A stretch of DNA of 32,003 bases from Chiloscyllium plagiosum (Eukaryota): NCBI RefSeq assembly GCF_004010195.1, contig NC_057758.1:8470775-8502777 (forward strand), read 5' to 3'. This document shows, in pieces, positions 1 to 32,003 of the stretch (position 1 is the first letter of the stretch; every line of letters begins with the position of its first letter). Below the pieces are notes generated by a model. The model made no database searches, was not told where the DNA came from, and was given only the letters and a program-made list of their open reading frames with translations. The translations under genes and the position numbers were made by a program.

Positions 1-3000
1 TCATTCTCTCTCTCACTCACACACTCTCCCTCTCACACTCACTCACTCACACACACTCTCTCACCCACTCGCTCGAGCACACGGGGACATACGCACTCGC
101 ACATTCTGTCTCTCACGCACTCACTCTCTCACTCACGCACACACAAACTCTCACTCTCTCTCTCAAACACACTCTCTATCCTTTTCTCTCTCACAATCAT
201 TCACACTCTCTCTCTCTTGACCCTCTCTCAAACACACACACTCTCACGCACACACACACTCACATTTTCTCTCTCACACACACATTCATATTCTCTCTCC
301 CTCTCTCTCTCACATACACCGATATTCTCTTTCCTTCAGTCTCTCACACACACTCGCACATTGTCTATCTGGATCTCTGACACACACACAACATCACACA
401 TACTGTTTCTCACACTCCCTCTCTTTCTCACTCTCACACGCACACAGCCCACACACACAGCCCACACACGCACTCTCTCTCTCTCACACACATAAACAAT
501 CTCTCTGTCTCACATTCTCTCACACACATTCTCACACTCTCTCTCACATACACACTATCTCATTCTCTCTCTCTTACACTCTCTCTGTCTGACACAGACA
601 CACACTCTAACTCTCTCTCCCTCACACACACTCTCTGTCTCTCACACACACACTCTCTCACACACACAGTCGCATTCTCTCTCTATTTCACACTCTCTCT
701 TTCTGTCTCACATAGACACACACTCTCCCTCTCTCTATCACACACACACAATCTCCCATTCTCTCTCTTTCACACATACACACATATTCTCACTTTCAAA
801 CACACTTTAACATTCTCTCTCTCACACAATCTCACTTTCTCTCTCTTACACATAATCACACATTCTCTCTCTCTCTCTTTCTCACGCCCACACACTCTCA
901 CATTTTCTTTCTCTTTCACATACACAATATCTCATTCTCTTTCCATCTCGTACACGCACACTTTCCCTCTCTCTGTCTCACACAGACACACGTTCTCACT
1001 CTCTGTATCAGGCATACACACACAGTTTCTCTCGTTCACATACACACTCACTCTTTCTCTCTCTCACTCTCACTCATCAATCGCTCACTCACACTCTCCC
1101 TCTCTATCACACACTCTCTCAGACACGCGCACACACTCACACACACTCTCAAATTCTCTCTTCCCTCACACAGTCTCTCTGACATTCGCTTTCTCTCTCA
1201 CACTCACACACTGACGTTTCCTCTCTCTCGCACACACATACAAAATCTCTCTGTCTCACATTTTCTCTCGCACACTCTCACACTCTCTCTCACACACGCA
1301 CTGACTCATTCTCTCTCTATCTCACACTCTCTCTCTGTCTCACACGGTCACACACTCTCACTCTCTCTATCACACACAAACTCTCTCTCTCCCTCGCACA
1401 CACACTCTTTGCCTCTCTCACACACTCTCACTCTCTCACACACACTCTCCCACTCACATACACACTCTCACACACTTGCACACAACGCTCTCACATTCTC
1501 TCTCACACAAACTCTAATATTCTCTCTCTCTCACATACACTCACTCTCTCTCACTCATAATCGCTGTCACGCTCTGTCACACACGTACACTCTCACTCTC
1601 TCTCACAAACACGCTCATTCATTCTCTGTGGCTCTCTCTATCTCGCATACTCTTAAATTCTCTCTCTCCCTCACACATTCTCTCTCTGACATTCTCTTTC
1701 TCTCTCACACACATGAACTGACGTTTCCTCTCTCATACAAACACATACAAAATCTTTCTGCCTTACAATTTTTCTCACACACTCTCACACACTTTCTCAC
1801 ACGCACTGTCTCATTCTCTCTCTATCTCACACTCTGTCCCACACGGACACACGCTCTCACAATCTCTATCACATACAAACTTACAAGCATTCTCTCTCGC
1901 ACACACTTACACACACACGCTCTCACATTCTTTCTCTCACACAAACACACTCACTCTCTATTCCTCACACACGCACACACAGATACACTCATTCTCACTC
2001 TCTATCACACACGCACTCTCTCCCCCTCTCTCACACACACTCTCACATTCTCTCTCACCCTTACACACTTTCTATCATACACTCACACACACACTTTCTC
2101 TCACACCCTCTCTCACGCACACATATACATACACACTCTCATATTCTCTCTCTCACGCACTCACTCTCTCACTCTCACACATTCTCTCTCACATTCTCTC
2201 TCACACACAAACTCTCATATTCTCTCTCTCACACACACGCACTCTCACTCTCTCACACACACTCTCACATTCTCTCACACCCTCACACACTTTCTATCAT
2301 ACACTCACTCATACACACACTTTCTCTCACACTCTCTCTCACGCACACGTATACATACACACTCTCACATTCTCTCTCTCACGCACTCACTCTCTCACTC
2401 ACACACACATTCTCTCTCTCACACACAAACTCTCATATTCTCTCTCTCTCACACACACTCATTCTCAGACTTTCTCACTCACAATCACTATCATGCTCTC
2501 TCACACACATGCACTCTCACTCTCTCTCTCACACACACACGCTCTCTCTCCCTCTCCCTCACACTCACTCAATCACTCGCACAGTATCTCTCTTCCCCTC
2601 CCTCACACACATACGCACTCTCACGTTCTCTCTCTCTCATACACACACTAACTCTCATATTCTCCCTCTCACAAACACACACACTCTCATTTTGTCTCTC
2701 TCTCACACACATACACATACTCTTACATTCTTTCTCCCTCTCTTTCACACACACTCGCACATTCTCTCTCTCGATCTCTATCACACACACACATTCCCTT
2801 TTTCGATCTCTGGCACATGCACACCCACACACACTCTGTCTCTCACACACTCTCTATCACACACACACACACCACACACTCACACGCTCTCTCTCACTCT
2901 CTCTCTCACGCATACACTCTCTCTGTCATACTCTCTCTCTTACAAACACACACTCACTCACTCTCTCACACACAATACACACACTCTCGCTCTATCTATC

Positions 3001-4278
3001 ACAAATACACACACACATTCTCTCTCACACACACAGATACACTCTCACATTCTCTCTCTCACACACACTCTCTCACATTTTCTCTCTCTGCCCCTCTCTC
3101 ACCCTCACAGACTCTCTCTCATGCTCACAGACATACTTTCATATTCTCTCTCTCCAACACACATTCTCTCTCACTCCCTCTTTCTCTTACGCACTCTGTC
3201 TCTGTCTCTCTTTCTCACACACACACCCTCACATTCTCTCTCACACACACATACACACCTAGTCTCACTCTCACTCCCTCTCTCACACACACTCTCTCTC
3301 ACAAACACATACACGCACACACTGTATTTCTCTCTTTCTTTCTGTCTCACGCACACACGCAGTCATTCTCTATCGCTCTCTCTTTCTCGCACGTTCTCAC
3401 ATTCTCTCTCGCACACACACACTCTCATATTCTCTCTCTCTCACACACACTCACATTCTCTCTCTCACTCACACACTCTCCCTCTCACACTCACTCACTC
3501 ACACACACTCTCTCACCCACTCCCTCGAGCACACGGACACATACGCACTCGCACATTCTGTCTCTCACGCACTCACTCTCTCACTCACGCACACACACTG
3601 TCACTCTCTCTCTCAAACACACTTTCTCTCCCTCTCTCTCACAATCACTCACACTCTCTCTTTTGCCCCCTCTATCAAACAAACACACTCTCAAGCACAT
3701 ACACACATTTTCTAACTCTGTCACACATTCATATTCTCTCTCTCACATACATTCACATTCTCTTTTCTTTAATCTCTCACACACACTCGTACATTGTCTA
3801 TCTCGATCTCTCACACACACCGCCACACACTCTGTTTCTCGCACTCTATCTCTTTCTCACTGTCTCGCACACACAGCCTACATACACGCTCTCTCTCTCG
3901 CTTTCTCTCACACACTCTGTCTCTCACTCTCTCTCCCTCACACACGCACTCACTCACTCTCTCTCACACACACAGAACACATACTCTCGCTCGATCACAA
4001 ATACACACAAACTTACTCAAAATCTCTCTCACACACAGACATACACTCTCACATTCTCTCTCTCCCTTGCGCACACACACTTTTATACTCTCTCTCTCAA
4101 ACACACACTCTCTATCACTCCCACTTTCTCTCACGAAATCTGTCTCTGCCTCTCTCACACACCCACGCTCACATTCTCTCTCTCACACACACGCTCACGT
4201 CCTCTCTCACTCTCACACCCACTCTGACACTCTCTCTCACACACATGCACACATACACTCTCTCTCTTTCTTTCTCTC
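1..4278. repeat. Compound CT/CA low-complexity array (cryptic satellite), strongly G-poor on + strand
   Basis: Continuous mosaic of (CT)n, (CA)n and CTCA units up to the gap. Internal duplicated blocks occur, e.g. ctcgagcacacgg at 72 and 3524, and ctgacgtttcc at 1211 and 1718. Confidence 0.97.
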
Positions 4279-4778
4279 NNNNNNNNNNNNNNNNNNNNNN
4301 NNNNNNNNNNNNNNNNNNNNNNNNNNNNNNNNNNNNNNNNNNNNNNNNNNNNNNNNNNNNNNNNNNNNNNNNNNNNNNNNNNNNNNNNNNNNNNNNNNNN
4401 NNNNNNNNNNNNNNNNNNNNNNNNNNNNNNNNNNNNNNNNNNNNNNNNNNNNNNNNNNNNNNNNNNNNNNNNNNNNNNNNNNNNNNNNNNNNNNNNNNNN
4501 NNNNNNNNNNNNNNNNNNNNNNNNNNNNNNNNNNNNNNNNNNNNNNNNNNNNNNNNNNNNNNNNNNNNNNNNNNNNNNNNNNNNNNNNNNNNNNNNNNNN
4601 NNNNNNNNNNNNNNNNNNNNNNNNNNNNNNNNNNNNNNNNNNNNNNNNNNNNNNNNNNNNNNNNNNNNNNNNNNNNNNNNNNNNNNNNNNNNNNNNNNNN
4701 NNNNNNNNNNNNNNNNNNNNNNNNNNNNNNNNNNNNNNNNNNNNNNNNNNNNNNNNNNNNNNNNNNNNNNNNNNNNNN
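4279..4778. other. Assembly gap (500 N)
   Basis: Run of N. Confidence 1.
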
Positions 4779-5091
4779 ATCAAAAGCTTTCTGAAAGTCC
4801 AGGAACACTACATCTACTGGATCTCCCTCGTCCATCTACAGAGTTCCTTCCTCAAACAAATTCAAAAGATTAATCAAGCATGATTTCCCCTTCATAAATC
4901 CATGCTGGCGCTGACTTATCCTGTTATTACTATCCAGATGTTTCGTAATTTCATCCTTTAGAATAGACTCCAGCATCTTTCCCACCACTAAGGTCAGACT
5001 AACTGTTCTATAATGTCCTGCTTTCTCTCTCCCACTTTTCTTAAAAAGTGTTACAACATTAACCACCCTCCAATCCGCAGGAACTGATCCA
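4779..5091 (-). mobile_element. CR1-clade LINE ORF2 reverse transcriptase fragment
   Basis: Minus-strand translations NVVTLFKKSGREKAGHYRTVSLTLVVGKMLESILKD...QHGFMKGKSCLINLL and DEGDPVDVVFLDFQKAFD are CR1 RT motifs. Truncated by the gap. Confidence 0.95.
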
Positions 5092-5300
5092 GCTTTCTCA
5101 CCCGTTTACTTTCCTTCTGCATACCTCACATTATTCTCTCTAACACATTAGTCTTCTGTCTCTGTATCCCTCGTTACGGTTTGCACATCAATTTCTCTAT
5201 TATACCTGCATTTACATTATTTTGTCTCCTCCACCTCTCATGTTAATCTTGCAATCTCCATTACGCTTCTCTGTTGCTTCCTCATCACTCCCTCGACCTT

Positions 5301-5940
5301 TATTTCATGCTCTCTCTCTGTCCGTTTAGCCTCCTTCTGCATGCCTTAACTTTTATCTTGCTGCACTTCGTGCCACAGTGTCAATCTACAAACTCAGCAG
5401 GATGGTAAAGGCTGTGCTCAATCTGTGAAGGGCCGTTCACATCAATTCCTGATGGATGAACCCACCTGTGGCAACTTACTTAATATTAAACCTCCCACTA
5501 TCAGTGTTGACCTTCCCAAAATCACGTGTTGCGAGGAGCAATGGCAGAGCTTATATTATCGCCCAACAAGTTCTGCAGAGTCACAGTGAGATCAATGAAA
5601 CAAAAGTATTTCATGCCTCTCTCTGTCCGTTTAGCCTTCTTCTGCATGTCTTAACTTTTATCTTGCTGCACTTCGTGCCACAGTGTCAATCTACAAACTC
5701 AGCAGGATCTAACTCAGTGGCAGGCCTGTCTGGAAATGGTAAAGGCTGTGCTCAATCTGTGAAGGGCCGTTCACATCAATTCCTGATGGATGAACCCACC
5801 TGTGGCAACTTACTTAATATTAAATCTCCCACTATCAGTGTAGACCTTCCCAAAATCACGTGTTGCGAGGAGCAACGGCAGAGCTTATATTATCGCCCAA
5901 CAAGTTCTGCAGAGTCACAGTGAGATCAATGAAACAAAAG
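5301..5940 (+). repeat. Tandem duplication, units 5301-5606 and 5607-5940
   Basis: Both units start tatttcatgc and end gatcaatgaaacaaaag. They are near identical, but unit 1 lacks 29 nt (ctaactcagtggcaggcctgtctggaaat). Confidence 0.97.
5667..5923 (+). other. Candidate terminal coding exon of unknown family, copy A (84 codons to TGA, acceptor AG degenerate)
   Basis: HFVPQCQSTNSAGS...SHQFLMDEPTCGNLL...SSAESQ* aligns in frame and to the same stop with the minus-strand frame at 9404-9654. A long pyrimidine tract precedes it. Confidence 0.3.
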
Positions 5941-6249
5941 AGCCATGTTCAGCGGGCTTGGAGATCTCTGTAGTTAATAATCACTCAAGTTCTGAGTTCT
6001 TGACTTGTTAAAGTGACAGTCCACAGTGAGCAGACAATGTTGCATCACCATCGAAAGTATACCACGGTGGGGTGAGATCAAATACAATGATAAGAAATGT
6101 TCAGCTCCCACCCACCAACCAACCTCCGCACATGCACGCACAACCCAACCACCACCTCCACCCCACCCTCCGGCTAGCCAGCCGTTCCGGATTGACGTCC
6201 CACCTGTGGCTTTTGAATTCCATTAGCAGTGTCAGGAATTAACACATGG

Positions 6250-6930
6250 CTGAGTGAAATACATACATCTGTCTGCATCAGTGGTGCTATGATAAAGATT
6301 GGCAGGAGCGTTTCCAGACGTAACCATCACCAACAACCTGTCCAGAGCTTCCCCATCGATGTTATAGTGAAGAATGCACAAGAATGTCTCTACGTTCTCA
6401 GAGGGCTATGTAAGTTCCTTATGTACAACAAAAAGCTTCGTTTTTGTTTCTCGGTGCACTATGCAATGTATCCTGTCTGTGTGTATCTCAACTTGGTACG
6501 GTAACTGCTGTGCCCAATACTGCAAGAAATACCATAGAGTCATGAACATGCCCAGTTTATCAACACATTAGTCGACAATCCATTGACTCGCTCTATGCTT
6601 CCCGCTTCTTCGGCAAAGCAGCCGACAGAATCAATGATCCCACACCTCACCATGATTATAATATTTTTCATCCTTTTCTGACGGGCAGAAGATTTAAATG
6701 TTTTAATTCACATATCAACAGATTCAAGAACAACGTTTCCCACTCTGATCACAGCCTTTGAAACAAACCTGCAAAATTCTATTGTTTCTTTTCTATTTGT
6801 TGCGTGCCTGAAGCTGGAACAATGTAGTCTGCACTCTGTTATTTTACGATAATGTACTTTTATGGTAATACTTGCCGAGATAGCAAATCTTTTTCATTTT
6901 ATATCAGTACATGTGACAATACTGCTTAAT
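6250..6930 (+). mobile_element. Decayed Rex1/Babar-type LINE, 3' part
   Basis: Frameshifted translation HTSVCISGA...IDVIVKNAQECLYVLRGLCKF...RCTMQCILSVCISTWYGNCCAQYCKKYHRV resembles the Rex1/Babar C-terminus (VKKAQQRLYFLRRL...RCTIESILxxCITxWYGNC). Confidence 0.85.
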
Positions 6931-6989
6931 CTACCGTTAATACGTGCCCAGTGTGTATCAAGATACTCTGAATTTCTAAATGATTTACT

Positions 6990-7780
6990 GATACCTCTTT
7001 ATAATAGATTCCAGCAAGTTACCAATGGCAGACGTTAAGCTAAATTTAGTTGTGTTATACTTGTCTCAAAATCTTTTTTGATAAGGTTGCTTGCAGTTAT
7101 CCAATTTTAAGGACGAACTGATGATAACGCCCATGAGACCATACGACAGAGGAGCACAAATTCAGGTCATTCAATCCTGGCTGGTACATTTCTCAAAAAA
7201 TAAATCCCTCGCCATCTCATGGTAATCTTAGGTTCCCTTCATAATGAGGAGCCTATCCCTCTTAGTCCAAAATGAATGTAATTACTTCGGCTACATAACC
7301 TTCTGTTGCAATGAATTCCATCGATTGGCCACTCTCTTGCTGAAGATTGCTTTTACTTATCTCTGTTCTTAAAGTTCGAAATGAGGCTCGAGGGGCTGAA
7401 TTGCCTGAATCTGTTGCATTCTAGCAAGAGTATATAGTTTAAACACAGGAAAGCATGTTCGCGATGACCAGAGGAGTTCAAGACCAAGGGGGTCTCAGTC
7501 TAAGGCATTCAGGACAGGCCATTTAGGACGGAGGTAGGGGAACAGCGGAGACTGTGGAATTATCTGCCACTTGAAGCAGTCAAGGCGAAAAATTTGAATA
7601 TTGTTTTTTTCGAAGTAATTATATATGGCTTCTGGAATGAAATGGATCTAAGGGTGTGGTGAGAAAACAGTAACAAGGGATAGTGTTGAATGATCACCAA
7701 AGGTCACATTGAATGTTATAGCAGGCTCGAATTCTTGAATGATCTATCCCTGCTCATAGTTTCTGTTTTTCACTATGAAA
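6990..7780. mobile_element. Mosaic of decayed CR1 fragments and 3' tails on both strands
   Basis: Minus-strand tail at about 7135 (gaccatacgacagaggagcac). Plus-strand tails aggctcgaggggctgaattgcct (about 7384) and gcaggctcga...ctgctcatagtttctg (about 7720-7765). Confidence 0.65.
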
Positions 7781-8094
7781 CACATGGTGCTGTGATTCAT
7801 TCCAGAATAGATTCATAACTTCGTTTGAAGTCGACATAATGACAACCAGCAGTTAATCTGTTCCATGAAGGAGGTAAATATTTTACATCATGAAAGCATG
7901 AAGCAATCTGTTGGCAACTCAGGTGAAACTTTCAGAAATTTACAAATAAAAACTTTCACGGTATGTGGGCATCGCTGACTTCGTGCATCGTTTTATGTTT
8001 GCTATGGAATAAAGAAAAACATTCTGCTGCGTCTCGTTTGTATATCAGTAATGAGGGGGTTCACACTTGCACGATTGTCAACAAGACACGTAGG

Positions 8095-8390
8095 AGCGAG
8101 AATAAAAATAAAGAGATACAATTCTGAGGCTTTATAAGGCTCTGGTCTGACCAGACCACATTTTGATCATTGTGAGCAAGTTTGGGCCTATATCGCAGGA
8201 AGGATGTGCTGATCCGCGAGCGTGACGTGGGTCTCTAACATCTCGAGGGATGAAGGGTGACCAAATTGAAACTTACAGAATACTGAATGGCCTCGATGGA
8301 GTGGATGAGGCGAGATGTTCCATTTCGCAGGAGAGACCAGGATCAGAGAGCACAGGCTTAGGTAAAGATTGCGATGGTTGACGGAGTTCC
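8095..8390 (+). mobile_element. Decayed CR1 ORF2 C-terminal fragment
   Basis: ctgaggctttataaggctctggtc...ccacattttgatcattgtgagcaagtttgggcc corresponds to LRLYKALV.RPHLEYCxQFWAP. It is followed by an IETYRILNGLD-like segment. Confidence 0.75.
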
Positions 8391-8789
8391 AGCCCAACTG
8401 CTTGTTCTGTGATGCTGGGGCGTTCGTGGGTCAATGAAATGCGGGGTGTTTCATTTAAAAGACTACGTATCAATGAATAATGGACACACACAAACCCGTG
8501 CCAGGAGACGAGTCCTGCTGCCATTGCCCGGAATTTCCCCTGTGCCATGAAGAAACTAGAAGAGCTCCAATGGTAATCGTTGCTGTTTGCAAAGGTAGCA
8601 TTTTGAGAGGGTTAAAGAGCGATCTATAAATTGCAGCAGAGACCTTTTGGCACATTGTTCTTCCAAAACAAAATACGAACTCCAGCAGACCCCCTTTCCA
8701 ACTTGACCGAGAGCCATTAATTGTCAGACGTTTCAAGTGACTTATCCAAGTACACTTTCCAGTAGTGAATCTTCCCTTCTCAATTAACA

Positions 8790-9070
8790 ACTCAGGCAGG
8801 GCATTTCAGACTCACCACCAGCCGGTGGGTGAAAACATTTTTTTGGACTCCCCTCTGAACCCCTGCCTTTCACTTTAAAATGGTGGTTTCTTGCTATTCA
8901 GCGTTCGGATAAGGAGCCCAGCTGTTTTCTCGTCTTGTCCATGCCGCTCATGTATCTCGCTCTTATCCTCCCTCGACCTTCTCTGCTTCTCATAAAACAA
9001 GCCGAGCTTCTCCAGCACTCTGCATTGCAGAACCTGATCAAGCTGGAAAATGTTCACTCCTGAGCCCTCT
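8790..9070 (-). mobile_element. Decayed CR1 ORF2 3' fragment
   Basis: Minus translation LEKLGLFYEKQRRSRED resembles the CR1 LxxLGLFSLExRRLRGDL motif. Confidence 0.65.
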
Positions 9071-9239
9071 CTCTGGTGAAATCATACCCTGCTAGTATTA
9101 AATTGAAAAGAACAAGTCTAAATCCCAAGATGGCACTTGAATCCAGAGTGGCTAGACTGGGGTGAGGGGAGTGTTGGAGGTAGGCTATTAACACTTCTTT
9201 TCAGGGTACTTGAGTTCAACGTACTGAGCCTAACCATTG

Positions 9240-9930
9240 CACAGTGTTGCACATTCGCCTGTTCTCTCTTTGAGAACTGTCACTTTAACAAGTCGAGAAC
9301 TCGCAGAGAAGTCCGGATGGTGCTGCTCCTTGCCGAGAATTTCAGTGATTATTCACTACAGAGTCTCCGGGCCGCTGAATGTCACTCCTGTTTTTCATCG
9401 ATCTCACTGGGATATCGCGGAAGTTTGTAGGTCCGAATGAAAGCTGTGCTCTTGCTCCTTGCAACGTGGCATTTTGAGGAGGCGAACACTGATAGGCTGA
9501 AAGGTAAGTAAATAGCCACAGGTAGATGCATCCATCAGTAACTGATGTGAAGGATTCTGGACAAAGTGAAGACAGCATTCATCATTTCCAGCCAGGCCTG
9601 CTGCTGATTTCGAGCCTGCTGGAATTGGAGATTCACACGGCATCGGAAAATGAACTACAGAGAAAAGTTAAGACATCCAGAAGAAGGGGTAAAAGGCAGA
9701 GTGAGAGTGCGAAATAAAGGCAGAGTGAGTAATGAGGGAGTAAGATAGTAGGGTAATGGAGAATGAGAAATGAAGAGGAGAGATGGGAAGCGACAAGAAA
9801 TGCAATAAATAAAAGTATTTCCAAAAAAATGGAGATGGAGACAGGAATGAAGGACAAAGAGACAGAGGGTAAAGGTGTTAGAGAGAGAGAGTAATGAGGA
9901 ATGCAGAATGAAGATAACGGGATTAGAAAA
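9240..9930 (-). repeat. Right arm of an old inverted duplication (partner 5092-6050)
   Basis: Its reverse complement aligns with 5092-6050, including the pyrimidine tract (tttctaatcccgttatcttcattctgcattcctca vs tttctcacccgtttactttccttctgcatacctca). Confidence 0.9.
9404..9654 (-). CDS. Candidate phase-1 terminal coding exon of unknown family, copy B (82 codons to TGA)
   Basis: Canonical acceptor cttttctctgtag| at 9655 after about 600 nt of pyrimidine-rich sequence. Frame HFPMPCESPIPAGSKSAAGLAGN...SHQLLMDASTCGYLL...TSAISQ* is conserved with copy A. Confidence 0.35.
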
Positions 9931-10270
9931 TAGAGAAGGGAGATTAATGAAGAGCTGAGAGAATAAAGAGATAGGCATTGCAGTATAATGCACAACAGAG
10001 AGAGAATTGTGCTTGACAAAGATAGTAAAGAGGTACGGAGAAAGAAGGCGAAGAGGTTTGAGAGATTAAAACAACAGAATAAGAGAAAGGGAGACCTACA
10101 TGGAAAAATAATTGAAAAAGTTGATATTGAGTAATGATTGTGAGAGTGTTTGAATAAAAACATCAGAGAAAGAATAAAACAGGTATTGAATGATGATGGC
10201 GAGGGAACAAAAATAGCTGCGGTCGGGATAGTAATTGAGACTGAGATAGATGGGGGGAGAGAGATAAGAA
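9655..10270. repeat. Purine-rich (GA) low-complexity tract on +, i.e. a polypyrimidine tract on -
   Basis: Strong A/G bias throughout. Confidence 0.85.
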
Positions 10271-10504
10271 TTAAATGTGAACATCACAGATCGAGAGAGA
10301 CGACCTTATGTGCTCTGTTTGTTGATTGTATATTCTCTTCCATCGTCAGGGTCCTTGCTTCTTACAGTAATGTCTGAATGCTTGTATAAAGTTAGCAGTT
10401 TCACAGTCATTTCTCGTGATTGGAGCAAGACAGAGTCGGGGAGGGCAGAAGGACCTCCAACCTGCAGGTCCGTCTGAAGCCACAGCACCATTGTATTCAC
10501 TCAC

Positions 10505-10560
10505 CCTTCATTAATTTTCATTCGCAGGATATTGGTCTGCAATATTGACCGTTCTGCCAT
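10505..10560 (-). other. Candidate first exon with ATG(s) and consensus splice donor GG|GTGAGT
   Basis: On -: aaaaATGGcagaa...ttaATGAAGG|GTGAGT, with the donor at 10504-10499. It would pair with the acceptor at 9655 (850-nt intron). Confidence 0.3.
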
Positions 10561-10774
10561 TTTTTGCCGATCCCCAGTTGTACCCTTTGAGGAGAGTGGG
10601 GCTGAACTCCTTCTCAGACTGCCTCAGTCCGTGTACCGCAGACAGACCAGCAATAAAATGGCAGGGAGGCAGCCAAGGCATTTTGTCCGAGTGACAGCGA
10701 ATGAACAATCGATATATTTCACGCACACTTCATCCGATTCATTCATGGGATTTGGAAGGTGTTGTCAGACAGCA

Positions 10775-11500
10775 GTTATTGCTCTCCCTCGTTGGCCCCG
10801 TGCGAAAGTGGCATTGAGCGGCTTTCTTGAAATAATGCAGTCAATGTGCTCAGGGTAGACCAGTAATTCCATCAGGGAAGAACTTCCACAATTTTGTTTG
10901 AGCGGCACTGAATAAATGGTGATATATTTCAAGACAATATGGTGAGTGGCTTGGAGGGGAAAGTGCAGGGGTTAGTGCTAAAATCCATCTGCTGCTCTTG
11001 TGCTACTCGATGGAAGGGGTTTCGAAGGTACTAACTAAGGACTTTTGGTAAATGTTTACAGTGCGTCTTGTAGATGGTACACACTGCTCCTAAGCCTTCG
11101 TGGTCGAGAGAGTGAATGTGTGTAGATCTTTTGCGAATCAAGTGGGCTTTATTGTCATGGATCCAGTCGATATTTTTAGTGTAATTGCAGCTGCAAAAAT
11201 CCAGACAGGTGGGTTTGACACTATTCACTTGTGCCTTGTCGATGATGAACCAGTTTTTTTGGGGAGTGGAGGTGGAGATGAGGAGCTGGAGGGTAAGGAG
11301 CTGAGAAAGGCGCAGCAGAATTCCTAGACTCTGAATCTCTCTTTAGCCAGTATATTGTGATAGCTGCTCCAACTTAGTTTCTGGATCAATTTGAAGCAGC
11401 TGAATGTAAATAGTTGACGGCTCGGGGGCGGGGGGAGGGGGTGTGCAGGGTGTACAATAATGATGCTTCGATTCAACATCAAGCGGCAACGTTTAGATTA
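10775..11500 (-). mobile_element. Decayed non-LTR retrotransposon 3' end (CR1/L2 group, distinct from the other CR1 copies)
   Basis: Minus translation IHDNKAHLIRKRSTHIHSLDH...AVCTIYKTHCKHLPKVL resembles LINE C-terminal IQDKAARLI...IHSLHHRR.VAAVCTIYKMHC. Confidence 0.7.
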
Positions 11501-11793
11501 GCTCGTATTGTTAACTTTTTGGACGTTGAAGGTTGGCAGGGAGTAATTCAGTTATGGTAACACCATTGAAGTTCAAGACAATTACTGACGGGGTGAGAAG
11601 GAAGCCTACTCGGAAGATTATGAGTGGGCATAAGTGGTGAAGGCATGAAAGGATAACCTGAAAGGTAATTGGATTGATGAAAACCTCTGTATGAGTGAGT
11701 GAGGGTGGGGGAGTTGAGCTGATGGACAGTGTCAGCAGTGCGTCAGCATCACCTCCTACTTTTGTTACCAAGAAAAGACAATGAAGCTACATG

Positions 11794-11832
11794 TTTCCAC
11801 TTTATTCCGAATCTGCAAAGCATTTGTGCACG

Positions 11833-11878
<46 letters not shown>

Positions 11879-12158
11879 TTCCTCAGGTGCTATTTGTTAT
11901 TGTTAATGTTGATATATATGCCTATCTGTCCCTATGTGCATGTGTTGTGTAAGTTTGCATTTGTGGCTGTTTCTGTGAGCCTTTTCCACTTTATCTCGAA
12001 TCTGCAAAGCATTTGTGCACGATCTGTGTGTGTGTGTGTGTGTGTGTGTGATTCCTTAGGTGCTATTTGTTATTGTTAATGTTGATATATATGCCGATCT
12101 GTCCCTATGTGCATGTGTTGTGTAAGTTTGCGTATGTGGCTGTTTCTGTGAGCCTTCC
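11794..12158 (+). repeat. Tandem duplication (11794-11982, 11983-about 12158), each unit with a TG microsatellite
   Basis: Units share gaatctgcaaagcatttgtgcacga...gattcct.aggtgctatttgttattgttaatgttg. (TG)21 at 11836-11877 and (TG)13 at 12025-12050. Confidence 0.97.
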
Positions 12159-12384
12159 ATTTCATGTGCGTGTCTGGGGCATGTGGTGTGTTGTGTGTGT
12201 GTGTGTGCGTGTTTCAGCCTCTGTGTTAATCTTTCGGTGTGCATTTATGATTCCATGCATGTGTCTTTGTCTGTGTTTTTGTGTTCCTCTATGTCAGTGA
12301 TTCTGTCTCTGTGTATTGGTGCATTCCTGTGTATATCGATGATTTTGTTTTATTGTTCACCTCCATTCAATGGGTTTTCTGTAA

Positions 12385-13190
12385 TCGAGTCATAGAGTAC
12401 TAAAGCATGGAGATATGCCCTTTGATCCAAACTGATCCATGCCGAACAAAATGTCCATCCATGCTAATCCCATTTCCTTTAAACCTGGCCCATATACTCA
12501 TAATCCTTTTCAATCCATGTATTGATCCAAATCACTTTTAAATGTTGTTAATGTACCAGCCTTAACCACGTCCACTGGCAGATCATTCCATATGCAACCA
12601 ATTCTATGTGTAAGAATGGTTTACCTCCGTTTCCATTTTATTATTTCCCTTCCAACATCAAATTTGAGACTTAGTTTCTTTGATTCTCATACCCTGAGAA
12701 AAGGACTGTTTGCATTCACGCTATTCATGCCTCACTTGACCTATTAGATACCCACTCAGTCTCCAAATCGCGAATGAGAAAAGCCCATCTCTTTCAACCT
12801 CTCCCTGTAACACAGACCATTGAGACCTGACAGCATCCTTGTAAAATTCTGATGCAGTCTTTCCAGATTAATACCCTCCTTCCTGCAGCAAGGAAACCAA
12901 ATCCGAAGACAATACTCCAAGTGCGTCTTCACCAATGTTCTGTACAACATAACTTCCCAACTTCAATAATCAATGGCCTGACTGATGAAGGTGAGTATTC
13001 CAAAAGCCCCCTGCACTGCCCTGGCTACCTGTGACTCCACTTTCAGAGAACTGTGCACCTGAAATCCAAAGTCCTCTGTGACAATCCGCTCCTTAAGGCC
13101 CGACCATTCACCATGAAACACAGTCCTTGATTTGACTTTACAAAATGCACGATCACACACTTAAATATCACTTGCCATTTTTCGGGCACT
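12385..13190 (-). mobile_element. 5'-truncated CR1 LINE with 3' tail
   Basis: LYRTLVKTHLEYCLRIWFP...LERLHQNFTRMLSGL and DFGFQVHSSLKVESQVARAV. The tail gagtcatagag is the reverse complement of ctctatgactc. Confidence 0.92.
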
Positions 13191-13267
13191 TCCCAAGATA
13201 TCAACGTCCTGCTTCCATTTCTGACATTCTTCCTTACCTTGAACCATACATCTTTTTATTTTAGTGC

Positions 13268-13937
13268 CGTAGAACTTTGAACATGAAACAGGACAGGCCT
13301 TCCGGCCGTCAATGTTATGCTGACCTGTGAAACCCATCTGAAGCCCAATCAAACTCCACCATTCCAGTTTCGTCCACATGAAAACGCAATGACAATTTAA
13401 ATGCCCTTAAACTTGGCGAGTCCACTACTGTTGCAGGCAGTGCATTCCACGCCCCTACTACTATCGGAGCAAAGAAACTAACTCGGACATCTGTTCTATA
13501 TCTGTCAACCTTCAATTTAAAGCGATGACCCCTCGTGCTAGCCAACACCGTCTGAGAAACAAAAAAAAAACACTCGCTGTCCACCCCATCCAACCCTCTG
13601 ATCATCTTGTAAGTCTCTACCAAGTCCCCCTCAATTCTTCTCATCAATGAAAACAGCTTTCGGTCCCTCAGATTTTCCTCGTAAGAACTTCCCTCCATAC
13701 CAGGCAGCATCCTCGGAAATCTCCTCTGAAACCGTTCCCAAGCTTCTACATCTTTCCAATAATGCAGTGACCAGAACTATACATAATAATCCAAGTGCAG
13801 CTGCAAAAGGGTTTTGTACCGCTGCAACACGACCTGGTTCTGAAACTCAATCCCTCTACTAATAAAAGCTAACAATCGATATGCGTTCTAAACAACTGCA
13901 TCAACGTGTGTGTCGACTTTCTCGGATCTATGTACAT
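13268..13937 (-). mobile_element. 5'-truncated CR1 LINE (second subfamily) with 3' tail
   Basis: MLPGMEGSSYEENL...GDLVETYKMIRGLD...TRGHRFKLK...VVGAWNALPATVV...FKLSL. Confidence 0.93.
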
Positions 13938-14203
13938 TTGTTATTTTTCTCAAGAGAGTTGGAATGTAACAGGAGAGATGTGCTACTGAAACTTTATAAA
14001 GCTCTGGTTAGGACGCATTTAGAATACTATGTCGAGTTTTGGGCCCCACACCTCAATAAGGGCGTACTTGAACTTGAGAATTTCCAGTGGGGTTTCACAC
14101 GGATGATCCCTGGAATGTTAGGCCTCACATATGATGAACGGCTGAGGATCTTGAGATCGTATTCATCAGAGTTTAGAAGGATGAGGGGAGATCTAATAGA
14201 AAC
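13938..14203 (+). mobile_element. CR1 ORF2 C-terminal fragment
   Basis: LLKLYKALVRTHLEYYVEFWAPHL...FTRMIPGMLGLTYDERL...RRMRGDLIET. Confidence 0.93.
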
Positions 14204-15185
14204 GAATTCCCAGCGTTCACACTTTCTAAGCCTTGCAACATCACGAACGTTGACACCTGGGAGGCAACAAACCAATCGTGTGTTCCTCTCATTCCCACAC
14301 AACCTCCTATCTCTTTTCCTGACTATTGACTCACCAATGACGAAAGCTCTGCTCCTCTTCCCCTTCCCCACTGAGCAGCAGGGATAGACACTGCACCAGC
14401 GACCTCTTCCCCATTACTTCCCTGGTTAGTCTTTCCCCCAACAGTTTCTAAAATGGTATACTTGTTGCGGAGAATCACCACAGAAGATCCCTGCACTGCC
14501 TAATCGTCACTGCCTTACTNNNNNNNNNNNNNNNNNNNNNNNNNNNNNNNNNNNNNNNNNNNNNNNNNNNNNNNNNNNNNNNNNNNNNNNNNNNNNNNNN
14601 NNNNNNNNNNNNNNNNNNNNNNNNNNNNNNNNNNNNNNNNNNNNNNNNNNNNNNNNNNNNNNNNNNNNNNNNNNNNNNNNNNNNNNNNNNNNNNNNNNNN
14701 NNNNNNNNNNNNNNNNNNNNNNNNNNNNNNNNNNNNNNNNNNNNNNNNNNNNNNNNNNNNNNNNNNNNNNNNNNNNNNNNNNNNNNNNNNNNNNNNNNNN
14801 NNNNNNNNNNNNNNNNNNNNNNNNNNNNNNNNNNNNNNNNNNNNNNNNNNNNNNNNNNNNNNNNNNNNNNNNNNNNNNNNNNNNNNNNNNNNNNNNNNNN
14901 NNNNNNNNNNNNNNNNNNNNNNNNNNNNNNNNNNNNNNNNNNNNNNNNNNNNNNNNNNNNNNNNNNNNNNNNNNNNNNNNNNNNNNNNNNNNNNNNNNNN
15001 NNNNNNNNNNNNNNNNNNNNNNNNNNNNNNNNNNNNNNNNNNNNNNNNNNNNNNNNNNNNNNNNNNNNNNNNNNNNNNNNNNNNNNNNNCCCGACGTTCA
15101 TCCAGCTCCACCTGCTGTTCCCTAACTTGGTTCTCGAGGCACTGGACTTGGGTGCACGTCTCACGCATGACGTCAGCAATGAGCG
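14204..15185 (-). mobile_element. CR1 ORF1 (zinc-finger/leucine-zipper plus SGNH esterase) 5' part, spanning a gap
   Basis: RAFVIGESIVRKRDRRLCG..RNTRLVCCLPGVNVRDV matches the CR1 ORF1 esterase (VIGDSIVR...VCCLPGA). Beyond the gap, CTQVQCLENQVREQQVELDE matches the N-terminal zf/lz region. Confidence 0.85.
14520..15089. other. Assembly gap (570 N)
   Basis: Run of N. Confidence 1.
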
Positions 15186-15578
15186 TGAGGTGACTTACTT
15201 GCCAAACGTCCAGGAATCCTTTGAATCATCCTTAATGTTTAAAAATAATCATTTTCCCCATTTCAATAAACAGCGTAAAAGAAAATAAATATTTATTTTA
15301 AATTACACTATATTCCAACAGACCAAGACTATTGCTCTCGGTTCAGCCAGCTAAAAAGAGTGACTCATACACTCTGTAATTTTCTAAGTTTAGATTGACA
15401 AGCTCATTTCACTTTAACAAAAATAGACATCTGGATTCCTAGGGATAACTGAAGTCATCTGCTCAGTGACTGTACATGGTATAAACAATCCTGTTAACGG
15501 AACACAGGTGTTGACGATGAATTAATGTCGACTCCGTAATTAATAAGTGAAGTCTCTCAGGGACTTGTCTTTTTTCTG

Positions 15579-15586
15579 CATAAAAG
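15579..15586 (+). promoter_or_regulatory. Possible TATA-like box (CATAAAAG) of the GPCR gene
   Basis: Motif about 60 nt upstream of ATG 15642; positional inference only. Confidence 0.3.
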
Positions 15587-15641
15587 GATTCCTGGGTTAA
15601 CTGCATAGAATAACCCTCCACCCATTGGCAGAAAATGCGTC

Positions 15642-15786
15642 ATGGATTTCAATGATTTCTATCTAAACATTCTTGAAGTATCCTCCGGCGTATCTTCATG
15701 GATTAATGGGGACTTCTACATCCAAACTAGAATTCAGGATTTTGAGAGGATATACTACCCAATACTTGCTGCTGTCAGCGTCCCCC
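15642..15786 (+). CDS. GPCR exon 1 (N-terminus and first half of TM1)
   Basis: gtcATGG Kozak context; MDFNDF...FERIYYPILAAVSVP; donor GTAAGT at 15787. Confidence 0.85.
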
Positions 15787-16399
15787 GTAAGTGCAAATTT
15801 CTAAACCGTGTTGTACTCTTCACTTATTGTCCTGAACTGTTTCCTGATCCACGTTTGCTCGTAGATGGATGGTTGATTCTCCTTACTCACCTTGGTATAT
15901 ATGGTGAAGTGTAAACCTATGTTGGACCAGACTACATTACACTGCCTACATAGTCATTACCGGAGACGAATTCGATTGATTCTCTGCTTCTTATCCTCGT
16001 GGCTATGGATCTATTTATCTACGAGCAAATGTGGAAGGATCACCTGAAATTCTCTGCAGTAGTTGGCTGTATTTGTTTGATAGACCGTGAATACTTGGAT
16101 CAGAATTCTGCGTCAGTATATTCAATGTATTTAATATAAGATGACAGCATATCAGTCAAACAGACACACACACACTCTCTCTCACAGATTCTCGCTCTTG
16201 CAAAACTGCATACGCCCACTATCACTCACATAAAACCTTTCAGATTCTTTCCCAAATGCACAGAGACATTTTCTCTCTCTTTTTTCGAACTCTCTATCAC
16301 ACACAAACACACACACACACACACAAAATCAATGGGAAACACTCATTAATTCAGAGAATCTCAGACACAGACACTGTCAGAATGTACCGCGTGTCGTAA

Positions 16400-18188
16400 T
16401 ATGTGGTGCTGGAAAATATAGGTGTTCTGGTAGCATGCGAAGTGGGGGAGAGGTGAAGTTTTGAGCATCAGCCGTTCATCACGAATGAGGGGGTGGCCCA
16501 AGGAGCCTGAGAGATAAATGAGTGATGCTGATGAAGGTAACTGAGAATGCCATTCTTAGCTGGAGGTGCGCAATGGTGGAGATTGTTCAGAAAGAAAGTT
16601 GGAGCTAATTTGGTGGGAAGAAAAATCGAGAGTGAGGACAGTTCAATAGGGCGGTTGGGTTTGTTAAAGTGTTCTGCAACTGGGAGATGGAATTATTTCG
16701 TCCATGTCTCCTTGAGATGCTCTCAGAAACGTTCTGCGAGTAACCGTCCTGTCACCCCAATGTCGAGTATGCCACACCAAAACCAACGGACACAACAGTT
16801 GATGTGTGTGGAAGCAAAGCTAAATCTCTGTGCAAATGCGAAAGGATCAGTGAGAACCATGGACGGCGGTGAGTTTGAAGGTGTAGGCACATGCTTTCCT
16901 CTTCCTTTGGTGTCAAGGAAAGGTGCCAGGTGTGGATGATACCGTGGTGGATGCTGTGGCCCTCACAATGGAGTCTTTGTGGTTATCATCTCTGTGGAAT
17001 GCTGGTAGCGGTGGAAAGTGAAATGCATCCCAGGTGGCGGACATGGCTGAAGATGTTATGTTGAATGTGGAGATTGGTGCGATGAAAGTTGAGGAGCGGA
17101 GAGTTCTGTCCTCGATCCGATTGAAGAGGTAGGGTTCAAAGGCAGAGGTGAGCGAAATGGAAAAGATGCACTGGAGAACATCGTCGACCCGCGGGAGGGA
17201 ATTTGCAGTCATTGAAGAATTTCCCATCCGGGAATTTCTTTGGTGGAATTCGTCCTCCTGGGACAAGATGCAGTAGATAAATTGGAAGGAATGGATAGCG
17301 TTTTTACAAATGCCAAGATGGGACGAGATGTCGTCCAGGTCGTTGTGGGAGGCAGTGAGCTTGACGTCGAAGTCTGTTTTGCATTCAACGGAAATGAAGA
17401 TAGTGAGGTCCAGGAAGGGCCGAGACGGTCCACTTGAATTTGAAGTCAGGGTAAAAGGTACTGGTGAAGTTTATGAACTGTTCATGCTGCTCGCAGGAGC
17501 ATGAGCTGGCGCCGATCGAGTCATTGATGAAGCGCAGTAAATGGAGGGGATTGGTGTCAGTTTAGCTGCGGAAGTTGGACTGTTCTATGTACCAGAGAAC
17601 GTGGCATGAACTGCTGGGGCCGATGCGTATGCCCATGGTTACCCCTTTTCCCTCGAGGAAGTGGGAGAATTGAAAGGAGATTTTTTTTTGAGGGTGAGGT
17701 CCAGTTCAACCAATCAGACGAACGTTTCAGTGGAAGTATGCGATTTGGATCTTCGCTTGACGACGAAATAGAGGGCTTGAAGGCCTTCGTCTTGAGAGAA
17801 GAATGTCTGAAAATGTAGTTTGCGAGCCAGAGAAACGGAGGCGGTGGCATCCCGAACATACATGGGGCGATCCTAGATCAAGCTGGACAGAATGATGCCA
17901 AGGTATGCTGGGGTATGTTCTTGGGGGAAGGAGCTGGGTGAGACATTAGGTCAACCAGGGCAGTCAGGTTTGTGAATTTTGGGTCAGAGGTAGAACCGGG
18001 CAGTGCGTTGTCCCCAGACTATGAGTTTTAAGCCTGACACATGATAGACTGATGTTGGCAGGTGAGCTCGTGACTGAGTGGGCAGTCGGAAAGAGGTGTC
18101 CATGAGTTGCTGCCTGTTTTCAGCAACGTGGAGATTGGTGCGCCAATTTATCATTGTGCCCGCTTTGTCTGCTGGCTTGATTGGTAGC
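16400..18188 (-). mobile_element. Decayed Penelope-like element (RT plus GIY-YIG endonuclease plus tail) in the GPCR intron
   Basis: Minus translations IKPADKAG (about 18145-18182), RTARFYL*PKIHKPDCPG (about 17955-18008), PPLPAFHRD...PGTFP and INCCVRWFWCGILDIGVTGRLLAERF (GIY-YIG-like). The tail ends ttttccagcaccaca at about 16402. Confidence 0.9.
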
Positions 18189-18189
18189 C

Positions 18190-19470
18190 AGATGCACCAG
18201 CATCTTTCTCAGCTGTGCCTGCCTCCTCCTCAAGTAGGGCAACAGTGTGTTTTCCGCAGCTGCACCGGCAACATTCCCAGCCATTTCCTCCGTATCAACG
18301 CCATATCGTGCTCCCACCAGGAGTTTGAAATGTTCATGAATTTTATTGACATGTTGTTCGCTGACCACAAATTCATCTCGGCCACATCCCTCTCTTTACT
18401 GTACCTCTTCGTCTTCGTTTCCATTGACAGACTCAACACAAAGCAATTTCCCCCACCATTTGTCGAAATCTCCCTCCAGTACATCTCTTCCTCTTTTGCG
18501 CATCTGTCCTTGAAGCGCACCCATGCAATCACAGGAAGCACAGAGCTCCCCTGGACTCACCTTCTTTCCCAACAACCAGCAAATACAACGCGTCATCCTC
18601 GACCATTTCGACTACCTTCAAACAGACGACGTCACTAGAAATATATTTCTCGCCCCACCCGGACTTGTGCGCCACAGGGGCCATTCACTCCAGGACTCCT
18701 TCTTTCGGTCCAAGACCCCCACCAACCGACCATCCTCTCCCAGCATCATGCCTTGCCACCGGACAAAGTACAAAACCTCCTCCCACACCTCCATACTCAC
18801 CACAGTCCAAGGTCCCGAAGGATCCTTCCACAACCAACTGAAATTTAACTTGACTTCCACACATATCATACACTGTGTCCGTTGCTGTCGATGTGCTCTC
18901 CTCCAACTGAAGCAGACAGAATGCTTACTTGCAGAATGTTTCAGAGATCATCTCTGAGACACATGCACTAAAAACCCTATTGCCCTGTATCCAAACACTT
19001 TAAATCCCACTCCAACTCCGCCGAGGCCATGCACATCCTGGGCCTCCTCCACACCAAACATCTCGCCACCCAACACGTGGGCGAATACTGCCGCATGGTC
19101 CACCTTTGGTCCCTGCAACCATACAGGATAAAGGTATACTTCACGCGTTTCATTAATCGCCATCATCCCTCTTTCCAATTTATTCCAGAGCCAACATTCT
19201 GACTCGACACCAAACTCTGAACTGTCCAAACTGTCCATCTTGCTTCCTACCAATTCCGTTCAACCTCCTTTCTGACATATCACCATAATACCTCATATCC
19301 ATCTACCTATCCCATCCCCCGCTACTTTCCCCACAGTGCATCCCCTTCCATTGATCTCTCAGCCCATTGGGCTACTCCCTCATTGCTGATGAAGAGTTTA
19401 TGCTCGAAATGTCGACTCTCCTGCTCCTCAGATGCTTCCAGACTGCCTGTGCATCTCCAACACCACACGT
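18190..19470 (+). mobile_element. Second decayed Penelope-like element, inverted relative to the first
   Basis: QQCVFRSCTGNIPSHFLR..SCSHQEFEMFMNF (RT) and IQRVILDHFDYLQTD...QGPEGSFH...TSTHIIHCVRCCRCALL (GIY-YIG). Tail ctgatgaagag...ccaacaccacac. Confidence 0.9.
19383..19416 (+). ncRNA. Minimal type I hammerhead ribozyme motif in a PLE tail (probably weakened)
   Basis: CTGATGA(19386-92) A GAGT-TTAT-GCTC GAAA T GTC: core boxes intact and stem II pairs. The helix III palindrome ACGT is mutated to ATGT. Confidence 0.6.
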
Positions 19471-19681
19471 TCCATCACTTTCTCCTGCAACTATGTATAC
19501 AATAACTAGCTACGTCAGAGTAGAGAATGCGAATTTGGAATGTACGATTTGAGGATTATGGCTTCTGAATGGAAAACACAGTCATGACTGTGCACCACTT
19601 ATGTATGAAGTGAAAATTGAATATTGCAGTTTTTTCCCTCATCAATCATTAAGTGTTATATCGTAGTTTCCTTTTTCACAG

Positions 19682-20587
19682 TTAATATAGTGACGATTGT
19701 GATCCTGTTCCGTGGGAAGTGTGGACTCTCCAGATGTGTCACTCTCTATCTGATGGCCATGGCAGTCGCAGATTTATTGGTGGTCATCCTTGACCTGATA
19801 TTGAGACATATTCCAATTGTTTATCCAGAAGTCTTCACTTTCCTGAAGGATATAGATGTGTGCAACATTCATGCTGTCCTGCTTTATGCAGCATCCGAAT
19901 GCTCTGTCTGGTTCACAGTCACATTCACCTTCGACCGCTTGGTAGCCATTCGTTGTCACACGTTCAAAACTAAATATTGTAATGAGAAAACAGCGGCGGT
20001 GGCTCTCGGAACAGTGACTGGACTGAGCTGTTTAAATAATATCAGCTGGTATTTTATGTATAACCGTAATTATGGTTTATCAAATCATCCTATGTTTTGT
20101 GGTATAGAATTGAGTGATGACAACTTAGAGTTATAGGGCCATAATTGAAATTGTTCACTACATTCTCTCACCCTGTCTCCCATTCGTTCTGATTCTGCAG
20201 CTCAACATTTTCACCGTCAGACATATTGTAGTGAGCAGCAGAGCCCGCAGTAGACTCCGGGCTCACAAAAATGGGGAGTGTCCCAGAGACACGGAGATGG
20301 AGAACCGAAGAAAATCAATTGTTCTTCTGTTTATGATTTCAGGCAACTTCATCCTGCTGCGGGCAGTGTTTGCCGTGTATGCAATGCTTGAACGAATGGA
20401 TAATCTGGGCTATTTGATTTATGTGCCTGTGTATGTCCAAGAATTAGGATTTATTCTACAGCTCTTGAGTTGCTGCACAAACACTGCAATCTACGTCGTG
20501 ACACAGAATAGGTTCAGAGGACAATTCAAAAAATTGGTGATATATCCCTTCAGTCTGATCACTCATATAAGTAAAAGGCAAAATTAG
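19682..20587 (+). CDS. GPCR exon 2 (TM1 end to C-terminus), frameshifted at 20135
   Basis: ORFs 19624-20136 and 20231-20587 become one frame on deleting A20135: ...NLELWAIIEIVHYILSPCLPFVLILQLNIFTVRHIVVSSRARSRLR... Confidence 0.9.
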
Positions 20588-21021
20588 CACCAGCTTCTAG
20601 TTCCCATTGTATACCCTGACTCCCAACGATGATTTAGATTAATTGACACACGATATTCCAAATCTGGTCGGACTGGAGCCTTAAACAGCATTAGCAGCAT
20701 ATACACAGATTTTCATTCTAGCACGCTCCAAATGAATGTTGACATTTCATTTTTCTTCCTACCCTCCAAGTGAAATTGCAAACCAGCCTGAAGAAAATCC
20801 CGAACCAGGGCTCAAAGACTATCAACGCATAAAAACTCCGACGTTCTTTCTAATTTAGAACATAGTCTATGCGCCTGTTCCTCCAATCAAATTGCACGCC
20901 ATCCTATTTTTCCACATTGTTTTCCATTTTAACATTGCAGTCGGCTATCTTGTTGGGAAAGCTTGGGCAGGAATTTGGTTATTAAATGTTGATGGACACA
21001 ACAATTAAATGTAGATATGTA

Positions 21022-21027
21022 AATAAA
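21022..21027 (+). promoter_or_regulatory. Candidate polyadenylation signal AATAAA
   Basis: About 435 nt after the GPCR stop, followed by TG/T-rich sequence. Confidence 0.35.
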
Positions 21028-21414
21028 ATATGTTGATTTTTAGACAATCATTAGACAAAACGATTAATAATATTGTCTGCAGCCACGACCTTTCCAATCA
21101 ACTCTCACTCCTATCGAAACCTTCCAAATTTAGAATATACTTTGCGTATGTAAACATGCTATGAACGTTCCTAACCTCAAATTGTATGTCCTTGTGTTCG
21201 ATTAGTCACTTCATTCTCCACTCTCTCCGTCTTCCCTCGTCCTTCAGCAGTCTCCCCATCTCGTCAACCACTCCTGCCAGTCCGCAATTGTGCATGATTG
21301 ACCTCTTAGAACTTTGCCAAAATGTCGTTCCCCTCAGTCTGTACACCAGTGGTCCCCTCCTGTCTCGAAATTAAACATAGGGATTTCGGATCGTCAAGTT
21401 AAAATGAAGTTCTT

Positions 21415-23565
21415 GTCATCAGAGTTGACAAGCTGATTTGGGGCAGATCTTCGCAGGTAAAGGGACGGATGGAAAATGGGAAGCCTTCAATAATCAGATA
21501 ACGAGAATCCAGAGGAAGTATTTTTCTCTTAGGGTGAAAGGAAAGGCTGGTATGGATAGGGAATGGTGTATGACCAGAGAAATTGAGGGTTGGGTTCAGA
21601 AAAAATAAAGAAGCATGTGTAAGGTAAAGACAATTTAGAACGAGTGAATCGTTAGAAGAGTATAAAGGAATGAGGAGTATCCTGAGGATGGATATCACGA
21701 CGGCCAAAAGGAGGCATGAGTTAGCTTTGGCAAATAGAGGTCAGGAGAATCGAAAGTGTTTTTACAAATATTTTAAAGACAAAAGGATAACTAGGGAGAA
21801 AATAGGGTCCTACAAAGATCAGCAAGGCGGATTCTATGTGGAACCGCAGAAAATGGGGGAGATACTAAACGAGTATTTTGCATCAGTGTTTACTGAAGAA
21901 AAGGATATGGAAGATATAGACTGTAGGGACATAGATGGTGACACCGTGCAAAATGTCCAGATGACAGAGGAAGAAGTGCTGGATGTCTTGAAACGCATAA
22001 AGGTGGATAGTTCCCCAGGACCTGATCAGGTGTACCCGAGAACTCTGTGACATGTTAGATAAGTGATTGCTGGGCCATTGCTGAGATGTTTGTATCAGCG
22101 ATAGTCACAAGGCAGGTGCCGGGAGACTGGAGGTTTGCTAATCTGTTGCCACTGTTTAAGAGGGTGGTAAGGACAAGCCAGGGAAATAGAGACAAGTGAA
22201 CCTGACGCCGGTCATGGGCAAGTTGTTGGAGGGAATCCTAAGGGACAGGATGTACATGTATTTGGCAAGGTAAGGACTGCTTCGGGAGAGTCAACATGGC
22301 TTTGTGTGTGGGACATCATGTCTCACAAACTTGATTGAGCTTTTTTTGAGGAACTCACAAAGAAGAATAATGAGGGCAGAGTGGTACACGTGACCTATAT
22401 GGATTTCAGTGAGGCGTTCGACAAGGTTCCTCATGGGAGACTGATTAGCACGGTTAGATCTGACGGACTACAGCGAGAACTAGCTATTTGGATACAGAAC
22501 TGGCTTGAAGGAGGAAGATAGATGGTGGTACTGGAGGGTAGTTTATCGGGACTGGAGGCCTGTGAACAGCGGAGTGCCACAAGGATCGATGCTGAGCCCT
22601 CTAGTTTTTTTGTCATTTACATAAATGATTTGGATGCGATCATACGAGATACAATTAGTAAGTTTGCAGATGATACCAAATTTGGAGGTGTAATGGACAG
22701 CGAAGATAGTTACCTCAGATTACAACAGGTTCTTGACCAGATGGCCAATGGGCAGAGAAGTGGCAGATGGAGTTTAATTCAGATAAATGCTGCATTTTGG
22801 GATAGCAAATCTTAGCAGGGCTTATACACTTAATAGTAAGGTCCTAGGCAGCGTTGCTGTACAAGGAGATTTGGAATGTAGGTTCGTAGCTCCTTGAAAG
22901 TGGAGTCGGAGGTAGATAGGATTGTGAAGAAGTCGTTTGGTATGCTTTCGTTTCATGGTCAGATTATTGAATACAGGAGTAAGGATGTCATGTTGGGGCT
23001 GTATAGGACATTGGTTAGCCAACTGTCGGAATATTGCAATTTTGGTCTCCTTACTATCGGAATGATATTGTGAAACTTGGAAGGGTTCAGAGAAGATTTA
23101 CAAGGATTTTGCCAGTGTTGGAGGGGTTGAGCTCATGGGCGAAGCTGAATAGGCTGGTGGTGTTTTCCCTGGAGCATCGGAGGCTGACGGGTGACCTTCT
23201 TCAGGTTCACAAAATTGTTAGGGGCATGGATAGGATAAATAAGCAAATTATTTTCCCACGGCGTTGGGTGGTCCAGAGAGAGCGTAGGTTTAGGGTGAGA
23301 GGGGCAAGATATAGAAGAGACTTAAGGGGCGACGTTTTCACACAGAATATAGTACTTCTATGGAATGAGCTGCCAGATGAAGTGTTGGAGGCTGGCAGAA
23401 TTGAAACATTTAAGAGGCATTTGGATGTTTTCATCAATAGGAGGTGCTTGGAGGGATATGGGCCGATTGCTGGCAGGTCGAACAAGATTGGCTACGGATA
23501 GCTGGTCTGCATAGATGTGTTAGACGGAAGGGTCTGTTTTCATGCTGTACATCTCTATGACTCTA
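21415..23565 (+). mobile_element. 5'-truncated CR1 LINE, about 2.15 kb, with stops and frameshifts
   Basis: EILNEYFASVFTEE, SPGPDQVYPRTL, YINDLD...ISKFADDTK (RT catalytic motif), QFWSPYY...RVQRRFTRILP, WNELPDEVLEAG...FKRHLD. Tail tgtacatctctatgactcta. Confidence 0.97.
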
Positions 23566-24049
23566 AGTTCCTATATATAAAACATTTCTGCAGCATTTTG
23601 GCAAAAATTAATCGTTTATAGGCAAATTTCTATACCTCATACCCCTAAACAAACTTAGCGTGATACCAAAATCATTTGCACAAATTTGAAATGAGTAATT
23701 GATGCAGCAACGTCTGCCATTTGTGCCAGTGTGTTCCAAACATATTGCACCCCTTGCGTGCAGCAGCTCTTCCAAACATTTCGCCTGAACAGTCTCCTCA
23801 TAAATCACAGATCATGCCCTCAGTTGTAGAGTCCCCAATGTGTGGATATGCCATCTCTTTAAATATTCTATTTGATTAATGATTTCGATCATTAACCACA
23901 GCTTTCGAAGTTCTCCACAAATCAGGACATACCTTCTGTAGTCTTCTGAATAACATCAGTCCTGAAGTCCAAGAAATAGTGTCGTTAAGTTATGCTACAT
24001 TCCTTCCCAAGGCTTTGGATGCTTCCAGCGTTAAACAAAATGATTCAGG

Positions 24050-24360
24050 TGTGCCTTTGCAATGTTCAGGTTGACAAAGGTATGCACCAACTAATGGAAT
24101 TAATGATTTGAACAGTTCGTTGGGTGTTGTTGATCATACACAGAAGAGAACATCGTACTTTGCCCTCAATATATGCTTCCCAAGGTGTGCTGATTACATC
24201 TAACCTGTGCCTTTGCAATGTTCAGGTTGACAAAGGTATGCACCAACTAATGGAATTAATGATTTGAACAGTTCGTTGGGTGTTGTTGACATACACAGAA
24301 GAGAACATCGTACTTTGCCCTCAATATATGCTTCCCAAAGTGTGCTGATTACATCTAACC
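24050..24360 (+). repeat. Near-perfect tandem duplication (24050-24205, 24206-24360)
   Basis: Units run tgtgcctttgcaatg...gattacatctaacc. I see only one 1-nt indel and one substitution. Confidence 0.98.
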
Positions 24361-24381
24361 ACCGTCCTCCAAGTGGGAATT

Positions 24382-24566
24382 TCTCCCCACCCCACCCTCC
24401 TCGAGGTTATCTCTCCACGCTTCAGGCTCTCTGCCTTTATTCCTGATGAAGGGCTTTTGCCTGAAACGTCGATTTTGCTGTTCGTCGGATGCTGCCTGAA
24501 TTGTTGTGCGCTTCCAGCACCACTGATCCAGAATCTGGTTTCCAGCATCTGCAGTCATTGGTTTTA
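24382..24566 (+). mobile_element. 185-bp Penelope-tail mini-element flanked by a 13-bp direct repeat (TSD)
   Basis: CCAAGTGGGAATT at 24369-24381 and 24567-24579. The interior is homologous to the PLE tail at about 19300-19470. Confidence 0.9.
24439..24474 (+). ncRNA. Minimal type I hammerhead ribozyme motif
   Basis: CTGATGA(24443-49) A GGGC-TTTT-GCCT GAAAC GTC(24468-70). Predicted cleavage is after C24470. Palindromic ACGT helix III and a short stem I (TC/GA). Confidence 0.8.
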
Positions 24567-24744
24567 CCAAGTGGGAATTAATCCGAGTTATGTTTGTGCA
24601 AAAAAAGGAGACTTCCAACCTGATGACACAAATACAGTCAAATAAATAAAACATGTTCGATATTACAAAAAACTGACCATCGGCATATCATGTCCTGGTG
24701 TCAAATGTCAAGAATTCCATTTCATAGGCATTGGCATCAGTTTT

Positions 24745-25560
24745 GGGACTAGGGGAGATCTGTACTGATGGGACAGTCTACATCTGAACCGATCTGGAAC
24801 CTGCATTCACACGGAAGTATAAATAGAGTGCTCACGCGTACTTTAAAATAGGGACTATGGGGAGGGGCGAGGGAAAGGGAAAACGACAGGAAGTATGACA
24901 GTAAAAAAAAGATAAGCAGCCGATTTGCATACATGCAAGAGAGTTCAAGTACAATTCAGACTATGAAAGAAGTAAAAAGGGATGGATAACTCAGGAAATA
25001 TTATGAGATATGTTGGAAATCATGAGGGTATGAATACTACCATTAGGCACTTTATCTGAATTCGTAATAAGAATAATGAGTTAACAGCACAACTCATGGC
25101 AAATGAAAATAATTTAGTTGCCATTACGGAGACATGGTTACAGGATGGTCACGGTGGAGAGTTGCATCTCCAGGCGTTCAGAGTATTCGGAAGGACACAC
25201 AGGAAGTTCAGGGAAGTGGTGTAGCTCTGATATTCAAGAAGGACATCATAATTAATTGGAATCCATTTGAGTGGAAATTAAAAATTCAAAGACATAAAAT
25301 TTCACTTGTCCGCATAGTCAAAACGACACCAAATAATAACATCACGTTGGCGTGGCAATAAATAAATAAATGAATAATGCCTGTACAAAGTGCATGGCAA
25401 TTATCGGGGGATTTTAATCTCAGATTGACTGTTCAAACCGGCGCTGTCCGGGCAGCCTTGTGGACAGTTTTGTCGAGTGCATCCGTAATAGTACACTTGA
25501 ACAGAATGCAATGGAACTGAAAACGGAGCGAACTATCTCAGTGCCATGGAACGTGATTTG
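24745..25560 (+). mobile_element. Decayed CR1 ORF1 end and ORF2 apurinic endonuclease fragment
   Basis: WDSLHLNRSGT (esterase DGLHLN motif, about 24768-24800), LVAITETWLQ (about 25115-25143), GSGVAL, and GDFNL (about 25408-25422). Confidence 0.8.
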
Positions 25561-25567
25561 ATAACAG

Positions 25568-25845
25568 TCTCGGCCGACCATCCGCCTGGCGTTGGCACAT
25601 TGTCCCATTTCTGCATGGGTCTTTTCCGGGTGCTCCCAGTTTCGTCCAACAGGCCAAAGATATGCTGTTGAAGTGAATTGGCCTTGCTAAAGTGCCCGTA
25701 GTGACCTGCGGTGTTTAACTAAAGTGCATTAGTCACGGGAAATGTACACCCATGGGTATGGAAGTGGGTCTGGGTGGGATACGCTTCAGAGGGTCAGTTT
25801 GGACCTGTCAGGCAGAATGACCTGTTTCCACACTGTCAGTATTTG
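25568..25845 (+). mobile_element. HE1-like V-SINE, 5' tRNA head missing
   Basis: tctgcatgggtcttttccgggtgctcccagtttcgtccaacaggccaaagat...gtgaattggccttgctaaagtgccc resembles the V-SINE core. The LINE-derived tail is gacctgtttccacactgt. Confidence 0.85.
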
Positions 25846-26399
25846 ATAATCACTTACCACCACATGTGAACTTGGCCTTGCTCCATTTCGCCTTTTCATT
25901 TGGTGTTCTCCCGTAGAATTCCGTTGCAATTTCTTTTGTGTGTTTATTCTTGATTGACCGCCTAGAGCGTGGATTGGTCTCAATTCTTTTACTCAAGGGT
26001 ATTCATGCCCATCTGAATGAATTTCCACCATTCACCAATAGGTCAATCAGGCCAGATCACGCTGAGTAATCGGGCCGAAAAAGGCATTGACATGTTGATG
26101 GCAGGGCGGCCCTTAGATGTCCATGACTGCAGGTGCTGGGAGCATGTAGAACCCTCCATTTCAGAGTGTAATGCGATCCTGTATCTGTTACACATCTCAA
26201 CGTTTCCGTTCGCCCTGACGATGACATTCCAACCAAATTCGAGTGTATGTGATAGATTTTCAACTGCCGGGTTCATTGCTAACTGGCTGTTGGAAGTTGC
26301 AGCCTGTCTGGATGATGCAGCATGCGTGATAGCACTGTTATTTTTGTTAAGGCTCACCTTAGGTACCCAGAATTCTTTCCTATTTGTTCATTTTTCTTG

Positions 26400-28170
26400 A
26401 AATCCATCATGTTTTTGAGAGCCCTTCCAGGCTAAGGACCTCCTTTTGGTCCTGTTGTGATGGATCACAACATAAAAGGCAGTGACTGCAGGACCATGCC
26501 GATTCAAGCTAAGCCCAACATATACTGGAGCAACGAAACTGATGCAGATAGCATATGAGCAAACGGCACTTTCTAGAGATTGATCAAATGCAAAAAAAGG
26601 TAAACTTTGCTATCGAAGTACGCCATGCTCACATTCCTTCTCGTCCTTAACTTGACAGGCGCATTTAGCTGAATGGTCTTGATGTTCTAAGTGTGCGCCT
26701 GCACTGCTTATCTGTGAACCCTGACAGTGAATTCTGGTTCTGTGAGGTCGAGGCCATACAGGTATTCGTCTCCCTTCAGGTGCCTGTCATGACAAAGTGC
26801 GAGGTTTATTCTGGAGATCAGACGATGGTGATGCACACCATCATGAGGCCAAACGGAAGTATTGTATCCCAGCTTTTCTTATTCTGCTGCACCGTCTTCC
26901 TAATCATCCCTTTTTGGTTGTGCTTCATGCTTTCCACGATCCCACTGAATTGTTTAGTATACAATGTGGAATTTCTGCTTGATACCAAGCATAGTTATCA
27001 TAATTTGCATGACTCAGCATTTGAAATGGATTCATCGATCTGACTTGTTACTGCGAGGTAGACCCCATCCTGTAAATACCATCTCTGTTATGATATATGC
27101 TGTTGCTTTGGTTGTATTTAAATAACAAGGGAAGCATCGACCCATTTTGTCACAGTGCCTATGATGATCAGAATGCAGATAAGTCCGTTGCCAAACGTTG
27201 GCAGGGGACCTGTGAAGTGAATTTCAAGTCTTGTCCGGTGCCCTTCCACTTCTTAGTTCTCCCCTTGGCTTGTAATTGTCTGTATTGTTTTAGGTGGAGA
27301 CAAAACAGTTCCCTTTATTATGTGCTGCATCTCTATGCAACTCGGGTCACTAACACAATGATTTTAATCGTTTTGTAGTGGCCTTTCTTCCCTGGTGCAC
27401 GTGCCTGTAATGATATTTATGTATAATTTGGTTCCTGTCTTCAGTCGAGGCGACATGCAAACATGATTTTAGAAATAACCTGTCACTTACGTGTAGGGAA
27501 CGCTTCCACCTGGCAGGGGAATCTGGGTAAACTCTTCCCATAATTTGCTTTTGAGGAATCATCACGGCGTTGTGCATGTCTAATGGCCTCTATGTTTTAC
27601 TGACTTAGACTGACAGCATTGGCTGCTTACCTATGGGTGCCCATCAGGAAACTCCTACATTAGCCCATCTTTTGGCGCATTTGTCTGCTCTGCGTTTACA
27701 TTATGGGGATCACCTGTGGTTAGTTCCATTTTTGATTATGCTGAACTTAACCTACTGTGAGGCCTGCAGTTCTTCAGTGAGGGGGGCTGATGATAGTTAT
27801 TTCACATCAGCGGAAACAAAACATTGAACTTCCCAAACTGGTAAGCATTCAGTCAAGCTTTTGCATACTTACGTGCTGTCCGAACATATATCTGCGCGTG
27901 AATGTAACAGAAAACGGTGGGCGAAGATACAGGCTGATCGATTGGACCAAACGAGGCATTGGTATCCATGGTTGATGGCAGGATGATCCTTCAATATCCA
28001 TTACTGCAGGTGCTCGGTGCACGTAGCCTCTTCCAAATACCGCTGTGAGGCGCCCTTTTGACTGGGATACACCTCGATGTTTGCGATCGAGCTGATTTAT
28101 TTCAACCCCAAATTCAGATTTATATTTTAGGTCTTCAATTGCCATGCTGATTGCAAACTTTCTGTTGGAC
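26400..28170 (-). mobile_element. Heavily decayed endogenous retrovirus-like pol: RNase H plus integrase
   Basis: Manual minus translation. RNase H: MDIEGSS, ADICSDST*VCKSLTECLPVWEVQCFVSADVK*LSSAPL...RADKCAK. Integrase: YHYRHVHQGRKAT...LC**PELHRD (HHCC region), LEIHFTGPLP...VTKWVDA...WGLPRSNKSD...LGIKQKFHIVY, SGIVE, SWDTILPFGLM. Confidence 0.85.
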
Positions 28171-28714
28171 GATCACTGATATCAGCGAAACATGTTTGCT
28201 CTCATCAGACTACGCTTAGGATGTGCGATATTGATAACAATGGACTGAATTACTTTAAGTCCAGCAACTAGATATCTTATTCATTTTGCTGCTTCGAACA
28301 TCCCAACAACGTCCAGAAACCTCTACCAACAAAAAATGGAAAAACGGAATGCGGCAGTCTATTGCTGTCCATTAAGTGCAAATGCCATAGCTTAACTGAT
28401 TGGAATGTTGGGGAGTACGAAAAGAACTTTTATTTACCCTAAAACCTGTAGAGACTCCTTTAAAAATTAACGTGATGATTAAAACATTTTCAGTGCATTC
28501 GAGGCAAATCCTCGCTTCACGTAATGAACACTGTGAAGCTTTCTGCTTCTGCTGATCTAAAACTGCCAACGTAGTGCTCTGAAATGTGAATGGTCACGTA
28601 CATGAAATTAGTGGATTAGTTTTAAAATACACATTTTCACTCCTTTTGTTTGTTGTGTCAAATTGTAAGGCCTAACTAATGTTAGGTGTCACGGTGGATT
28701 AATACTTATTCAGG

Positions 28715-29214
28715 NNNNNNNNNNNNNNNNNNNNNNNNNNNNNNNNNNNNNNNNNNNNNNNNNNNNNNNNNNNNNNNNNNNNNNNNNNNNNNNNNNNNNN
28801 NNNNNNNNNNNNNNNNNNNNNNNNNNNNNNNNNNNNNNNNNNNNNNNNNNNNNNNNNNNNNNNNNNNNNNNNNNNNNNNNNNNNNNNNNNNNNNNNNNNN
28901 NNNNNNNNNNNNNNNNNNNNNNNNNNNNNNNNNNNNNNNNNNNNNNNNNNNNNNNNNNNNNNNNNNNNNNNNNNNNNNNNNNNNNNNNNNNNNNNNNNNN
29001 NNNNNNNNNNNNNNNNNNNNNNNNNNNNNNNNNNNNNNNNNNNNNNNNNNNNNNNNNNNNNNNNNNNNNNNNNNNNNNNNNNNNNNNNNNNNNNNNNNNN
29101 NNNNNNNNNNNNNNNNNNNNNNNNNNNNNNNNNNNNNNNNNNNNNNNNNNNNNNNNNNNNNNNNNNNNNNNNNNNNNNNNNNNNNNNNNNNNNNNNNNNN
29201 NNNNNNNNNNNNNN
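28715..29214. other. Assembly gap (500 N)
   Basis: Run of N. Confidence 1.
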
Positions 29215-30539
29215 GGGGTGATCGGAGTGGCGGCAGTTTTAGCAGCATTGACGGAATCCATGGTGGAGGCGTCGACAACAGACAGCAGACCGAGATAAAC
29301 GAAGAACTCATCTCAGTCTGCTGAAGCTTTAACGTATTTCTTTGTTATCCTACTCTAAATGATGAAAACGAATTGATGTGAACTATTATCGATTTCTCTA
29401 TTTTTCTGATATTCTATCAACTAATACCTAACTTTTCAATGCGACTTTTCTCTCCGTCCTTTGTGTCAAAGGAATTTGTTTTTACAATCCTAGGAGCCTT
29501 GTCACCTGAGATGACACAATGTATGGCAACTGTATACAATTTTGGCTGCAGTGCAGTACTTCTGTACTAGAATACGCATGACTGTAAAAACTAAATTAAA
29601 AATCGATCATTCAGCTCTATATCGAAAAGGGATTATTGTGTGCGAATTGTTTTGAACGTGTAGGTGTGGACTGTATCTTTAAGACAGAGGAAAAGGTCGT
29701 CAGGACTGATTCAAAGCAGACGCTGTGCTAAAAAAGTAAAACTGGCAGACATTTTTGAAACGAATACCTGGAGTTGCGTTGACGTGGAGCAAAAACAAAT
29801 TGAAATTCGGCCAATCATTTTAAAGTATGCCCCAGTTAAGAAAATCCAATCGAATTTGAATTTAATTGTTTGATCACATCAAACCAATGAAATGATCCGA
29901 TGCTTTGAGGTGTAATGCCGAATGTTCTTAACAGTTAGGAAGAAAGGCACACAGCATCAACAAAACAGACTGTCAGCCGAATAATACTCTGAAAGATATC
30001 TGTCCATAATTAAAGTTGTGCAACAGGCGACCGAAGAAAAGGTGACAGCAGGAAATGCAGACGAGAATCTACAGAGAAAGATCTACCAAGAAGAATGGAT
30101 AACTGGCTGGATTTTGAAACTTCAGAGTTAATTTTCCTAAATCATAATCGGCTTATTTTTAGCGAACCAATACCTTGGAATGGCACTTAAAGAAAGAGCT
30201 AAAAGTAAGAATTTGGAAGCAGGTTGTGGTTTTACTGTTCGCTGTTGGACTGAAAGAATACAAGTGTTAATTTTTACTTTAAAAAGTGAAATCTGGGATA
30301 GTTCTTTGCCTCTCGAAATTTAAAAGATTGTGCTGCAAGATGAGTTTCTCTGTGTATCTGGTTTAAATTAGCAGAGGAGCTTTCCCCTTGTCGTAACATA
30401 ATAAATGTGACTTGGCCATGCACGATGAAGGTAGTGGTTTATGGTGTGACTGTGACATGGCACTTTAAATTAGTGTATCATAAAGACAAACAAGGATCTC
30501 GCGCTCCAATTGTTTAAGAGAGTGATTTCATCCTTTCAT

Positions 30540-30652
30540 TTATAAAGGCAAAGGAAATCCGGGCAGGCAGGAAGTGGAGTTGACACCACAGACAGATCAT
30601 GCGTGATCTTATCAAATGTTTGAACTATTGTGTGAGCCGGAGAACCTACATT
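30540..30652 (+). mobile_element. Isolated CR1-type 3' tail
   Basis: gggcaggcaggaagtggagttgacaccacagacagatcatgcgtgatcttatcaaatg resembles CR1 3' UTR tails such as that at about 7660-7760. Confidence 0.55.
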
Positions 30653-31677
30653 AGAAATAAGTCAAGCAGTCATGCTTTAATGAGAATACCAAAAGGTAAT
30701 TTTGCAGAATGATCCCCAGCTAGGTATTCGAAATTTCAAAACCTTCATTCCACATTGAACATAAGTAGCGAACGTTTGGTACATTGGATGGAAGTATAGG
30801 TTTAAGGTGACAAATCGATAAACGACGATTTTAACGAAGACAAGTCCATGCTAGAGTTACATAGTGATCACCCCGTCAACTACATATGGTTATTAAACAG
30901 TTTATTTCACTTCCCTCTCAAGCCTGGTCTATCAATGTTCACGTTATTAATAGATTCAATGTCTAACGCTTTTCTCCATTTCTGTACAAGTTTTTTCCCT
31001 CATCTTCCGACTTTTCTTTGTTTGCTTTCCCACGAAACACTAGCTGTGACGAGCCAGCTTGGTGTAAGTCGTCTGAAATAAGGAGATTCTATTCTTCTGG
31101 CTATGTATTCTTAAAATTATCCCCGCCCTACTGAGAAGAACTAAAACACCCCAGCTCCCCCAAACACAAGTACCCGCAAGGCATTCATAAAAATCCCGTC
31201 TTCCCTCTCGAAGGACACCATCTCCTGACTTATATCTTTTTTTTAATAGCTGCTGGGATTAGAATATAGCTATTCACTATGTACTCTGTTGGAAGTTCGA
31301 ATGATGTTTAAAATCTGGATATGAGTATCGGAGAATGTGGGTATTTTTGCCAAGTGTTTGTACTCTGAATAGCAACTTCAGCAAGATACTCGTTTCATGT
31401 CGAACACAAATAAGATACAGAGCAGAGCACTTTCCAAATTGTTCAATCATAAATTCCCAGAATATATCGGCACAAATTACATTCCGAGTAATGCTTTCTC
31501 TTCTTTGTTCCCATCGGACCTTCCAGATATGTTCTGATGGGATGTTCAAAATTCAAAGTTTATGATAGATTTAATTAAAAATGGACAAGGACTAAAGCAT
31601 TGGGGAAACTAAGGCAGCACACAAGCAAAATGACTATGCTATTAAACATGCCACAGAATCCAGACTGGCTGAAGTGA

Positions 31678-32003
31678 CCAACAGAAAGTTTGCAATCAGC
31701 ATGGAAATTAAAGACCTAAAATAAAAATCTGAATTTGTGGTTGAAATGAATCAGCTCGATCACAAACATCGAGGTGTATCCCAGTCAAAGTGGCGCCTCT
31801 CAGCGTTATTTGGAAGAGGCAACATGCACCGAGCACTTGCAGTAATGGATATAGAAGGATAATCCTGCCATCAACATGGATATAAATGCCTCGTTTGGTC
31901 CAATCGATCAGCCTGTATCTTCGCCCACCGTGTTCTGTTTCATTCACGCGCAGATATATGTTGGGACTGCACGTAAGTATGCAAAAGCTTGACTGAATGC
32001 TTA
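31678..32003 (+). mobile_element. Inverted second copy of the ERV-like pol fossil (RNase H region), running off the window end
   Basis: Roughly 90% identical by eye to the reverse complement of 27842-28168. Confidence 0.92.

Follow-up and report, generated by a model that had tools for sequence, protein, structure and literature searches.

A diverged inverted pair near a GPR139-like receptor pseudogene in Chiloscyllium plagiosum: a shared open frame that is probably a relic or a product of chance

Introduction

Is a reading frame that stays open in both halves of a diverged inverted pair the mark of a living exon, or can old duplicates share such a frame without coding for anything? The question arises in a 32,003-nt stretch of the Chiloscyllium plagiosum genome (NC_057758.1, positions 8,470,775 to 8,502,777; hereafter the window), where the original prediction, made from the letters alone, described two convergent arms and proposed the last exon of a small, fast-evolving, lineage-specific gene duplicated tail to tail. 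Read evidence was taken from four runs of 24 (X1, X5, X9 and X19) for organism A, a close organism; organisms B, C and D (six rows, 5-7% of words) were left aside. The read tables give 40 of 544 variants, 15 of 39 joints, 24 of 438 loose ends and 12 of 59 indels. Coordinates are collected in Table 1.

Results

Architecture of the arms

The convergent inverted pair is real: 5094-5600 aligns with 9929-9393 (67.2% identity, E 8.6e-39) and 5617-5993 with 9705-9336 (72.5% identity, E 4.2e-49), so that the arms are 67-73% identical. The homology starts at 5094 on the outer side of arm A and reaches past the limits first given, to ~6310 in A and ~9010 in B. The tract of arm A is 73% identical to that of B over 249 columns (5094-5345) with six gaps. 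Conservation between the arms peaks outside the frame, in a 27-nt block at 96% identity (5994-6020). No third, unrelated copy of the arm was found within the 32-kb window.

Overlooked at first, arm A consists of two near-identical tandem units, A1 and A2; A1 has a 29-nt deletion, and the two differ further by 1 nt and five substitutions. The long pyrimidine tract runs directly into A1, the frameshifted copy. This tandem may be an assembly artefact: organism A shows neither a 'go back' joint nor the 29-nt deletion among the 15 of 39 joints and 12 of 59 indels listed.

Table 1. Positions of the arms, their frames and neighbouring signals in the window
Feature	Position	Strand	Remark
LINE reverse-transcriptase fragment	4779-5105	-	Pfam RVT_1, E 1.3e-6; ORF 4836-5105
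Pyrimidine-rich tract, arm A	5094-5300	+	homologous to B 9929-9720
Copy A1, first tandem unit	5301-5606	+	frameshifted by 29-nt deletion; TGA 9 codons past CAG 5378
Copy A2, second tandem unit	5607-5940	+	intact frame; own upstream tract only ~50 nt
Branch-point-like CTTAAC (A 5654) and CCACAG ending 5683	5650-5683	+	candidate phase-0 acceptor, 29 nt past branch A
Open frame, copy A2	5669-5923	+	84 codons to TGA 5921-5923; 79 codons from TGT 5684
3' homology, arm A	5924-6310	+	no AATAAA/ATTAAA on + between stop and 7199
Spacer between arms	6311-9009		no Pfam family in six frames; X5 depth equal to that of the arms
3' homology, arm B	9010-9403	-	33-nt insertion relative to A; first minus-strand polyA hexamer 6707
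Open frame, copy B	9652-9404	-	82 codons to TGA 9406-9404; 77 codons from TGT 9637
CCG in the window, CAG in organism-A copies	9638-9640	-	aligned with CCACAG of A; 30 nt past branch-like A 9668
Acceptor first proposed, TAG ending 9655	9655-9672	-	13 nt past branch-like A
Pyrimidine tract, arm B (purine-rich on +)	9673-10290	-
Two overlapping AATAAA and A-rich run	9804-9830	+	poly(A) reads behind 9814

The shared open frame

Both paralogues carry an in-phase open frame, 84 codons in A and 82 in B, as a coding exon should, although A1 is frameshifted; the TGA stops align, four Cys are common to both, and 39 of 82 residues are identical, all as originally described. The further claim that the only indel in the frame is in-frame holds for A2 against B, where it measures 6 nt, but not for A1 with its frameshifting 29-nt deletion; some B-type copies of organism A have the 6-nt indel filled (row at 9493). 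Frameshifts in other copies, which would speak against a coding frame, were found in part: one extra base at 9423 occurs in about a third of organism-A depth (24/76 in X1, 130/403 in X5), and A1 has its deletion.

The shared frame is longer than expected by chance at a single locus, and a neutral pair usually gives less. Neutral simulations kept 82 or more codons open in phase in 170 of 3000 cases when indels were left out, and in 4 of 3000 and 2 of 3000 cases when they were included. It is also the longest of the seven pairs tested in the window, where five other repeat pairs, including dead coding retroelement pieces of like divergence, share 30-45 codons, albeit over shorter alignments (237-352 columns against 423). 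Indels number one in 251 frame columns against 12 in 421 elsewhere (p 0.02). A frame with so few frameshifts, beyond what a neutral pair usually keeps, leaves room for a coding origin. The locus was drawn from a genome scan of 148 windows, this one alone holding five other repeat pairs, and a probability of ~0.001 per pair, set against a scan of genome-wide size, would yield roughly one such case by chance.

Purifying constraint on the candidate protein is not evident. Between frames A and B, dN/dS is 0.76 with a 95% bootstrap interval of 0.43-1.40, not distinguishable from 1; across all six frames it ranges from 0.75 to 1.14, and over the first 55-59 codons beside the tract it is ~1 in every frame. 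Identity by codon position is 59/59/54 of 82, identical codon pairs number 34-38 in each of the six frames, and the amino-acid identity of 39/82 is about what 70% nucleotide identity yields in any frame. That 48% amino-acid identity is the neutral expectation here is a useful reminder. The original caveat that the flanks looked about as conserved was well placed: the frame is 70% identical between the arms (176/251), the flanks 73%, 76% and 80% (Fisher p 0.13). Within the frames, five of the ten organism-A variants listed are synonymous and none creates a stop (p 0.06).

Other open frames of the block were rejected as coding. The plus-strand ORF 9526-9714 (63 codons) has a dN/dS of 1.07, is interrupted at 9559 by a stop throughout the listed organism-A depth, and found neither a candidate at E<=10 (0/17) nor a Pfam family; its appeal lay in disruptions at 9524, 5693 and 5664 that are specific to the window and absent from organism-A copies. 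The plus-strand ORF 9122-9430, with an acceptor-like site at ~9204, keeps register with its counterpart in A over a short stretch only and matches no Pfam family. A hydrophobic ORF of 216 codons in the tract of arm B (9633-10283) would be a low-complexity by-product, and the coiled-coil-like frames of the purine strand are likewise of low complexity, with stops on that strand common to both arms.

Splice and polyadenylation signals

The strong acceptor proposed for copy B is present as sequence, TTTTCTCTGTAG ending at 9655 with the aligned AG absent in A, but splicing at 9654 is unsupported: no junction occurs there among the 15 of 39 joints and 24 of 438 loose ends listed, and X9 contigs 9552-9801 and 9600-9710 cross the site unspliced. 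Nor were spliced reads seen (70 X19 reads, ~2% of one run; 15 of 39 joints listed). The TAG at 9655 is in phase 1 in the window and in phase 0 in organism-A copies that have an extra base at 9651, the major copies having this one additional base just inside 9654.

If an exon exists, its acceptor is probably the CAG 17-18 nt downstream of the one first proposed, at 5683/9638, and copy B of the window is probably a damaged copy. This CAG is common to A and the B-type copies of organism A, in phase, and lost in window B; the variant that restores it, at 9639, occupies all listed organism-A depth (X1 302.7/302.7, X9 49.1/49.1, X5 414.6/414.6). The distance from TAG to CAG is 18 nt, in phase, in the major organism-A copies and 17 nt, out of phase, in window B. 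The upstream CTTAAC resembles the branch consensus and is a candidate branch point.

No polyA hexamer lies on the frame strand within the shared 3' homology of either arm; the first AATAAA/ATTAAA lies 1.3 kb past the stop in A and 2.7 kb past it in B, beyond the shared homology, which leaves a long 3' UTR possible. The conserved TGA was also considered as part of a GTGAG donor and rejected, the next shared AG being ~52 nt away, a distance below the usual length of vertebrate introns.

Searches for relatives

As in the original prediction, no protein family was recognised: Pfam, PDB and Atlas gave sub-threshold rows only, and no relative was found in shark proteomes. Among 1.84 billion representatives there was none at E<=0.001, and 0/269 candidates reached E<=10. 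The collections contain proteins of nine chondrichthyan species, and as a control the neighbouring GPCR fragment matched 996 proteins, of which the top 120 belong to nine species of sharks and rays; the searches may still lack the closest proteomes. With stops read as X, six-frame Pfam comparison of 5100-11790 yielded no family (best E 0.26). Residues 3-63 of frame B weakly match positions 285-347 of DUF4529 (PF15032; E 0.054), at 13 bits against a gathering cut-off of 27, and frame A has no match; we treat this as chance, a full-library profile search being empty as well. The best ESM Atlas scores are 0.89 and 0.84, with a recognition of ~1050-1100, as in shuffled proteins; the best PDB match has E 0.96, and Rfam gave 0 matches. 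The 27-nt motif was absent from metagenome and viral contigs, and 54 pattern hits of the frame profile in viral contigs left 0 confirmed.

Copy number and neighbourhood

Reads of X5 cover 30 of 30 bins of the block, with depths of 194-698 (median 446) in the 24 bins free of high-copy repeats, against ~10 for single-locus contigs of that run (12 rows). By part, depth is 194-279 over A, 337-684 over B and 271-698 in non-repeat spacer bins; true dispersed repeats within the block reach 2000-10000, and single contigs on the block have depths of 95-131. The longest block piece listed measures 248 nt, and records of that run extend up to 38 kb. This suggests that the whole block, arms and spacer, is multi-copy, with ~10-30 copies, an order of magnitude for organism A, as summed depth is no copy number. 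Amplification is as strong in the spacer as in the arms, so the frame has no special claim to being multi-copy.

Both arms border on gaps and repeats. Beside arm A lie the LINE fragment, which we take to be of the CR1/L2 type, a gap and a simple repeat of 4.3 kb; the fragment abuts the outer side of the arm and probably truncates it. At a distance of 6-11 kb, on the plus strand, is a GPR139-like receptor member of two exons (15684-15785 and 19682-20587), frameshifted and 67-70% identical to whale shark protein P0003. The block may have been amplified together with a GPR139-like array. That the frame is itself a receptor exon was rejected: 0/120 receptor proteins match the arms (best E 0.4), and there is no 7tm_1. 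A literature search for shark GPR139-like expansions or the present locus showed nothing relevant among the records listed.

RNA over the block

The RNA evidence is shallow, with 70 X19 reads from ~2% of X19, and X9 and X1 of unrecorded kind. Over 9326-10153, all of the ~4 X19 single-cell reads have their first mates on the minus strand and none on the plus, antisense to frame B; ~2 reads that map to 5807-6220, near the end of frame A, run in its sense direction. Cleavage follows a polyA hexamer by 10-30 nt. Three X19 reads have poly(A) directly behind 9814, only 1-5 nt past the hexamers and in A-rich DNA, a spacing that fits internal priming better than cleavage (PMC7341584). Most likely, these reads come from oligo-dT priming on a plus-strand RNA. 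Depth in X9 peaks over the tract (60) and drops to 0 just past the stops; enrichment is seen over 9533-9946 and its homologue 5600-5806, with X9/X5 ratios of 0.04-0.09 against 0-0.011 in other non-repeat bins.

Discussion

What the block most plausibly is

We think it reasonably probable that the block goes back to an old inverted duplication close to a GPR139-like receptor pseudogene, and that its frame is a relic or a product of chance. We infer the following order of events and lack of function. A module of ~1.2-1.3 kb, comprising the pyrimidine tract, the 250-nt frame and ~380 nt of 3' sequence, would have been duplicated in inverted orientation long ago, to reach ~30% divergence; the block of both arms and spacer would later have been amplified in a multi-copy segment among GPR139-like genes and LINE debris. 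The frame would be no working exon today: it would be what is left of a 3' exon that once coded and now drifts near neutrality, or else a chance frame. The RNA would reflect low-level plus-strand transcription, caught where oligo-dT primed within the A-rich tract. The locus would then be an ordinary duplicated and amplified segment.

The proposed lineage-specific last exon draws credit from its open frame, few frameshifts and multiple copies, but not from constraint, relatives, the 9654 acceptor or sense RNA. In its revised form, which we regard as possible though doubtful, the frame is a live last coding exon of 77-79 codons in phase 0, spliced at CAG|TGT ~30 nt past CTTAAC, in a fast-evolving, lineage-specific multi-copy family arranged tail to tail; A1 and B would be damaged and intact copies would lie elsewhere in the array. 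It would encode a short C-terminal tail, rich in Ser and Cys and probably unstructured, on which selection is relaxed or diversifying, with expression in unsampled tissues. The joint neutral p of ~0.001, the longest shared frame of the seven pairs, the scarcity of indels (p 0.02), five synonymous changes among ten listed, the 6-nt indel filled in some B-type copies, the CAG in all listed organism-A depth with its in-phase spacing in the major copies and ~2 sense reads all suit such an exon. Against it stand the lack of any joint or loose end at 5684, 9637 or 9654 among those listed, an X9 depth that lies on the tract side and not the 3' side, antisense reads over B, a dN/dS interval that spans 1, the lack of a shark relative and of a nearby polyA hexamer, and a neighbourhood of LINE, gap, simple repeat and blank Pfam (5100-11790) with no candidate upstream exon; moreover, the CAG was picked after the variants were seen. 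An unannotated shark-lineage family of tens of copies, in tail-to-tail pairs near GPR139-like arrays, with a near-neutral last exon free of stops and frameshifts, is correspondingly unlikely. If real, it would be a hidden multi-copy, fast-evolving cartilaginous-fish family missing from current proteomes, whose birth-and-death evolution is testable on its copies; such families are often linked to immunity, chemosensation or reproduction.

We consider it very unlikely that the arms derive from an old transposable element, whether as terminal inverted repeats, as decayed LTRs or as part of an element ORF, with a frame that stayed open for as long as the element was active. Retroelement debris abounds in the window, an inverted pair flanks a spacer, the AATAAA and the poly(A) reads of the purine-rich strand would be in keeping with the 3' end of an LTR, and an open frame with dN/dS slightly below 1 would be the pattern between old subfamilies. 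However, for copies of 88% likeness or more, depth in X5 is no greater over the arms than over the spacer, unlike that of the dispersed repeats; the arms are 30% diverged, whereas the termini of one element start identical; and there is no transposase, integrase or RT domain in six-frame Pfam of 5100-11790, no Rfam match and no third copy in the window. Most improbable is a conserved feature that is non-coding and lies on the other strand or on neither, either the 3' end of a long plus-strand RNA or a regulatory element at the border of tract and frame. The poly(A) loose end behind 9814 beside two AATAAA (3 reads), the X9 enrichment in both arms and a best-conserved block outside the frame would agree with it, but the poly(A) fits internal priming better, the aligned AATAAA is absent in arm A, where the only minus-strand hexamer lies at 5304, X9 is of unrecorded kind, and the plus-strand ORF 9526-9714 was rejected.

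Comparison with known systems

Orphan gene families with fast terminal exons resemble the frame in having no homologues, a dN/dS of ~1, multiple copies and a possible branch point with acceptor; the frame differs in that no spliced or clearly sense transcript, upstream exon, polyA signal or significant purifying selection was found. Segmental duplications and tandem arrays with inverted paralogous segments form the other class of comparison. Unlike these, the arm pair keeps an in-phase frame of 82 codons that is rare under neutral models, and no parent gene is assigned. Like them, the block is an old inverted pair that appears to have been amplified with its spacer and to exist in many 90-95% identical copies, some frameshifted, beside a member of a greatly expanded receptor family: the shark arrays named 'probable G-protein coupled receptor 139' in NCBI and UniRef, a frameshifted member of which lies near the block.

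Architecture of the inverted pair

Self-BLAST recovers the proposed inverted arms, arm A on the plus strand and arm B on the minus strand, with matches of 5094–5600 to 9929–9393 (67.2%, E 8.6e-39) and of 5617–5993 to 9705–9336 (72.5%, E 4.2e-49). The match is split in two because of a tandem duplication within arm A, unmentioned in the original prediction, into units A1 (5301–5606) and A2 (5607–5940). A1 carries a 29-nt deletion, and the two units are further separated by 5 substitutions and a single-base difference. The long pyrimidine tract is joined to A1, not A2; read from the homologous start, A1 reaches a stop after 9 codons. Homology of the arms extends inward to ~6310/9010 (score 92; highest of 30 shuffles, 40). 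On its outer side, arm A stops at a fragment of a LINE reverse transcriptase (RVT_1, E 1.3e-6), and the pyrimidine tract of arm B continues outward to ~10290. The best-conserved part of the pair is a 27-nt block 3′ of the reading frame shared by A2 and B (5994–6020/9302–9276, 96% identity); it was not matched by any viral or metagenome contig.

Chance and constraint in the shared frame

The shared frame stands as predicted: it spans 84 codons in A2 (5669–5923) and 82 in B (9652–9404), ends at an identical aligned TGA, and its peptides have 39 of 82 residues identical and four cysteines in common. The claim that its only indel is in-frame holds between A2 and B, which are separated by a single 6-nt indel, and fails for A1, which carries the 29-nt deletion and stops early. 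The amino-acid identity is not above chance, as 34–38 codon pairs are identical in all six frames over the same columns; identity per codon position is 59, 59 and 54 of 82, and dN/dS is 0.76 (bootstrap interval 0.43–1.40). As had been cautioned, the flanks are about as conserved as the frame (73%, 76% and 80% vs 70%; p 0.13, not significant). Indels are scarcer in the frame, with 1 gap in 251 columns vs 12 in 421 (p 0.02).

Neutral simulations on shuffled arm sequence (n = 3000) were scored for an in-phase shared run of at least 82 codons, which arose in 170/3000 without indels; when indels were introduced, at the overall rate or at that of the flanks, the count was 4/3000 and 2/3000, respectively. 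Elsewhere in the window, five shorter repeat pairs kept 30–45 shared codons. The chance of such a frame is ~1 in 1000 per pair; for a scan of 148 windows of the genome, with several repeat pairs each, we infer that about one chance case would be expected. A coding origin of the frame is possible, and the openness test does not prove it.

Protein relatives

A profile built from both frame peptides gave no match at E ≤ 0.001 in a search of 1.84 billion representative proteins and, at E ≤ 10, none in a set of 269 longer candidates. Pfam returned DUF4529 alone for frame B (13 bits vs a cut-off of 27) and no informative match when 5100–11790 was translated in six frames; rows from Atlas and PDB were at the level of shuffled sequences. 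A control search with the receptor fragment 19621–20586 matched 996 proteins, the best 120 of which came from nine shark and ray species and were nearly all ‘probable G-protein coupled receptor 139’; the result assigns the window to a shark and shows that the protein search covers chondrichthyan proteomes. No bamboo-shark protein was among these best 120 of 996, and the nearest proteomes may be missing. The arms matched none of the 120 receptor proteins.

Copies of the block in a close organism

Four of the 24 sequencing runs listed for organism A, a close organism supplying reads, were aligned on 5600–11790 at a threshold of 88% likeness. Some of its contigs are at least 99% identical to the window, which suggests that it is the window’s own species or a very closely related one. 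Run X5, which we guess to be DNA, covers all 30 bins, the 24 bins without high-copy repeats at depths of 194–698 (median 446). By comparison, the median depth of X5 contigs that come from dispersed repeats at single loci is ~10 (12 joint rows, a row at 106.7 being omitted since it lies inside the block of arms plus spacer), and single contigs on the block reach 95–131. Allowing for overlap, we infer roughly 10–30 copies of the block in organism A, the summed depth itself being no copy number. The spacer (6311–9009) is as deep as the arms in X5; the block was therefore amplified as one piece, and at 88% likeness the arm is no dispersed repeat in its own right. Depth in run X1 follows X5 (Spearman 0.72), a DNA-like behaviour. 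At 6738–6808, an X5 contig of depth 107 skips 69 nt, pointing to a deletion or replacement common to many block copies. High-copy dispersed repeats, LINE-type by appearance, lie within the aligned stretch 5600–11790 at 8084–8497, 10775–11188, 7256–7462 and 11396–11602 (X5 depth 2000–10000).

The organism A variants examined were those listed, 40 of 544 substitutions and 12 of 59 indels. Ten listed substitutions fall inside the frames: 5 synonymous, 5 non-synonymous and 0 stops (p 0.06 vs neutral). Some B-type copies carry a 6-nt insertion at 9493 that gives the length seen in A. A frameshift of +1 base at 9423, in ~1/3 of depth (X1 24/76, X5 130/403), counts against the frame.

The acceptor originally predicted, the TAG ending 9655, is just 13 nt past a conserved CTTAAC, and near it the major B-type copies carry an additional base at 9651 and lack one at 9663. 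At 9639, all listed organism A depth reads CAG and the window CCG; this CAG (9638–9640) aligns with the CCACAG ending 5683 in A, 29–30 nt past CTTAAC. Given this alignment and spacing, a putative exon, if present, would more probably start at TGT 5684/9637 in phase 0, a model formed after seeing the data. Under it, the damaged copy would be the window’s B, not A, its CAG being lost and its TAG lying out of phase, 17 nt upstream.

RNA evidence

The spliced reads anticipated at 9654 were absent among the 15 of 39 joints and 24 of 438 loose ends listed, as was any splice at 9637 or 5684. An X1 loose end at 9652 reflects a copy of the adjacent frame that has diverged, and was rejected as a splice mark. 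Run X9, of unrecorded kind, is enriched over 9533–9946 and the homologous 5600–5806, the border of tract and frame in both arms. Measured against DNA depth, the enrichment is severalfold to at least tenfold; candidate readings are a 3′-end pile-up or a chromatin peak. X9 depth is 0 directly past the stops, and its contigs 9552–9801 and 9600–9710 span 9654; the profile, if RNA, is not that of the proposed last exon. A 63-codon plus-strand ORF under the X9 peak (9526–9714) was rejected as coding: its dN/dS is 1.07, it has no relatives, and all listed organism A depth carries a stop at 9559.

X19 is poly(A) single-cell RNA, of which ~2% of the run was read; 70 reads aligned, mostly on repeats, small numbers with which expression elsewhere is compatible. 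Over arm B, the first mate of all ~4 reads is on the minus strand, which by read convention indicates plus-strand RNA, antisense to frame B. Three of them bear poly(A) behind 9814, beginning 1–5 nt past two AATAAA; the DNA there is A-rich, and the pattern fits internal priming by oligo-dT. One study of single-cell poly(A) data reports that most intronic peaks lie near A-rich tracts (PMC7341584). At 5807–6220, ~2 reads are plus-strand, the sense for frame A. Neither AATAAA nor ATTAAA occurs on the frame’s strand within the shared 3′ homology of either arm.

Origin of the pair

The pair is probably an old inverted duplicate that was later amplified. A 1.2–1.3-kb module would have been duplicated in inverted orientation long ago, and the inverted pair and its spacer co-amplified later in a receptor-array region; the frame would be either what is left, under drift, of a sequence that once coded, or a survivor by chance, and low-level transcription of the plus strand may pass over it. 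The main alternative, which is doubtful, is that the frame is a phase-0 terminal exon that is still live and evolves fast, part of a multi-copy family so far unannotated whose copies in the window are damaged. Transposon remains are improbable: the pair has neither transposon domains nor excess copy number, and its termini are not near-identical. A non-coding or regulatory function seems slightly less probable still. No publications on the locus or on shark GPR139-like arrays were found in a search that lay outside most subscription journals.

Neighbouring features

Features of the window around the inverted pair
Feature	Position	Strand	Remark
Degenerate (CT/CA)n low-complexity array, 4.3 kb	1–4278		C-rich, skew ~-0.8
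Near-identical tandem duplications (n = 3), 155–330 nt	5301–5940, 11794–12215, 24050–24360
GPR139-like shark GPCR pseudogene, two exons	15684–15785, 19682–20587	+	67–70% identity to whale shark protein P0003
Inverted pair in receptor intron	16402–16938, 18731–19467		~68% identity
Inverted pair	27842–28168, 31678–32003		93% identical
Third relative of the preceding pair	26054–26410		~66% identical

The tandem duplications may be artefacts of assembling multi-copy DNA from short reads; the window holds three N gaps of 500–570 nt. The 93% identical pair and its third relative are LINE-like fragments by appearance. The pair in the receptor intron resembles Penelope-type retroelement debris, and Pfam on seven ORFs in that stretch returned no domain supporting the label. 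In the receptor pseudogene, exon 1 ends at GTAAGT (15787), exon 2 is preceded by a pyrimidine tract and AG (19681), and a frameshift lies near 20133–20138. The GPR139-like family to which it belongs is very large in sharks (996 matches).
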